Below are positions 1 to 55,755 of a stretch of DNA of 55,755 bases, piece by piece. The stretch is from Longicatena sp. (GTDB taxonomy: Bacteria > Bacillota_I > Bacilli_A > Erysipelotrichales > Erysipelotrichaceae), in contig JARHZK010000191.1 in assembly GCA_029258245.1 (NCBI GenBank), positions 1 to 55,755 of the forward strand, written 5' to 3'. The notes under the pieces were generated by a model that was not told the DNA's origin, did no database searches, and saw nothing but the letters and a program-made list of their open reading frames with translations. The position numbers and the translations under genes were made by a program. Numbering within the stretch: the first letter of the stretch is position 1; each line of letters begins with the position of its first letter.

Positions 1-143
1 TAGATCCTACAAAAGTTACAAGAAGTGCATTATTGAATGCAGCTAGTATTTCTGCATTGTTTATTACAACTGAAGCAGGAGTTGCGACAATTAAAGAAAA
101 TGAAGCTCCAATGCCTCCAATGCCACAAGCAGGAATGTATTAA
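1..143 (+). CDS. groEL: Chaperonin GroEL, C-terminal fragment (5' part lies outside the window)
   Basis: Frame 3 reads [46 protein letters not shown] then TAA at 141-143. This is the conserved Gro[12 protein letters not shown] motif plus a Met/Pro/Gly-rich tail. It is absent from the ORF track because no start lies in the window. Confidence 0.85.
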
Positions 144-164
144 AATATAAAGATTTAATAAAAA

Positions 165-192
165 AAATCAGTCTTATAGGCTGATTTTTTTT
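165..192 (+). terminator. Intrinsic terminator after groEL
   Basis: Stem AAATCAG/CTGATTT with a 9-nt loop, followed by a T-run. Confidence 0.7.
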
Positions 193-272
193 ATTGGATT
201 TTAGGAGTATAAAAGATATTAAATGCAAGATGTGTTAAAATATTTAATGACAAATGAATTGGAGAATAGAAT

Positions 273-1184
273 ATGAAAAAATTATTAATGCTAGTGATGG
301 TAACAGTAATGTTTACTGGATGTGGTTCAAAAGAATTAAAAGTAGAAACACCTAAAACAGTAAATACTGAATATGGTGAAGAATTAAACAAGGATAAATT
401 ATTTGATGTAAAAAAATCAGATGAAAAAACAAAAGTAAAAAAAGTAGAACAATTTGATAAACATAAAGTAGGAGAACAAACTATCAAAGTAACTTTTACA
501 GATGGTAAGATAGAAACAAAAAAAGAAATGAAAGTAACTGTAAAAGATACAAAAAATCCTACTATCGAATTGGATAAAAAAGAAATTAAAATCGAAGTAG
601 GAGATAAGTTAGATATTAAGAAAAACATTAAAAAGGTATCTGATCCAGTGGATGGAGAGTTGAAATACAGTGATAAGGAAATCAAAGAAAACGGATATAT
701 GATTGATGACGGAAAACTTGATTTAGATAAAGCAGGAACATATGAAGTTAAAGTCATAGCTTATGATAAAAACAAAAATAGGACAGAAAGTGTATTTAAA
801 ATTATTGTAGAAAAGAAAAAAGAAACACCAGAACAGGAAAGCTCAGAAGCAAGTGAGCCAAGCAACCAGCAAGTATCACAAAATATGAATGCAGGACAAA
901 ACAGTTATCAAGAACCAAGTAAACCAGCACCAAAACCATCTGCACCATCAAAGCCACAAGAAAAACCTAATACGTGTCGTGTTGGAGTATTACCAGCAGG
1001 AGCAGAAATAGGAAATAGTGGAATGGTATTTATGACTATGGAAGAAGCAAATGTATGGGGTAATGCAGAAATATTAAATGAAAACAGCAAATGGGCAATG
1101 GAAAATGGCTGGTGGGGATTTAGTGTTATACAATGTGCTGATGAATGTGGTGAGCCTATATTTACTGTAGATTTCTATAAATAA
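273..1184 (+). CDS. Lipoprotein with a bacterial Ig-like domain and a Pro/Ser-rich linker
   Basis: Signal peptide plus lipobox (MVTVMFTGCGS). There is a beta-rich repeat region (KNPTIELDKKEIKIEVGDKLD...GTYEVKVIAYDKNKN), a PSKPAPKPSAPSKPQEKP linker and a Cys/Trp-containing C-terminal domain of unknown function. Confidence 0.6.
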   Translation: MKKLLMLVMVTVMFTGCGSKELKVETPKTVNTEYGEELNKDKLFDVKKSDEKTKVKKVEQFDKHKVGEQTIKVTFTDGKIETKKEMKVTVKDTKNPTIELDKKEIKIEVGDKLDIKKNIKKVSDPVDGELKYSDKEIKENGYMIDDGKLDLDKAGTYEVKVIAYDKNKNRTESVFKIIVEKKKETPEQESSEASEPSNQQVSQNMNAGQNSYQEPSKPAPKPSAPSKPQEKPNTCRVGVLPAGAEIGNSGMVFMTMEEANVWGNAEILNENSKWAMENGWWGFSVIQCADECGEPIFTVDFYK

Positions 1185-1238
1185 TATCTATTATTATTTT
1201 AATAAAATATATGAATTTTAAACTATGATTTGAAATGC

Positions 1239-1269
1239 AAAAAAAACCGTTCTAAAGACGGTTTTTTTG
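1239..1269 (+). terminator. Intrinsic terminator
   Basis: AACCGT-TCTAAAG-ACGGTT hairpin flanked by an A-run and a T7 run. Confidence 0.75.
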
Positions 1270-1570
1270 CATGGATTATGAATTAAATAGTGAAGATATG
1301 TATGAAATAGAAATAAAAAATTTTGGCATTGTGATTAATGATAGAAAAATCACAATACTAAAATCATTAGAAAGTCATAAAAAATATAAATAAGGCATAT
1401 GAATAAATGTAAAATATTGAAAATAAGTATTTATGCAGGAAAAATAAGTATAAATTATAAAAAACTGGTAACTATAAGAGTGAATACTATGTTATAAATT
1501 TACTAAATTGGACAAGTGAATTAAATTATGTTAGACTAAAACATGTTTTAAGCGAAAAGGAGGAACATTG

Positions 1571-2347
1571 ATGAAATCAAAACGAATGAAATTCGCTTTA
1601 TTCATATGTGTTTTCATTTTATATGGATGTGCTGGAGGTAGTAAATCAATATCACTTGATATATCCCAGAATATAAACAATAAACAAGTAATTGAAACGT
1701 TGACAGGAAATCATAACTTTACGAATACGAATATTCAAAAGATAGCGTTTATGGCAAACGATCGAGGAGTTTCTAAGTATATCAACTCTTTGTATCAAGT
1801 TCGTAATACGAGTGGAAAGTTAAAAAGTCAAGAAGCAATAAAAAATTATAGTGAAGTAATAAGTAATAAATTACGGCAGCAACAAAAAGAAAAAGAAAGA
1901 AGAATTCAAGAAAAAAAAGCAAGAACATTTATTCCATATACGACAACTTATGGGGTAGATTGTTATGGATGTGAACAACAAAATGGTAGAGGACAAACAG
2001 CAATTGGTGTTACTTTGGATGCAAATCTTGGTGTTCTAATGCCAAATGGAAATTGGCAATCTGGTATAAAATATGGTCCATATTACATCATTGCGGCAGA
2101 TCCAAGCATACCATTATGTTCTATTATTAAATTTACAAATCATGGATTAAGTGGGAATGGATTACAACCGGATGAAGAATTTTATGGGATTGTTTTGGAT
2201 CGTGGTGGTGCAATTCGTGGAACACATCTTGATTTGTATATTGGGCTTGAAAGCTCATCTGTGATTCATAAAGTTCAAAATACCACACCACAGGCAGAAA
2301 TTATTCGAATCGGTGGACAAAGTGGAGCTCATAGTTGTTCCATATAA
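1571..2347 (+). CDS. 3D-domain (RlpA/MltA-like double-psi beta-barrel) cell-wall lipoprotein, YocH/YabE-like
   Basis: RBS AAAGGAGGA lies 8 nt upstream of the ATG at 1571. Lipobox FILYGCAGG. The C-terminal region YYIIAADPSIPLCSIIKF...GIVLDRGGAIRGTHLDLYIG is typical of 3D domains. Confidence 0.65.
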   Translation: MKSKRMKFALFICVFILYGCAGGSKSISLDISQNINNKQVIETLTGNHNFTNTNIQKIAFMANDRGVSKYINSLYQVRNTSGKLKSQEAIKNYSEVISNKLRQQQKEKERRIQEKKARTFIPYTTTYGVDCYGCEQQNGRGQTAIGVTLDANLGVLMPNGNWQSGIKYGPYYIIAADPSIPLCSIIKFTNHGLSGNGLQPDEEFYGIVLDRGGAIRGTHLDLYIGLESSSVIHKVQNTTPQAEIIRIGGQSGAHSCSI

Positions 2348-2351
2348 TATA

Positions 2352-2384
2352 AAGAAAAGCGCACAAAGGTGCGTTTTCTTTATA
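2352..2384 (+). terminator. Intrinsic terminator
   Basis: AGAAAAGCGCAC-AAAG-GTGCGTTTTCT hairpin followed by T-rich sequence. Confidence 0.8.
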
Positions 2385-2462
2385 TATATTTTATAATTTG
2401 ATGAAAGACATACATAGCTTCATGATTTGATTTGTGGTAAACTATACAAGTAGGTGGTAGAA

Positions 2463-3002
2463 ATGAAAATAAAAGAAATTATTGTAGTAGAAGGTAAAAA
2501 TGATACGAATGTACTCCAAAGTTATTTTGAATGTGATACAATTGAAACTCATGGAACATGTTTGTCAAATGCCACATTAAAGCAAATAGAAATGGCAAAA
2601 AAAACAAGAGGAGTTATTGTTTTTACAGATCCAGATTATCCTGGAGAAAAAATACGTACAACAATTAATCAGAAAATACCTGGATGTAAAAATGCATATA
2701 TTGAAAAAAACAAAGCAAAAACAAATAAAAAAGTTGGTGTAGAACATGCTTCAAAAGATGATCTTTTTGATGCTCTACAACATGTTTTTACTTATGAAGA
2801 AAAGCCTAAAGAAACATTATCTTGGCAAGAATATATTGATTTAGGGTTTAGTGGAAAAGATGATTCTAGCATGAAAAGAGAAATGATCGCAAAACACTAT
2901 TATTTAGGAAAACCAAATGCGAAAACATTATATAAAAGATTAAACATGCTTCAATTAACAAAAAATGATTTAGAAGCAATTATAGAAAATAAGAAAGGGT
3001 AA
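2463..3002 (+). CDS. rnmV: Ribonuclease M5 (TOPRIM domain)
   Basis: IIVVEGKNDTNVL and VFTDPDYPGEKIR TOPRIM motifs. It sits in the conserved position directly upstream of rsmA. The ATG at 2463 follows RBS AGGTGG. Confidence 0.85.
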   Translation: MKIKEIIVVEGKNDTNVLQSYFECDTIETHGTCLSNATLKQIEMAKKTRGVIVFTDPDYPGEKIRTTINQKIPGCKNAYIEKNKAKTNKKVGVEHASKDDLFDALQHVFTYEEKPKETLSWQEYIDLGFSGKDDSSMKREMIAKHYYLGKPNAKTLYKRLNMLQLTKNDLEAIIENKKG

Positions 3003-3006
3003 CTAT

Positions 3007-3882
3007 ATGAAAAAACCAATTGCAACCCCATCAAGAACAAAAGAAATATTAGAAAAATATGATTTATTTGCTAAAAAAAATTATGGGCAAAATTTTTTAA
3101 CAGAACCAAGTGTTGTCGAAAAAATTGCACGCAATGCGATTATAAATGATCATTGCGTGGTATTTGAAATTGGTCCAGGAATTGGAGCATTAACACAATA
3201 TCTTTGTGAATATGCAAAAGAAGTTATATGTTTTGAGATTGATAGCCGATTACCAGAAGTATTAAAAGATACTTTAAGTGAATATGATAATGTAACAGTG
3301 ATTCTACAAGATTTTTTGGAAATTAATCTTAAAGAATGGGTAAAAAAGTATCAAGAGAAAGGTATGGATGTAGTTATTGCGGCAAATCTTCCTTACTATA
3401 TCACTACACCAATTTTATTTAAAATATTCGAATCAGAAGCGGATATTAAAGCAATTACAGTTATGATGCAAAAAGAGGTTGCAGATCGTTTTAATGCAAA
3501 AGTAAATACGAAAGAATATAATGCATTAAGTATCGTTACACAATATCGTTGTGATGTACGATCTGTTATGAAAGTACCGAAGAATGTATTTAATCCAAAG
3601 CCTAATGTAGATAGTGCTGTTTTACAATTTACATTTCATGAAAAAATAGATACGATAAATGAACAAGTATTTTTTGAAATGGTAAAAGCTTGTTTTAAAC
3701 AAAGAAGAAAAACAATATTAAATAATTTCTCAGAATATTGTAATGATAAAGAAAGTGCGAAACAATATTTAATGGAAGCAAAGATTGATGAAAAACGTAG
3801 AGCAGAGAGTTTAACTTTAGATGAATTTAAACAATTATATGAGGTGATTAAAAATGCTAATTCAAGCCAATGCAAAAATTAA
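3007..3882 (+). CDS. rsmA: 16S rRNA (adenine1518/1519-N6)-dimethyltransferase
   Basis: KKNYGQNFL start motif, SAM-binding VFEIGPGIGALT, ANLPYYITTPI, and C-terminal RRAESLTLDEF. Confidence 0.9.
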   Translation: MKKPIATPSRTKEILEKYDLFAKKNYGQNFLTEPSVVEKIARNAIINDHCVVFEIGPGIGALTQYLCEYAKEVICFEIDSRLPEVLKDTLSEYDNVTVILQDFLEINLKEWVKKYQEKGMDVVIAANLPYYITTPILFKIFESEADIKAITVMMQKEVADRFNAKVNTKEYNALSIVTQYRCDVRSVMKVPKNVFNPKPNVDSAVLQFTFHEKIDTINEQVFFEMVKACFKQRRKTILNNFSEYCNDKESAKQYLMEAKIDEKRRAESLTLDEFKQLYEVIKNANSSQCKN

Positions 3883-4690
3883 TTTAGCACTTAATGTGAT
3901 TGGAAAAAGAGATGATGGTTATCATGAATTAGATATGATTATGATTCCTTTACAGTTACATGATGATATTGAAATTTCATTAGCAAAAGAAGATAAGTTT
4001 ACTTCAGATGATAAAACAGTTGCGATGGATACTTCGAATACAGTTATAAAGGCAGTAAATTTAATGAGAGATACATTTCAGTTAAAAGATCATTTTCATA
4101 TTCAACTTCATAAGCGCATCCCATCACAAGCAGGACTTGCTGGAGGTAGTGCTGATGGAGCTGCAGTATTAAGAGGAATTTGGAAGTTATGCAATATTGA
4201 TATTTCCATTGAAGAATTAGCGCAATTAGGAAAAAAAATTGGAGCAGATGTACCATTTTGTGTTTTGAGTCAATGCTGTATAGTGCAGGGAATTGGAGAT
4301 CGATTAATTCCATTTTCACTTGGTTGGAAACCGCATGTTTTATTAGTGAAGCCAAATGTTGGTGTTTCTACAAAAGAAGCATATGAAACATTAGATTACA
4401 CAGCATGCGCACATCCTGATGTGGCACATATTAAACAATTGTTAGAAACGAAGCAATTTAGCGAAGTATATCAACATATTGGAAATTCATTAGAAAATAG
4501 TGCCTTTAAATTAGCACCTGAAATTAAAATGATTAAAGAAGAGTTAATAGAAATGGGATTTACATGTGTTTTAATGTCAGGAAGTGGTAGTTGTGTATTT
4601 GCGATAAGTGAAGATGAGCAATTCGTAAAAAAGGCAGTTCGGCATTATCAAAATAGGGATGTATTTGTTTGTAATACAAGTTTTTTATAA
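3854..4690 (+). CDS. ispE: 4-diphosphocytidyl-2-C-methyl-D-erythritol kinase
   Basis: AKINLALNVIGKRDDGYHEL N-terminus and the GHMP kinase motif IPSQAGLAGGSADGAAVL. It overlaps the rsmA 3' end by 29 nt. Confidence 0.9.
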   Translation: MLIQANAKINLALNVIGKRDDGYHELDMIMIPLQLHDDIEISLAKEDKFTSDDKTVAMDTSNTVIKAVNLMRDTFQLKDHFHIQLHKRIPSQAGLAGGSADGAAVLRGIWKLCNIDISIEELAQLGKKIGADVPFCVLSQCCIVQGIGDRLIPFSLGWKPHVLLVKPNVGVSTKEAYETLDYTACAHPDVAHIKQLLETKQFSEVYQHIGNSLENSAFKLAPEIKMIKEELIEMGFTCVLMSGSGSCVFAISEDEQFVKKAVRHYQNRDVFVCNTSFL

Positions 4691-4772
4691 AGCATGTGAT
4701 AGACCACATGTTTTTTTGTACTAAAAATAGGATTGATTTCATAGAATAGTATGGAAAAGGAGGTATTTTAAT

Positions 4773-5072
4773 ATGGAAGAAAATGCAAATCCACTGCGTT
4801 TTGAAACCAATCCTTATCACAATGTGGTGATAAAAGATCGAAAAGTAATGGAACTTACAGGAGTAAAACAAATTGATAGTTTTGACGCAAATGAATTTTT
4901 ATTAGATACAGCACAAGGTTGGATGCTTGTACAAGGAAAAGGATTAAAATTAGGTAAATTAGATACAGAAAGAGGAGATGTTATAATTAAGGGAGTAATA
5001 GAATCTTTATCTTATGTATCAAATAAAAAAGCTGGTGGAAAAGAATCAGTGATAGAAAAATTATTTAAATAA
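4773..5072 (+). CDS. yabP: Sporulation protein YabP
   Basis: About 100 aa. HNVVIKDRKVMELTGVKQIDSFDANEFLLDT...KGLKLGKLDTERGDVIIKG matches the YabP family pattern, and a yabQ-like gene follows. Confidence 0.8.
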   Translation: MEENANPLRFETNPYHNVVIKDRKVMELTGVKQIDSFDANEFLLDTAQGWMLVQGKGLKLGKLDTERGDVIIKGVIESLSYVSNKKAGGKESVIEKLFK

Positions 5073-5503
5073 TGTTATTACCAGTACAAATACAATCGAT
5101 TTTATATTATTTTTTAATGGGATGGGTATATGCATTAAGTTATCGGTGTATGTTGTATTTCATTAAATATATGAAAAGAAAGTTTTGGAAATCACTGATA
5201 GAAATTATTTACCATATTGTATTTACATTATTTTTATTTTATGGAAGTTATTGTATTAATGGGGGAATCAGCAATATATATTTAATTGGTATGTTTTTCG
5301 TAGGTATAGTAATTTATTATAGCTTATACGATGATATATTTTTAAATGTATTTTATTATATAAAAAAATTATGTTATCCTTTTTATAAAAAAATTAAACT
5401 TGTCAAAAAGAAAATCCTTGTTATAATTAGATTACCAAGAAATATAAGGAGGATTTTTCATAATGGCAGAAATAGCAAAAAAGAAAAAACATCCAATTCG
5501 TAA
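5072..5503 (+). CDS. yabQ: Spore cortex biosynthesis membrane protein YabQ-like
   Basis: Small multi-TM protein translationally coupled to yabP (TAATG overlap), in the conserved yabP-yabQ-divIC order. Confidence 0.6.
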   Translation: MLLPVQIQSILYYFLMGWVYALSYRCMLYFIKYMKRKFWKSLIEIIYHIVFTLFLFYGSYCINGGISNIYLIGMFFVGIVIYYSLYDDIFLNVFYYIKKLCYPFYKKIKLVKKKILVIIRLPRNIRRIFHNGRNSKKEKTSNS

Positions 5504-5783
5504 TATTATTAGTATTGCACTTATTTTTGTATCCTGTATATTTATATGGTTATCCGTTGAAGAAGTTATAACAACAGTACGTTTGAAAAAAGAGATTTCA
5601 GATAAAGAAGGTTTAATAGGAACACTAAAAAAAGAGGAAAAAGATTTAAGAAAGAAAAAAGAAAATTTAGAAGATCCAGAATATGTAAAACGTTACGCAA
5701 GAGGAGAATACTTAGTAAGCAAACCTGGAGAACAAATATTTAAGTTACCTGCAAAAGGTAATACGAATGAAGATGATAAATAA
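5463..5783 (+). CDS. divIC: Septum formation initiator (FtsB/DivIC family)
   Basis: RBS AAGGAGG. One N-terminal TM helix followed by a coiled coil and the ...YVKRYARGEYLVSKPGEQIFK motif typical of DivIC/FtsB. Confidence 0.7.
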   Translation: MAEIAKKKKHPIRNIISIALIFVSCIFIWLSVEEVITTVRLKKEISDKEGLIGTLKKEEKDLRKKKENLEDPEYVKRYARGEYLVSKPGEQIFKLPAKGNTNEDDK

Positions 5784-5861
5784 AAAAACTGTAGTAATGA
5801 TATGTAACCTTTTTACAGATTGTTTGGTAAAGAGGGGATACATCATAATTTACAGTTTTTT
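5782..5861. terminator. Long imperfect hairpin, probable bidirectional terminator between divIC and the HNH gene
   Basis: AAAAAACTGTA...ATGATATGTA // TACATCAT...TACAGTTTTTT, with an A-run on one side and a T-run on the other. Confidence 0.55.
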
Positions 5862-6918
5862 ATTTGTCTTTATATATATCACAATCTAAAAAAATATGTT
5901 TTCTATGATATTCTAGAAATTGTAGTCGTTCATCGGTTAAATAAGATTTAGGTAATTGATAATTTTTCTTTAATGTATATACATTTAAATTATCAAATCG
6001 TAACAAAGCTTGACTTAATATAATATATCCTTGATTATCGAATGTAAAATATCCTTGATCAAATAAATAATCATGATTTCTGCATAATAATAATCCATTA
6101 TTATGATCCATTGCTTCAAATATATGGGCACAATCGCGGAAAGGTTTAATATGGGATGCGATTAACATATGCGGTATTTGTATTCCACATAATGGACATA
6201 CATGCCCAAATTCATTAAATAAAGTATCTTTATAAAAAGATTGCAAAGCTTTTGTTTCATCTCGATCATGAGGAATGCCTTTTCTTGGAATAATAGATAA
6301 AATATTTGATAAATATTTATATTTAATCATTGGTAAATGCGTATTTTTATAATCAACACGCATATCTTCATGTCGAACAATTGCAGAAGTATATAATGCT
6401 TCTAAAGTAACGGATACAAGAGGCTTTGGTGAATCCCTATACTCTAAAAGAATTTGGTTCATATGTTTGATTAAGATAGGATGAATTCGATACATATCAT
6501 TCTCTGTTTCAAAAATAGTAGTTTGTGTAAATAAAATGAAAAGATCAGATGATAAAGTTGATTCGATTTGATTTTTAGTGATCCATTCATTATTTTTTAG
6601 TTGTTCTTTAAAAAAAGGAAGACATTTTGGATTAGAAAGGAAAGACTCAAATAAAGCAAGAGCTTCTAATTCTGAATTTTGATTGCATTTTGCATAAATT
6701 GTTGGAGCTGGATTTAAATCTATTCCATAGTTATTTTCATTAATAAAAGACTGTTCTTTAAAAAAATCTAGAATTGAACATACGATTTGATACTGAATTG
6801 AATAATAATCTTTTGTTAAGATTTCATAAATTTGAATTTTAGCATCATGTAATGTAATTCCTTGAAGTTCAATAGAATCTAGGATGTTTAATATTTTTTT
6901 TAATAACATTTTTTTCAT
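5860..6918 (-). CDS. HNH endonuclease (HNH_2-type C-terminal nuclease) with an uncharacterised N-terminal region of about 230 aa
   Basis: C-terminal CPLCG...LIASHIKPF...DHNNGLLLCRNHDYLFDQGYFTFD is the HNH/His-Me finger signature of solitary restriction-like HNH proteins. The N-terminal region has no recognisable motif. Confidence 0.75.
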   Translation of the reverse strand: MKKMLLKKILNILDSIELQGITLHDAKIQIYEILTKDYYSIQYQIVCSILDFFKEQSFINENNYGIDLNPAPTIYAKCNQNSELEALALFESFLSNPKCLPFFKEQLKNNEWITKNQIESTLSSDLFILFTQTTIFETENDMYRIHPILIKHMNQILLEYRDSPKPLVSVTLEALYTSAIVRHEDMRVDYKNTHLPMIKYKYLSNILSIIPRKGIPHDRDETKALQSFYKDTLFNEFGHVCPLCGIQIPHMLIASHIKPFRDCAHIFEAMDHNNGLLLCRNHDYLFDQGYFTFDNQGYIILSQALLRFDNLNVYTLKKNYQLPKSYLTDERLQFLEYHRKHIFLDCDIYKDK

Positions 6919-7104
6919 AGTCTACCAACTTTCTATAATTATAGTATGTAAAAATAGTTCATTTCTTACTTATATTTTAACACTTATTGTTTAAATTAAT
7001 TTTCTTTCTTAAAAAAAATAAAAGAAATGAGAGGTAATACAAAAATCGTGGGATTTCGACAAAACAAAACATTTACAATGTAAGTAATGAAGGAGAGTGT
7101 TAGA

Positions 7105-7791
7105 ATGAAAGGTCCAGGTATTAAAGATTACTTAAATAAAATTGATTGCCTTAAAGAGGAAGCATTACAAGAAGGTAAAGAATTTATAGAGATAAATTCG
7201 AAAGAATTACATGCAGAGGTATCTCCTCAACATGCAACAATGCCAACTTGTTGTCAGGCGATATACAAAAAGATGTTAGAGGGAGATGAAATATTACAAA
7301 GACCTAAAGGAAATACAGGTTTTGGGTCACATTTAACGGTTCGATACCAATTACATGATTTAGAAGCTAGATCTAGAATGTATCCAGATAAAAAAAGAGG
7401 AAGGCCAGCAAAAACAGAAGAAGAAAAGTTAGCAGATAAGAAAAGTAAAATGAAACGTAATACAGAAGATTTATGTAATTTAATTGAAGAATGGTTGCAA
7501 GAACATGGTTGGAATTATGTATTAGAAAAGGATCGTATTGAAGCATGTCATGATGAACAAAAATGGGTAATTAATGTTCAAGGTATTAAACGGGGTAGAA
7601 AACAACCATTGCCTGTTAAAATAGGTGAAATTTTAAAACAGATGAAAGATACTTCTATACATTATAGTATGGCATTTAATGATTCTATTTCTTATCGAAG
7701 ACAATGGAATGAAATTCCAGAAGAAGTAAAAAATAAGTTAAATATGAGTGTTATCTTAGCAGATAAAAGAGGGAATATTGTAGAATTATAA
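7105..7791 (+). CDS. Hypothetical protein: N-terminal Cys-Cys domain, AT-hook-like basic linker, C-terminal domain of unknown function
   Basis: RBS GAAGGAGAG precedes the ATG at 7105. The N-terminal roughly 85 aa are paralogous to ORF 17608-17907. The KKRGRPAK motif resembles an AT-hook. The C-terminal HGWNYVLEKDRIEA...KWVINVQGIKRG loosely resembles a PD-(D/E)xK fold. Confidence 0.5.
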   Translation: MKGPGIKDYLNKIDCLKEEALQEGKEFIEINSKELHAEVSPQHATMPTCCQAIYKKMLEGDEILQRPKGNTGFGSHLTVRYQLHDLEARSRMYPDKKRGRPAKTEEEKLADKKSKMKRNTEDLCNLIEEWLQEHGWNYVLEKDRIEACHDEQKWVINVQGIKRGRKQPLPVKIGEILKQMKDTSIHYSMAFNDSISYRRQWNEIPEEVKNKLNMSVILADKRGNIVEL

Positions 7792-7797
7792 GATAAA

Positions 7798-7831
7798 GGA
7801 TTGATTTCGAATTTTGAGATCAATCTTTTTT
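7798..7831 (+). terminator. Intrinsic terminator
   Basis: GATTGATTTC-GAATTTT-GAGATCAATC hairpin followed by T6. It lies inside the 5' extension of track ORF 7801, which argues for the downstream start at 7882. Confidence 0.75.
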
Positions 7832-7881
7832 GTAACAAAAAGAAAAAAATACAATACGATAATAACGAAGGGAGTATAACA

Positions 7882-8499
7882 ATGATTTCTTCGTTACTAT
7901 TGATAATAGCATTATGTATGGATAGTTTTTTAGTTTCTTTGGCTTATGGAATAAAAAATATTCATATACCAATGCGTTCTATATGGTTAATTACAAGTAT
8001 CGAAACAATTGTATTAGGTATTTCATTTTATGGAGCAATAAAGTTTTGTAATGTAATGAATGATGAAATGTGTAAATATATATCCGCAATTATTTTTTTG
8101 ATTATCGGAATTAGTTCAATTTTTCAAAGTACCATTAAACAATATATAAGACATCATAAAGGAAGTATTAAAATTCACTTTAAAGAAATTTCAATTGTAT
8201 TTGATATTATTATGGATGAAACAAAAGCAGATTTCGATCATTCTAAAGAATTATCAATGAAAGAGGCAAGTTATTTAGCTTTCGCTTTATCATTTGATTC
8301 TTTGGTTAGTGGTTTTGCATATGGGATACAACCAATTACAATTTTTTTAGTTTTATTATTAAATTTAGGAATTGGATTTATTGCAATATGTGCAGGATTT
8401 TATGTAGGACATTATTATAACAAAATAGGAAATTGTAATTTTACATGGTTGAGTGGTGTTTTGTTTTTATTAATAGCAATTATGAGATTTTTAAAATAA
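7882..8499 (+). CDS. YtaF/MntP-family membrane protein (sporulation membrane protein YtaF-like or Mn efflux-like)
   Basis: The ATG at 7882 follows GAAGGGAG. There are two homologous halves, each starting with a DSFxVSxAYG-type motif (MDSFLVSLAYG, FDSLVSGFAYG), and multiple TM helices. Confidence 0.6.
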   Translation: MISSLLLIIALCMDSFLVSLAYGIKNIHIPMRSIWLITSIETIVLGISFYGAIKFCNVMNDEMCKYISAIIFLIIGISSIFQSTIKQYIRHHKGSIKIHFKEISIVFDIIMDETKADFDHSKELSMKEASYLAFALSFDSLVSGFAYGIQPITIFLVLLLNLGIGFIAICAGFYVGHYYNKIGNCNFTWLSGVLFLLIAIMRFLK

Positions 8500-8610
8500 A
8501 AGAGAATAATTCTGTGAAAATAATTGGATAATAAATACTTTGTGAATAAAATAGTTTATAAAAAAAGAAAAAGATGGTATATTTATTAAGGAAGTAGGAG
8601 GTATAACGTT

Positions 8611-10188
8611 ATGACAAAAAGACCAGTAGTATTAGTAGTAATGGATGGCGTTGGAATTAACGAAAGTGAATTTGGGAACGCTGTTAAGAAAGCATATAAA
8701 CCAACATTAGATGAATTATGGGAAACTTGTCCTCATACAGAAATCAAAGCACATGGTTTAGCAGTAGGTTTACCAAGTGATGGAGATATGGGAAATAGTG
8801 AAGTTGGACATAATGCATTAGGATGTGGACAAATTTATTCTCAAGGAGCTAAACTTGTTAACGAAAACATTGAATCAAAAGAAATTTTCAAAACAGATAC
8901 TTGGACTTCTTTAGTAAATAATTGTAAAGAAGGAACAATGCATTTTTTAGGATTGTTATCTGATGGAAATGTTCATTCACATATTAATCATTTAAAAGCA
9001 TTAATTGCTCAAGCAAAAGAAGATGGAGTAAAAGAAGTACGTGTACACGCATTATTAGATGGACGTGATGTTCCTGAAACAAGTGCATTAACATATGTTA
9101 GTGATATTGAAAACTTCATGGCTGATTTAAATGATGATAATTTCCATGCTTGTATCGCAAGTGGTGGTGGTCGTATGACAATTACTATGGACCGTTATGA
9201 AGCAAATTGGGCAATGGTTGAACAAGGATGGCATGTACATGTATTAGGTGAAGGTCGTCAATTCGCATCTGCAACAGAAGCGATTGAAACATATCGTAAT
9301 GAAACAGGTGTTGTTGATCAAGATTTACCTGGATTTGTTATCGCAAAAGATGGAAAACCAGTAGGTACAATCGAAGATGGTGACAGTGTTGTATTATTCA
9401 ACTTTAGAGGTGACCGTGCACAAGAAATTTCTTTAGCATTTGATGGAGATGAAAGTTTTGACAAATTTGATCGTGTAAGAATGCCTAAAGTTATGTATGC
9501 AGGTATGTTACAATATGATGCGGATTTAAATATTCCACATAATTATTTAACACAACCACCAAAAATCCAATATACATTAACAGAAGAATTATGCAAACAC
9601 GGAATTCGTGAATATGCAATTTCAGAAACTCAAAAATATGGACATGTTACATACTTCTGGAATGGAAACCGTTCAGGAAAAATTGACGAATCATTAGAAG
9701 AATATAAAGAAATTACTTCTGATGTAGTACCATTTGAACAACGTCCATGGATGAAATCTGCTGAAATCACAGATGAATTATGCGCAGCAATTACTTCAGG
9801 AAAATATGATTTCTTACGTACAAACTATCCAAATGGGGATATGGTTGGACATACAGGAAACTTTGAAGCAACTATTATCGGTGTAGAATCAGTTGATTTA
9901 CAATTAGCACGCATTAAAAAAGCTGTTGATTCAGTCAATGGTATTATGTTGGTAACAGCAGATCACGGTAATGCTGATGAAATGTATGAAAAGAAGAAAA
10001 AAGAAGATGCTCCATTAAAAGCGAAAACTTCACATACATTAAATAAAGTTCCATTTATTGTTTATGGTGCAGATGTTGAATTAAAACAAGATGATTCTTT
10101 AGGATTATCAAATGTTGCTGCAACTGTTGCAGATTTATTAGAAATTGCACCAAATGAACATTGGAATGAATCAATTATCAAAAAATAA
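8611..10188 (+). CDS. gpmI: 2,3-bisphosphoglycerate-independent phosphoglycerate mutase
   Basis: VLVVMDGVG, GNSEVGHNALGCG, LLSDGNVHSH, TADHGNAD motifs, and a length of about 525 aa. Confidence 0.92.
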   Translation: MTKRPVVLVVMDGVGINESEFGNAVKKAYKPTLDELWETCPHTEIKAHGLAVGLPSDGDMGNSEVGHNALGCGQIYSQGAKLVNENIESKEIFKTDTWTSLVNNCKEGTMHFLGLLSDGNVHSHINHLKALIAQAKEDGVKEVRVHALLDGRDVPETSALTYVSDIENFMADLNDDNFHACIASGGGRMTITMDRYEANWAMVEQGWHVHVLGEGRQFASATEAIETYRNETGVVDQDLPGFVIAKDGKPVGTIEDGDSVVLFNFRGDRAQEISLAFDGDESFDKFDRVRMPKVMYAGMLQYDADLNIPHNYLTQPPKIQYTLTEELCKHGIREYAISETQKYGHVTYFWNGNRSGKIDESLEEYKEITSDVVPFEQRPWMKSAEITDELCAAITSGKYDFLRTNYPNGDMVGHTGNFEATIIGVESVDLQLARIKKAVDSVNGIMLVTADHGNADEMYEKKKKEDAPLKAKTSHTLNKVPFIVYGADVELKQDDSLGLSNVAATVADLLEIAPNEHWNESIIKK

Positions 10189-10205
10189 TATTTATTTATA
10201 AATAT

Positions 10206-10241
10206 GAAAAAAGCTCTCTTTATGATGAAGAGAGTTTTTTT
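10206..10241. terminator. Bidirectional intrinsic terminator between gpmI and rarA
   Basis: AAAAAAG-CTCTCTT-TATGATG-AAGAGAG-TTTTTTT. Confidence 0.8.
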
Positions 10242-10254
10242 AGTATATGTAAAT

Positions 10255-11517
10255 TTATTTATTCTTTTTCTTTAAATATGCCAAATTGTTAGAACGTGGT
10301 ATATTTCGTAATTTTATTAAATTTTGAGCTAACACTTTTTCGTAAGATGAGTTTGTATTTGGCTCGTAAAAATGTTTATTTTTTAAATGATTTGGTAAAT
10401 ATTGTATTTGATTCCATAAATCTGGACGATTATAATCGTATTTATCTTCCTCATTCATTTGTACTGGAGTTAAACGTAGGTATTCAGGAACTTTATATGG
10501 AGTATGATGGATTGCCTCCATTGCAGCATCAATGGCATGTTCAGCACTTTTTGACTTAGGAGATAAACATAAATCAATGATAGCTAGAGCTAGAGGAATT
10601 CTACCTTCTGGAAAACCTACTCTTTTAGCAGCATCAATCGCATTTACACATCGAGCCACAGCTGCTGGATTTCCTAGACCAATATCTTCATATGCTGTAA
10701 CAAGTAATCTTCTTTCGATACTATCTAAGTCATTTGCTTCAATCATAATTCCTAAATAATAAAGAGCTGCATCTACATCACTACCACGAATTGATTTTTG
10801 AAAAGCACTTAAAACATCATAATATCCATCGCCATCTGCATCCATACTCATATTTGGAATAGATGAAAATTGATTTACTAAATCTTTGCTGATATGTCCT
10901 TCACTTGCAATTGCACAAATTTCTAAAATGTTTAAAGCATAACGAATATCTCCATTACTATGACGAGAAATAATATGTAAGGCATCATCATCAATGGTAA
11001 TATTATTATTAAAACCTTTTGAAGATTGAAGTGCATTACATAATGCTTGTTCAATGTCTTCCATGGTTAACTGTTTTACTTCAAACAGATGACAACGAGA
11101 ACGTATTGCAGGGTTAATTGCATGGAATGGATTACTAGTAGTAGCACCAATTAATGTAATATTACCATTTTCAACATGTGGTAATAATAAGTCTTGTTTA
11201 TCTTTGTTTAAGCGATGTACTTCATCTACGATTAAGATAAGACCTGGATATAATTTCGCTTCTGTAAAAATTTGTTCAAGTTCTTTTTTATTTCCAGTGA
11301 CTGCATTAAATATACGATAAGGCATATTTAATTCATTTGCTAAAACAGTCGCTAATGTAGTTTTTCCAGTTCCAGGAGGTCCAAAAAGAATCATAGAAAA
11401 AATACGACCTGCATTAATACATTTACGCAAGACTTTTCCTTCTCCAATTAAATGTTTTTGACCGATTACCTCAGATAATTTTTGAGGGCGCATACGAAAT
11501 GCTAATGGTTCTTGCAT
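10255..11517 (-). CDS. rarA: Replication-associated recombination protein A (AAA+ ATPase MgsA/RarA)
   Basis: PLAFRMRPQKLSEVIGQKHL, Walker A GPPGTGKTT, Walker B LIVDEVHR, and the C-terminal MgsA domain (YYDVLSAFQKSIRGSDVDAALYY). Confidence 0.9.
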   Translation of the reverse strand: MQEPLAFRMRPQKLSEVIGQKHLIGEGKVLRKCINAGRIFSMILFGPPGTGKTTLATVLANELNMPYRIFNAVTGNKKELEQIFTEAKLYPGLILIVDEVHRLNKDKQDLLLPHVENGNITLIGATTSNPFHAINPAIRSRCHLFEVKQLTMEDIEQALCNALQSSKGFNNNITIDDDALHIISRHSNGDIRYALNILEICAIASEGHISKDLVNQFSSIPNMSMDADGDGYYDVLSAFQKSIRGSDVDAALYYLGIMIEANDLDSIERRLLVTAYEDIGLGNPAAVARCVNAIDAAKRVGFPEGRIPLALAIIDLCLSPKSKSAEHAIDAAMEAIHHTPYKVPEYLRLTPVQMNEEDKYDYNRPDLWNQIQYLPNHLKNKHFYEPNTNSSYEKVLAQNLIKLRNIPRSNNLAYLKKKNK

Positions 11518-11608
11518 AGAATCACTTCACTTTCTAAAAATGTAACTATAATTATATCATAAATATACTAGTTTCCTATTTATTATACGTATATTTTAAA
11601 GCTAACTT

Positions 11609-11624
11609 TTGTTCTTAAGAACAA
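11609..11624. promoter_or_regulatory. Perfect 16-bp palindrome TTGTTCTTAAGAACAA, candidate operator
   Basis: Perfect inverted repeat in the rarA upstream intergenic region. It shares the 11-mer GTTCTTAAGAA with the perR promoter region (14319-14329). Confidence 0.35.
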
Positions 11625-11865
11625 TTTGTTTCAATAATATTAATTTTTATATTATTTATTGAAAATAAATATATCTATGATATATTTAAATTAAATAGAG
11701 TACAAATATATTTCGTAATATATATACGTGTTCGTTTATTATTAATTTTATTTTCTAGACCAAAGAATAATTTATAAATCTTATAGAGTTCATTCAATCT
11801 GCATCAGTTTTAATATAATCTCAACAAATTAAGCATTATTATATAGGGATAAGGAGGAAAATTAT

Positions 11866-12474
11866 ATGCTTTTTGAACGTAAAAGAAGAATTAAAAATAA
11901 GATTCAGCAATTAGATGAAGATAGAACTAATTTATTTGATAAGTACTTTTATTTATTATGGTATCAAAACATTAATACTTATCAATTAATAGAACTAAAA
12001 GAATAATTACTAGATCAAATACTTGAAAAAGAAAATATATCAGATATAGAATGTAAATCAATCTATAATCATTTTAATGAAATTGCATTACATCAATCTT
12101 GGTTAGAAAAAATTTAAAAATTTTTAACACCTATATGTTTTGTAGTATTTTTGATTTCAGTCTTCAACTTTATTGTTTCGTCAGATGTATTAGGGGGATA
12201 TATAAATGGGCATGATATATTTTTGTTTTTTTCTATACCAGTGTTTATGCTTGCTTTAAGAGAATCTAATTATTCCAAATTAACACACAATAAATCAAAA
12301 AAGAAATATATATTATATGGGATTTGTATAATTCTCATTTTTATTCCATTTGATGATATAATGATTCCTTATACAGCTTTTACAATCATTATGGTTCTTT
12401 GTATTGTTGTTGCTATTACCTATTACGTAATTGAATTTGCTTTGTATAAAAGAAATAAAAAAATTATGAATTAA
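11866..12474 (+). pseudogene. Membrane protein gene interrupted by two in-frame TAA codons (alternatively a 46-aa ORF plus a 107-aa membrane ORF)
   Basis: RBS AAGGAGG precedes the ATG at 11866. The segments 11866-12003, 12007-12114 and 12118-12474 are all in one frame, separated only by TAA at 12004-12006 and 12115-12117. The C-terminal part is predicted to span the membrane several times. Confidence 0.45.
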
Positions 12475-12480
12475 TGGATT

Positions 12481-12512
12481 GTCCCTTTACGAATGAGTAA
12501 GGGAACTTTTTT
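12481..12512 (+). terminator. Intrinsic terminator
   Basis: GTCCCTTTAC-GAATGA-GTAAGGGAAC (bulged stem) followed by T6. Confidence 0.7.
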
Positions 12513-12581
12513 AAACACTAAATTATATTATTAACTTATAGAACATGATATACTTGTTTTTGGAAATGAGATGAAATTAGT

Positions 12582-13160
12582 ATGAAAAAAGATAATTTAT
12601 TATGGCTATTATTTAAAGAATGTTTCTTATTATCAATGTTCACATTTGGTGGAGGATATGTCATTATAGCATTAATGAAGAAAAAATTTGTAGATGAATT
12701 ACATTTATTAAAAGAAGATGAAATATTAGATATTACAACCATTGCTCAAAGTGGACCTGGAGCAGTTGCAGTAAATGCATCATTATTAGTTGGATATAAA
12801 ATTAAAGGTTTTAAAGGAGCACTAACTTGTGTTATTGCAACCATATTGCCACCCATGTTAATTTTAACAGCTATTTCGTATTTCTATGATCAATTCATTC
12901 ATAATATATTGATTCGTAATATTTTAAACTGTATGACAGCAGTTGTTGCGGCAGTTATATTAGATATTGTATTTGGTATGTTAATGGGAATTGTAAAAGA
13001 GAAAAAGATATCACAGTATAGTAGTCTTTCATTAGCAATCATCTTTGTGTTTGTGATTAAAATAGATATTATTTATTTAATATTTATGGGAATTGGATTG
13101 GGTATTATTTATACCATTATAGAAAGTAAAAGAGGTGTAGATGATGACGCTATTAATTAA
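12582..13160 (+). CDS. Chromate transporter family protein (first half of a split ChrA pair)
   Basis: FTFGGGYVIIALMKKKFVDE...AQSGPGAVAVNAS is the CHR family signature. A second CHR-domain gene overlaps it immediately downstream. Confidence 0.8.
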   Translation: MKKDNLLWLLFKECFLLSMFTFGGGYVIIALMKKKFVDELHLLKEDEILDITTIAQSGPGAVAVNASLLVGYKIKGFKGALTCVIATILPPMLILTAISYFYDQFIHNILIRNILNCMTAVVAAVILDIVFGMLMGIVKEKKISQYSSLSLAIIFVFVIKIDIIYLIFMGIGLGIIYTIIESKRGVDDDAIN

Positions 13161-13686
13161 ACTATTTACTAACTTTTTCTATATTGGTATGTTATCGTTT
13201 GGTGGTGGAATGAGTGCTATTCCTTTAGTAGAACAAGTAATTGTAAATGGAAATCATTGGTTAACGTATGATGAATTTGCAAGTTTAATTACAATTGCAG
13301 AAATGACCCCTGGACCAATTGCAGTTAATTCAGCAAGTTTTGTAGGTGTTCGATTAGCAGGACCTATTGGAACAATCGTTGCAACAATTGGAGTGGTTAC
13401 ACCATCGATTATTATTGTTGGATGTTTAGCATATTTTTTGTTTAAAAACAAAGATATAAAGATTGTCAAAAATATTTTGGCATTATTGCGACCATTTATT
13501 ATTTGTTTAATTTTATCAGCAGGGTTAAAAATATTAGGATTAGCACTTTTTAAAGAAAATGTAGATCTTGTAAATGGTATTGTGTTTATCGTATCTTTTA
13601 TATTGTTGAGATATGCAAAAATGAGCCCTATTAAAGTAATGCTAATCGTAGGTATTACGAGTGGTATTATTACTACATTTATATAA
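13141..13686 (+). CDS. Chromate transporter family protein (second half of a split ChrA pair)
   Basis: LSFGGGMSAIPLVEQ...AEMTPGPIAVNSASFVG. It overlaps the upstream gene by 20 nt. Confidence 0.8.
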   Translation: MMTLLIKLFTNFFYIGMLSFGGGMSAIPLVEQVIVNGNHWLTYDEFASLITIAEMTPGPIAVNSASFVGVRLAGPIGTIVATIGVVTPSIIIVGCLAYFLFKNKDIKIVKNILALLRPFIICLILSAGLKILGLALFKENVDLVNGIVFIVSFILLRYAKMSPIKVMLIVGITSGIITTFI

Positions 13687-13696
13687 TTAGAGAAAG

Positions 13697-13733
13697 CCTC
13701 ATATAGATTTTATATTTATATGGGGTTTTGTTT
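13697..13733 (+). terminator. Intrinsic terminator
   Basis: CCTCATATA...TATATGGGG hairpin followed by TTTTGTTT. Confidence 0.65.
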
Positions 13734-13786
13734 GTATTTTAATTTTATTTAGAGTATTCTTTAGGTAAGAAGAGAGGATGATTGAA

Positions 13787-14263
13787 ATGTTTCGTATTGG
13801 ACAATCGAGTGATATTCATCAATTGGTGGCAAATAGAAAATTAATATTAGGTGGAGTGGAAATTCCACATGAAAAAGGATTATTAGGACATTCCGATGCA
13901 GATGCTTTATTGCATGCAATTGCAGAAAGTATTTTAGGAGCATTAGCTTTGGGTGATTTAGGAAAACATTTTCCAGATACTTCTGATGAATTTAAAGATA
14001 TGAATTCATTGTGGATGCTAAAGGAAGTATATAAGATGATGGATCAACATGGATATGAAATTCAAAACTTGGATGCACTTATTATGATTGAAAAACCGAA
14101 AATGGCTCCTCATATTTTAAAAATGAGAGAAAATGTAGCAAATGCTTTACATTGTGATCTTACACAAGTCAGTATTAAGGCTACTAGAGGAGAAAAATTA
14201 GGATTTGTGGGAAAAGAAGAAGGAGTACAAGCACAATGTATTGTGTTATTAAAAAGAAAGTAA
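13787..14263 (+). CDS. ispF: 2-C-methyl-D-erythritol 2,4-cyclodiphosphate synthase
   Basis: MFRIGQSSDIHQL..., GHSDADALLHAI, LGDLGKHFPD and ATRGEKLGFVG motifs. The ATG at 13787 is better spaced from GAGAGG than the track start at 13778. Confidence 0.9.
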   Translation: MFRIGQSSDIHQLVANRKLILGGVEIPHEKGLLGHSDADALLHAIAESILGALALGDLGKHFPDTSDEFKDMNSLWMLKEVYKMMDQHGYEIQNLDALIMIEKPKMAPHILKMRENVANALHCDLTQVSIKATRGEKLGFVGKEEGVQAQCIVLLKRK

Positions 14264-14329
14264 GAATTATTCTTAATTTCTGTTGACAAATAGAAAATTA
14301 AGATATATACTAAGAATGGTTCTTAAGAA
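14261..14329 (+). promoter_or_regulatory. perR-rbr promoter flanked by two Fur-family (PerR-type) 7-1-7 boxes
   Basis: TAAGAAT-T-ATTCTTA (14261-14275, perfect) and TAAGAAT-G-GTTCTTA (14311-14325, one mismatch) bracket TTGACA (14283-14288), a 17-nt spacer and TATACT (14306-14311). Confidence 0.6.
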
Positions 14330-14341
14330 AGGAGCTGGGAC

Positions 14342-14731
14342 ATGAAATACAAATCATCAAAACAAAGAGATATGATTATGAATTATTTACAACAAATTCA
14401 TGGACATGTATCAGCAGAAGAGATTTTCAAGAACATGAATAATGATGGACAAAAAATAAGTTTGGCAACAGTATATAGAAATTTAAATATACTATGTGAA
14501 ATGAATGAAATAAGAAAAATTGCCCATCCTGTAGACGGTTATCAATATGATAAAACAAGTCGACCACATTACCATATGCATTGTGTGAAATGTGATAGTA
14601 TTATTGATTTAGAAGCTCCTTATAGGGAAGAGTTGAACAAAATACTAGAAAAAGATAGTGATGTTAAAATTCTTTCACACAATATTATGGCAGAAGGTAT
14701 TTGTAAAGATTGTTTAAAAAAGGAAAGTTAA
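14342..14731 (+). CDS. perR: Fur-family transcriptional repressor, peroxide-stress type (PerR-like)
   Basis: 129 aa. There is a winged-helix N-terminus ([13 protein letters not shown]), HxH-type metal ligands (HYHMHC) and two CxxC pairs (CVKC, CKDC). It lies directly upstream of rubrerythrin. Confidence 0.8.
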
Positions 14732-14748
14732 AATTGGAGGAAAATAAC

Positions 14749-15288
14749 ATGGAATTAAAAGGATCAAAAACAGAACAAAATTTAATGGCAGCATTCGCTG
14801 GAGAAAGTCAAGCACGTAACAAATATACATATTTTGCTGAAATGGCACGTCAAGAAGGTATGGAACAAATCGCAGATATTTTTGAAGAAACTGCACGTAA
14901 TGAACAAGAACATGCTAAATTATGGTTTAAAGCATTAAATGGAGATAAAATTCCTACAACTGTTGAAAACTTAGTTGCAGCAGCTGAAGGTGAAAACTAT
15001 GAGTGGACTGATATGTATAAAGGATTCGCAGAAACTGCAAAAGCAGAAGGATTCCAAAAAATTGCATTCCAAATGGAACAAGTTGCTAAAATTGAAAAAC
15101 ACCATGAAGAAAGATATTTAAAATTATTAGAAAATGTTAAAAATGGAAAAGTTTTCGAAAAAGAAGAACCTACAGTTTGGGTTTGTGATATTTGTGGATA
15201 TCGTTATGAAGGAGTATCTGCTCCAAAAGCTTGCCCAGTATGTGGATATTCTGGTGCTCACTTTGCTGAAGAAGCAAATAATTTCTAA
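14749..15288 (+). CDS. rbr: Rubrerythrin
   Basis: [26 protein letters not shown] ferritin-like diiron domain with ExxH motifs, and a C-terminal rubredoxin fold (CDICG...CPVCG). The ATG at 14749 follows GGAGG. Confidence 0.9.
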
Positions 15289-15313
15289 TTAAATACATAG
15301 AATATTAATAATA

Positions 15314-15350
15314 AAAAGGATATGTAACGACAAGATACATATCCTTTCTT
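15314..15350 (+). terminator. Intrinsic terminator of rbr
   Basis: AGGATATGTA-ACGACAAGA-TACATATCCT followed by TTCTT. Confidence 0.75.
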
Positions 15351-15362
15351 ATGTAGTATTAG

Positions 15363-15462
15363 TAAAAAAAAGAGTTGGTGCTATCTATTCTAGTTTTGGG
15401 TAAGAATCATTAATTTACTATATGGGTGGGGGAAGAAGTAAATTAATAAGATAGCATCAACA
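15363..15462 (-). ncRNA. Candidate trans-acting small RNA of about 100 nt with a C-rich loop (three-way junction plus U-tract)
   Basis: Read on the minus strand, a 13-bp closing stem (15374-15386/15449-15461) encloses two hairpins. One is UUAAUUUACU-[UCUUCCCCCACCCAUAU]-AGUAAAUUAA and the other is AUUCU-[UACCCAAAACU]-AGAAU. The fold ends in U8 (15364-15371). A promoter lies just upstream. Confidence 0.45.
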
Positions 15463-15467
15463 TGTAT

Positions 15468-15496
15468 AATATAACTTATTTATTCATAGAAATCAA
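15468..15496 (-). promoter_or_regulatory. Putative sigma-A promoter of the candidate small RNA
   Basis: On the minus strand: TTGATT (15496-15491), a 17-nt spacer, then TATATT (15473-15468). The -10 element ends about 7 nt before the closing stem. Confidence 0.45.
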
Positions 15497-15650
15497 TAAT
15501 TTTTAGTAGAATTAGAAATATGAATTTTATTTAATTCTAAAATGAATTAAATTTCTTATTTCATTAAATTATAATCATTCATAATATAAATCGACTTGTA
15601 TTTGTATATATAATTAGTATAATAAAGAAAATCTTAAAGGATGTGAAATT

Positions 15651-16931
15651 ATGATACAAGAAGAAATATTTTTTGATTTGTCATTATTATCTTATTTTAA
15701 TTGTTATCAACTAGGAAATAGTGTATATGAGTTTATTGAAGAAATTTTAAACGATGAAAAATTATATCATGATTATGAATCGCTTGATTATTTTTTGATG
15801 AATTTAGAACTAGTGAAGAATATAGATAAAGAAAAATATAAAGATATTTATATTCGTAATTATGTAGATGATAATGCAAAAAGTGGAGTAGTATTCTATG
15901 TGTTCGAAACAAAAGAACAATTAATATTTGCATTTCGAGGAAGTGAACCTTTGGATGATATAGATCATACTACAGCATGGCAAGATTGGTCAGATAATTT
16001 TCGAATGTTTTTACCAGAACCTACATATCAACAAATTTATACACTTCATCTTTTGCAATCTATGAAAATTGATAAGCCGTTTTCTATGACAGGACATTCG
16101 AAAGGAGGCAATCTTGCTTTATATTGTGCTTTAACTATGCGACAAGATTTATTGAATCAACTTCAACAAGTTGTCTCCTTTAATGCACCGGGTATTACCA
16201 AGGAAATATTTGAATTATATAAAGATAGAAGAGAAACAATAGAGTTTCAAAATAAGTTAACCATATTTGAAAATGAAAATGATTGTGTATCCTCCTTTTT
16301 TGAACATTTAAAAGAACCAATTTATATTCAATCATCATTAAGTTGTAATAATTTAGAACAACTTTATCATAATCATAATTTATATGGAATGAAAGATTTT
16401 CGTAATCATGAATATCAAATTGTCAATAAAAAGACTGCAGTACCAATGGCTATATATTATTTTATTAATAACTTTTTTGTGAATTTAAAAGCATCTCATT
16501 TACAAAATTTAGTAACAAGAATGGATGATTACTTTGATAGTGATTTATCTATGTTTGAACTGTATCGTGTATTTATTTATCATATTAGTAAATATACAAA
16601 TTTATTTGAAGATATTGATTATGAAGAAGTTAAAACGATAACATTTCAAGATTTAATTGAAAGAAGAAAATCGAAAGTTATCTTAGATAAAGTGAAGCAA
16701 ATACAACCCAAAGATGCAATTAAAAAAGCTGTAGATGCAGTGAATGATATTGATATTCACAAAATAACACATGCAGTAATTAATAATTATGAATTATTAG
16801 TAAATAAAACATCACAAAATATTCAAGATTTGATTGCACAAAATAATGATATGATTCGTCATACAATTGAAGAAATACGACAACGAACAAAAAGAGTTGG
16901 AACTGCAGATAAAGAAGACTACTTGCATTGA
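15651..16931 (+). CDS. Mbeg1-like / DUF2974 alpha/beta-hydrolase (lipase-like) protein
   Basis: FAFRGSEP...WQDWSDNF and the nucleophile elbow GHSKGGNLALYCAL are typical of the DUF2974 family. The C-terminal extension is helical. Confidence 0.65.
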   Translation: MIQEEIFFDLSLLSYFNCYQLGNSVYEFIEEILNDEKLYHDYESLDYFLMNLELVKNIDKEKYKDIYIRNYVDDNAKSGVVFYVFETKEQLIFAFRGSEPLDDIDHTTAWQDWSDNFRMFLPEPTYQQIYTLHLLQSMKIDKPFSMTGHSKGGNLALYCALTMRQDLLNQLQQVVSFNAPGITKEIFELYKDRRETIEFQNKLTIFENENDCVSSFFEHLKEPIYIQSSLSCNNLEQLYHNHNLYGMKDFRNHEYQIVNKKTAVPMAIYYFINNFFVNLKASHLQNLVTRMDDYFDSDLSMFELYRVFIYHISKYTNLFEDIDYEEVKTITFQDLIERRKSKVILDKVKQIQPKDAIKKAVDAVNDIDIHKITHAVINNYELLVNKTSQNIQDLIAQNNDMIRHTIEEIRQRTKRVGTADKEDYLH

Positions 16932-16982
16932 TTATGAAAGTATAGTATTCTAATAGTAGAATATAAAGAAAGAAGGAATTTT

Positions 16983-17537
16983 ATGCCTTTAAAACACGCA
17001 ATTTTAGGGTTGTTAAATTATACAGATATGACTGGATATGATATTGATCGTTATTTTAAATCTAGTATTGCCTTTTTTTGGCACGTTCAAACGTCACAAG
17101 TATATAAAGAATTAAATACATTAACAGCAAATAATTGGCTTGAATCTGATATTGTATATCAAAGTGATAAACCAAATAAAAAAGTGTTTCATATTACGGA
17201 AGAAGGAAAAATTGAATTACATCGTTGGTTAGAAGATGCAGATTTAACAGAAATTATGAAATATAAAAATCCATTATTAGTAAAGATATTTTTCTCTAGT
17301 GAGGTTAGTGTAGATCAAACCATGCGATTATTGAATAAGTATATCGAAGAGTGTACATTGATTATAGAAAAGATGAATGTTGATTTAAATAAGATTCCTG
17401 ATTTTGAGTCAAAAATACATAAAGATAATGAATCTTTTTATTGGAGTATGACAATGACCTATGGATTTATGTATTATCAAAATGAAATAAAATGGGCAAA
17501 TTGGTGTATTGATAAATTAAAAGAAAAAATTGAATAA
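16983..17537 (+). CDS. PadR-family transcriptional regulator
   Basis: LKHAILGLLNYTDMTGYDIDRYFKSSIAFFWHVQTSQVYKELNTL winged-helix N-terminus plus a PadR C-terminal dimerisation domain. Confidence 0.8.
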   Translation: MPLKHAILGLLNYTDMTGYDIDRYFKSSIAFFWHVQTSQVYKELNTLTANNWLESDIVYQSDKPNKKVFHITEEGKIELHRWLEDADLTEIMKYKNPLLVKIFFSSEVSVDQTMRLLNKYIEECTLIIEKMNVDLNKIPDFESKIHKDNESFYWSMTMTYGFMYYQNEIKWANWCIDKLKEKIE

Positions 17538-17553
17538 TAAAAAAAGCATCCTT

Positions 17554-17581
17554 TTGACATCGAAATAATTAGTGTTATAAT
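17554..17581 (+). promoter_or_regulatory. Near-consensus sigma-A promoter with extended -10
   Basis: TTGACA (17554-17559), a 16-nt spacer, then TGT-TATAAT (17573-17581). It lies 27 nt upstream of ORF 17608. Confidence 0.65.
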
Positions 17582-17607
17582 ACACTATAAATAAGGGGTG
17601 TTGTAAT

Positions 17608-17907
17608 ATGGAAAACAAGAAGTGGGAAAAGCATCAATATATTGATTTACTTCAAAAAAGAAAAGTAGAAGCACATAATAAACAATGGTTATATATCGAA
17701 ATTAATGCAAAAGCGTTATTAGAAGAATGCGAACCTGGGATTCATAATCAAAACGTATGTTGTAAAGCTATGTTAGATAGTATGTTAGAAGGAGATCGTT
17801 TTATTGTTGAACCTAAAAATAGAAGCAAATGTGCAGGAACTTTAACAGTTCGATATTATGTAGATAACTTAAGTCCAGAACGACGTAAATATGCAGAAGT
17901 AAAATAA
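17608..17907 (+). CDS. Hypothetical small protein; stand-alone copy of the Cys-Cys domain found in ORF 7105-7791
   Basis: YIEINAKALLEECEP...VCCKAMLDSMLEGDRFIVEPKN...GTLTVRYYVDNLSPERRKY aligns with FIEINSKELHAEVSP...TCCQAIYKKMLEGDEILQRPKG...SHLTVRYQLHDLEARSRMY. An RBS is present. luxS follows 22 nt downstream. Confidence 0.6.
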   Translation: MENKKWEKHQYIDLLQKRKVEAHNKQWLYIEINAKALLEECEPGIHNQNVCCKAMLDSMLEGDRFIVEPKNRSKCAGTLTVRYYVDNLSPERRKYAEVK

Positions 17908-17929
17908 GAATAAATTTTTGGAGGAAACT

Positions 17930-18397
17930 ATGGAAAAAATAACAAGTTTTTGTATTGATCATGATATCTTAGAGAAAGGCATGTATGTATCAAGAATTGA
18001 TCGCGATATTGTAACCTATGATTTACGTATGGTAGTTCCTAATTGTGGAACATATTTAGAAAATGATGGGTTACATACATTTGAACATTTGTTTGCTACA
18101 TATGTTCGTAATACTAAATATAGTGATGATATTATTTATGCTGGTCCTATGGGGTGTCGAACAGGTTTTTATTTTTTAGTTAGAGATCACATGTCTAATA
18201 AAGAAGTAATTTCACTTGTAAAAGATACAATGAAATTCATTCGTGAATTTGAAGGAGATATTCCAGGAGCACAAGAATCAAAAGAATGTGGAAATTATTT
18301 AGATCATGATTTAGTAAAAGCAAAAACATATGCTAAAGATTATTTTAATGTAATTAAAGATTGGACAGAAGAACAGTTGAAATATCCACAGAAATAA
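17930..18397 (+). CDS. luxS: S-ribosylhomocysteine lyase
   Basis: HTFEHLFATYVRN metal-binding HxxEH motif and GPMGCRTGFY. The length is about 155 aa. The ATG at 17930 follows GGAGGA. Confidence 0.92.
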   Translation: MEKITSFCIDHDILEKGMYVSRIDRDIVTYDLRMVVPNCGTYLENDGLHTFEHLFATYVRNTKYSDDIIYAGPMGCRTGFYFLVRDHMSNKEVISLVKDTMKFIREFEGDIPGAQESKECGNYLDHDLVKAKTYAKDYFNVIKDWTEEQLKYPQK

Positions 18398-18425
18398 TAA
18401 ATATTATTGTTCAAAATATTATATA

Positions 18426-18464
18426 AGAAGTAGAAGTCATAGAAACGACTCTACTTCTTTTTTT
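18426..18464 (+). terminator. Intrinsic terminator of luxS
   Basis: AAGAAGTAGAAGTC-loop-GACTCTACTTCTT followed by T-run. Confidence 0.8.
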
Positions 18465-18487
18465 ATGAGTGATTATGAAAATTGTAA

Positions 18488-18524
18488 AATAAAAAGAAAT
18501 ACTTCAGTAAAATGTTGAAGTATC
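18488..18524 (-). terminator. Intrinsic terminator of the oxidoreductase gene
   Basis: Minus strand ATACTTCA-loop-TGAAGTAT followed by TTCTTTTT. Confidence 0.65.
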
Positions 18525-18551
18525 TCATGAAAAATAAGATATAGGAAGTTT

Positions 18552-19532
18552 TTATTGTTGATCAGCATCAAAGTGAATATTTCCATCTTTTCTTAGTTTT
18601 TCATAGGTTTCCATAACAGATTGGGAATCGTCTAGTTTTTCATAACATGCTTTATAATCTTTATTTTCAAATATAGCTTGGAATTCTTTTAATTCATAAT
18701 ACAGTGCAATATCATTTTGTTTTATAGTCATATCGTTTTCGTTTCCATTGATATAAAATTTTATAGAGGAACATTGGCTAGTTTCAGAATCAATTACAGC
18801 ATAACCTTTTTCTCCTTGAATTTGTGCTAAACAATGACTTTTTGTGTCTTTGCATCCAACGCAAATTGCTTGGAATCCATCATAGTTAAGGATAGCAACA
18901 CCGCTTGTATCAATCCCTTTTTGGATGTTTGGATAATAATGAACATCCTTTGGTTTTCCAAATAATCCAATTACAAAATGCAAATTATAAATATTAATAT
19001 CAGCTAAAGCACCTCCTGAAAAAGAAGGATTGAATATATTTGGAGTTTCACCAGATAAAAATTTATCATAGCGACTAGAGTATTGTGAAAAATTACATTG
19101 TACCATACGGATATTGCCTAAAAGTTGTATGTTCTCTTTTAATTTTATATAGTTTGGCATATGAGAAGTAACAATTGCTTCAAATAAAAATAAATGATGT
19201 TCTTTTGCATAGTTTGATAATGTTAAGAATTCTTTTACTGTAGATGTAAATGGTTTTTCACAAATTACATGTTTTCCATGTTGCATTGCTTGGTATGCAT
19301 ATTTGAAATGTAAATTATTTGGTGATGCAATATAAATAAAGTCAATATCTTTTCTACAAAGCATTTCTTCTAAGTTTTCATAAATATCAGTAATATGATA
19401 TTTTTCAGCAAGTATATGAGCATGTTCTTTTTTTCTAGTATACATTGCAACACAGGATATATTTTTGTTTTGCGAAACTGCATTTAGAAACCAATCTACT
19501 ATAAAACCTGTTCCAATAGTAGCAATTTTCAT
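18552..19532 (-). CDS. Gfo/Idh/MocA-family NAD(P)-dependent oxidoreductase
   Basis: MKIATIGTGFIVDWF Rossmann N-terminus and the EKPF motif (VICEKPFTS). The ATG at 19532 follows AAGGAGGAA. Confidence 0.8.
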   Translation of the reverse strand: MKIATIGTGFIVDWFLNAVSQNKNISCVAMYTRKKEHAHILAEKYHITDIYENLEEMLCRKDIDFIYIASPNNLHFKYAYQAMQHGKHVICEKPFTSTVKEFLTLSNYAKEHHLFLFEAIVTSHMPNYIKLKENIQLLGNIRMVQCNFSQYSSRYDKFLSGETPNIFNPSFSGGALADINIYNLHFVIGLFGKPKDVHYYPNIQKGIDTSGVAILNYDGFQAICVGCKDTKSHCLAQIQGEKGYAVIDSETSQCSSIKFYINGNENDMTIKQNDIALYYELKEFQAIFENKDYKACYEKLDDSQSVMETYEKLRKDGNIHFDADQQ

Positions 19533-19620
19533 AAAAATTCCTCCTTGTATGATATACTTTAAATATAACATATAGTATCGATTTTATTATAAAAGATTTT
19601 GAAACATGAGAGGAGATCGT

Positions 19621-20409
19621 ATGAAAAAATTTAGAGTATTGTTTTTTATTTTTATTATTAGTATGTTTATGATTATGCCTGTTTATGCACGAGCAGGTGG
19701 AGGTGGATCTAGCTCTGGAGGTGGTTCTAGTTCTGGGGGCGGATCAAGTCATTATCCAACAACGCATAATAATTCAACGAGATCAAGCGGATTCAATCTA
19801 TTGAGTATTGGTTTTGTTTTAATTGCATCAAGTGGTGCATATATAGGATTTCGTATAAAAGTTCATAAGAAAAAAAGAGTTAGTATGAAGTTGATTAAAA
19901 AGATTGATGATATGGACGCTGCTTGGGATAAAAATAAATTATTCGCAAGAGTACATGATGTATATTTTGGTGTTCAAGAAGCTTGGATGCAAAAAGATTT
20001 GGAAGCATTAAAAAAATATATAAGTGATTCTTTATATGAAGATTGGAAAACAAAATTAGACTGGATGGACTTAAGAAATGAAAAAAATATATTAGATCGT
20101 GTTAAATTGAAAAATGCGGATATTGTTGGTATATATGATGCAAAAAATAATGATCAAGATATGGTGTGGTTTTGCATTGAGGGGTCAATGGTAGATTATA
20201 TCATGAATTTAGAAACAAGTGAGATCGTTGAGGGAAGCAAAACGGCACAATCTTTTACCGAGTACTGGAAATTTATTCGTAAAGGAAATGAATTTTATTT
20301 AGATGAAGTAAGGCAAAAAGATGAGATGGATATTAATAATTTTATTAATTTAAGTGAGGAGATAAATTATGAAGGTAATGGAAGTAGTTTGTGGAATTCT
20401 AAAAAATGA
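19621..20409 (+). CDS. Tim44-like domain membrane protein
   Basis: A signal/TM segment, a GGGGSSSGGGSSSGGGSS low-complexity tract, a second TM helix, then a C-terminal domain (AWDKNKLFARVHDVYFGVQEAWMQKD...) typical of bacterial Tim44-like proteins. Confidence 0.6.
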   Translation: MKKFRVLFFIFIISMFMIMPVYARAGGGGSSSGGGSSSGGGSSHYPTTHNNSTRSSGFNLLSIGFVLIASSGAYIGFRIKVHKKKRVSMKLIKKIDDMDAAWDKNKLFARVHDVYFGVQEAWMQKDLEALKKYISDSLYEDWKTKLDWMDLRNEKNILDRVKLKNADIVGIYDAKNNDQDMVWFCIEGSMVDYIMNLETSEIVEGSKTAQSFTEYWKFIRKGNEFYLDEVRQKDEMDINNFINLSEEINYEGNGSSLWNSKK

Positions 20410-20764
20410 TGAAGGATATTTGATTGCGAAAAGAGGAAAAGGAATACAGGAAAGTATTTGGGAATTTCCGGGTGGAAAAGTAGAACATAATGAAACAAAT
20501 GAAGAAGCCATCATTCGTGAACTTAAAGAAGAATTAAACTTGGATTGTCGAGTAATTCAATATTTAGGTAGTGTTAAGGATCAAAGAGAGGATGTTTTGA
20601 TTCATGTACATGCGTATGTATGTGAAGAATTAAAAGGAAATTTACTGTTACAAACACATTCAAAAGTAAAAAGAGTAAGTTTAAATGAGTTATATGATTA
20701 TGAATTTGAACCATCGGATATTGAGATTTTAAATGCATTAAAAAAATATGAAAATATAATATGA
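20369..20764 (+). CDS. NUDIX hydrolase (MutT-like)
   Basis: Nudix box GGKVEHNETNEEAIIRELKEELNL. The length is about 130 aa. Confidence 0.85.
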   Translation: MKVMEVVCGILKNDEGYLIAKRGKGIQESIWEFPGGKVEHNETNEEAIIRELKEELNLDCRVIQYLGSVKDQREDVLIHVHAYVCEELKGNLLLQTHSKVKRVSLNELYDYEFEPSDIEILNALKKYENII

Positions 20765-20843
20765 TTGTAAGTTGTATTTTTTAATGAATTCATTATTTTT
20801 ATATGTTACAATATAAATGATGATAGAATAGGAGATGGGTACG

Positions 20844-21167
20844 ATGCAGCATTCTGAAATAGATCTTTTGGAGTTAATTTCTTCTGTAGGACAAGCAAGA
20901 AGTTATTATATAGAAGCAATTCAAGAAGCAAAGAGTAAAAATTATGAAAAGTGTAATGAATTGGTACGTAAAGGAAATGAAATGTATGCAAAAGGACATC
21001 GTATACATCAGTGTATGGTACAAGAAGAGGCAGGGGGAAATAGCATTCCTGTAAGTATACTTTTAACACATGCACAAGATCAATTAATGAGTGCTGAAAG
21101 TTTTAAGATATTATGTGATGAGTTTATTGATTTATATCGAAGAATTGATGAAATGGGGAAAAAATAG
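20844..21167 (+). CDS. PTS lactose/cellobiose-family EIIA component (orphan)
   Basis: LISSVGQARSYYIEAI...AHRIHQ...LLTHAQDQLMSAE three-helix EIIA(Lac/Cel) pattern with the conserved His. No EIIB or EIIC gene is nearby. Confidence 0.75.
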   Translation: MQHSEIDLLELISSVGQARSYYIEAIQEAKSKNYEKCNELVRKGNEMYAKGHRIHQCMVQEEAGGNSIPVSILLTHAQDQLMSAESFKILCDEFIDLYRRIDEMGKK

Positions 21168-21198
21168 TAAGACAAAAGGAGTTGTCTTACTTTTTTTA
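21167..21198 (+). terminator. Intrinsic terminator
   Basis: GTAAGACAA-AAGGAG-TTGTCTTAC followed by T7. Confidence 0.8.
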
Positions 21199-21222
21199 TT
21201 ATTATCTATGTAAATAAAATAA

Positions 21223-21244
21223 GAAGTAAAATTGGAAGTAAAAT
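21223..21244 (+). repeat. Tandem 12-bp-period direct repeat GAAGTAAAAT x2, with a third degenerate copy upstream
   Basis: GAAGTAAAAT at 21223-21232 and at 21235-21244, preceded by GTAAATAAAAT. It lies about 35-55 bp upstream of an extended -10 element, TGCTATAAT. Confidence 0.4.
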
Positions 21245-21359
21245 ACAAAGAATTATTATTAAGTATTAAAAAAACTGTGCTATAATTATTGCCTAGGGAT
21301 AGAAAAAACATAAAACAGAAATGTTTTATTATATATATGCAGAAAGGTAGATATAAACT

Positions 21360-22256
21360 ATGGTTTGCTTTGTGAAGAATCTTCCAAAACATTTTAAAAG
21401 TGCTCTTAAAAATTTAAAACGATATTTAGCTATGAGTATTTCATGTTCATCAGCTGTGATGATTACCTTAGTATTAATGGGTACTTCTATGGTGTTAGCA
21501 GAAAATATAAATTTGTTTACAAAAAATATTGAAAATCATTTGATGATTCATGCATCTATTGATTCTATTGCAGCACCGAAAATGGTGAAAGAAATAAAAA
21601 AAGATATTGAAAAGCAGTCAAGGGTAAAAAGTGTTAAATATTCAAGTAAAGATCAAGAACTTGATATTTTAATTAAAGAAAATGGTTCTGTGTTTGAACG
21701 ATATAGGGAACATAATCCAATGTCTGATGTATTTATTGTAGAGGTAAAAAACGTTAAAGATATTCCAATAGTGACAAAATATTTAAATAATTTAAAGGGT
21801 ATTGAAAAAGCGCAATATGGTGGACAGGGAATTAAAGATATGATTCAAGTTTTTGAATTACTTCGAAAAGGAATTACAATATTTGTGTTAATCATAGGAA
21901 TTCTATCTGTTTTCTTAATTGTGAATACTATCAAGTTAACAATACAGATGCGTAAACAAGAAATTGCAATTATGCGAAATGTTGGCGCAACAAATTCTTA
22001 TATTAAAATGCCTTTTATGTTTGAAGGTATGTTTATTGGAATACTCGCATCTATTATTCCAATTTTATTAACTTTTTTTGGATATACATATTTATATCAA
22101 TATATGGATGGATGTTTTTTCAGTAGTATGTTTACAATGGTAGCTCCAGATCATTTGATTTATCGTATTAGTGTGATTTTGTTATTAAGTGGAATATTCG
22201 TAGGAATATTAAGTAGTTTTTTAGCTACTACAAAATACTTGAGGTGGCGTCGATGA
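21360..22256 (+). CDS. ftsX: FtsX-like permease, copy 1
   Basis: The topology and motifs match the second ftsX at 24353: N-terminal TM, an extracellular ...KYSSKDQELD...VEVKNVKDI... domain, and IAIMRNVGATNSYIKMPFMFEGM. No ftsE gene is adjacent upstream. Confidence 0.8.
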   Translation: MVCFVKNLPKHFKSALKNLKRYLAMSISCSSAVMITLVLMGTSMVLAENINLFTKNIENHLMIHASIDSIAAPKMVKEIKKDIEKQSRVKSVKYSSKDQELDILIKENGSVFERYREHNPMSDVFIVEVKNVKDIPIVTKYLNNLKGIEKAQYGGQGIKDMIQVFELLRKGITIFVLIIGILSVFLIVNTIKLTIQMRKQEIAIMRNVGATNSYIKMPFMFEGMFIGILASIIPILLTFFGYTYLYQYMDGCFFSSMFTMVAPDHLIYRISVILLLSGIFVGILSSFLATTKYLRWRR

Positions 22257-23656
22257 AAATAAAGAAATTAGTAATAGGTATATGCTCTATTGGAATGATT
22301 GTAACTGTTTTTAAAAGTGATGTACAACAAATTTCAGCTAATGATTTTTCAAATACGGATTATTGGTTAGAAAAATGTAGTGTTGCGCAAGAAAATGCAG
22401 CAGAGGCACAAAAATGTAGAGAATTTAAATCTTATTATGCATCTTTAACAGATAAAAAAGAAGATGAAATTGGAAAATTAAATTCCGAAGTTTCTAAAAT
22501 TAAAGATAATGTAGATCAAATCGAAAAAGGTGTAAAAGATATACAAGTAGTAATTGACGATTTACAATCTAAGATTAATATACAACAAAAAAATATTGAT
22601 AAGATTCATATGGAAATGATTCAATTGGATATAAAAATAAAAGCAATAAAAAAAGATATTGATTTACGAGATAAAGTTGTAAAGGATCGCATGATGAATG
22701 AACAAGTGAATATGGGAACGAATATGCAATTGGAAATGATTATGGGTTCGAATGATTTAATTGATATGATCCGTAAAATAGAAGGATTAAAAAAAATTAC
22801 AGAAAGTGATCAAAAAGATATAAAGAAATTATTGAAGGATAAGGAAAAACTCGATTTACAAAAGAAAGAACAACAACGGCTAGAAACAGATGCAAAAGAG
22901 AAGCAGGCGGAAATACAGAAGAAAAAAGAAACAGCTGAAAAAATGAAAAAAGAACAAGAACGATTAGTCAATGCATATCGCTTAAAAGAAGCAGAATTAA
23001 ATGAAAAAATGCGTTCAGCAAAAGCGGATATTTCAACGATAAGAAATAATATGATTAATATTAATACTTCTGTTATGGATAATATTAAGGATGAAAATTT
23101 CACAAGTGGAGATTTGCTAAGACCTGTTCGTTCTGGAGTAAAAAGTGCAGGAACATGGTATTATCCTGGTGGAGGTTTACATTTAGGTTTAGATTATGCT
23201 GCTCCAATTGGAACACCAGTAGTAGCACCAGCAGATGGAATTATTCTTTATGCATCGAATCCATATAGTTCGAATAATGGATTTTTAGGAAATTATATTG
23301 GGCATCCAAGTGGGGCAGGAAATAGTATTCAGTATTTAACACAAGTAAATGGAACAACGTATGCAATCAGTATGTTCCATTTGGCACAAGAAGGATTTAT
23401 AGCAACACCAGGAGCTAAATTTAAACAAGGTGATGTCATTGCAAGAACTGGAAATAGCGGAAATACAAGTGGTCCACATTGTCATATGGAAGTCATCAAT
23501 TTAGGACATATGAGCATGAGTGATGCAATACAAAGATTTAATGCATCAGGAGCAGATTTTGCATGGGGTACAGGCTGGGGTAATTCAGCATTAGGAAGAA
23601 CATGTAGTGTGAGTGGTGCACCATGTAGGGAGCGACCAGAAGAAGTCTTCAGATAA
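22253..23656 (+). CDS. Coiled-coil M23 (LytM-domain) peptidoglycan hydrolase, EnvC/PcsB-like
   Basis: A signal peptide, a long Lys/Glu-rich coiled coil, and a C-terminal LytM domain with HLGLDYAAPIGTPV and GPHCHMEV metal ligands. The start overlaps the ftsX-1 stop (ATGA). Confidence 0.85.
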   Translation: MKIKKLVIGICSIGMIVTVFKSDVQQISANDFSNTDYWLEKCSVAQENAAEAQKCREFKSYYASLTDKKEDEIGKLNSEVSKIKDNVDQIEKGVKDIQVVIDDLQSKINIQQKNIDKIHMEMIQLDIKIKAIKKDIDLRDKVVKDRMMNEQVNMGTNMQLEMIMGSNDLIDMIRKIEGLKKITESDQKDIKKLLKDKEKLDLQKKEQQRLETDAKEKQAEIQKKKETAEKMKKEQERLVNAYRLKEAELNEKMRSAKADISTIRNNMININTSVMDNIKDENFTSGDLLRPVRSGVKSAGTWYYPGGGLHLGLDYAAPIGTPVVAPADGIILYASNPYSSNNGFLGNYIGHPSGAGNSIQYLTQVNGTTYAISMFHLAQEGFIATPGAKFKQGDVIARTGNSGNTSGPHCHMEVINLGHMSMSDAIQRFNASGADFAWGTGWGNSALGRTCSVSGAPCRERPEEVFR

Positions 23657-23670
23657 AGAGGTATGATAAC

Positions 23671-24360
23671 ATGATTGAATTAAAAAATGTATCAAAAAAA
23701 TATAAAAACGGAGTGCATGCATTACGAGATGTAACACTTGCTATAGAAGATGGTGAATTTGTATATATCATTGGACCAACAGGTAGTGGGAAATCGACGT
23801 TAATCAAATTATTAGATGGTGAAGAAGTCCCTACAGAAGGAAGCGTTATTGTTGAAGGCGTAGATGTTGGAAAATTAAGACACTCTAAAGTTCCACTATA
23901 TCGTAGAAATATTGGCGTAGTGTTTCAAGATTTTCGACTATTACCAAAGCTAACTGTATTTGAAAACATTGCTTTTGCGTTAGAAGTAATTGGAATGAAT
24001 AAAGTTGATATTCGCCATCGTGTAAGAAAAGTATTAGAATTAGTATCTTTAGAAGATAAAGCAAAGTCTTTTCCAAATGAATTGTCTGGTGGTCAACAGC
24101 AAAGAGCAACTATTGGAAGAGCTATTGCGAATCATCCAAAAGTATTAATTGCAGATGAACCAACAGGAAACCTTGATCCACAAATGTCCGCAGAAATTAT
24201 GGAATTACTAGAAAAAATAAATGAAGTTGAGAAAACAACTATTTTGATGGTAACTCATGATTCTACAATTGTAGATCGATTTAAAAAAAGAACAATTTGT
24301 TTAGAAGAGGGATATGTTGTAGGAGATATTATGAAAGGAGGCTATATAAAGCGTGACTAA
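23671..24360 (+). CDS. ftsE: Cell-division ABC ATPase FtsE
   Basis: Walker A GPTGSGKST, signature LSGGQQQR, Walker B LIADEPTGNLD. A MIELKNVSKKY start is typical of FtsE. Confidence 0.9.
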   Translation: MIELKNVSKKYKNGVHALRDVTLAIEDGEFVYIIGPTGSGKSTLIKLLDGEEVPTEGSVIVEGVDVGKLRHSKVPLYRRNIGVVFQDFRLLPKLTVFENIAFALEVIGMNKVDIRHRVRKVLELVSLEDKAKSFPNELSGGQQQRATIGRAIANHPKVLIADEPTGNLDPQMSAEIMELLEKINEVEKTTILMVTHDSTIVDRFKKRTICLEEGYVVGDIMKGGYIKRD

Positions 24361-25255
24361 GTTTTTTAAGGCACTGCCAAGACTTATAAAGACAGCTTTC
24401 TATAGTTTAATTCGACATCTTGCAATGGCAATGACGGCATCTAGTGTAGTAGCAATTACATTAACAGTTTTATCATTGTTTTTAATATTAGCAGGGAACA
24501 TTGAAGTAGTTACCGATTCTATTCAACAAGATTTACAAATTCATGTGGTATTAAAATCTGATGTTACAGCAGAAAAAGAATTAAAAGATAGCAAAGAAGC
24601 AATTGAAAATATTAAAAATGTAAAAAAAGTAAAATTTTCAAATAAAGATCAAGAATTAGAATTAATGATAAAAGAGCGTGGAGATGCATTTAAAATATAT
24701 AATGGAGAAAGAAACCCACTTTCAAATGGATATTTTGTATCGGTAAAGAATGTAAAAGAAATCAAGGAAACAACAGAAGCGATAAAAAAATTAGATATGA
24801 TTAAAGATGCAAAATATGGCGGAACAAGTGTTTCAAAATTAGTTTCGGTTTTAGACGCAGTGCATAGTGGTGGAATTATATTTATAGGATTATTGTCGTT
24901 ATTAGCAATTTTCTTAATCGCAAATGCGATTAAGTTAACAATTTATGCGAGATCAAATGAAATAGCAATTATGAGAAATGTAGGCGCTATGAACTGGTAT
25001 ATAAAAGTTCCATTTATGATTGAAGGTATGTTAATTGGCCTTATTGGATCTATTGTGCCATGTTTTATTACATATTTTGGATATCAATATATTTATGAAT
25101 TATTCGGTGGAAGATTAGAATATACAATGTTTGAATTAATTCCATCAATTCCATTTACATTCAAAATTTGTGGAATATTAATTGTTGGTTCTATGCTTGT
25201 AGGTTTGATTGGCAGTATGTTTGCAACAAATAAACATTTAAAGGTAAATCGATAG
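24353..25255 (+). CDS. ftsX: FtsX permease, copy 2
   Basis: The GTG start overlaps the ftsE stop. KFSNKDQELE...VSVKNVKEI... and IAIMRNVGAMNWYIKVPFMIEGM motifs. Clearly a paralog of copy 1. Confidence 0.85.
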   Translation: MTKFFKALPRLIKTAFYSLIRHLAMAMTASSVVAITLTVLSLFLILAGNIEVVTDSIQQDLQIHVVLKSDVTAEKELKDSKEAIENIKNVKKVKFSNKDQELELMIKERGDAFKIYNGERNPLSNGYFVSVKNVKEIKETTEAIKKLDMIKDAKYGGTSVSKLVSVLDAVHSGGIIFIGLLSLLAIFLIANAIKLTIYARSNEIAIMRNVGAMNWYIKVPFMIEGMLIGLIGSIVPCFITYFGYQYIYELFGGRLEYTMFELIPSIPFTFKICGILIVGSMLVGLIGSMFATNKHLKVNR

Positions 25256-25256
25256 T

Positions 25257-26039
25257 ATGAATAGAAAAGTATTATTTTTTGATTATGATGGAACATTAAT
25301 CTGTAATGAAACCAAAGAAATGACAACAGAAACAAAACATGCATTGCAACAAGTAAAACAAAATGGACATTTGTTGTTTTTGAATACTGGAAGAACAAAA
25401 GCAATTTTAGATGAACAAGTGGATGCATTGAATTTGGAGGGTTTTATTTTAGGATGCGGAAGTTATATTGAATATCAAAACGAGTTATTGTATGAAATTA
25501 AAATACCAGATAAAATAAAAAAAGAATTCGTTAATAAAACAAAAGAATATCATATTGATGCTTTTTTTGAAGGAACAAATTCTTTATATATTACACATAA
25601 TATTCAATCTCCTAGATTGTTGAAAATTATCAAACAGTATAAACGTGAACATGTAGATATTCAATATATAGAAGAATTAAAAGATGATGTAGTGAAGATG
25701 TTTATATGTTTTCAGGATTTACAATATGAAGAAGTATTTCAACAATGGGTAAAAAAATATTTTGAATATATCGATCGTGGAAGACATTGCGTAGAATTAG
25801 TTTTAAAAGGAAATTCAAAAGCTACAGGAATTCAAAAAGTGATAAACTATTTAAATATATCCAAAGAAGATTGTTATGTATTTGGAGACAGCAATAATGA
25901 CTTGCCAATGTTTCAGTATATTGAGAATAGTGCTTTGTTAGGAAATGAAGAAAGCTTAAAATCTAAAGTTAAATTTGTTTGTAGAAAAACAGAAGAAAAT
26001 GGGCTTGTAGAAGCATTAGAAAAATTTAATTTGTTATAA
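25257..26039 (+). CDS. Cof-type HAD-IIB phosphatase
   Basis: FFDYDGTL motif I, NTGR motif II, and GDSNNDLPMF motif IV. Confidence 0.85.
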   Translation: MNRKVLFFDYDGTLICNETKEMTTETKHALQQVKQNGHLLFLNTGRTKAILDEQVDALNLEGFILGCGSYIEYQNELLYEIKIPDKIKKEFVNKTKEYHIDAFFEGTNSLYITHNIQSPRLLKIIKQYKREHVDIQYIEELKDDVVKMFICFQDLQYEEVFQQWVKKYFEYIDRGRHCVELVLKGNSKATGIQKVINYLNISKEDCYVFGDSNNDLPMFQYIENSALLGNEESLKSKVKFVCRKTEENGLVEALEKFNLL

Positions 26040-26062
26040 AAACCGACATTTGTCGGTTTTTA
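26039..26062 (+). terminator. Intrinsic terminator
   Basis: AACCGACA-TT-TGTCGGTT followed by TTT. Confidence 0.75.
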
Positions 26063-26263
26063 TGTATTTTATACTCTATAAATGCAAGATACTTAAATTT
26101 ATTGAGTAATACTAGATATAAATTTAAGGTTATATTTAATAAAGATGAAAGAAATTGTATATACTAAAAATGGATATATAGTTATTAATTAGAATGCTAA
26201 AGTATTGCATGTGAATTATTTTAGATTTATGAGTTTCATTGAATGAATTTACTCTTAATAGGA

Positions 26264-26292
26264 TTGTAAATAAAAATGAAATAAAGTAAAAT
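26264..26292 (+). promoter_or_regulatory. Putative promoter of the riboswitch-purD-fhs unit
   Basis: TTGTAA (26264-26269), a 17-nt spacer, then TAAAAT (26287-26292). Confidence 0.45.
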
Positions 26293-26304
26293 AGAAGAGG
26301 ATAA

Positions 26305-26437
26305 CCTTGTATAGAATCTAAATTGGTAGATTCGTCTCTACCCGCTAACCGTAAATAAGCGGACTACAAGGAATCTTTTGACTAGCTTTATTTTTGTCAT
26401 GGAGATTCCTTATGGGATTTTTATGACTTTTTTATTT
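26305..26437 (+). promoter_or_regulatory. Purine riboswitch, guanine class, with terminator expression platform
   Basis: Aptamer 26305-26371. P1 is CCTTGTA/TACAAGG. P2 is GAATCTA-AATTGG-TAGATTC. J2/3 is GTCTCTACC. P3 has an ACCGTAAAT loop. A C precedes the 3' strand of P1 (GGACTACAAGG), which indicates guanine specificity. AGATTCCTT (26403-26411) can pair either with AAGGAATCT (26369-26377) or within the terminator hairpin 26396-26427, which is followed by T6ATTTT. Confidence 0.9.
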
Positions 26438-26459
26438 TAGAAGAAGGGAACAGAAAAAA

Positions 26460-27692
26460 ATGAAGGTATTAGTAATTGGAAAAGGTGGAAGAGAACATGC
26501 TCTTGCACATGCGACTTACAGAAGTAATTTAGTAGATTGTGTTTATGCAGCTCCAGGAAATCCAGGAATGGCAAAATTTGCTAAATGTGTGAATATTAGT
26601 GATAGTGATGTAGATGCTTTGGTAGCTTTTGCAAAAGAAGAGAAGATTGATTTAACAATTGTTGGACCTGAAGCAAGTTTATCTTTAGGTATTGTTGATG
26701 CATTTCAAAAAGAAGGATTAAAAATATTTGGTCCAACAAAAGATGCTACACAAGTGGAATCAAGTAAGGATTTTGCAAAGAAAACTATGGCAAAATATAA
26801 TATTCCTACAGCTACATATGAAACCTTTAATACAAAAGAAGATGCTATTGCTTATGTAAAAAAACAAGGAGCACCAATTGTAATTAAAGAGGATGGATTA
26901 AAAGCTGGTAAAGGAGTAACTGTAGCTAGTACACTAGAAGAAGCTTTTGATGCGATTGAAATTGCTTTTTCAATTCCTAATAATAAAGTAGTTATTGAAG
27001 AATGTTTGTTTGGATTTGAATTCTCATTAATTTGTTTTGTTTGTGATGATGTTGTAGTTCCTATGCAAATTGCACAAGATCATAAATGCGTTTATGATGG
27101 AGATAAAGGTCCAAATACAGGAGGAATGGGTTGTTATTCACCAGTGAAGAAAATTACTCCAGAAATTATTCAAGATGCAATGCAGCACGTCATGATTCCA
27201 ATGGCAAAAGCAATGATGGAAGAAGGACATCCATTTACTGGATTTTTATATGGTGGTTTAATGTTAACAGAAAATGGAATTAAAACAATTGAATTTAATG
27301 CACGTTTTGGTGATCCAGAAGCAGAAGTTATTTTACCACGTTTACAAAGCGATTTTGTTGATGTTATCCTAAAAGTTATGAACCATGAAAACGTAGAATT
27401 GGAATGGGATTCTCAAGTAACGTTAGGGGTTGTATTAGCAAGTGAAGGATATCCTGCAAGTAGTACAAAAGGTGCAATTATTGAAGGATTAGATGATGTA
27501 GACGGATTTGTATATCATATGGGAACAAAAATGGATCAAGGTAATTTAGTTACGGATGGTGGACGTGTTTTAATTAGTGTTGCGAAAGCAAACACCCTTG
27601 AAGAAGCATATGAAAAAGCTTATACAGATGTTAAAAAGATTCAATGCGATAAATTATTCTATCGTAACGATATTGGAAAGAAAGATATGTAG
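26460..27692 (+). CDS. purD: Phosphoribosylamine--glycine ligase
   Basis: [16 protein letters not shown] start, ATP-grasp motifs, and NARFGDPE. Confidence 0.92.
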
Positions 27693-27703
27693 GGAGGAAT
27701 TCT

Positions 27704-29374
27704 ATGTTTAAAACTGATCTAGAAATTGCACAAGAATGTGAATTGGAATATATTCGTGATGTTGCAGCAAAAATTGGTGTTGAAGAAAATGATTTAGAAT
27801 ATTATGGAAATTATAAAGCTAAAGTGTCATTAGATTTGTTAAATAGAAATAAAAATCGTGAAGATGGGAAACTGATTTTAGTAACAGCAATTAATCCTAC
27901 GAAAGCAGGAGAAGGAAAGTCAACGACAACTGTTGGTTTGGGAGATGCATTGAATCGATTAGGAAAGAAAACAATGATTGCATTACGTGAGCCATCTTTA
28001 GGACCAGTATTTGGATTAAAAGGTGGAGCAGCTGGTGGAGGATATGCACAAGTTGTTCCAATGGAAGATATTAACCTACATTTTACTGGAGATATGCATG
28101 CAATTACTACAGCAAACAATTTGATTAGTGCTTGTTTAGATAATCATATTCATCAAGGAAATGAATTAGATATTGATATTGAACATATTACATGGAAACG
28201 TTGTTTAGATATGAATGATCGGACTTTGCGTAATATTAACATTGGTCAAGGTGCGAAAGCAAATGGTGTAGAACGACATGATGGATTTAATATTACAGTA
28301 GCATCTGAAGTTATGGCAGTTCTATGTTTGGCAGATTCTTTGATAGATTTAAAAGCTAGATTGGGGAAAATGTTAGTAGCATACAATACGAAAAATGAAC
28401 CAATTTATGTAAAGGATTTAGGCATAGAAGGTGCTTTAGCAATGGTTTTAAAAGATGCTATTAAACCAAATATGGTACAAACATTAGAACATAATCCAGT
28501 ATTGATTCATGGAGGTCCTTTTGCAAATATTGCACATGGTTGTAATTCTTTATTAGCAACAAAAACTTGTTTAAAATTAGCTGATTATACAGTAACAGAG
28601 GCAGGATTTGGTGCAGACTTAGGTGCTGAGAAATTTTTAGATATTAAATGTCGATTTGGTGAATTAAAACCGAATGCAGTTGTTATTGTTGCAACAATTC
28701 GTGCGTTAAAACAACATGGGAATATAGCATATGAGGATTTAAAAGAAGAAAATGTTGAAGCAATGTTAGCAGGATGTGAAAATCTTGCAAAACATATTGA
28801 TACAGTAAAACAATTTGGATTACCATATATTGTAGCAATTAATGAATTTGCAACAGATACTCCAAATGAGGTACAAGCTTTAGAAGAATGGTGTAAAGAA
28901 AATAACCATCCAATGTCATTATCTCAAGTATGGGCAAAAGGTGGAGAAGGAGCTTTAGATTTAGCAAAACAATTAATTGACTTATGTAATCAAGAAAATA
29001 CATATACACCTCTATATGATGTAAATGATTCTATTGAAGATAAAATTAATACAATTGCAACAAAAGTTTATGGAGCAGATGGAGTTGATTTTACAGACGA
29101 AGCAAAAGAACAAATTGCACTATATAATAAATTAGGATGGAATAAAATGCCAATTTGCATGGCAAAAACACAAATGTCTTTAACAGATGATGGAAAGGTT
29201 TTCGGCGCTCCAAAAGGATTCCGTATTACAGTTAGAGAATTAAACCCATCATTGGGGGCAGGTTTTATTGTTGCTTTAACAGGTAAAGTATTAACAATGC
29301 CAGGACTTCCAAAAGTTCCAGCTGCAAATAAAATGGATATTACAGAAGATGGACAGATTACCGGATTATTCTAG
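27704..29374 (+). CDS. fhs: Formate--tetrahydrofolate ligase
   Basis: KTDLEIAQ start, [18 protein letters not shown]-loop, [20 protein letters not shown], and a length of about 556 aa. Confidence 0.93.
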
Positions 29375-29393
29375 TAAGTAAATAAATATAAAA

Positions 29394-29443
29394 AATACTC
29401 TAAGTTTGGACATATAAGTGTTTATAACTTGGAGTATTTTTTT
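29394..29443 (+). terminator. Intrinsic terminator of fhs
   Basis: AATACTCTAAGTT...AACTTGGAGTATT 13-bp stem followed by T-run. Confidence 0.8.
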
Positions 29444-29446
29444 AAT

Positions 29447-29474
29447 AAAAAAAACAGCAGGGGAACTGCTGTTT
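29447..29474 (-). terminator. Intrinsic terminator of the DUF1846 gene
   Basis: Minus strand ACAGCAG-TTCCCC-TGCTGT followed by T8. It overlaps the stop codon. Confidence 0.75.
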
Positions 29475-30957
29475 AGCGATGATATAATTTTTTTGTTTGA
29501 TATTTATCTTCACAAGTTAAATTAATTTTCAATTTACGGAAAGTATCTAAATCAACTTGAGATAAAATAACTGTACTATGAGCTTCACAATTTTTTAATT
29601 TATCTAATTGTTGTAAAGCGCAATGAGATACTGGATTTGTTGTTGCACTAATTGCTAAAGCAATTAATACTTCATCTGTATGTAATCTAGGATTATGATT
29701 TCCTAATGGACCAACTTTTAATTTTTGAATCGGTTCTATAATATTAGGCGAAATTAAAGGTATTTCATCGTTAATATGACCAAGACGTTTCAATGCGTTT
29801 AATAACGCTGCAGAACTTGCTCCTAATAATGAAGTTGTTTTACCAGTTACAATTGTATGATCAGGTAATTCAATAGCAACAGCAGGAGCATTGGTTTGGC
29901 TTGCTTTATCCAATGCAGGTTGTACACATTTACGATCTTCAGGAGTAATATTTGCTTGAGACATAATAATTTCAATTTTTTGGATCGTTTCCTCTGAAGT
30001 ATGGCCATTTTTTTGATCAACTTTTGCTTTATAATAACGGCGAATAATTTCACTTTCACTAGCATTTCTTGCTTCTTCATCATCACATATACAATATCCA
30101 ACCATATTAACTCCCATATCAGTAGGAGATTTATAAGGACTTTTTCCTGAGATACGTTCAAACATAGTGCTTAATACTGGAAAGATTTCAACATCTCTAT
30201 TGTAATTTACTGTTGTTTCTCCATATGCTTCTAAGTGGAATGGGTCAATCATATTAATATCATTTAAATCTGCTGTAGCAGCTTCATATGCTAGATTTAC
30301 AGGATGTTTTAATGGAAGATTCCAGATAGGGAATGTTTCAAACTTTGCATATCCTGCTTTCACTCCACGTTTATGTTCATGGTATAATTGAGATAAGCAA
30401 GTTGCCATTTTACCAGAACCCGGGCCTGGAGCAGTCACAACAATTAATGGACGACTTGTCTCAATATATTCATTTTTTCCATAACCTTCATCGGACACGA
30501 TGAAAGGAATGTTATTTGGATATCCAGGAATTTGATAATGCAAATAAACACGAACACCTAAATTTTCTAAATGATTCTTAAAAGCGTTAGCAGATTCTTG
30601 ATTTTCATAACGCGTAATTACAACGCTACCTACAAATAAACCAGTTCCTCTAAACGCATCAATTAAACGAAGAACTTCTACATCATAAGGAATTCCTATA
30701 TCTCCACGTATTTTATTCTTTTCAATATCGTTTGCACCTACTGCAATTACAATTTCGACTTGTTCTTTTAATTGTAAAAGCATTTTTAATTTACTATCTG
30801 GTTGAAAACCTGGCAAAACACGAGAGGCATGATTATCATCAAATAGTTTTCCACCAAATTCAAGGTATAATTTATTATCAAATTTAGAAATTCTTTCTAA
30901 TATATGTTTTGATTGAAGTTTTAAATATTTGTCGTTATCGAAAGCAATTTTATTCAT
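29473..30957 (-). CDS. UPF0371 / DUF1846 family protein
   Basis: [23 protein letters not shown]...[13 protein letters not shown]-terminus and a length of about 494 aa, as seen in the conserved Firmicutes UPF0371 family. Confidence 0.75.
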
Positions 30958-31263
30958 TTTCTCACACTCCCTTAATGAAGTTAATCACTGTCATTTATTA
31001 TAGCAAAATAATAATATATTTACTAATTAAAATGAAAATAAATTTAAAATAATTTATATAGAAAAGGTAAAATGAAACAGATTTGGAAAAAAAATATAAA
31101 AACATAAATAAATTTATCAAGAAATTCAAGAGTATGTTATAATAAAAACACTTCTTACAGGATATTATTAATATGTAAGAAGATAATACAATTAAAATAA
31201 GAAAAAATGAGATCAAGAATGATCATCATTGGAATAATATGGTAATACCGGAAGGAGAAAAAA

Positions 31264-32532
31264 ATGGAAGAAGTTATCAAAATTGAAGGAAAACATAGAT
31301 TAAATGGAACGGTAAGGATTAGTGGGTCAAAAAATGCGACAGTTGCATTGATTCCAGCAGCAATATTAGCAAATGGACCTGTTACAATTTGTGGAGTACC
31401 AAGCATTTCAGATGTTGATTCTTTATCGGTACTTCTTCGTGATTTAGGAGTTATTGTTGATAAACGTGCTTATGATAGTATTGTAATTGATCCAACAGAG
31501 ATGCAAAACAAACCATTAGTGCATGATGCCGTTAATAAATTAAGAGCATCTTATTATTTTATGGGTGCTTTATTAGGGAAATATGGCCATGTTGAAATAC
31601 GTATGCCTGGAGGATGTTATTTAGGTCCTAGACCAATTGATTTACATTTAAAGGGATTTGAGTCTTTAGGTGCTACAGTTACGTATGATCATGGATGTTA
31701 TATTTTAGATGCTCCTGAATTGGTTGGAAATAAGATTTTCTTAGATATTTCAAGTGTAGGAGCTACGATTAATATTATGATGGCAGCGGTACATGCGAAA
31801 GGAAAAACAGTAATTGAAAATGCAGCAAAAGAACCAGAAATTATTGATGTAGCAACATTATTGAATAAAATGGGAGCTAACATTCGAGGTGCTGGAACAA
31901 ATATGATCATTATTGAAGGAGTAGAAAAATTAAATGGATGTTTCCATGAAATTATTCCTGATCGAATTGAGGCTGCTTCTTATATTGTTATGGCTGCTGC
32001 AGCTGCTGAAGAAGTTGTTGTTGAAAATATTATTCCTCAACATTTAGAATCCTTATTAAGTAAATTGGATGAGATAGGTGTTGATATGGAAGTTGGTATT
32101 GATAGTATTCGAATTCGAGGTAGTTTGGAAAATTTAAAAGCTACCGAAATAATGACATTGCCATATCCTGGTTTTGCAACAGATATTCAGCAACCATTAA
32201 CTGCTCTTTTAACACAAGCGCAAGGGCAATCTGTTATTACTGAAACAATTTATACAGAACGTTTTAAACACTGTTATGAATTAGCGAAAATGGGAGCAAA
32301 AATTAATGTTATGATTCCAAGTTCTTTTATTAATGGGGCGACGCCTTTACATGGAGCTGATGTAACAGCGACTGATTTACGTTGTGGAGCATGTTTAGTA
32401 GTTGCAGGTTTAATCGCTAATGGAGTTACAACAATCAGAAATATTTATCATATTGAAAGAGGATACGAACATATTGATGAAAAATTAACTGCGTTAGGTG
32501 CTAAAATTTGGAGAGAAACGATTGAAGACTAG
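31264..32532 (+). CDS. murA: UDP-N-acetylglucosamine 1-carboxyvinyltransferase
   Basis: IKIEGKHRLNGTVRISGSKNATVALIPAAILA, the active-site loop MPGGCYLGPRPIDLH, and GFATDIQQPL. Confidence 0.92.
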   Translation: MEEVIKIEGKHRLNGTVRISGSKNATVALIPAAILANGPVTICGVPSISDVDSLSVLLRDLGVIVDKRAYDSIVIDPTEMQNKPLVHDAVNKLRASYYFMGALLGKYGHVEIRMPGGCYLGPRPIDLHLKGFESLGATVTYDHGCYILDAPELVGNKIFLDISSVGATINIMMAAVHAKGKTVIENAAKEPEIIDVATLLNKMGANIRGAGTNMIIIEGVEKLNGCFHEIIPDRIEAASYIVMAAAAAEEVVVENIIPQHLESLLSKLDEIGVDMEVGIDSIRIRGSLENLKATEIMTLPYPGFATDIQQPLTALLTQAQGQSVITETIYTERFKHCYELAKMGAKINVMIPSSFINGATPLHGADVTATDLRCGACLVVAGLIANGVTTIRNIYHIERGYEHIDEKLTALGAKIWRETIED

Positions 32533-32562
32533 TATAATTCTTTTGGAATTATACTTTTTTTA
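32531..32562 (+). terminator. Intrinsic terminator of murA
   Basis: AGTATAATTC-TTTTG-GAATTATACT followed by T7. Confidence 0.85.
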
Positions 32563-32613
32563 TTGTTATAATTAAAATAAGAAGATAATAAGTGAAAAAA
32601 CGAGGTGATATCT

Positions 32614-33288
32614 ATGTTAAGAATCGCTATATTAGAAAATGAAGAAAATGCGAAAAAAATAATATTTCAATTAGGAGAAATATTAAAAGAAGAAGATTGG
32701 ACATTTCATTATTTTTCTAAAATTTCAGAATTAGCAAAAGCGCAATTATCAAAAGAATATAATATTATTATTTTACAAGATAAGTTTGATACTCCACGAG
32801 TCACAGAAAGGTTTATTCATCCGTATCCAGAACGTGTGATTGTATTTACTACGTCAAAAGAAATATCATATGAGTTTTATGATTATAATCAAATTTTATA
32901 CGTTAATAGGAATTGTTTAGAAAATGAATTAAGAAATGTATATCCATGCATAAAAAGAAAAATGAAAAATGATGATGAATATTTCTTTTCTTATAATCAT
33001 ATAAGTGTTCCATTAAAAATAAAAGAAATTTATTATATTGAAAAAGAAAATAAAAATTTAATTTATCATACAAAAAAAGGAGAATTTAGAGAGCGTAAAA
33101 ATATTAGTGATGCAGAACGATATTTTGAAAAATATCAATTTTTAAGAATTCATTCCAGTTTTTTAGTAAATTTTCAATACATAACAAAATTTGAATCTGA
33201 TACTGTATATGTGAATCAAATCCAACTTCCATTCGCAAGATTACGGCGACAAGAAATTATTGATAAAGTAAGAAAATTAACAAAATAA
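32614..33288 (+). CDS. LytTR-family DNA-binding regulator with an atypical receiver-like N-terminal domain (no kinase gene adjacent)
   Basis: C-terminal LytTR domain (ISVPLKIKEIYYIEKENKNLIYHTKKGEF...FLRIHSSFLVNFQYI). The N-terminus reads MLRIAILENEEN where canonical receivers carry the acidic DD pair. Confidence 0.75.
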   Translation: MLRIAILENEENAKKIIFQLGEILKEEDWTFHYFSKISELAKAQLSKEYNIIILQDKFDTPRVTERFIHPYPERVIVFTTSKEISYEFYDYNQILYVNRNCLENELRNVYPCIKRKMKNDDEYFFSYNHISVPLKIKEIYYIEKENKNLIYHTKKGEFRERKNISDAERYFEKYQFLRIHSSFLVNFQYITKFESDTVYVNQIQLPFARLRRQEIIDKVRKLTK

Positions 33289-33335
33289 AAGAAATTACCA
33301 AGTTTTCCATAAAGAGGTTAAAAATGCCACTTTCA

Positions 33336-33363
33336 TTTACAAAGATACATAAAAACATATAAT
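33336..33363 (+). promoter_or_regulatory. Putative sigma-A promoter of the large ncRNA candidate
   Basis: TTTACA (33336-33341), a 16-nt spacer, then TATAAT (33358-33363). Confidence 0.5.
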
Positions 33364-33369
33364 AAAAGT

Positions 33370-33967
33370 GTAAAGAAAAGAAAGAGTAACAAAAAGAGAG
33401 CGGTGAGAAAATGGGAAGTTTAATTCGTTGATAAATTGAAGCATAACTGAATCGATGCGTGAAAGGGTATCTTGTAGAGGTACTTATCGAAAAGGAAATA
33501 TGATATCAATTTATTAACATTTCGAAAATACGGTGTGGATCATCGGAATTTAAAGCCTGAAGAAAATTTGGTGAAAGCAAAACAGGTATCAGGAAAAGAA
33601 AGTAGCGATACTTTCAGTTGCAGGGATGCAAATAAACTCTATAGTATTGTTCCATTAATATATAAGTAGAATAGGAACTTATATATTGCTTGAAGAGATT
33701 CAAGCATTCTATAATAAATAGATTGAATTTGAAACATAGGTATGTGAAATAAGGATGAAAACTATCTAAATGTATAATTATTGTGAAAGAAAGTCCTATG
33801 TGGAGAAGGTGAAACAAATACGTAGCGATATGGATGTATTGTAATCTAGCATGAGTTACGAAAGAAAAAGATGAAGCTATATACAAAGACAGGAAAATAT
33901 CGTGATGAAATAAAATTTAATAGGAAAGTCTTCTATACAACTGAATTGAGATAGAAGACTTTTTTTA
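33370..33967 (+). ncRNA. Candidate large (about 600 nt) non-coding RNA, family not recognised
   Basis: ORF-free on the plus strand. Strong purine and G>C asymmetry. There are GNRA-capped hairpins at 33618-33631 (GGGA loop) and 33687-33706 (GAGA loop), two hairpins with an identical GUGAAAG loop core, repeated GTGAAA and GTAGCGATA words, and its own promoter and terminator. Confidence 0.5.
33926..33967 (+). terminator. Strong intrinsic terminator ending the ncRNA candidate
   Basis: AAGTCTTCTAT-(14 nt)-ATAGAAGACTT 11-bp perfect stem followed by T7. Confidence 0.85.
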
Positions 33968-34108
33968 TTTTAATTTTACATCTTTTTAATGGAACAAATA
34001 TTACAAATCATAGGAAACAGAAAAACCAATAAATAAAGACAAAAAAATGAATAAAAGGTTTAGTTCAATGGGCAATTTTGTTATAATAATAAATACTGGA
34101 GGGATAGT

Positions 34109-34819
34109 ATGTCCAAAATATTTCATAAAGTAGATTTTTACCAAACCGTAAAAGAGTATGGGGTTATTCTAAATGAAACCCAACTTATACAATTTGAAAA
34201 GTATGCTAAAATGTTAGTTGAGTGGAATGAAAGGATGAATCTAACTGCAATTACCGATATCGATGAAATCTATGAAAAGCATTTTTTAGATTCAATTTTA
34301 CCCTCCTTTGATGTAGAATTAAAAGGCAGTTTTTGTGATGTGGGAGCAGGAGCTGGTTTTCCTAGTATTCCATTAAAAATAGTGTATCCTGATTTGAAAG
34401 TGACAATTGTGGAAACATTAGGAAAGAGGGTTACGTTCCTAAATGCACTTTGTAAAGAGTTAGGATTAGAAGATGTTGATTGTGTACATGCAAGAGCAGA
34501 GGACTATGCAAAAGATCATCGCGAAAGTTTTGATATTGTAAGTGCAAGAGCAGTTGCAAATTTACCAATGCTTTCAGAGTTATGTATTCCACTTGTTAAA
34601 CAAGGAGGAATGTTTTTAGCGTTAAAAGGGGCAAATGCACTAGAAGAATATCAGTTAGCTGAAAAAGCAATACATATATTAGGGTGTGAAAAAAAACAAA
34701 TGGATGAAAAAATATTAAGTGATGGTTCAAAACGAATAAATTTTGTATTTCAAAAAATAAAACCAACACCTAAAAAATATCCACGAGCATTTGCTAAAAT
34801 TAAAAAGAATCCCCTTTAA
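34109..34819 (+). CDS. rsmG: 16S rRNA (guanine527-N7)-methyltransferase
   Basis: EWNERMNLTAITD, FCDVGAGAGFPSIPLKI SAM motif, SARAVA. It sits in the conserved position before noc/soj/spo0J. Confidence 0.9.
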   Translation: MSKIFHKVDFYQTVKEYGVILNETQLIQFEKYAKMLVEWNERMNLTAITDIDEIYEKHFLDSILPSFDVELKGSFCDVGAGAGFPSIPLKIVYPDLKVTIVETLGKRVTFLNALCKELGLEDVDCVHARAEDYAKDHRESFDIVSARAVANLPMLSELCIPLVKQGGMFLALKGANALEEYQLAEKAIHILGCEKKQMDEKILSDGSKRINFVFQKIKPTPKKYPRAFAKIKKNPL

Positions 34820-34830
34820 GGAGGAAGAAA

Positions 34831-35595
34831 ATGAAAGAAACTAAAATAATTGCAATTGATTTGATTGAACCAAATCCTTATCAACCTCGTTTAGAATTTG
34901 ATAATGATGCGTTGATGGATTTGGCACAATCAATTCGTGAAAATGGGTTAATACAACCAATTACTGTAAGAGAAATAAATGGGAAATATCAAATCATTGC
35001 AGGAGAAAGAAGATTTCGTGCAATGCGTTTAAATGGTGCAGTTGAAGTTCCAGTAAATATAATGGATGCTAATGAAGTTCAAATGGCCGAACTTGCACTT
35101 GTAGAAAATATTCAAAGAGAGAATTTAAGTGCAATTGAAGAAGCAAAATCCTATTTAGAAATAATGAAATATACAGGATTAAATCAATCGCAGCTTGCTT
35201 TGCGTGTTGGAAAGTCACAAAGCTCGATTGCTAATAAAATTCGTTTATTAAATTTAAATGAGGAAATACAAGATGCAGTAAATATGCATCGTATTAGTGA
35301 ACGACATGCAAGAGCTTTGCTTGGATTAGATGAAGAAAAGCAAAAAAGTGTATTAAAGAAAATTGAGAAAAAAGGCCTTACTGTTGCGCAAACAGAGAAA
35401 ATGTTAAAAGAGATGGAAAAAGGTCCAAAAAATAAGAAAAAAGTGATGCTGAAAGGAATCAGTAAAAATATTCGTATTGCAATTAATACCCTACATCAAG
35501 CAGTTAACATGGTAAATAGGGCAGGTTGTGAAGCGACAATGCAGGAAGAAGAACGCGAGGATGAAGTAGTGATCACTGTTCGTATTCCTAAATAG
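34831..35595 (+). CDS. noc: Nucleoid occlusion protein (ParB-family paralog)
   Basis: IEPNPYQPR, IIAGERRFRA and LVENIQRENL ParB boxes. It is located between rsmG and soj, as noc is in Bacilli. Confidence 0.75.
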   Translation: MKETKIIAIDLIEPNPYQPRLEFDNDALMDLAQSIRENGLIQPITVREINGKYQIIAGERRFRAMRLNGAVEVPVNIMDANEVQMAELALVENIQRENLSAIEEAKSYLEIMKYTGLNQSQLALRVGKSQSSIANKIRLLNLNEEIQDAVNMHRISERHARALLGLDEEKQKSVLKKIEKKGLTVAQTEKMLKEMEKGPKNKKKVMLKGISKNIRIAINTLHQAVNMVNRAGCEATMQEEEREDEVVITVRIPK

Positions 35596-35611
35596 AAAGG
35601 GTTGATTACAT

Positions 35612-36391
35612 ATGGGAAAAATTATTGCTATATCAAATCAAAAAGGTGGAGTAGGGAAAACGACAACATCTATTAACTTAGCAGCTGGATTAGGTTATTT
35701 AGGGAATAAAGTATTATTGGTAGATTTTGACCCACAAGGGAATGCAACACAAGGTGTTGGTGCTGGTGTAGGGGAAGATAAACTTTCTGTTTATAATTTA
35801 ATTATGGAAGATTATGAAGTTAGCGATATTCGCAAACAATTGAGTGCTCCACCAATGGATATTGTTCCGGCTAATATTTCATTAGCTGGTGCTGATTTAC
35901 AGATGGTAAAGTTTGAAGTTGGGAAAGAAGAGTTACTAAAGAAAAAATTAGATAAAGTAAAAGATGAATATGATTTTATTATTATAGATTGTCCACCTTC
36001 ATTAGGATTATTAAATACCAATGCATTAACAGCTGCAGACTCTGTAATTATACCTGTTCAATGTGAATACTATGCATTAGAAGGAGTTACACAATTATTG
36101 CTGACTATTCGTTTAGTCCAACAATTATTTAATAGAAATTTAATGATTGAAGGTGTCATTTTAACAATGTATGATGCACGTACAAAATTAAGTGTTGAGG
36201 TTCAGCAAGAAGTTCGTCAGCATTTTAAAGACCGTGTATATAAAACTTATATCCCTAGAAATGTTAAGTTAAGTGAAGCTCCTTCTAGAGGCAAGTCGAT
36301 TTTTGAGTACGATGTACGTTGTGAGGGTGCAAAAGCTTATGCTGGATTAGCAAATGAAGTTGTAAAAATGAATAAAAAATCAAAATTATGA
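35612..36391 (+). CDS. soj: Chromosome partitioning ATPase ParA/Soj
   Basis: Deviant Walker A NQKGGVGKTTT, VDFDPQGNAT, IIIDCPPSLG. Confidence 0.92.
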   Translation: MGKIIAISNQKGGVGKTTTSINLAAGLGYLGNKVLLVDFDPQGNATQGVGAGVGEDKLSVYNLIMEDYEVSDIRKQLSAPPMDIVPANISLAGADLQMVKFEVGKEELLKKKLDKVKDEYDFIIIDCPPSLGLLNTNALTAADSVIIPVQCEYYALEGVTQLLLTIRLVQQLFNRNLMIEGVILTMYDARTKLSVEVQQEVRQHFKDRVYKTYIPRNVKLSEAPSRGKSIFEYDVRCEGAKAYAGLANEVVKMNKKSKL

Positions 36392-36406
36392 TAGGAGGTA
36401 AAGGAT

Positions 36407-37294
36407 ATGACAAAAAACGATAATAGTTCTAGATTAGGAAAAGGACTATCTGCTATCTTTGGAGAAGATGTGAGTAATGTACTAGAAGATATTCAACAAG
36501 GTAAAACAGAAGTACATGAAGATAGTAAATTTGAAGTTCCTGTAAATGAAGTTAAACCAAATCCTTATCAACCTAGAAAACAATTTAATGATGATAAAAT
36601 TCATGAACTTGCGGATTCAATCAAATTACACGGTGTATTTACCCCTATTTTAGTAAAGAAGGCAGTTAAAGGATATGAATTAATTGCAGGGGAAAGAAGA
36701 CTTCGTGCTAGTAAAATTGCAGGATTAGAAACAATTCCAGCAATATTAATGGAATTTGATGATCAGCAAATGATGGAAATTGCACTATTAGAAAATATTC
36801 AACGTGAAGATTTGAATGCGATTGAAGAGGCACAAGGATATGAAAAATTAATAAAAAAATTAGGTTATACACAAGAAGAATTAGCAAAGCGTATCGGGAA
36901 ATCACGTGAACATGTTGCCAATATGTTACGTTTGTTAAAACTTCCAAAAACAGTTCAACAATATGTTGTTGATGGATTATTAAGCATGGGTCATGTTCGT
37001 GCATTATTATCATTAAAAGATGATGCATTAATGGAAGATATTGCGAAAAAAGCAATTGATTCACATTTATCTGTTCGTGCAGTTGAAGCATTAGTAAAAA
37101 ATATGAATGAACCACATGAAGAAAATGAAAAGAAAGAACGAGACATAAATTTAGATCAAGTGGAACAAAGATTACAAAGTCGTTTTGGAACAAAAGTTAA
37201 AGTTAGTGATAAACAAATTGTAATCAAATACCATGGCAATGAAGATTTAAATCGTTTATTAGAAATGATTGGTGGATTGGAAGAAGAAGCTTAA
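36407..37294 (+). CDS. spo0J: Chromosome partitioning protein ParB/Spo0J
   Basis: LGKGLSAIFGE, VKPNPYQPRKQF, LIAGERRLRA, LLENIQREDL, and the HTH segment GKSREHVANMLRLLKLP. Confidence 0.92.
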   Translation: MTKNDNSSRLGKGLSAIFGEDVSNVLEDIQQGKTEVHEDSKFEVPVNEVKPNPYQPRKQFNDDKIHELADSIKLHGVFTPILVKKAVKGYELIAGERRLRASKIAGLETIPAILMEFDDQQMMEIALLENIQREDLNAIEEAQGYEKLIKKLGYTQEELAKRIGKSREHVANMLRLLKLPKTVQQYVVDGLLSMGHVRALLSLKDDALMEDIAKKAIDSHLSVRAVEALVKNMNEPHEENEKKERDINLDQVEQRLQSRFGTKVKVSDKQIVIKYHGNEDLNRLLEMIGGLEEEA

Positions 37295-37314
37295 TCAATA
37301 GATTAACAAATTGT

Positions 37315-37348
37315 GCATCTTATGGAAAATATCATAAGGTGCTTTTTT
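37315..37348 (+). terminator. Intrinsic terminator of spo0J
   Basis: GCATCTTATG-loop-CATAAGGTGC followed by T6. Confidence 0.8.
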
Positions 37349-37350
37349 AA

Positions 37351-37388
37351 TAAAAAAAGATGATTCATTTAAAAAGATGAATCATCTA
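37351..37388 (-). terminator. Intrinsic terminator of the FemAB gene
   Basis: Minus strand AGATGATTCAT-loop-ATGAATCATCT followed by T7. Confidence 0.75.
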
Positions 37389-38636
37389 TTATTTATGTTT
37401 TAATTTTCTATATAAGTTATATTGAAGTGGACGAATTGGTAGAATAAAGTCTCCTACTAATTCTTCTACAACGCCTCCAAAACCTTTTTTAAATTCATAT
37501 ACGCCATAATCTACAGAATTTTTGCTAAAGTCTCCAGATAGACCATAGAAATTATAACGATTTATATGATTTTTTATACTTTCTTGAATCATATGCCATT
37601 GAATTGCATAAGGGGCATTGTATTTTCTAAATTCATCATATGCTGCACCATAAAGGTAGACACATTCATCTCCTTGTGTGACAAAGAAAGAAGTAGCCAT
37701 ATTGATAATGTTTCCATGCTGTTGTTTTAAATCTTGAAGTTCGGCTAATTTTTTGTTTGAATTTTCAATGGTTTGTTCAAATAATTCTTTTTTATTTTTA
37801 TTTTTCTCATTTTCTGGATCTTGCTCTAAACGTTTGTTAATATCATCTAGTTTTTTATTTGTATTTTTGATTTCATTTTTTAAATTTGCTTGGAATTCTT
37901 CTACATCCATGTATGCTAATAAAACTTTACAATCAACACCAAAAGCCTTTGTTTGATTGTAGTAAAATTCGTATGGGCGAGAAGCAAAATTACATCTCTG
38001 CGCTGTGTGTTCTAACATATCTGTAAAGATTTTTAGTTCGTCTAAATCAAGTGTACGAACTTTAATTCCTTCTTTATCTATCTTTTTGATAGAGCGACGT
38101 GTAAGTTGTCGCATTCCTTTTAATATTTCACTTTCAGTTTTATCTTTTAAATATAAAGAGAACATCCATCGTATTTCAGACAGTACTTGAAAATTTTTAG
38201 AGAAACCTTGGTGTTGAAAAGCGCAGGATTCTAGATTTTTAATCACATAAGAATGATCAAATCCACCTTCAACTAAATTTGCATCAATATCTCTTTCTTT
38301 ATATAGTACATTTGGATCTATTAATAAGTAAAGAGCTTTTTTTGCTTTTAAGTAACTTTTTAACTGACTGACAAAAAAATTTAGTAACTCTTGATTTTTA
38401 TAATCAATTAAGAAACCTCTTTGGGCATAATAAAACCGATAAACTTTCATTACAGGAATAGAAGATAATGCAGTTGCACAAATCAATTTATCATCTTCTT
38501 TAATTCCTACATAATCAACCTTCCAATGATTCATCAATTTTAAATCCATCGCTTGAACGGAATTCATAAAATCTCTATATGGATGTTGTTTTTGAAAAGT
38601 ATCGTATTCAGATTTTGTAATTTGTAAAAATTTCAT
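37389..38636 (-). CDS. FemAB-family peptidoglycan interpeptide-bridge aminoacyltransferase
   Basis: MKFLQITKSEYDTF... Two GNAT-like lobes are split by a Lys/Glu coiled-coil insertion, and the C-terminus reads YNFYGLSGDF...GVYEFKKGFGG. The ATG at 38636 follows AAGGAGC, so the 37-codon upstream extension in the track is unlikely. Confidence 0.8.
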   Translation of the reverse strand: MKFLQITKSEYDTFQKQHPYRDFMNSVQAMDLKLMNHWKVDYVGIKEDDKLICATALSSIPVMKVYRFYYAQRGFLIDYKNQELLNFFVSQLKSYLKAKKALYLLIDPNVLYKERDIDANLVEGGFDHSYVIKNLESCAFQHQGFSKNFQVLSEIRWMFSLYLKDKTESEILKGMRQLTRRSIKKIDKEGIKVRTLDLDELKIFTDMLEHTAQRCNFASRPYEFYYNQTKAFGVDCKVLLAYMDVEEFQANLKNEIKNTNKKLDDINKRLEQDPENEKNKNKKELFEQTIENSNKKLAELQDLKQQHGNIINMATSFFVTQGDECVYLYGAAYDEFRKYNAPYAIQWHMIQESIKNHINRYNFYGLSGDFSKNSVDYGVYEFKKGFGGVVEELVGDFILPIRPLQYNLYRKLKHK

Positions 38637-38895
38637 TTTTAAGCTCCTTGTATGTATAAATGATTTTAAATAGTATTTATATTTCCTTATAAGATAGTAT
38701 ATCCTTAGGTTATATTTATGGTTTACACTTATAAATAAATTATTCATTTTACTTGATGAATATAGTGTAGAATAGTTGCTTTGTTTATTTATAAAGATTT
38801 TAGTAAATGTAAAATATAGCCATTATATTTTTATTCTACATAAAAATTATAGCATAATTTAGAGATAATATCTGATGAAATATTGAGCATAGAAT

Positions 38896-39432
38896 TTAAG
38901 ATAAGTTTTTTAATATTTCTTTACGTATATAGTAGATTGTTTGATCTAAACCATGATCCTTTAAATACTCTAATAAATGTTGAGTTAGTTTTTTAGTATT
39001 TGGATGCATCATTACATTATCATAGCCGTTCATAAAGTATTCTAATGCACTAGCATCTGTATAGTTGTCTTTTTGATAATTCATAGAGGCGGCAATTCGA
39101 TCACATACCATTTCGACAACATAATTTACAGGCATTTCTAAAGGTTGAATGCCAAAGGGAGCATTTCCGTTATCTAGCCAATATTCCCAGTGATGTTTAT
39201 TTCTACCTTTATGATGTAACCATCCAAGGGAATATCCAACCATTTCTTTTTCTTTGTTGATTGGACTTCTAAATCCTTCATAATATTTTACACCAGACCA
39301 AAATTCAATAAAGGAATATTTTGATAAATCGTGTAAAATTCCTTGTTTAAATAAATGACAACGAAAACATAGTTTTGTTACTAAATATTTATGATGATTA
39401 ATTGTAGTTAAATGACCCCAAAAATTATGCAT
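38896..39432 (-). CDS. DUF5662-like protein (a family often mis-annotated as catalase)
   Basis: HLTTINHHKYLVTKLCF...GILHDLSKYS...GFRSPINKEKE...WLHHKGRNKHHWEYW pattern recalled from the DUF5662 family. Confidence 0.5.
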   Translation of the reverse strand: MHNFWGHLTTINHHKYLVTKLCFRCHLFKQGILHDLSKYSFIEFWSGVKYYEGFRSPINKEKEMVGYSLGWLHHKGRNKHHWEYWLDNGNAPFGIQPLEMPVNYVVEMVCDRIAASMNYQKDNYTDASALEYFMNGYDNVMMHPNTKKLTQHLLEYLKDHGLDQTIYYIRKEILKNLS

Positions 39433-39516
39433 ATATAGTACCTCTTTTATTTAGTAGTGTGGTTATTCTAGCATAAATTTTATAAAAATAAAAGAAGCAC
39501 AAAGACTTCTTAAATG

Positions 39517-40989
39517 TTATTTAGTTATAGATTTATTTTTTTTATGCATGGTTTTCCATGATAAGAAAGGGATAGATAATACAATTAAAATAATGATTGT
39601 TGCCCCAATATAGCTCCATGGCTGAGGAAATTTATCGGCATATCCTTGGACAAAAATAAAAATGATTATAATTGGTAAAACGTAACAAACATATTTATGA
39701 ATCCATTTAGGATATTTTAATCCTTTACCTGCATTGGATTCTTCTATAAAATTATTCCACCCCCAGCCATAGCGAGTAGTACAGAATAATAAATATAATA
39801 AGGAACCTAGAGGTAACAAGTTGCTTGATACAATGAAATCTTCAAGATCTTGAATTGTTGTACTAGCACCTAGTGGTTGAATAAAAGATAATACATTAAA
39901 TCCTAGTGCACAAGGAAGACTTAAAATTAATATAGCTATAGAATTGACAATGACAGCTTTTTTTCTAGTCCATCCACAATCCATTGCGAATGATACGATA
40001 TTTTCAAATACTGCAATAATTGTAGTGAATGCTGCAAAAGACATAAATAAAAAGAATAATGTTCCCCATAATCTGCCTCCAGACATTACATTGAATACAT
40101 TTGGTAATGTTACGAAAACTAATCCTGGGCCACTGTCTGCATCAACTCCAAATGAAAAACAAGCAGGGAATATAATTAATCCCGCAACTAATGCCACAAA
40201 AGTATCTAAAATACATACATTTAAACTTTCCCCTAATAGAGAACGATCTCGATCAATATAACTTCCAAAAATAGCTAGAGCACCAATTCCTAAGCTTAAA
40301 GTAAAGAATGCTTGACTCATAGCAGCATAAATAGAATTCCATATTCCATTTTCTAACATTTTATCAAAGTTGGGAATTAAATAAAATTCTAGACCACTTG
40401 ATGCATTCGGCAAAGTTATAGAACGTATAACTAAGATTACCATGATTAGTAATAAAGAAGACATCATATATTTTGAAATTTTTTCTACTCCATTTTGTAA
40501 TCCTCTACTACAAACAAAAAATCCAACAATAATAATTACACACATCCAAACAATATTTTGTATAGGATCTTCTAACATAGTATTAAAAGTTTGACCAACT
40601 TCATTTGTTGTTAATCCTTGAAATTGCCCTGTAGCCATTTTTATACAATAGTTAATCATCCAGCCCCCAACAGTTGTATAAAACATCATTAAAATATAGT
40701 TCCCTGCAATTGCTAAATATTTAATTTTATTCCATTTTGTACCCTTTGGCTCTAGTATATCAAATGATTTTGCTGCAGATTTTTTTGAAGCTCTTCCTAC
40801 AGAAAATTCCATAACCATGATTGGTAATCCTAATACAACAAGAAATAGTAAATACATTAAAATAAATGCAGCCCCTCCATATTTACCTGTTATATAGGGA
40901 AATCTCCATACATTTCCTAATCCTATTGCGCAACCAGCAGAAATTAGGATAAAGCCTAATCTCGATGAGAATTTCTCTCTATTATTCAT
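39517..40989 (-). CDS. Sodium-dependent transporter, neurotransmitter:sodium symporter (SNF) family
   Basis: REKFSSRLGFILISAGCAIGLGNVWRFPY N-terminal NSS signature, with about 11-12 TM segments. Confidence 0.88.
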   Translation of the reverse strand: MNNREKFSSRLGFILISAGCAIGLGNVWRFPYITGKYGGAAFILMYLLFLVVLGLPIMVMEFSVGRASKKSAAKSFDILEPKGTKWNKIKYLAIAGNYILMMFYTTVGGWMINYCIKMATGQFQGLTTNEVGQTFNTMLEDPIQNIVWMCVIIIVGFFVCSRGLQNGVEKISKYMMSSLLLIMVILVIRSITLPNASSGLEFYLIPNFDKMLENGIWNSIYAAMSQAFFTLSLGIGALAIFGSYIDRDRSLLGESLNVCILDTFVALVAGLIIFPACFSFGVDADSGPGLVFVTLPNVFNVMSGGRLWGTLFFLFMSFAAFTTIIAVFENIVSFAMDCGWTRKKAVIVNSIAILILSLPCALGFNVLSFIQPLGASTTIQDLEDFIVSSNLLPLGSLLYLLFCTTRYGWGWNNFIEESNAGKGLKYPKWIHKYVCYVLPIIIIFIFVQGYADKFPQPWSYIGATIIILIVLSIPFLSWKTMHKKNKSITK

Positions 40990-41173
40990 ACTTTCACACC
41001 CTTTTAAGCTATTTTAAAGGAATTGAAATTGAATGTCAATGTATTGAAAATGCTACATTGTTTTTCTTTTTATTTAAGAATATTATTCATTTATATATCT
41101 TTATAAAATAGAATAAATCATTCGACATTATATTTATTCATGGTATACTATACCTCGTAAAGAGGTGTTAAAT

Positions 41174-42043
41174 ATGGAAATGCATAGAAATTCTCGCTGT
41201 TGGTGCGGAAGTGGAAAAAAATATAAACAATGTCATGAAAAATTTGATGAAAAGATTCGTCTATTAGCACAACAAGGAAATATTGTTCCAGATCGTAAAT
41301 TAATTAAAAATAAAAAAGATATTTTGGGAATAAAGAAAAGTGGAGAAATTAATACTGGAGTATTGGATCATGTTGCAAAGCATATACATGCAGGAATGAG
41401 CACAGGGGATATTGATCGTCTTGTGTATGATTATACAGTTTCTCATGGAGCAATTCCAGCTCCTTTAAATTACGAAGGATTTCCAAAAAGTGTGTGCACT
41501 TCAATTAATGATGAAGTGTGTCATGGAATTCCGGATGATACTATTATTTTACAAGAAGGAGATATTGTGAATGTTGATGTATCTACAATTTATCATGGTT
41601 ATTATTCCGATGCATCACGTATGTTCATGATTGGAAATGTAAGTGAAGAAGCAAAACGTTTGGTTGAGGTTACTAAAGAATGTTTAGAAGTTGGGATTAA
41701 AGCGGTTAAGCCTTGGGGGCATGTTGGAGATATTGGTGCTGCTATTTACGAATATGCAACAAGTAAAGGCTATAGTGTCGTTATGGATTTTGCAGGTCAT
41801 GGAGTAGGAAAAGAATTTCATGAAGATCCAATAGTATCTCATGTTTCAAGAAAAGGAACTGGAATGATTTTAGCTCCTGGAATGGTATTTACAATTGAAC
41901 CAATGATTAATGAAGGAGATTATCATTTATTTATTGATGAAGATAATGGATGGACTGCATACACAGAAGATGGAAAGCTTTCTGCACAATGGGAACATAC
42001 ATTATTAGTTACAGAACATGGTGTCGAAATATTAACATATTAA
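41174..42043 (+). CDS. map: Type I methionine aminopeptidase with an N-terminal SEC-C zinc motif
   Basis: CWCGSGKKYKQCH SEC-C motif. MetAP metal ligands lie in VNVDVS...YHGYYSDASRMF, GHGVG, and FTIEPMIN...EHT. Confidence 0.9.
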   Translation: MEMHRNSRCWCGSGKKYKQCHEKFDEKIRLLAQQGNIVPDRKLIKNKKDILGIKKSGEINTGVLDHVAKHIHAGMSTGDIDRLVYDYTVSHGAIPAPLNYEGFPKSVCTSINDEVCHGIPDDTIILQEGDIVNVDVSTIYHGYYSDASRMFMIGNVSEEAKRLVEVTKECLEVGIKAVKPWGHVGDIGAAIYEYATSKGYSVVMDFAGHGVGKEFHEDPIVSHVSRKGTGMILAPGMVFTIEPMINEGDYHLFIDEDNGWTAYTEDGKLSAQWEHTLLVTEHGVEILTY

Positions 42044-42060
42044 TAATAGAGGAATAATAT

Positions 42061-42507
42061 ATGAAAGTTGTTTTACAAAGAGTAAGTCATGCATCATGTA
42101 CAATTGATGGAAACTTGCACGGAAGTATTCAAACTGGTTTTTTAGCACTTGTAGGAATTACGCAAAGTGATAGCGAAGAAATAGTAAAAAAGATTGCAAA
42201 AAAATGTTTTGAATTACGTGTGTTTGAAGACGAAAATGGAAAAATGAATAAAAGTCTAGTGGATGTAAATGGAGATATTTTATCCATTTCACAATTTACT
42301 TTATATGCAGATTGTAAAAAAGGAAGAAGACCAAGCTTTGTAAATGCTGCAAGGCCAGACCAAGCAAATCCGTTATATGAGTTATTTAATGAAGAATTGC
42401 GTACATATGGATTGAAAGTTCCAACAGGGATTTTTGGAGCTGATATGAAAATAGAATTGTTAAATGATGGTCCGATTACCATTATTTTAGATAGTAATGA
42501 ATTATAG
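42061..42507 (+). CDS. dtd: D-aminoacyl-tRNA deacylase
   Basis: MKVVLQRV start, SQFTLYAD, GRRPSF, and GADMKIELLNDGPITI. Confidence 0.92.
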   Translation: MKVVLQRVSHASCTIDGNLHGSIQTGFLALVGITQSDSEEIVKKIAKKCFELRVFEDENGKMNKSLVDVNGDILSISQFTLYADCKKGRRPSFVNAARPDQANPLYELFNEELRTYGLKVPTGIFGADMKIELLNDGPITIILDSNEL

Positions 42508-42517
42508 GAGATGAAAT

Positions 42518-43375
42518 ATGGGTATAGTAGTATATGGTAGCGAAATTGCTAAAAAAATTAAACTAGAAATGATAGAAAAGGTTAAAAACTTAAAAGATAA
42601 TGGAAAGAGATTACCTAAACTAGTTGTTGTTTTAGTAGGAGAAAATCCTGCAAGTATTTCTTATGTTAAAGGAAAAGAAAAAGCGTGTACTGAAATAGGA
42701 ATGGAAAATGAATTAATTAAACTTCCAGAAACAATTTCACAAGAAGAATTATTAGAGGTTGTGAAAACTTTAAATAAGGATGATGAGGTTGATGGAATTT
42801 TAGTCCAATTACCTTTACCAAAGCAAATCGATGAACATGCTATTTTACATGCAATTGATCCATCGAAAGATGTAGATGGATTTCATCCACATAGTCTAGG
42901 TAAATTAATGTTACAAGAAGAAACTTTTATTTCATGTACTCCAAAGGGTATTATACGTATATTAGAAGAAATAGGAATGAAAGATTTGAGTGGAAAACAT
43001 GCAGTTGTTATTGGAAGAAGTAATATTGTTGGAAGACCGCTTGTGCAATTGTTAATTAATCATAATGCCACAGTTACGGTGTGTCATTCAAAAACAGAAA
43101 ATATTGAGAGTATCGCATCCCAAGCGGATATATTAATCGTATCTGTTGGCAAGCCACGATTAGTTAATCATAATTGGGTAAAAGATGGAGCCGTTGTAAT
43201 TGATGTTGGAATTAATCGTGATGAAAATAATAAACTTTGTGGCGATGTTGATTTTGATGATGTTGTTGATAAAGTAAGTTATATTACACCTGTACCAAAA
43301 GGAGTAGGCCCTATGACAATTACGATGTTGTTAGAAAATACAATTCATTCTTATAATATAAGAGAAAATAAATAG
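42518..43375 (+). CDS. folD: Bifunctional methylenetetrahydrofolate dehydrogenase/cyclohydrolase
   Basis: PKLVVVLVGENPASISYVKGKEKA, DGILVQLPLP, KDVDGFHP, VIGRSNIVGRPL, and PVPKGVGPMTI. Confidence 0.93.
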   Translation: MGIVVYGSEIAKKIKLEMIEKVKNLKDNGKRLPKLVVVLVGENPASISYVKGKEKACTEIGMENELIKLPETISQEELLEVVKTLNKDDEVDGILVQLPLPKQIDEHAILHAIDPSKDVDGFHPHSLGKLMLQEETFISCTPKGIIRILEEIGMKDLSGKHAVVIGRSNIVGRPLVQLLINHNATVTVCHSKTENIESIASQADILIVSVGKPRLVNHNWVKDGAVVIDVGINRDENNKLCGDVDFDDVVDKVSYITPVPKGVGPMTITMLLENTIHSYNIRENK

Positions 43376-43386
43376 AGGAAATTTAT

Positions 43387-43605
43387 ATGATAAAAGAAGA
43401 ATATGGATTAAATGATATTGTTGAAATGAAAAAAGAACACCCATGTCATAAATCTAAATATTGGAGAATTATACGTATGGGTGCAGATATTCGCATAAAA
43501 TGTTTAGGTTGTGGTACAAGTGTTTTATTTCCACGTGTTGAGTTTGAAAAGAAATTAAAAAAAGTTATTGAACATGCTCCAAAAGAAAATCAAGAAGATT
43601 GCTAA
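43387..43605 (+). CDS. DUF951-family small protein
   Basis: DIVEMKKEHPCHKSKYWRIIRMGADIRIKCLGCGTSVLFPRVEFEKKLKKV matches the conserved DUF951 pattern. The family is commonly found next to ychF. Confidence 0.75.
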   Translation: MIKEEYGLNDIVEMKKEHPCHKSKYWRIIRMGADIRIKCLGCGTSVLFPRVEFEKKLKKVIEHAPKENQEDC

Positions 43606-43685
43606 ATTGCAATCTCTTTTTTATTGAAATAGTTGCATAACATAAAAAAAAACGGTAGAATGTTAACGTTGAGAGGAATGATAGA

Positions 43686-44789
43686 ATGGCATTAACAGCA
43701 GGAATTGTTGGACTTCCTAATGTAGGAAAGTCAACGTTATTTAACGCAATTACAAAATCACAAGTAGAGGCTGCAAATTATCCTTTTGCAACAATTCAAC
43801 CGAATGTTGGAGTTGTAGAAGTTCCAGATTATAGAATGGATCGTTTAGTTGAATTATTTCATCCAAAGAAAACAATTTATACAACTTTTGAATTTACAGA
43901 TATTGCAGGTCTTGTAAAAGGTGCAAGTAAAGGAGAAGGCTTAGGAAATCAATTTTTAAGTAATATACGATTAACAGATGCAATTTGTCATGTGGTTCGT
44001 TGTTTTGATGATAATAATATTACTCATGTTGAAGGAAGTGTAGATCCAATTCGTGACATTGATATTATTAATCTTGAATTGGTAATGGCTGATTTACAAA
44101 CAGTTGAAAATCGATTAAGTAAAGTAGAACGTAAAGCGATGACAAATAAGGATAAAGAATCAGTAGCTGAAGTTTCTGTATTGAAAAAATTAAAAGAAGT
44201 ATTAGAAGCAGGAAAACCTGCAAGAACAGTAGAATTAGATAAAGAAGAACTATTACTAATTAAAGCTTTTAATCTATTAACTATTAAACCGATGATTTAT
44301 ATTGCAAATATGTCTGAGGAAGAAATTGCAGATCCTGAAAGTAATGTTTATTATCAAAAAGTTAAAGAACTTGCAGATAATGAACATAATCAAGTCGTTC
44401 CAATTTGTGCAAAAATTGAAGAGGAATTATCTAGTTTAGATAAAGAAGAAAAGAATATGTTTTTACAAGAATTAGGTATTCCAGAGAGCGGGTTGGATAA
44501 AGTTATTAAAACAGCTTATCAAATCCTTGATTTATGTACTTTTTTAACGGCAGGAGAAGACGAATGCCGGGCATGGACTTTCCATAAGGGAATGTTAGCT
44601 CCACAGTGTGCAGGCGTTATACACACGGATTTTGAAAAGGGATTTATTCGTGCAGAATGTTATCGATTTGATGATATTGATGAATTAGAAAGTGAACAAG
44701 CTGTCAAAGAAGCAGGAAAACTAAGACTTGAAGGAAAAGAATACGAAGTTCAAGATGGAGATATTTTGCATTTTAGATTCAATGTTTAA
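43686..44789 (+). CDS. ychF: Redox-regulated ATPase YchF
   Basis: GIVGLPNVGKSTLFNA, YPFATIQPNVG, FTDIAGLVKGAS, and the C-terminal TGS domain ...RLEGKEYEVQDGDILHFRFNV. Confidence 0.93.
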   Translation: MALTAGIVGLPNVGKSTLFNAITKSQVEAANYPFATIQPNVGVVEVPDYRMDRLVELFHPKKTIYTTFEFTDIAGLVKGASKGEGLGNQFLSNIRLTDAICHVVRCFDDNNITHVEGSVDPIRDIDIINLELVMADLQTVENRLSKVERKAMTNKDKESVAEVSVLKKLKEVLEAGKPARTVELDKEELLLIKAFNLLTIKPMIYIANMSEEEIADPESNVYYQKVKELADNEHNQVVPICAKIEEELSSLDKEEKNMFLQELGIPESGLDKVIKTAYQILDLCTFLTAGEDECRAWTFHKGMLAPQCAGVIHTDFEKGFIRAECYRFDDIDELESEQAVKEAGKLRLEGKEYEVQDGDILHFRFNV

Positions 44790-44935
44790 ATATTTGTGGT
44801 TTGGGTTTTACCTAAATCACTTTTTTTAAACTTTATATTTTAAATATGTATGAAAATAAATGAAAATAATTATGAATTGTAAAAGTGTTTCATTAGTGTT
44901 ATGATATAACTATATTACGAAAGGAGTATGACATC

Positions 44936-45259
44936 ATGAAATTAATTTTAGCAATTATGTCAAACGATGATAGTCCTGCCGTTTCTAGTGCATTAACAAA
45001 AGAGAACTATCAGGTAACTCGTTTAGCTACTACTGGAGGATTTTTAAGAGCTGGCAATACGACATTAATCGTAGGTACTGATGATGATAAAGTAGAGCGG
45101 GCAATTGAAGTTATTGGTGAATATAGCAGAAGACGTACCGAAGTTGTTCCAAGTACAGCATCTTATGATATCGGTCGTTATGCTTCATTCCCAGTAGAAG
45201 TTCAGGTTGGAGGAGCTACAATATTTGTTATTGATGTAGAAAAGTTTATTAAATTATAA
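44936..45259 (+). CDS. darA: PII-like cyclic-di-AMP receptor (DarA/PstA/YaaQ family)
   Basis: MKLILAIMSNDD...VTRLATTGGFLRAGNTTLIVGTDD...GGATIFVIDVEKF is the YaaQ/DarA signature. The length is about 107 aa. Confidence 0.85.
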   Translation: MKLILAIMSNDDSPAVSSALTKENYQVTRLATTGGFLRAGNTTLIVGTDDDKVERAIEVIGEYSRRRTEVVPSTASYDIGRYASFPVEVQVGGATIFVIDVEKFIKL

Positions 45260-45275
45260 TAAAAAAAGGAACTCC

Positions 45276-46647
45276 ATAAAATTGAAGTGAACCTCCTTAT
45301 TTGGACAATTAAAATAAGTATATTATGAATTAATAAGGATTGATTTCTGTAATCAACAGGAGTTAATCCTTTTAATTTTGTTGTGATTCTTCCATTGTTT
45401 TTTTGAAGTTCTTCTAAAGAATAGAAAGTTTATTCAAATCCATATAATATTTCATTCTTCATCTTACCGAAGAAATTTTCTATAGGTGAATTATCTAAGC
45501 AGTTGCCTTTACGTGACATTGATTGGATAATTCCTTTTTCTTTTCGTGATTCATGGTAAGGTTGCATTTGGTATTGCCAACCTTGATACTTTGTAATAGC
45601 AATCCATTTAAATTTTTATGTTTATCAAATGCTTTAGCATGTCTAGTGTTTGTTCAAAGTTAGGTGATTTAGAAATATTAAAAGAGATAATTTTTCTATT
45701 GTGTATATCGATAATTGGAGATAAATATAATTTTCCTGCAGCGATATGAAAATCAGATGCATCGGTTGACCATTTTTCTTTATATACTATTTTCGTTAAT
45801 AATAGATTTTTAGTTGTGCCATTCATATCACCTTTATAAGATTTGTATTTAGCTTTCGGTATTAAGGCATATAAGCCCATCTTAACCATTAAACGTTTGA
45901 TCTTCTTATGATTCACTACATATCCTCTTTTTGCTAATTCTAAAGTAATTCTACGGTATCCATAGCAATTTTTATTGGTGTAAAAGAGATCGATGATAGT
46001 ATTTATAATTCCATCGTTTTTAGTATCTTTATCGCATGTATTTATAGTGTAATAATATGCTTAGCGTGTAACACCAAATACTTTTAGAAGAATCCTTAAA
46101 AGGTATTTGCGCTGTAATTCAAATATAACCGTTACTTTTTCTTCGATTGTTGATTCTTCTTTGACTGAACTACAACTTGCAATTTTTTTAAGTACTCATT
46201 CTCTGTTTCAAATTCTAAGATTCTTTGAGCTTTCGCTTTAATAATGGCATCCTTATCATTTGGATCTAAAGGTTTGATTTTTTTCATAGTAGATTTTCTT
46301 CCTTTTTTTCATTCTAGTATATCATAACCATTCTCTTTATAGGAACGTATCCAGTTATCAAGAATTCTTTTAGAAGGTAACCCATATTCAATAGCTGTCG
46401 AATTTTTGAAATAAACTCTGTTTTTTTCATTATGTAGCATATCTATTCCGTGTTTATCAATTAATTGAATCAAATATGCAACTCCATGATTGTTGATTCT
46501 ATATTCTTTAACTAAAGAGTTATAAGTTTTTACTTCATTATATTTATAATATATTTCTATTTTTTTGTTCTCTTGTAAGCTTAGTTATAATAAAAAGTGA
46601 ATCTCCTTCGTTAGTTGTCTAACTTAGGGGATTCACTTCAATTTTAT
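45276..46647 (-). mobile_element. Decayed IS3-family (IS150-like) insertion sequence
   Basis: Terminal inverted repeats: ATAAAATTGAAGTGAAcCtCC (left, from 45276) against the reverse complement of the right end, ATAAAATTGAAGTGAAtCcCC (ending 46647). Internally there are OrfA-like (ITKLTREQK...LIDKHG...YKENGYDILE) and OrfB-like (HKKIKRLM...KWSTDASDF...YLSPIIDIHNRKIISF...GWQYQ...[20 protein letters not shown]) segments. Confidence 0.8.
45330..46591 (-). pseudogene. IS3-family transposase pseudogene (orfA/orfB with nonsense codons, a frameshift and no ATG)
   Basis: The reading frame carries internal TGA (after ...GYDILE) and TAA (after ...FGVTR) codons and stops after ...LINIKI. The DDE-domain C-terminus continues in another frame with further stops. 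Only a 102-aa fragment (45608-45916) survives in the ORF track. Confidence 0.8.
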
Positions 46648-46710
46648 ATCATATTTACTGCTTTTTAGCTAATATATGAGGGATAAAATAATTATAGCTA
46701 TTTAATATAG

Positions 46711-46756
46711 AAAAAAACAAAAAACGCTCTAATCCCCTAAAATGGATATTAGAGCA
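46711..46756 (-). terminator. Intrinsic terminator of the NlpC/P60 gene
   Basis: Minus strand GCTCTAAT-(14 nt)-ATTAGAGC followed by GTTTTTTGTTTTTTT. Confidence 0.8.
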
Positions 46757-46770
46757 TATTTGTTTATTTG

Positions 46771-47907
46771 TTAATTTCCAACATGGATGAAAACAGGTCC
46801 AGATCCAACATATGCAGAGCTTACGACAGTGTTTCCTTGCCATCCACCATGAACAGCTTGTCCATTTCCAACATAAACTGCAATATGAGGCATTCCAGCT
46901 CCAGCATCGTCATAGTAAATCAAATCACCAACTTGTGGAGACCCTGTAATTGACCCTAGGGACTTGTATTCCCATGGCCAACCATGGAAATAGATACCTT
47001 GTGAAGCTAATGCATTAGAAGCAAGCATTGTGCAGTCTTGACTGACACCAACTTGTGATAGTGCTGCATCTGCAATACCATTATTGCTGTTAACATTATA
47101 TTTTTTTCCATAATAATTCTGAGAAGGATTGTAATCAGAACCATACTCGTTTATTTCTACTTCTTTTTCTTTAATTTTAGTAGCGATTCCATCTTCATCA
47201 AAAGAATATCCATCATGTTCAGTATCTGTTAATGCCTGACCTTTACGATTGAAGAAATATTTGTCACCATCAATTGTTTTCCATCCTTTTGTAAGGCGTC
47301 CAGATTGATAATAATATTTTTCTCCATCTTTTTTAGCCCATCCATTTTTCAAAGATCCGTCTTTATTAAAGAAGATAGTTTTTCCATTGATTTTTACTTT
47401 AGATGTTGCCATTGATCCATCTTTTGTTAAATATACTTTTTTGTTGTTGATTTTAACCCAACCAGTTTGTTTAACACCTTGGTCGTTAAAATAATAAGTT
47501 TTTCCATCAATTTTTTGTTTTCCAGTAAGTCTAACGCCATATTGATCGTAATATGTTGTATTGTCATCTTGCCAACCTAATAATAATTTTCCATTTTTTT
47601 GGAAAGTATAACGATACCCATTAATAACTACATTTCCACTAACACGTTCTCCATTTGCGTTAAAATAATATGTATTATTGTCAATTGTACGCCATCCTTT
47701 AACAGGAGTACCCTCTGAATCTAAGTAATAAACTTCTCCAGTTTCTTCAAATAACCAAGATGTTTTTACTTTACCATCGACTAAATAAACACCATTGTGC
47801 CATCCATCTGTATTTGAAGCTGCATATACTGTAGTAACTGCAGAAACGGCAGTAGCAATTCCCAATATCAATGCAACTTTTTTTGTGTTTTTTTCAATAA
47901 AGTTCAT
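46771..47907 (-). CDS. Secreted cell-wall hydrolase: cell-wall-binding repeats plus a C-terminal NlpC/P60 domain
   Basis: A signal peptide, then about 8 copies of a 20-aa repeat of the GW..xDGKxYYFxxxG type (choline/glucan-binding CW_binding_1-like). The C-terminal region ...DCTMLASNAL...GDLIYYDD...PHIAVYVGNGQAVHGG carries the NlpC/P60 Cys and His. Confidence 0.85.
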   Translation of the reverse strand: MNFIEKNTKKVALILGIATAVSAVTTVYAASNTDGWHNGVYLVDGKVKTSWLFEETGEVYYLDSEGTPVKGWRTIDNNTYYFNANGERVSGNVVINGYRYTFQKNGKLLLGWQDDNTTYYDQYGVRLTGKQKIDGKTYYFNDQGVKQTGWVKINNKKVYLTKDGSMATSKVKINGKTIFFNKDGSLKNGWAKKDGEKYYYQSGRLTKGWKTIDGDKYFFNRKGQALTDTEHDGYSFDEDGIATKIKEKEVEINEYGSDYNPSQNYYGKKYNVNSNNGIADAALSQVGVSQDCTMLASNALASQGIYFHGWPWEYKSLGSITGSPQVGDLIYYDDAGAGMPHIAVYVGNGQAVHGGWQGNTVVSSAYVGSGPVFIHVGN

Positions 47908-48081
47908 GTTATCACCTCGACATCAACGGCATCATTGTAACAAACTGTTTTTGATAGTGCAACCGATTTTTCTTATTTTTTTTGATATTTACTTTAAATT
48001 TTCAAAAGTTAAAGTCAAAATTATTGCTTATTATAGGCATTTTTTTAAGTTTTAATGAAGTTTAAAAAAATTTAATAAAAT

Positions 48082-49962
48082 TTAAGAATTTTTTTTGATT
48101 TCAGTGTTTTTATTAAACCAATAGATACTTCCATCGGTATTTGGATTTCCAGTAATCGGATCTACTTTAACTTCAATAAGTTGATTGCTTGGCTGATACC
48201 AAATGGATGGTTTAGTTTTATATAAATCATTAAAAGTAGTACAGAAAATTTCTTTTGCATAATGATAATAATTAGCATCTAAATGGCGATTATCATCAAA
48301 TCCTACCCAAACTCCGACAACATATTCAGGAGTATATCCTATTTCAAGGGAGTCCCAATTACTAGTTCCAGTTTTTACTGAAACTTTAGGGTTACAGTGA
48401 TATCCATACATAGATGGAAATGTATGTCCTGCATTTTTGTTGTCAAATGGACTAGTTAACATCTGTGATAATATGAGTGTATTATCACGAGAACAGAGTT
48501 GTTTAGGAGATGATTGGTGTTTATATATTATTTTATCATTACTTCTAACAGAAGAAATAAAAGACGGTTTTTGATATAAACCTTCAGAAGCGAAAGTAGT
48601 GTAGATGCGAGATAGTTCTAGTAAACTCATTGGAATGGAACCTAATGCATCACTAGGTAAAGGATTATTCACAGGAATATCAAATTTTTGTAATGCATCA
48701 TGAAGTGTTTGAATGCCTAAAAACAGATGTGTTTTAACTGCATATATATTATCACTTGTAGCGATTGCATGAATCATAGAGATGTTTTTGTTTGCATAAT
48801 TGTCATTATAGTTTGTTGGTGAGTATGTTTCATTATTTGCTAATTGAAAGCTTGTTTTTTGTGATAAAAATTGAGTGGATGGAGAAAATCCATTTTCTAA
48901 TGCACAATAATACAATAACGGTTTAATAGTACTTGCAACTTGTCGTTTTGAAAGTATAGCGCGATTATATTGGGAAAGAGTATAATCTTTTCCACCAGCA
49001 ATTGCTAATACATTGCTAGAAAAAGGTTGAACAATAATAGCTGCACATTCTAATTCATGATCTAAAGAGATATTGCTTTTAATTGAATTATCTAAAATGG
49101 ATTGCACACTAGAATTATAGTTTGTGTGAATTTCAAGAGGTTGATTCATATCTATGCTAAGTGAATCAAGTTCAGAAAGAACAGCATCAATATAATAACC
49201 GTTGATAGAAGGAGATTGACGAATATCAGAAGATAGATTTAATTGAAAATTTAGAGCTTCTTGTTTTTCTTGTTTTGAAATTAAATTATTTTTTTCCATA
49301 CATGATAAAATAAGCGATTGTCTATTTTTTGCATGATGTTCATTAATAAGTGGTGAATAAAGTGATGGTCCATTGGGAATACCAACAAGCATTGCAATTT
49401 CTGCATTATTTAAATCTTTCATTTCTTTATCAAAGAAAAAATGACTTGCAGAATTAATTCCATAAACACCATGTCCAAAATAGACAGTATTCAAATATCC
49501 TTCTAAAATGGTTGATTTATCATAGTGCATTTCTAATTGTGTAGAATAAATGAATTCTTTGATTTTTCTAGAAATAGATTGTTCATTTGTTAAAAAAAGA
49601 TTTTTTGCATATTGTTGTGTTATTGTTGATCCACCTTGTATTATTTTTCCATGAATTAAGTTAGTTAATCCTGATTTAAGAATTCGTATTGGATTAAAAC
49701 CAGGATGATAAAAAAAATGTTTATCTTCAACACATAAAAAAGTATCTTGTATTTTTTTTGGAATTTGATCTAAGGAAGTCCATTTCATTGCATGTTTGAA
49801 ATTTGACTCGTACATTACGGATTCATTAGCATCATAAATAGTGATATTATTTTTTTTTGCATATAAATCTACTGGAGCAAAAAAAGCATATAAATAAATA
49901 CTTAATAATAAAGTAATAATACTAAATGATAGAATTGCTAAAATGTTCCTGAATATTTTCAT
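48082..49962 (-). CDS. Class A penicillin-binding protein (glycosyltransferase GT51 plus transpeptidase)
   Basis: GT51 motifs EDKHFFYHPGFNP, GGSTITQQYAKN and RKIKE. Transpeptidase motifs STIKP (SxxK), SDN and KTGTS. The ATG at 49962 follows GGAGGT. Confidence 0.88.
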   Translation of the reverse strand: MKIFRNILAILSFSIITLLLSIYLYAFFAPVDLYAKKNNITIYDANESVMYESNFKHAMKWTSLDQIPKKIQDTFLCVEDKHFFYHPGFNPIRILKSGLTNLIHGKIIQGGSTITQQYAKNLFLTNEQSISRKIKEFIYSTQLEMHYDKSTILEGYLNTVYFGHGVYGINSASHFFFDKEMKDLNNAEIAMLVGIPNGPSLYSPLINEHHAKNRQSLILSCMEKNNLISKQEKQEALNFQLNLSSDIRQSPSINGYYIDAVLSELDSLSIDMNQPLEIHTNYNSSVQSILDNSIKSNISLDHELECAAIIVQPFSSNVLAIAGGKDYTLSQYNRAILSKRQVASTIKPLLYYCALENGFSPSTQFLSQKTSFQLANNETYSPTNYNDNYANKNISMIHAIATSDNIYAVKTHLFLGIQTLHDALQKFDIPVNNPLPSDALGSIPMSLLELSRIYTTFASEGLYQKPSFISSVRSNDKIIYKHQSSPKQLCSRDNTLILSQMLTSPFDNKNAGHTFPSMYGYHCNPKVSVKTGTSNWDSLEIGYTPEYVVGVWVGFDDNRHLDANYYHYAKEIFCTTFNDLYKTKPSIWYQPSNQLIEVKVDPITGNPNTDGSIYWFNKNTEIKKNS

Positions 49963-50221
49963 ATGATTACCTCCAATATTATTAGTGTTAACATGAATAA
50001 TAAATTTAAACATTTTTCAAATATAAATAATATTATATTAATCTAATATTATAAAATTAGAATATGATTTAGATTTTATAAAATATATATGTAATTTAAT
50101 ATTTATTGCATGTGTTATATTTTATATAATTATAATATAAAATTATAATATTATATTTTTATATTATATTAATAGATATTATAAAATAATTGTTATATGA
50201 ATAATTTTTTATTTTAAATTA

Positions 50222-50292
50222 CTATATATAATATAAGGAAGAGTTTTATAAAAAAATTTAAGCATAAGTTTATGCTATATATAATATAAGGA
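50222..50292. repeat. 18-bp perfect direct repeat CTATATATAATATAAGGA x2 in an extremely AT-rich intergenic region
   Basis: Copies at 50222-50239 and 50275-50292, 53 bp apart. They lie within the roughly 500-bp spacer 50014-50519 between the divergent PBP and DUF1934-argS genes. Confidence 0.6.
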
Positions 50293-50487
50293 TAGAAAAA
50301 TATAAATTATTTTTAATTTTATTAAAATTATTTAATTAATAAAAAATATAATCTATCAATATATATATTATAAAAATAGAATATATAAAAGTGGAATAAT
50401 ATTCAAAAAGTAGAATAAATTATAAGATGAAAAATATATATAGATTATATTCAATATAAAAATGTTTCATATAATGTAAAAAAATAC

Positions 50488-50515
50488 TTGCACCTTATAC
50501 TTTTTCTGCTATAAT
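50488..50515 (+). promoter_or_regulatory. Putative sigma-A promoter of the DUF1934-argS operon
   Basis: TTGCAC (50488-50493), a 16-nt spacer, then TATAAT (50510-50515). Confidence 0.55.
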
Positions 50516-50537
50516 TCACATGATAAGTGGTGAGAAA

Positions 50538-50930
50538 ATGAAAAGGTTATTGGAAGTTAAACAAACGCAATTAGAGGCTAAAATAAGAAATATTTTATTT
50601 CGAGGATATGTTGAAGTACCAATAATAGTGGATGAAATCACTTTGAAATATCTTGAAAACGATGGAATTACAACAGTGCATTTAAAAGCTGATCAACATG
50701 GTTTGAGTATTCGTAGATCAGGTGAAATGATTACAAGCCTAGTTTTTCAAGAGAATAAAAAAACAAAAGGATCAGTAGAGTCAAAATATGGAACGATTTC
50801 ATTTGATGTTTTTACGCATAAATATATTAAAAAAGAAAATATTATTGCTGTAGAATACGATATTCTAGTGAATGATGAAATCACAGATAGTTTTCGTTTA
50901 ATATGCACATTAAAGGAGGGGTTAGCATGA
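50538..50930 (+). CDS. DUF1934-family protein (YwiB-like)
   Basis: About 130 aa, beta-rich, translationally coupled (ATGA) to argS, as ywiB-argS is in Bacilli. The ATG at 50538 follows GGTGAG. Confidence 0.65.
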   Translation: MKRLLEVKQTQLEAKIRNILFRGYVEVPIIVDEITLKYLENDGITTVHLKADQHGLSIRRSGEMITSLVFQENKKTKGSVESKYGTISFDVFTHKYIKKENIIAVEYDILVNDEITDSFRLICTLKEGLA

Positions 50931-52570
50931 ATCAAATTGAAATAAACTTAAAACAAGCATTAATTGATGCAGCGAAAGTAGCATTTGACGTAGAATTGGT
51001 TTTAAATGATGTTGTAATTGAGATTCCTAAGGACAAAAGTCATGGTGATTATTCAACAAATTTGGCGATGCAATTGACACGTACATTAAAACGAAATCCA
51101 CGTATGATTGCGGAGGAAATTTTAAATGCATTAAACTATGAAAATGCCGCAATTGAAAATTGTGAAATTGCAGGACCTGGTTTTTTAAATTTTAAAATAA
51201 AAAATACATCTCTTGCACAAGTCATCACTAAAGTATTATCTGAAGGTGAAAATTATGGTCATAATGAATCTGGCAATCATGAAAAAGTAAACGTAGAATA
51301 TGTATCTGCAAATCCAACAGGTGATTTACACTTGGGGCATGCAAGAGGTGCCGCTTGGGGAGATAGTATTACACGTTTAATGAAAGCTAGTGGTTATGAT
51401 GTTACACGTGAATATTATGTAAATGATGCAGGAAATCAAATTATTAATTTGGGAAAATCTTTACAAGCAAGATATCGTGAATATTTAGGATTATCCTTTG
51501 TTTTACCAGAAGATGGATATCATGGACCAGATGTTAAAAATATTGCAATTGAATTAGCAAAAGAATATAAAGAACAATATGCTGAAGAGACACCTGAAAA
51601 TTTAAAATTCTTTAAAGAAAAAGGAATTGAGTTTGAGTTAAATAAAATTAAACGAGATTTAGATTATTTTCGAGTACATTTTGATGTATGGAGTAGTGAG
51701 CAAAAAATTCGTGATGACGGTAAGGTAGAAATTGCTTTAGATGTATTGGCAGAAAAAGGTTTAACTTATGAGAGCGATGGGGCATTATGGTTTAAAACAA
51801 CAAAGTTTGGTGATGATAAAGACCGTGTATTAAGAAAATCAGATGGTTCTTATACATATCTTGTGCCAGATATTGCATATCATAAAGACAAGTTAGATCG
51901 TGGTTATGATTTACTTGTTGATTTACTTGGTGCTGATCATCATGGATATATCCCAAGATTAAAAGCAAGTATTCAAGCTTTAGGAAACAATCCAGATAAA
52001 TTACAAGTGGATATTATTCAAATGGTTCGTTTGGTTGAGAATGGTGAAGAAGTTAAGATGAGTAAGCGTCTTGGAAATGCCGTTACAATTCGTGAATTAT
52101 GTGAAGAAGTAGGCGTTGATGCAGTTCGTTATTTCTTTGTGCAACGCGCTGTTGATACTCACTTTGATTTTGATTTAGCGTTAGCTAGAAAACAAAGTAA
52201 CGATAATCCTGTGTATTATGCACAATATGCGCATGCTCGTATTTGTTCAATTTTACGTCAAGCACCAGATTTTAAAGAGGCGACAAATTATGAGTTGTTA
52301 ACACATGAAAAAGAAATTTCATTAATGAAATATATTAATGAATTTACAAATGTAGTAAGTGATGCGGCAAAAACACGTGCACCTCATAAAGTTTGTAATT
52401 ATATTCAAAAACTTGCACAGCATTTCCATAGTTTTTATAATGCATGTAAAGTTATTGATACTGACAATGAGGAACTATCCGCACAACGATTAGCATTATT
52501 AAAAGCAACAAGAATAACATTAAAAAATGCACTATACTTAATTGGTGTAGATGCTATAGAGAAAATGTAG
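50927..52570 (+). CDS. argS: Arginine--tRNA ligase
   Basis: HGDYSTNLAMQL, the class I HIGH motif ANPTGDLHLGHARG, the MSKRLGN KMSK-type motif, and a DALR anticodon-binding C-terminus. The ATG at 50927 follows AAGGAGGGG. Confidence 0.93.
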   Translation: MNQIEINLKQALIDAAKVAFDVELVLNDVVIEIPKDKSHGDYSTNLAMQLTRTLKRNPRMIAEEILNALNYENAAIENCEIAGPGFLNFKIKNTSLAQVITKVLSEGENYGHNESGNHEKVNVEYVSANPTGDLHLGHARGAAWGDSITRLMKASGYDVTREYYVNDAGNQIINLGKSLQARYREYLGLSFVLPEDGYHGPDVKNIAIELAKEYKEQYAEETPENLKFFKEKGIEFELNKIKRDLDYFRVHFDVWSSEQKIRDDGKVEIALDVLAEKGLTYESDGALWFKTTKFGDDKDRVLRKSDGSYTYLVPDIAYHKDKLDRGYDLLVDLLGADHHGYIPRLKASIQALGNNPDKLQVDIIQMVRLVENGEEVKMSKRLGNAVTIRELCEEVGVDAVRYFFVQRAVDTHFDFDLALARKQSNDNPVYYAQYAHARICSILRQAPDFKEATNYELLTHEKEISLMKYINEFTNVVSDAAKTRAPHKVCNYIQKLAQHFHSFYNACKVIDTDNEELSAQRLALLKATRITLKNALYLIGVDAIEKM

Positions 52571-52588
52571 GAGGATTAACCATTTACT

Positions 52589-52915
52589 ATGAAAAGAGCA
52601 ATGATTGATATAGCCTTCGATAGTTTAAAAACAAAACATAAGGCTGTTGTATTTATAAATTTGTGGAATGAAGTATGTGAGGTAGCAGGATTTACACAAG
52701 CACAAGCAGAAGATAATATTGCACAATTTTATAGCGATTTGTCATTAGATGATCGTTTTGTATGTATTGAAGGAAATCAATGGGATTTACGTGAACGTCA
52801 TACGTATAATGAAGTTGTTATTGATACTGAAGAGATATTGATTGATGAGGAAAATGATGACGATGACTACGAACATGAGTCTTCATCAAAAAAAGAGAAA
52901 AGTGAAGATTATTAA
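52589..52915 (+). CDS. rpoE: DNA-directed RNA polymerase delta subunit
   Basis: An N-terminal HARE-HTH-like domain (MIDIAFDSLK...FYSDLSLDDRFVCIEGNQWDLRERH) followed by a highly acidic tail (DEENDDDDYEHE). Confidence 0.8.
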   Translation: MKRAMIDIAFDSLKTKHKAVVFINLWNEVCEVAGFTQAQAEDNIAQFYSDLSLDDRFVCIEGNQWDLRERHTYNEVVIDTEEILIDEENDDDDYEHESSSKKEKSEDY

Positions 52916-52942
52916 AAAGCATGAATTATTATGCTTTTTTTA
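52914..52942 (+). terminator. Intrinsic terminator of rpoE
   Basis: AAAGCAT-GAATTATT-ATGCTTT followed by T-run. Confidence 0.75.
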
Positions 52943-53024
52943 ATTATATAGGATTAAAGCTTTTCAAAATGTTAAAAATGAAGTAAAATAGTAATGTAAA
53001 TTTATTATTAAGGAGGAATTTAAT

Positions 53025-53897
53025 ATGGCATTAGTTTCTGCAACAGAAATGATTAACAAAGCTCATGAAGGGCATTATGCAATTGGTGCTTTTAACATTA
53101 ACAACATGGAATGGATTAAAGCAATCCTTTTAGGATGTGAAGCTAAAAAAGCTCCAGTTATGTTGGGAGTATCAGAAGGTGCTGCGAAATACATGTGTGG
53201 ATTTGATAACGTAGTAGCAATGGTTAAAGGAATTCATGATTCTTTAGGAATTACAGTTCCAGTTGCTTTACACTTAGATCACGGTTCATATGAAGGTGCT
53301 AAAGCTGCAATCGCTGCAGGATTTACATCAGTTATGTTCGATGGTTCACACTATCCATTTGAAGAAAACTTAGCAAAATCTAAAGAAATGATCGAATTAG
53401 CTCATTCTAAAGGACTATCAATCGAATGTGAAGTTGGTGGAATCGGCGGTGAAGAAGATGGTGTTGTATCTGCTGGTGAATTAGCTGATCCAGAAGAATG
53501 TAAAACAATCGCAGATTTAGGAGTTGATTTCTTAGCTGCAGGTATTGGTAATATTCATGGAAAATACCCTGAAAACTGGGCTGGATTAAGTTTTGATCGT
53601 TTAGCTGAAATCAAAGCTTCTACAAATGGTAAACCATTAGTATTACATGGTGGTTCAGGAATTCCTGAAGAACAAGTTAAAAAAGCTATCAATTTAGGTG
53701 TTTCTAAAGTTAATGTAAATACTGAATTACAGTTAGAATTCGCTGCTGCAACTCGTAAATACATTGAAGCTGGAAAAGATCAAGAAGGAAAAGGATACGA
53801 TCCTCGTAAACTTTTAAAAGCTGGTACAGATGCAATCCAAGCTAAAGTAGAAGATATGGTTGAAAACTACTTTGGATGTGCAGGTAAAGCTGAATAA
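53025..53897 (+). CDS. fba: Class II fructose-bisphosphate aldolase
   Basis: YAIGAFNINNMEW, LHLDHG, MFDGSH, GNIHGKY and VLHGGSG motifs. Confidence 0.93.
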   Translation: MALVSATEMINKAHEGHYAIGAFNINNMEWIKAILLGCEAKKAPVMLGVSEGAAKYMCGFDNVVAMVKGIHDSLGITVPVALHLDHGSYEGAKAAIAAGFTSVMFDGSHYPFEENLAKSKEMIELAHSKGLSIECEVGGIGGEEDGVVSAGELADPEECKTIADLGVDFLAAGIGNIHGKYPENWAGLSFDRLAEIKASTNGKPLVLHGGSGIPEEQVKKAINLGVSKVNVNTELQLEFAAATRKYIEAGKDQEGKGYDPRKLLKAGTDAIQAKVEDMVENYFGCAGKAE

Positions 53898-53911
53898 TTC
53901 GACTTTAATTG

Positions 53912-53947
53912 AAAAGCGTACTCTTGTTGAGTTGCGCTTTTTTTTTA
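53912..53947 (+). terminator. Intrinsic terminator of fba
   Basis: AAAGCGTACTC-TTGTT-GAGTTGCGCTTT followed by T-run. Confidence 0.8.
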
Positions 53948-54034
53948 ATATTTTCAAGGTTTCAAGCATAAACTTAAGAAGCAATATACAACATTTACTA
54001 AATATGTAGTATAATGTTTTTGTGAGGTTGTAAG

Positions 54035-54337
54035 ATGAAGATACATATTTGTGAATGTTGTAAAACACCAATACGCTTAAGATTTATAAAAGGAAATGTA
54101 CATATCGAGTGTCCATCGTGTCATCAAAAATATCAATTTGATGACAAAAGTATAAAAAAATATGTGTTAATACCACTATTGTCAGTAGGAATGGCAGTAG
54201 GCACTAGTTTAGCATTTTTGCAGAAAAGAACCATCGATATAAAATTTATATATATTATAGGGGTGTCTTTTATAACTGCATCGCTATTGGAATGGATATT
54301 AGTGAAAGTAGGTTTTTTGAAATATGAAAAGAGTTAA
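54035..54337 (+). CDS. Small zinc-ribbon membrane protein (hypothetical)
   Basis: An N-terminal CECC...CPSC four-Cys ribbon followed by two predicted TM helices. Confidence 0.45.
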   Translation: MKIHICECCKTPIRLRFIKGNVHIECPSCHQKYQFDDKSIKKYVLIPLLSVGMAVGTSLAFLQKRTIDIKFIYIIGVSFITASLLEWILVKVGFLKYEKS

Positions 54338-54341
54338 TAAA

Positions 54342-55755
54342 ATGAAAGAGTCTATAAAATATCAAAATAACGAATTAAAAAATTATAGATTCATGAAAAA
54401 AGAGGATTATAAAGATCGAATTTTAGCTTTTATGGTAGACTTGATTGTAATGATTTCACCAATGATGCTATGGGATATCGTTATGTTGGCAGTATTAGGA
54501 AGTCTATTAAGCTTTACGGGATTGAAAATTTTTAATGTTATCGTAGTTTTCATGTTGGTTTATTCAATATTTTTCTTAAATAATGCGATTTACCCATATA
54601 CCGACGGGCAAAGTTTTGGAATGAATTTTTTTAATTTTAAAGTTATTAAAAAAAATGGTAAAAAAGCAAATAAGAAACAAATTAATACTCGATATATGAT
54701 TGGAGTTGCTATCCCTTTTGTAATATTAATGTACTTTACTTCTATCTTTGGAATATTACTATATTGGGGATTGAATAGTATAGTTTTTTTGTTGGATAAG
54801 AAACATCGTTCTATCATTGATTTTATTACAAGAACTTATGTGGTTAGAGTAATAGAATATAAAAAAACTGTGAGTGTCAAACCATCCATAGAACAAACTA
54901 AAAAATCTACTTTACATGAGGTACCAAGTTTAAATCAAATTGATTTGCATATTCATTCTACTTTTAGTAATAAAGGAACTAATGATGTTGAGGAAATTTT
55001 CCAATTAGCGAAACGAAATGGTTTAAAAGCTATTTCTATCACAGATTTGAATACAGTAAAAGCAAATACAATAGCTTTGCATATGAGTGAATTATATGGA
55101 GTTCAATATATTAGTGGTGTTGAAATATGTGCACAATTTGAAAATCAAGTCGTAAATGTATTAGGGTATTTTATTGATCCTAAGAATGAATTGTATAGAA
55201 CAATTGAAAATGATTTTATAAAAATGCAAAAGAAAGTAAGTATAAAACGAGTTGCATTATTTGAAAAAGAATTAAATACGCATATTGATATTAATCAATT
55301 ATTATCCGATAATAGATTCCAACAAATTACTCCGGAAATGTTAGCTGCTCATGTATTGAATCATCCAAAATATAATGATAATGAATTATTAAAACCATAT
55401 CGAAATGAAAATTGTAAAAGACCAGTACATGAACTAGTAAATGATTATTTTGTAAAGGGAAAATCATGTTATGTACCAATGACATACCCTTTGTTACAAG
55501 ATGTTATAGATGTAATAAAATTAAGTAAAGGTGTTGTTGTTTTAGCTAATCCATATGATTTTATGCATAATCATAATTCATCATTTGAAAAAGCATTGGC
55601 TTTAGGGGTTGAAGGACTTGAAGTATTCCGTTGTGATTATACGGATCAAGAGATGGTAGAATTAATGAAAGTAGCAAAAGAAAATAAATTATTTGTAACA
55701 TGTGGCAGTGATTTCTATAATGATAAATATGGAAATACGATTGGAAATTGTAATT
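54342..55755 (+). CDS. RDD-family membrane domain fused to a PHP (polymerase/histidinol-phosphatase) domain; 3' end lies outside the window
   Basis: Not in the ORF track. Hand translation from the ATG at 54342 gives an uninterrupted frame to the window end (more than 470 codons). The N-terminus (KDRILAFMVDLIV...RSIIDFITRTYVV) looks like an RDD domain with 3 TM helices. From about residue 195 come the PHP motifs IDLHIHSTFS, AISITDLN, GVEI and CGSDFY. Confidence 0.7.
   Translation, partial: MKESIKYQNNELKNYRFMKKEDYKDRILAFMVDLIVMISPMMLWDIVMLAVLGSLLSFTGLKIFNVIVVFMLVYSIFFLNNAIYPYTDGQSFGMNFFNFKVIKKNGKKANKKQINTRYMIGVAIPFVILMYFTSIFGILLYWGLNSIVFLLDKKHRSIIDFITRTYVVRVIEYKKTVSVKPSIEQTKKSTLHEVPSLNQIDLHIHSTFSNKGTNDVEEIFQLAKRNGLKAISITDLNTVKANTIALHMSELYGVQYISGVEICAQFENQVVNVLGYFIDPKNELYRTIENDFIKMQKKVSIKRVALFEKELNTHIDINQLLSDNRFQQITPEMLAAHVLNHPKYNDNELLKPYRNENCKRPVHELVNDYFVKGKSCYVPMTYPLLQDVIDVIKLSKGVVVLANPYDFMHNHNSSFEKALALGVEGLEVFRCDYTDQEMVELMKVAKENKLFVTCGSDFYNDKYGNTIGNCN

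Follow-up and report, generated by a model that had tools for sequence, protein, structure and literature searches.

A conserved RNA gene with C-rich loops in Erysipelotrichaceae, a candidate for antisense action at Shine-Dalgarno sequences

The window, by which we mean the whole stretch of 55,755 nucleotides analyzed here, carries on its plus strand a Fur-family gene (14342-14731), the rubrerythrin gene rbr, which lies 3' of it and ends at 15288, and an Mbeg1-like/DUF2974 gene (15651-16931). The open reading frame list starts rbr at a TTG (14710); the ATG at 14750, which stands behind a GGAGG and at which the N-termini of homologues begin, is probably the true start, giving a gene of 14750-15288. 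The gap between rbr and the DUF2974 gene is 362 bp long and contains, on the minus strand, a small RNA element that is single-copy in its 1.95-Mb genome (29.5% GC). Between rbr and this element a hairpin with T-rich flanks on both sides can be read from the sequence at 15315-15350 (AAGGATATGT ... ACATATCCTT). It received no call in a simple terminator scan; on the plus strand it could be the terminator of rbr, and it is possible that on the minus strand it acts as a second or back-up terminator for the small RNA. Both rbr and the DUF2974 gene lie on the plus strand, and, in agreement with the original prediction, there is no minus-strand gene that would need the terminator of the element itself.

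The putative promoter of the element consists of a -35 hexamer TTGATT (15491-15496) and a -10 hexamer TATATT (15468-15473) on the minus strand, separated by a spacer of 17 nt, and is present at 15496-15468 as predicted. Promoter matches at 9 of 12 positions are no denser in this AT-rich region than chance predicts (13 observed compared with 12.2 expected from shuffles), so the combination is not significant when taken alone. It becomes convincing only through conservation: TTGATTT is invariant in 12 of 12 copies of the same architecture in other genomes, and homologues carry TATATT, TATACT or TAAACT at an equal distance from it. With the 5' end placed from the -10 hexamer and the 3' end at the end of a U8 tract, the predicted transcript is approximately 100 nt long (15364-15463, minus strand). 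A small open reading frame within it was considered and rejected, the sole frame being of six codons and unconserved.

Folding of the minus strand over 15363-15467 with RNAfold gave one dominant structure, a three-way junction (15374-15461) of -22.5 kcal/mol, compared with an average of -6.1 kcal/mol for dinucleotide shuffles, none of which (0 of 200) was equally stable (z = -7.75); the fold of the plus strand is less distinctive (z = -4.26). The closing stem P1 pairs 15449-15461, its 5' strand, with 15374-15386, its 3' strand, in 12 pairs and one A.C mismatch. Arm 1 (15408-15448) is a 12-bp stem (15437-15448/15408-15419; ten perfect pairs and a U.G end) that carries loop 1, the 17-nt UCUUCCCCCACCCAUAU (15436-15420), which is C-rich and invariant and is proposed as the main seed. 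Arm 2 (15387-15407) is a 5-bp stem with the loop UACCCAAAACU (15402-15392), in this genome a weakened copy of a second C-rich motif that in relatives reads UCU(U/C)CCCCCA. The closing stem is followed by UC and then by the U8 tract (15364-15371), and, judged from this arrangement, stem and tract form the RNA's own intrinsic terminator; both are kept in all copies of the architecture found in the window. The fold originally proposed, with its closing stem, two C-rich-loop arms and U8, is thus the one that RNAfold returned, at the same positions.

In a BLAST-type search of relatives, one copy came from the same genus (92% identity, same rbr/DUF2974 context) and another, 72% identical, from a different genus (genome G012), where it lies between glucosaminidase and solute-binding-protein genes. 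The G012 copy keeps the -35 and -10 hexamers, loop 1, the second C-rich loop and the U tract, and its stems differ by compensatory changes. A covariance model (R1) built from these three sequences, the window included, matched over its full length in 28 of 151 genomes of Erysipelotrichaceae, representing 18 of 83 genera, nearly always as one copy. A second model (R2), built from 28 sequences, matched 16 of 75 Erysipelotrichaceae genomes but no genome of the sister family (0 of 74) or of the further families of the class that were sampled. Scanning 185,579 species genomes for a two-motif pattern yielded 45 loci, 29 of which R2 confirms. The confirmed records are Erysipelotrichaceae/Erysipelotrichales metagenome-assembled genomes (MAGs) and isolates, among them Longicatena caecimuris, Dielma fastidiosa, Breznakia, [Eubacterium] hominis and Copranaerobaculum intestinale (two copies), together with the loosely named uncultured Eubacterium sp., 'Clostridiales bacterium VE202-08', 'Clostridiaceae bacterium OM02-2AC' and 'Bacterium c-19'. 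The 16 pattern loci from other phyla (Geobacter, Binatia, Gemmatimonadetes and others) were not confirmed by R2 and were set aside. Among these, the model-negative pattern matches of an uncultured Geobacter MAG (loci L075, L087, L100 and L101) all have the same span of 51 nt, suggesting that this genome contains an unrelated repeat.

Counting by motif gives a different picture from counting by model. The 13-mer TTCCCCCACCCAT is present in 77 of 401 genomes, a figure to be read as an upper bound for the small RNA. Of 12 model-negative matches to it, nine are antisense in coding DNA, two belong to another small RNA scaffold and one is a missed copy; because the 13-mer also occurs antisense inside protein-coding genes, censuses based on the motif only over-count the RNA. 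The antisense loci (L214-L219 and L221-L223) include several that share the peptide TMGGGTYA. Two near-identical copies of a different scaffold (L212 and L213, in genome G034, which matches Dielma fastidiosa) carry the same C-rich loop (AUUUCCCCCACCCAUUA) on a single hairpin behind their own promoter, and with the family member of that genome form a sibling set with one common seed. Additionally, a diverged member with the loop UUUCCCCCCACUAACA was found in genome G006 (L318:1470-1640; R2 score 27 bits, genome-wide E 0.002). Since this copy was initially missed by the first searches, all counts of non-carriers given here are upper bounds.

The stems of the RNA covary. In the 28-sequence alignment fitted to the model, standard pairs fill 93.7% of pair cells, compared with 30-42% for slid partners. 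Double-sided changes occur in 28 of 29 pairs, and none of 500 shuffles reached the covariation observed. All 12 pairs of the closing stem have changes on both sides, with 97% of cells paired, and all 12 pairs of arm 1 show compensatory changes. An independent alignment with MAFFT and RNAalifold, restricted to 11 sequences of the window's type, recovered the same three helices with compensatory changes in 12 of 25 pairs. Conservation of a different kind is seen in the unpaired parts: the segment TCTTCCCCCACCCA is at least 90% conserved across the 28 sequences, which span about 18 genera and GC contents of 30-47%, as is the CCC core of the second motif, and the loop UCUUCCCCCACCCAUA and the second UCU(U/C)CCCCCA motif are invariant.

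The same alignment bears on which strand encodes the RNA. The original prediction cautioned that the one non-Watson-Crick position of the closing stem, A.C on the minus strand, slightly favored the plus strand. The G012 homologue has G-C at that position, and on the C-rich strand G-U pairs outnumber A.C pairs by 57 to 12, a count that is supportive rather than decisive since it was taken on the model-fitted alignment, which leans the same way. The C-rich (minus) strand is thus supported as the RNA. Conservation and covariation, both of which had been proposed as checks, were accordingly found: compensatory changes appear in the fitted and in the independent alignment, and homologues occur in at least 18 genera, including a relative with the same flanking genes.

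Promoter, RNA and terminator relocate together among unrelated gene neighbourhoods, demonstrating independence from gene context. With a single copy here and one, rarely two to three, per genome elsewhere, the element lacks the many copies expected of a MITE-like repeat or other mobile element. The prediction of a self-contained minus-strand unit is upheld by the joint conservation of promoter, covarying stems, C-rich loops and terminator in at least 18 genera and in differing contexts. By these comparative criteria the unit is a conserved gene and not a chance hairpin, and we hold with high confidence that a conserved, structured, independently terminated RNA gene exists at this locus.

Two architectures were distinguished. 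The window's type, seen in at least eight genera, has the -35 element TTGATTT and a closing stem that doubles as the terminator. In the second type, in which the RNA totals approximately 150 nt, the promoter is TTGACA; a hairpin with a GNRA-like loop is added 5' of the same core, and a spacer leads from the core to a terminator of its own. This type lies within a conserved gene block, downstream of genes for a HAD hydrolase, a peptidase C26 or DedA, and upstream of NUDIX, AlaX-like or radical SAM genes.

The Rfam comparison that had been suggested for RsaE and other families returned no matching family. Scans with Rfam 15 of the region at E <= 10 and of 15 homologous loci at E <= 0.1 gave noise only; 6C was not found in either at these thresholds, and the LhrC model is not among the matches for the region. 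The RsaE model (RF01820) had no match in 14000-17000 at E <= 10, and its best match in the whole genome, at another locus, scored 17.1 bits compared with a gathering score of 79 bits; in a control search the model recovered the family in B. subtilis. In the searchable literature we found neither the motif nor small RNAs of Erysipelotrichaceae, and the motif was likewise not found in those supplementary files of a human-microbiome structured-RNA survey that were available, which are part of the full set.

The proposed likeness to RsaE/RoxS therefore divides into an analogy that stands, that of a C-rich RNA of the Shine-Dalgarno-pairing type, and a family relationship that does not, as the RsaE covariance model fails to match. 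Both RNAs are about 100 nt long, with their own promoter, an intrinsic terminator and repeated C-rich motifs in unpaired regions, and action at Shine-Dalgarno regions is, by analogy, proposed for the new RNA as well. The C-rich regions of RoxS pair at the Shine-Dalgarno sequence, and the roxS locus lies among redox and oxidative-stress genes (PMC4409812), as the present RNA does next to rbr and, in a relative, the desulfoferrodoxin gene dfx. They differ in the motif, which is UCUUCCCCCACCCAUA here, in the fold, a three-way junction with a terminator stem as opposed to a row of hairpins, and in their hosts, Bacillales as opposed to Erysipelotrichaceae only, with no R2 matches in the other Bacilli families sampled. 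A further mark of RsaE/RoxS is induction through ResDE/SrrAB or Rex; for the new RNA no regulator site was recognised, and neither a ResD nor a Rex site was identified.

The closest mechanistic model is 6C of the Actinobacteria, which presents on a compact fold two hairpin loops, each with a run of about six C, to which the two C-rich loops of the new RNA may correspond, and whose C-rich loops have been found experimentally to pair, chaperone-free, with the G-rich ribosome-binding sites of several mRNAs (PMC6486639). The two differ in phylum, loop sequence and helix arrangement, and no Rfam match connects them. In the new RNA, loop 1 has the form CCCCC-A-CCC, and loop 2 has CCC here; its counterpart in relatives has CCCCC and is frequently a single-stranded segment instead of a hairpin loop. 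C-rich loop seeds also recur in paralogous small RNAs, namely the Listeria LhrC family and the S. aureus Rsa RNAs with their UCCC motifs. The occurrence of two to three copies in some genomes, and of another scaffold with the same loop in Dielma, resembles such sibling sets, which differ from the present RNA in that there is no sequence or model match. Since no Rfam family matches, RsaE and 6C included, the RNA appears to represent a new family of a known kind, that of C-rich-loop, Shine-Dalgarno-pairing small RNAs, and to be a member of neither of those two.

Taken together, these observations suggest the following mechanism. The interval 15364-15496 of the minus strand is a stand-alone, Erysipelotrichaceae-specific gene whose product is a non-coding RNA of about 100 nt, and whose transcription we infer to start from a sigma-A-type promoter. 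The three-way junction would expose a UCUUCCCCCA-type motif twice in single-stranded form, once in the invariant loop 1 and once in loop 2, whose copy here is weakened. As a trans-acting antisense RNA, it would pair through these C-rich loops with G-rich stretches in the translation-initiation regions of mRNAs, and this pairing would block ribosome binding and/or trigger decay, as for RsaE/RoxS and 6C. We consider an antisense, Shine-Dalgarno-pairing mechanism to be more likely than not, although well short of assured. A candidate target is the glycogen-synthesis operon, whose glgC gene has a poly-G Shine-Dalgarno sequence in most carriers.

Searches for targets on a genome-wide scale gave little signal. 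In this genome, GGGGG occurs in the Shine-Dalgarno window of 25 of 1991 called genes, and a duplex scan at <= -14 kcal/mol retained 81 of 1991 start regions compared with 35 of 1277 internal windows, a weak enrichment. Perfect seed matches at the Shine-Dalgarno sequence belong to a gene of 358 amino acids (GGGGGAAGAAU-AUG) and to a predicted lipoprotein gene. Over 694 orthologue pairs formed with G143, a carrier genome that is complete (46.7% GC), duplex-energy ranks showed no correlation (Spearman rho 0.06, p = 0.11), three top-5% orthologues were common to both genomes where 1.8 are expected, and G-run Shine-Dalgarno sequences were shared no more often than expected; among the longest contiguous pairings only truA was common to both, at different positions. 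Given the crude gene calls and energy model used, these two-genome results represent a failure to detect a conserved regulon, not the absence of one. Across 36 carriers, the complement of the seed followed by ATG was found 297 times compared with 104 times for the reversed pattern (2.9-fold); this enrichment was rejected as a target signal, as it is expected of any purine-rich Shine-Dalgarno sequence and most of the first matches inspected were not gene starts.

The glgCD operon was gathered from 27 further carriers, in addition to G000 and G143, and from 29 non-carriers. Under the initial classing, a run of at least five G in the glgC Shine-Dalgarno sequence is present in 20 of 29 carriers and 4 of 29 non-carriers; with G006 reclassed as a carrier, the counts become 21 of 30 and 3 of 28, and for such a run at either glgC or glgD, 27 of 30 and 7 of 28, the five-G threshold having been picked after the data were seen and the glgC association being phylogenetically clustered. 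The typical carrier glgC Shine-Dalgarno sequence is CCUAAGGGGGGAUUUAC-AUG, partly within a small hairpin. On a tree of GlgC and GlgD, a clade of non-carriers nested among the carriers has canonical GGAGG in eight of nine genomes, and from this placement appears to have reverted to it. Presence of the small RNA changes five to six times on this tree, giving five to six independent contrasts, of which 3.3-4.5 are concordant and 0.1-0.3 discordant; the sign test gives p >= 0.06 and with so few contrasts cannot reach 0.05.

Within this genome, glgD (GAGGGGGGAAUAAU-AUG) forms a predicted duplex with loop 1 of -18.0 kcal/mol, ranking 13th of 1991, and the ABC ATPase gene just 5' of glgC ranks 68th. 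The glgC Shine-Dalgarno sequence of this genome and its congener is GGGAGGG, which pairs poorly (-10.7 kcal/mol and rank 342 in this genome). We therefore regard glgC/glgD as the best candidate target but as a lead, not a finding, and one that is more apt to fail than to hold. A cre-like site (TGTAAACGCATACA) lies 113 nt upstream of glgC, upstream of the promoter region (G000 contig C205, locus L254), and relatives have TGAAAACGCATACA (L259-L266, L268 and L270-L273), which suggests CcpA-type catabolite control of the glycogen operon.

In E. coli, the protein CsrA binds GGA motifs at glgC, and the small RNA CsrB sequesters CsrA. If the glgC/glgD lead holds, both systems would control glycogen synthesis post-transcriptionally, through the ribosome-binding site in a glgC leader; they would differ in that a protein acts in E. 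coli whereas here the RNA itself would pair with the poly-G Shine-Dalgarno sequence. Extended to its full form, the idea is of an RNA-only regulator of glycogen storage that pairs with a co-evolving poly-G Shine-Dalgarno sequence of glgC and/or glgD, with loss of the RNA followed by reversion to GGAGG and with placement beside rubrerythrin and desulfoferrodoxin providing a link to redox; this we put forward tentatively, as a doubtful proposition.

The same loops could instead be read by a protein. In such a sequestering or scaffold RNA, the two UCUUCCCCCA loops would be sites for a KH domain or another protein that prefers poly(C). The 16-17-nt loop, invariant across genera of 30-47% GC, exceeds what a short Shine-Dalgarno seed needs, the motif is presented twice, and the duplex scans detected no conserved mRNA regulon, all of which would suit a protein ligand. 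However, a sponge would be expected to carry more than two copies of a motif, no candidate partner gene accompanies the RNA, whose neighbours differ between the two architectures, the known Gram-positive small RNAs with C-rich loops act via base pairing, and the co-variation with the poly-G Shine-Dalgarno sequence of glgC points to pairing as well. We judge a protein-binding role to be unlikely and retain antisense pairing as the preferred reading.

The second architecture raises the question of whether the RNA is a cis-acting 5' leader or attenuator, or the relic of one, which controls a downstream gene through termination and read-through. In at least eight genomes (e.g., L044, L047, L048, L050, L053-L055; G143:C1:53100-53830), the Shine-Dalgarno sequence of the NUDIX gene lies approximately 25-45 nt past the terminator, and because a gap of this size leaves no room for a promoter, the NUDIX gene must be fed by read-through. 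In L049-L055, moreover, UGCCUC on the 3' side of the 5' hairpin is complementary to GAGGCA in the 5' arm of the terminator, a pairing that could act as an antiterminator, but for which covariation is lacking and which other clades do not have. In the window, by contrast, the small RNA is convergent with rbr, and no gene on its strand lies downstream of it. An orthologue of the NUDIX gene is missing from this genome, which nevertheless retains the small RNA, and copies of the window's type are mostly convergent with the neighbouring downstream genes, which vary; for these reasons the RNA is not merely a leader. Furthermore, conservation resides in the hairpin loops rather than in a junction pocket. 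A cis-acting leader, or the relic of one, is thus a very improbable explanation of the element.

A local role at perR-rbr, in which read-through from rbr would pair or collide with the small RNA and so tie it to peroxide stress, was weighed on the evidence of the neighbourhood. The layout in which rbr, preceded by the Fur-family gene, converges on the small RNA is kept in G000, G001, G087 and G088, with gaps of 63-180 nt; however, the four group closely on the GlgCD tree, so that the arrangement may have been inherited once. The hairpin of rbr itself lies between both genes, and in most carriers the RNA is found elsewhere. A PerR-type box (TAAGAATNATTCTTA) was sought at the small RNA promoter and is absent there, with only the two perR-rbr promoter boxes standing out. 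Such a device has very little probability in our view. Finally, although promoter-like hexamers are no commoner here than in shuffles, the notion that the element is no gene at all but an oversized terminator or a chance inverted repeat in an AT-rich spacer is scarcely credible in light of compensatory changes in at least 18 genera, invariant loops, a promoter at fixed distance and relocation as a unit.

Returning to the trans-acting antisense RNA, its surroundings suggest a redox theme of the kind seen at the roxS and rsaE loci. The RNA adjoins rubrerythrin in three related genera, one Copranaerobaculum copy adjoins desulfoferrodoxin and a 4Fe-4S protein, another locus holds a Crp/Fnr regulator and a ferredoxin-like gene, and a further one holds MerR and an aldo/keto reductase. 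The peroxide theme of the original prediction thus has the support of the neighbourhood, through rubrerythrin and desulfoferrodoxin, with no PerR-type box at the promoter of the RNA; a redox link of the small RNA itself is best treated as a working hypothesis.

Erysipelotrichaceae are common gut commensals for which we found no described regulatory small RNA. The family reported here comes with a covariance model, a clear anatomy and cultured carriers (Longicatena caecimuris, Dielma fastidiosa, Copranaerobaculum intestinale and [Eubacterium] hominis), and thereby offers an entry to post-transcriptional control in this group. By analogy, it seems to have arrived independently at the strategy of RsaE/RoxS and 6C, in which C-rich loops are directed at G-rich ribosome-binding sites. 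The tracking of RNA presence by the poly-G Shine-Dalgarno sequence of glgC provides a directly testable target hypothesis and, if it is true, the placement of the RNA beside rubrerythrin and desulfoferrodoxin would tie carbon storage to oxygen and redox stress in these gut anaerobes.

Follow-up and report, generated by a model that had tools for sequence, protein, structure and literature searches.

A predicted structured RNA gene of about 600 nucleotides next to a LytTR-domain regulator gene in Erysipelotrichaceae

In a 55,755-nucleotide stretch of Longicatena sp. DNA (contig JARHZK010000191.1), referred to here as the window, a gene-free gap of 820 bp (33289-34108) separates a LytTR-domain regulator gene on its left from rsmG (34109-34819) on its right, the Pfam-annotated neighbours being DUF1846, MurA, LytTR, RsmG, Noc/ParB, Soj and Spo0J. 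The question raised by this locus is what the gap contains. An earlier note, made from the letters of the sequence, had delimited the same gap, found no plausible coding frame in it, and suggested that it encodes a structured RNA, transcribed from the plus strand as a separate unit of about 600 nt. Some plus-strand ORFs beginning with ATG exceed the limit of 20 codons given there, the longest two having 27 and 24 codons, and one ORF of 44 codons begins with GTG. None of these three is kept among relatives (the 27-codon ORF lacks its ATG in locus L001), and a Pfam search of the region's four ORFs gave no significant match. Minus-strand ORFs shift in position and extent between relatives; a minus-strand protein was rejected on this ground and because G-U pairs contradict it, and the long minus-strand ORFs fit the scarcity of stop codons expected of a pyrimidine-rich strand.

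The composition of the gap is unusual to a lesser degree than had been thought. The hand count of 117 G and 49 C in 33361-33900 (540 nt) is exact, and the resulting GC skew of 0.41 falls in the top 4% of 540-nt segments, with purine content in the top 2.4%; however, adjacent plus-strand coding segments also reach a skew of 0.33-0.43, and the description of this asymmetry as well beyond that of neighbouring sequence was overstated. The word GTGAAA does occur five times, at 33459, 33571, 33744, 33783 and 33809, against about 0.5 expected, a count reached in 0.03% of mononucleotide shuffles. A second repeated word, GTAGCGATA, is present in two copies as reported, but it is lineage-specific.

About 20 non-redundant relatives were obtained from genomes and gut metagenomes. 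Homologs were found by blastn at 6 of the 64 rsmG loci from genomes, a metagenome scan gave 44 loci (including four GC-rich chance matches and L095, which has the 5' module described below alone), and additional copies follow LytTR genes whose products are 42-47% identical to the one in the window. Family members measure roughly 570-950 nt and are confined to a few Erysipelotrichaceae genera, so that sequence invariance in part reflects relatedness. The cultured human-gut carriers are Amedibacillus dolichus (DSM 3991, locus L016, NZ_DS483474) and Longicatena species. A scan of viral contigs with the 5' module gave no match. A cmscan of 33200-34150 with all 4227 models of Rfam 15 returned nothing at gathering score and, at E up to 10, two noise matches (LPR10 and PYLIS_3, 13-16 bits); seven related loci, searched at E up to 0.1, gave no match within the RNA, and literature searches, including searches with the motif sequence, retrieved no description of it. 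Judged from these comparisons, the structured RNA is a new family without a counterpart in Rfam 15. The genes that follow it vary, comprising rsmG, a convergent MATE gene (L005) and lipoprotein genes, and in relatives the first strong terminator stands before any downstream gene. L106 and L062 each carry an additional 5' domain, partly decayed, as the leader of secreted or membrane protein genes, which hints at a role in cis; such leader copies score 100-140 bits against 200-260 bits for the others.

Evidence for a conserved fold comes from compensatory changes. In the model-fitted alignment, for which the covariance model covers the 5' domain only (250 positions), 92% of cells pair, as opposed to 79% in shuffled and 32-51% in slid-partner controls; two-sided changes occur at 33 of the 47 pairs, against 9-16 in slid controls, and the covariation score is 0.219 against 0.03-0.05. 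A structure-blind MAFFT alignment gives the same picture, with 84.9% of cells pairing (vs 35-48%) and two-sided changes at 20 pairs (vs 8-14). The minimum free energy of the window RNA is -122 kcal/mol (z = -4.5 relative to shuffles), with the same helices as the comparative model, and the conserved G-U pairs fix the plus strand as the one that is folded. Identity to L001 reaches 88% in the 5' domain, 78% in the middle and 79% in the 3' domain, compared with 86% for the flanking genes and 60% for the true spacer between terminator and rsmG. The 3' domain and the terminator are conserved across sub-clades, the middle third poorly so. Conservation, compensatory changes and a terminator at an equivalent position in relatives all argue for the discrete RNA first suggested, and the gap is predicted to contain a genuine gene, not described before, for a structured RNA of about 600 nt (Table 1).

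Table 1. Features of the gap and its left neighbour, in window coordinates
Feature	Position	Strand	Details
LytTR-domain regulator gene	32605-33288	+	227 aa; Pfam LytTR match E = 1e-13
Direct repeat 1	33297-33309	+	ACCAAGTTTTCCA; candidate LytTR binding site
Direct repeat 2	33317-33329	+	GTTAAAAATGCCA; candidate LytTR binding site; ends about 6 nt before -35
Sigma-70-type promoter	33336-33363	+	TTTACA-16 nt-TATAAT; -35 at 33336-41, -10 at 33358-63
Structured noncoding RNA	33369-33967	+	predicted transcript of about 600 nt, promoter to terminator
Invariant 5' module	33396-33416	+	GAGAGCGGTGAGAAAATGGGA; Shine-Dalgarno-like GGTGA, 4 nt, AUG GGA
Mini-ORF	33411-33431	+	6 codons, MGSLIR, stop TGA; stop inside P1 5' strand
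Helix P1	33427-33518	+	GTTGATAAATTGA (33427-39) with TCAATTTATTAAC (33506-18); compensatory changes 7/9 pairs
Helix P2	33452-56 with 33486-90	+	inside P1; compensatory changes 3/4 pairs
Conserved junction	33457-64	+	GCGTGAAA; inside P1
Helix P3	33465-71 with 33479-85	+	inside P1; compensatory changes 6/6 pairs
P3 conserved loop	33472-78	+	TTGTAGA
Helix P4	33531-33545	+	CGGTG [TGGAT] CATCG; recovered by RNAalifold; 98% of cells pair, nearly invariant
Helix P5	33556-33593	+	CCTGA (33556-60) with TCAGG (33589-93); encloses P6
Hairpin P6	33567-81	+	TTTG [GTGAAAG] CAAA; two-sided changes 3/3 pairs
Hairpin P7	33598-33615	+	GAAAGTA [GCGA] TACTTTC, GNRA tetraloop; two-sided changes 6/7 pairs
Hairpin P8	33618-33631	+	TTGCA [GGGA] TGCAA; two-sided changes in 3/3 modelled pairs
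Variable middle domain	33632-33830	+	hairpins 33659-85 and 33687-706
3' domain helix P10	33833-33891	+	GATGT-A-TTGTA (33833-43) with TACAA-AG-ACA (33882-91); conserved across sub-clades
Conserved single-stranded block	33910-33924	+	ATAAAATTTAATAGG (consensus ATACAATTRAATAG); directly upstream of terminator
Intrinsic terminator	33926-33967	+	stem AAGTCTTCTAT/ATAGAAGACTT, 11-12 bp, 14-nt loop, T7

From its 5' end, the RNA consists of a domain of about 250 nt that contains eight helices, a middle part that varies, a 3' domain that is conserved, and an intrinsic terminator. P1, P2 and P3 are all present in the single-sequence minimum free energy fold, and P3 is also recovered by RNAalifold from the structure-blind MAFFT alignment. 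In distant copies the position of P4 is taken by CGGTT/GCCG and CGGTC/GTCG, and one pair of P5 changes from G-C to A-U in 11 sequences. Variants of P7 in relatives include GATATAA[GTGA]TTATATC and CCATAGAA[GTGA]TTCTATGG, and those of P8 CTAG/CTAG, TTGTA/TACAA and CTATA/TATAG. Two of the hairpins pointed out in the earlier note, TTGCA-GGGA-TGCAA and TTTG-GTGAAAG-CAAA, correspond to P8 and P6 and carry compensatory changes. For the hairpin TGCTTGAA-GAGA-TTCAAGCA of the middle domain, L098 and L102 have positional equivalents of other sequence, but L001 shows two mismatches. The hairpin GATGC-[GTGAAAGG]-GTATC lies outside the conserved fold and was rejected, as covariation places its arms in P2 and P3. 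In the sub-clade of the window the middle domain is closed by GTATTGTTCCATT (33644-56) pairing with GGTGAAACAAATAC (33808-21); this fold derives from RNAalifold on five sequences and from the single-sequence minimum free energy structure, is kept only within sub-clades, and has weaker support because compensatory changes are few. On top of P10 sits a variable hairpin whose loop is A-rich; RNAalifold, the only method by which the 3' domain was assessed, detects a U-A to C-G change in 4 of 15 sequences. The single-stranded block that precedes the terminator might, speculatively, be a pairing seed or a partner of the P3 loop. The terminator itself is present as had been described, its 14-nt loop having escaped an automatic scan with a maximum loop of 8 nt; in relatives the first strong terminator occupies an equivalent position, 550-910 nt after the 5' module, and its stem covaries.

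An invariant element of the family is found at the 5' end. The 5' module (21 nt) is identical throughout, except for A/G at one position, a GGA to GGC change in L109 and L110, and a further G-to-A change (GGTGAAAAG) in L108-type first copies, and this invariance persists even at loci whose LytTR protein has no more than 42% identity. The mini-ORF that it opens has exactly six codons in 17 of 19 distinct structured copies, and in L098 a 1-nt insertion is offset by a newly acquired in-frame stop one codon sooner; beyond Met-Gly, the peptide varies (SLIR, KFES, TLAS, DMNR, SFRG). As in upstream ORFs and leader peptides, Shine-Dalgarno element, start and in-frame stop are conserved; a consistent downstream gene is not found, since the gene varies and the 3' domain and a strong terminator intervene. 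The same module opens real ORFs in L108 and L095; in L108, where only the module is kept, it starts a 36-codon ORF overlapping the gene of a 205-aa membrane protein. Pfam searches with the proteins encoded beside extra copies (the 205-aa membrane protein, the 36-aa peptide and secreted proteins of 107 and 223 aa) gave nothing significant. The STAB-SD of Bacillus cryIIIA and the ermC leader are 5'-proximal ribosome-binding sites that stabilise RNA. The element described here resembles them in its proximity to the predicted 5' end (about 30 nt) and is reused on several transcripts; it is accompanied by an AUG and a very short ORF. A 21-nt invariant block, however, exceeds what a Shine-Dalgarno element needs.

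Upstream of the RNA, the promoter anticipated from the sequence is present and matches 11 of 12 consensus positions, being the top promoter-like site in the 2 kb scanned. Its -35 and -10 elements, separated by 16-17 nt and followed by a conserved AAAGGTGTAAA, are near-invariant in 20 of 22 aligned promoters, the variants being TTTGCA in copy 1 of L062, TAAAAT in copy 1 of L106 and TTTACT or TTTACG in two others; in the alignment of 22 promoters, L095 is without such a promoter. Two direct repeats precede it, with cores 20 nt apart in the window and 21 nt in most relatives. The pair (consensus ACCAAttaTTCCA) is recognisable in 20 of the 22 promoters, degenerate in copy 1 of L062 and absent from L095, and this arrangement occurs a single time in the 55-kb window. 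For repeats bound by the LytTR family, a separation of 12 bp and a distance of 4-11 bp to the downstream -35 element are documented (PMC6193735), a layout that the promoter of the RNA reproduces (PMC6193735; PMC4227749), and the two repeats may be regarded as candidate LytTR binding sites. The AgrA-dependent promoters are poorly spaced, with suboptimal spacers of 18-20 nt (PMC4227749); as the promoter studied here is near-consensus, the RNA may be constitutive, or repressed rather than activated.

The RNA follows the regulator gene at a distance of about 100 nt, and of the 53 motif occurrences for which 900 nt or more of upstream sequence was available, 49 have a LytTR homolog upstream on the same strand. 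Where rsmG loci lack the LytTR gene the RNA is absent too; as a counterweight, L111 has a more distant LytTR homolog but no RNA. The strict synteny, with the conserved repeats upstream of the -35 element, supports the earlier suggestion of a regulatory RNA tied to the adjacent regulator. The regulator itself is atypical: Pfam matched its LytTR domain only and no receiver domain, and a PDB sequence search gave a weak LytTR-domain match and nothing for the N-terminal half. In the alignment of homologs, the expected phospho-acceptor position is mostly Glu, with an acidic pocket at E7/E9, and no kinase gene stands beside the regulator at any locus examined, so that both the phospho-acceptor Asp and the cognate histidine kinase gene of a classical response regulator are missing. 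From its sequence, the N-terminal domain looks like an atypical receiver.

We consider it probable, with due reserve, that the RNA is an independent gene and the main, trans-acting output of the LytTR regulator, that is, a riboregulator like RNAIII, FasX and VR-RNA, although not homologous to them. Transcription would start at about 33369, from the near-consensus promoter with its two LytTR-type direct repeats upstream, the transcript would fold into the multi-helix 5' domain P1-P8, the lineage-variable middle and the conserved 3' domain, and it would end at the terminator. The orphan LytTR protein, with its atypical receiver-like N-terminus, would bind the repeats and control the RNA, which in turn would act in trans as RNAIII, FasX and VR-RNA do for AgrA, FasA and VirR. 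The 5' module and its mini-ORF most likely load a ribosome at the 5' end, which could protect the RNA from 5'-end-dependent decay in the manner known from Bacillus; moreover, because the stop codon of the mini-ORF is part of P1, a translating ribosome could for a time unfold the 5' domain.

Several known systems bear on this proposal. In the fasBCAX locus, the regulator gene is immediately followed by that of FasX, and here a LytTR regulator gene likewise precedes a predicted RNA gene. The LytTR-family protein FasA of S. pyogenes promotes transcription of the noncoding RNA FasX, which is the effector of the system, and further precedents for LytTR regulators acting through a dedicated RNA have been reviewed (PMC3673130). 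FasX, however, is a simple RNA of about 200 nt that pairs with ska mRNA, whereas the RNA of this family is three to four times longer and multi-domain; FasA has two cognate kinases, in contrast to the lack of a nearby kinase gene and of the usual Asp in the receiver-like domain; and there is no sequence or structure homology to FasX, as far as Rfam 15, which gave no match, includes it. RNAIII carries the small ORF hld, and a small ORF is common to both RNAs, but the mini-ORF is not a toxin gene, being six codons long with an unconserved peptide. In addition, AgrA of S. aureus and VirR of C. perfringens bind paired direct repeats just upstream of the promoter of a regulatory RNA of 400-500 nt (PMC4227749; PMC3673130), and here too paired direct repeats stand close upstream of the RNA promoter. 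No homology to RNAIII or VR-RNA was detected with Rfam, for whichever of these families Rfam 15 includes. RNAIII pairs with Shine-Dalgarno regions through C-rich loops, unlike this C-poor RNA (49 C in 540 nt); as a counterpoint to the analogy, a purine-rich, C-poor RNA is the opposite of the C-rich anti-Shine-Dalgarno seeds of RNAIII-type regulators. RNAduplex comparison with the 54 translation-start regions of the window gave energies within the shuffled background, with a best value of -35.1 kcal/mol against a shuffled minimum of -37.6 kcal/mol. Should the regulator link be true, LytTR regulation via an RNA effector, a pattern of pathogens, would be found in gut commensals as well and would also reach an orphan regulator without a kinase. 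The dedicated neighbouring regulator, the defined promoter with candidate sites and the cultured gut carriers offer an experimental handle.

A different and rather doubtful possibility is that the RNA belongs to a new class that engages the ribosome and is not a classical base-pairing riboregulator. Translation of the mini-ORF would remodel the 5' domain at each round, and the RNA would report or exploit translational status or form a ribosome-associated or self-assembling particle, with the modules of L108 and L095 marking a small regulon. This idea builds on the unusual feature of the family, namely that its invariant ribosome-binding module opens a mini-ORF which runs into the closing helix P1.

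Comparably unlikely is an architectural or ribonucleoprotein RNA with a biochemical role other than regulation, which might be that of a scaffold, of a self-assembling particle or of a catalyst, and for which LytTR would set the timing or merely be adjacent. Few bacterial RNAs are large and have many conserved helices; one of them, HEARO, turned out to be a guide RNA. The length of 570-950 nt, at least ten conserved helices, the GNRA-type loops of P7 and P8 and purine-rich junctions such as GCGTGAAA exceed what a base-pairing riboregulator usually needs, and the near-consensus promoter suggests high expression. With OLE, ROOL, GOLLD and raiA the RNA shares a size of about 600-900 nt, many covariation-supported helices, GNRA-type loops, occurrence in Firmicutes and a function opaque from sequence; by cryo-EM, ROOL, GOLLD and OLE have been shown to form ornate RNA-only complexes (PMC12286853). 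On the other hand, no homology to OLE, ROOL or GOLLD was found, in line with the earlier note, which could not match the region to these three; provided that Rfam 15 contains all four families, none of them gives a match at E up to 10. The neighbourhood also differs, since neither of the usual contexts of those RNAs is seen: none of the OLE-associated proteins (oapA, oapB, oapC context) was found among the ten flanking gene products scanned, and the window contains no tRNA gene. Moreover, a specific regulator partner and a ribosome-binding module at the 5' end distinguish this RNA from those four. No conserved protein-partner gene besides the LytTR regulator was found, the middle third is poorly conserved between sub-clades, and the phylogenetic range is very narrow.

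Less probable still is a 5' leader that acts in cis on rsmG or on a gene since lost, whether as an attenuator dependent on the mini-ORF or as a sensor of a ligand or protein. The conserved Shine-Dalgarno element, AUG and in-frame stop, the latter within P1, would suit such a leader, as would the 5'-domain copies upstream of secreted or membrane protein genes in L106 and L062 and the direct start of the 36-codon ORF by the L108 module. However, a strong terminator precedes rsmG by 140-300 nt in most loci, rsmG has promoter-like sites of its own, the next gene of L005 is convergent, the RNA tracks the LytTR gene and not rsmG, and the conserved 3' domain separates the 5' domain from the terminator. 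The leader copies are, besides, the degenerate ones, and L108 retains the 5' module alone, so that the structure is dispensable for those mRNAs.

It is very improbable that the RNA is essentially the mRNA of a small protein, its product being the 6-residue peptide or that of another short ORF and its structure secondary. The invariance of the ribosome-binding module, the constant length of the mini-ORF and the synonymous nature of the GGA to GGC change would fit a coding function, but the peptide is not conserved beyond Met-Gly, and its residue 6 is Ser, Arg or Gly, exactly as if only the nucleotides pairing in P1 were constrained. The other short ORFs are not conserved either, the indels in conserved blocks are not multiples of three, and about 500 nt of conserved downstream structure would be left unexplained. 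That the region is a decayed protein gene or neutral spacer with chance hairpins is hardly credible. Its AT-richness and the long spurious ORFs on its pyrimidine-rich minus strand would fit this reading, but the compensatory changes, a 5' domain as conserved as the flanking genes next to a far more diverged true spacer, the lack of Pfam matches to its ORFs and the differing position and extent of the minus-strand ORFs between relatives all contradict it.

Two smaller points concern individual segments of the RNA. An origin-related cluster of DnaA boxes was considered and rejected, as TGTGGATCA (33534) and TGTGGAGAA (33799) are each one base off the consensus and the window is without any exact TTATCCACA or TGTGGATAA; the site at 33534 is the conserved loop of P4. 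A pseudoknot pairing the P3 loop (UUGUA) with AUACAAUU of the 3' block was likewise considered and set aside, the two segments being invariant.

The gap between the LytTR-domain gene and rsmG holds a promoter-to-terminator unit under multi-helix, strand-specific constraint at the RNA level, and it is very probably a genuine structured RNA gene. The stretch belongs to an Erysipelotrichaceae genome of low GC content; among the relatives retrieved, a Longicatena sp. MAG stands closest, with 94% identity in RsmG. The promoter that the earlier note had read at 33336-33363 (TTTACA, 16 nt, TATAAT) matches 11 of 12 consensus positions, and its terminator at 33926-33967 has a stem of 11-12 bp, a loop of 14 nt and seven T. 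The count of 117 G against 49 C over 33361-33900 was reproduced, as were the five copies of GTGAAA (about 0.5 expected) and the two of GTAGCGATA. The strand asymmetry had been overstated: a GC skew of 0.41 falls in the top 4% of windows, yet neighbouring plus-strand coding windows reach 0.33-0.43. Nor do the plus-strand ATG ORFs stop at 20 codons, the longest having 27 and 24. Downstream, rsmG, noc, soj and spo0J (34109-37294) keep their usual origin-proximal order; upstream of rsmG the window has no mnmE/mnmG, and murA, the LytTR gene and the RNA take that place.

Features of the locus and their identity to comparison locus L001
Feature	Position in the window	Sequence or remark	Identity to L001
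LytTR-domain gene	32605-33288	5' flank of gap	86%
Gap	33289-34108	820 bp, between LytTR-domain gene and rsmG	
Promoter region			67%
5' module	33396-33416	GAGAGCGGTGAGAARATGGGA; essentially invariant across the family	
5' domain			88%
P1	33427-39 with 33506-18	long-range closing helix	
P2	33452-56 with 33486-90	TCGAT / ATCGA	
Junction	33457-64	GCGTGAAA; conserved, unpaired	
P3	33465-71 with 33479-85	conserved loop UUGUAKA	
P4	33531-45	CGGTG (TGGAT) CATCG	
P5	33556-60 with 33589-93	CCTGA / TCAGG	
P6	33567-81	TTTG (GTGAAAG) CAAA	
P7	33598-615	GAAAGTA (GCGA) TACTTTC; GNRA loop	
P8	33618-31	TTGCA (GGGA) TGCAA	
Middle domain			78%
Second conserved (3') domain	just upstream of terminator	GATGTATTGYAAT, variable hairpin, ATRCAAAGACAT, then ATACAATTRAATAG	79%
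Spacer, terminator to rsmG		44 gapped columns	60%
rsmG	34109-34819	3' flank of gap; then noc, soj, spo0J	86.5%

Relatives of the RNA are found, and they are strictly linked to the LytTR gene. The blastn comparison with related genomes that the earlier note had proposed, made with the gap as query against 64 rsmG loci from reference genomes, gave 82% identity over 625 nt in L001 and 68-75% over the first 200-280 nt in five further species. In every case a LytTR homolog lies just upstream of the match, and rsmG may be separated from it by a convergent MATE gene (L005) or a 213-aa ORF (L062). A metagenome scan with the invariant 21-nt block taken from the first alignment returned 44 loci, four of them GC-rich chance matches and one (L095) with the 5' block alone. 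LytTR proteins of 42-47% identity in public assemblies have the RNA about 100 nt downstream; it was not found downstream of a homolog of 39% identity (L111). About 20 non-redundant versions (pairwise identity <96%) were collected. Motif occurrences with 900 nt or more of sequence available upstream number 53, and in 49 of them a LytTR homolog stands upstream on the same strand. Searched with a covariance model, the window yields one copy, and rsmG loci without a LytTR gene yield none; the RNA goes with the LytTR gene, not with rsmG. The only full-length copy lacking the upstream partner, among those with enough upstream sequence, is at 1-1010 of L102, where a 331-aa ORF precedes normal promoter repeats.

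The helices of the 5' domain were first proposed by inspecting alignments and then tested. RNAalifold recovers P3, P4, P5 and part of P7 unaided from a plain, structure-blind MAFFT alignment. In MAFFT alignment A3, likewise structure-blind, pairing holds in 84.9% of cells (35-48% with the 3' partners slid), 20 pairs show two-sided changes against 8-14, and the covariation score is 0.245 against 0.07-0.09. In the model-fitted alignment (67 matches, 39 distinct) 92% of cells pair (79% shuffled, 32-51% slid), two-sided changes occur in 33 of 47 pairs (9-16 in controls) and the score is 0.219 (0.03-0.05); because this alignment leans toward structure, the structure-blind figures are the more conservative. 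The minimum-energy fold of the window RNA alone contains P1-P8 as well as the 3' helix, the terminator and two hairpins besides, with an energy 4.5 standard deviations below that of shuffled sequences. In P3 and P4 there are conserved G-U pairs, which on the other strand would read as A-C mismatches, so plus is the functional strand. In a copy in L066 (about 856-1105, minus strand) the P7-P8 junction sequence, TATATCAACTGG, is duplicated by an extra segment of about 40 nt inserted between these two hairpins; the copy is otherwise 99% identical to copy 2 of L106.

Beyond the 5' domain, each relative reaches its first strong terminator 550-910 nt downstream of the 5' block. In the 3' domain, P10 (33833-43 with 33882-91) switches from U-A to C-G in four sequences, and the terminator stem covaries too. 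Conservation of the middle third is limited to within sub-clades; in that of the window the middle domain is closed by 33644-56 with 33808-21, with few compensatory changes. It is the whole transcript that forms the unit, not merely its first 250 nt.

Upstream of the helices lies a conserved ribosome-binding module, which opens a mini-ORF that ends within P1. The module reads as a Shine-Dalgarno-like GGTGA, 4 nt, AUG and a Gly codon, the latter changed synonymously from GGA to GGC in L109 and L110. Of 19 distinct structured copies, 17 have a mini-ORF of exactly six codons; L098 has a 1-nt insertion, yet a new in-frame stop arises one codon earlier, and in L106 a degenerate duplicate reads two codons before its stop. 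The stop (TAG, TGA or TAA) always occupies positions 3-5 of the P1 5' strand and covaries with its partners, never turning into a sense codon. This pattern gives moderate evidence for initiation and termination by a ribosome at the mini-ORF. A functional peptide is not supported, conservation ending at Met-Gly; residue 6 (Ser, Arg or Gly) fits constraint on only the two P1 nucleotides.

The 5' module also heads real coding regions without the structured domain. At 4543-5282 of L108 it starts a 36-codon ORF (MGKLAVNYNGVSSAQFVSIDVKSTYWPGSGSIQMVL) whose stop codon and the start codon of a gene for a 205-aa single-pass membrane protein overlap in ATGA, both behind a promoter with LytTR-type repeats; neither product matched a Pfam family. 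The arrangement is identical in L076, L079, L080, L083, L086, L088 and L101, and in L074 a frameshift joins the two ORFs. At 2940-3080 of L095 (minus strand) a 30-nt module identical to that of L005, in an unrelated context and with a different promoter, starts a 7-codon ORF ahead of a 223-aa secreted protein; neighbouring genes resemble BlaI and BlaR1 by eye. L095 comes from the same sample as L065. The occurrence suggests that the module marks several transcripts within one genome. L106 and L062 each have a further copy of promoter and 5' domain, progressively degenerate, as the leader of such protein genes; these copies score 140 and 100 bits against 200-260 for stand-alone ones. Promoter and 5' module thus look like a portable expression unit, and the structured body seems confined to the stand-alone RNA.

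LytTR-type repeats are present at the RNA promoter. When 22 promoters were aligned on their -10 elements, 20 shared a repeat, ACCAAttaTTCCA, a second such repeat 21 nt further on (20 nt in L001 and in the window), a spacer of about 6 nt, a near-invariant -35 TTTACA, 16-17 nt, and a near-invariant -10 TATAAT followed by AAAGGTGTAAA. The exceptions are copy 1 of L062, with degenerate repeats and a degenerate -35 (TTTGCA), and L095, where a promoter of this layout is absent; single-base deviants are TAAAAT at -10 (L106 copy 1) and TTTACT and TTTACG at -35. LytTR regulators use direct repeats 12 bp apart, 4-11 bp upstream of the -35 (PMC6193735), and AgrA dimers bind repeats upstream of the P2 and P3 promoters (PMC4227749); the layout here agrees with this, making the repeats candidate binding sites. 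The repeat-plus-promoter arrangement occurs once in the 55-kb window; the only other pair of TTCCA cores 21 nt apart (42991-43016, minus strand) is probably due to chance, as no -35-like element follows. AgrA-dependent promoters have poor 18-20-nt spacers (PMC4227749); being near-consensus, the RNA promoter, unlike these, might fire without help, which counts against simple activation. The LytTR domain at the C-terminus is the sole part of the partner protein to be recognised; across 12 aligned homologs the N-terminal half keeps the alternating pattern of a receiver domain, and the alignment reads as mostly Glu at the position expected for the phospho-acceptor Asp and as E7/E9 in place of the acidic pair. 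No kinase gene was present in any locus examined, and the gene ahead of the regulator is often murA or one of the YdjC family. We infer that the partner may be an orphan, phosphorylation-independent regulator.

The cmscan comparison suggested in the earlier note matched no Rfam family at the gap: against all 4227 Rfam 15 models the sole match in the window is a purine riboswitch (RF00167, 68 bits; 26287-26386, plus strand), upstream of an ORF at 26460-27692 and with a homolog at 196-295 of L085. A permissive search of 33200-34150 gave two noise matches of 13-16 bits, seven related loci gave no match on the homologous RNA, and full-text literature searches, the motif sequence included, returned no description of it. 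As every homology test was negative, the RNA seems to belong neither to the RNAIII, FasX and VR-RNA families nor to the known large-RNA families. LytTR regulators acting through a dedicated RNA are documented in AgrA-RNAIII, FasA-FasX and VirR-VR-RNA (PMC3673130), and the arrangement here is alike: this is a new RNA family within a familiar LytTR-regulator setting. It differs from those riboregulators in size and structural complexity, in its purine-rich, C-poor composition, in its near-consensus promoter, in its orphan, atypical partner and in a mini-ORF joined to the closing helix.

It can be proposed that the LytTR regulator controls the RNA, that the RNA would be its effector, acting in trans, and that the 5' module would load a ribosome by which the RNA is stabilised or remodelled; on balance we lean slightly towards this full regulator-to-effector reading. 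The foremost alternative is an architectural or ribonucleoprotein function outside regulation, as for OLE, ROOL or GOLLD. Stand-alone copies are unlikely to act as cis leaders, because the conserved 3' domain and the terminator come before the downstream gene, and that gene is not constant and may be convergent. A protein remnant can in effect be excluded. Two sites, TGTGGATCA (33534-33542) and TGTGGAGAA (33799-33807), are each one base off TGTGGATAA, the complement of the DnaA box; the first is the conserved loop of P4, which makes a DNA-level role unlikely.
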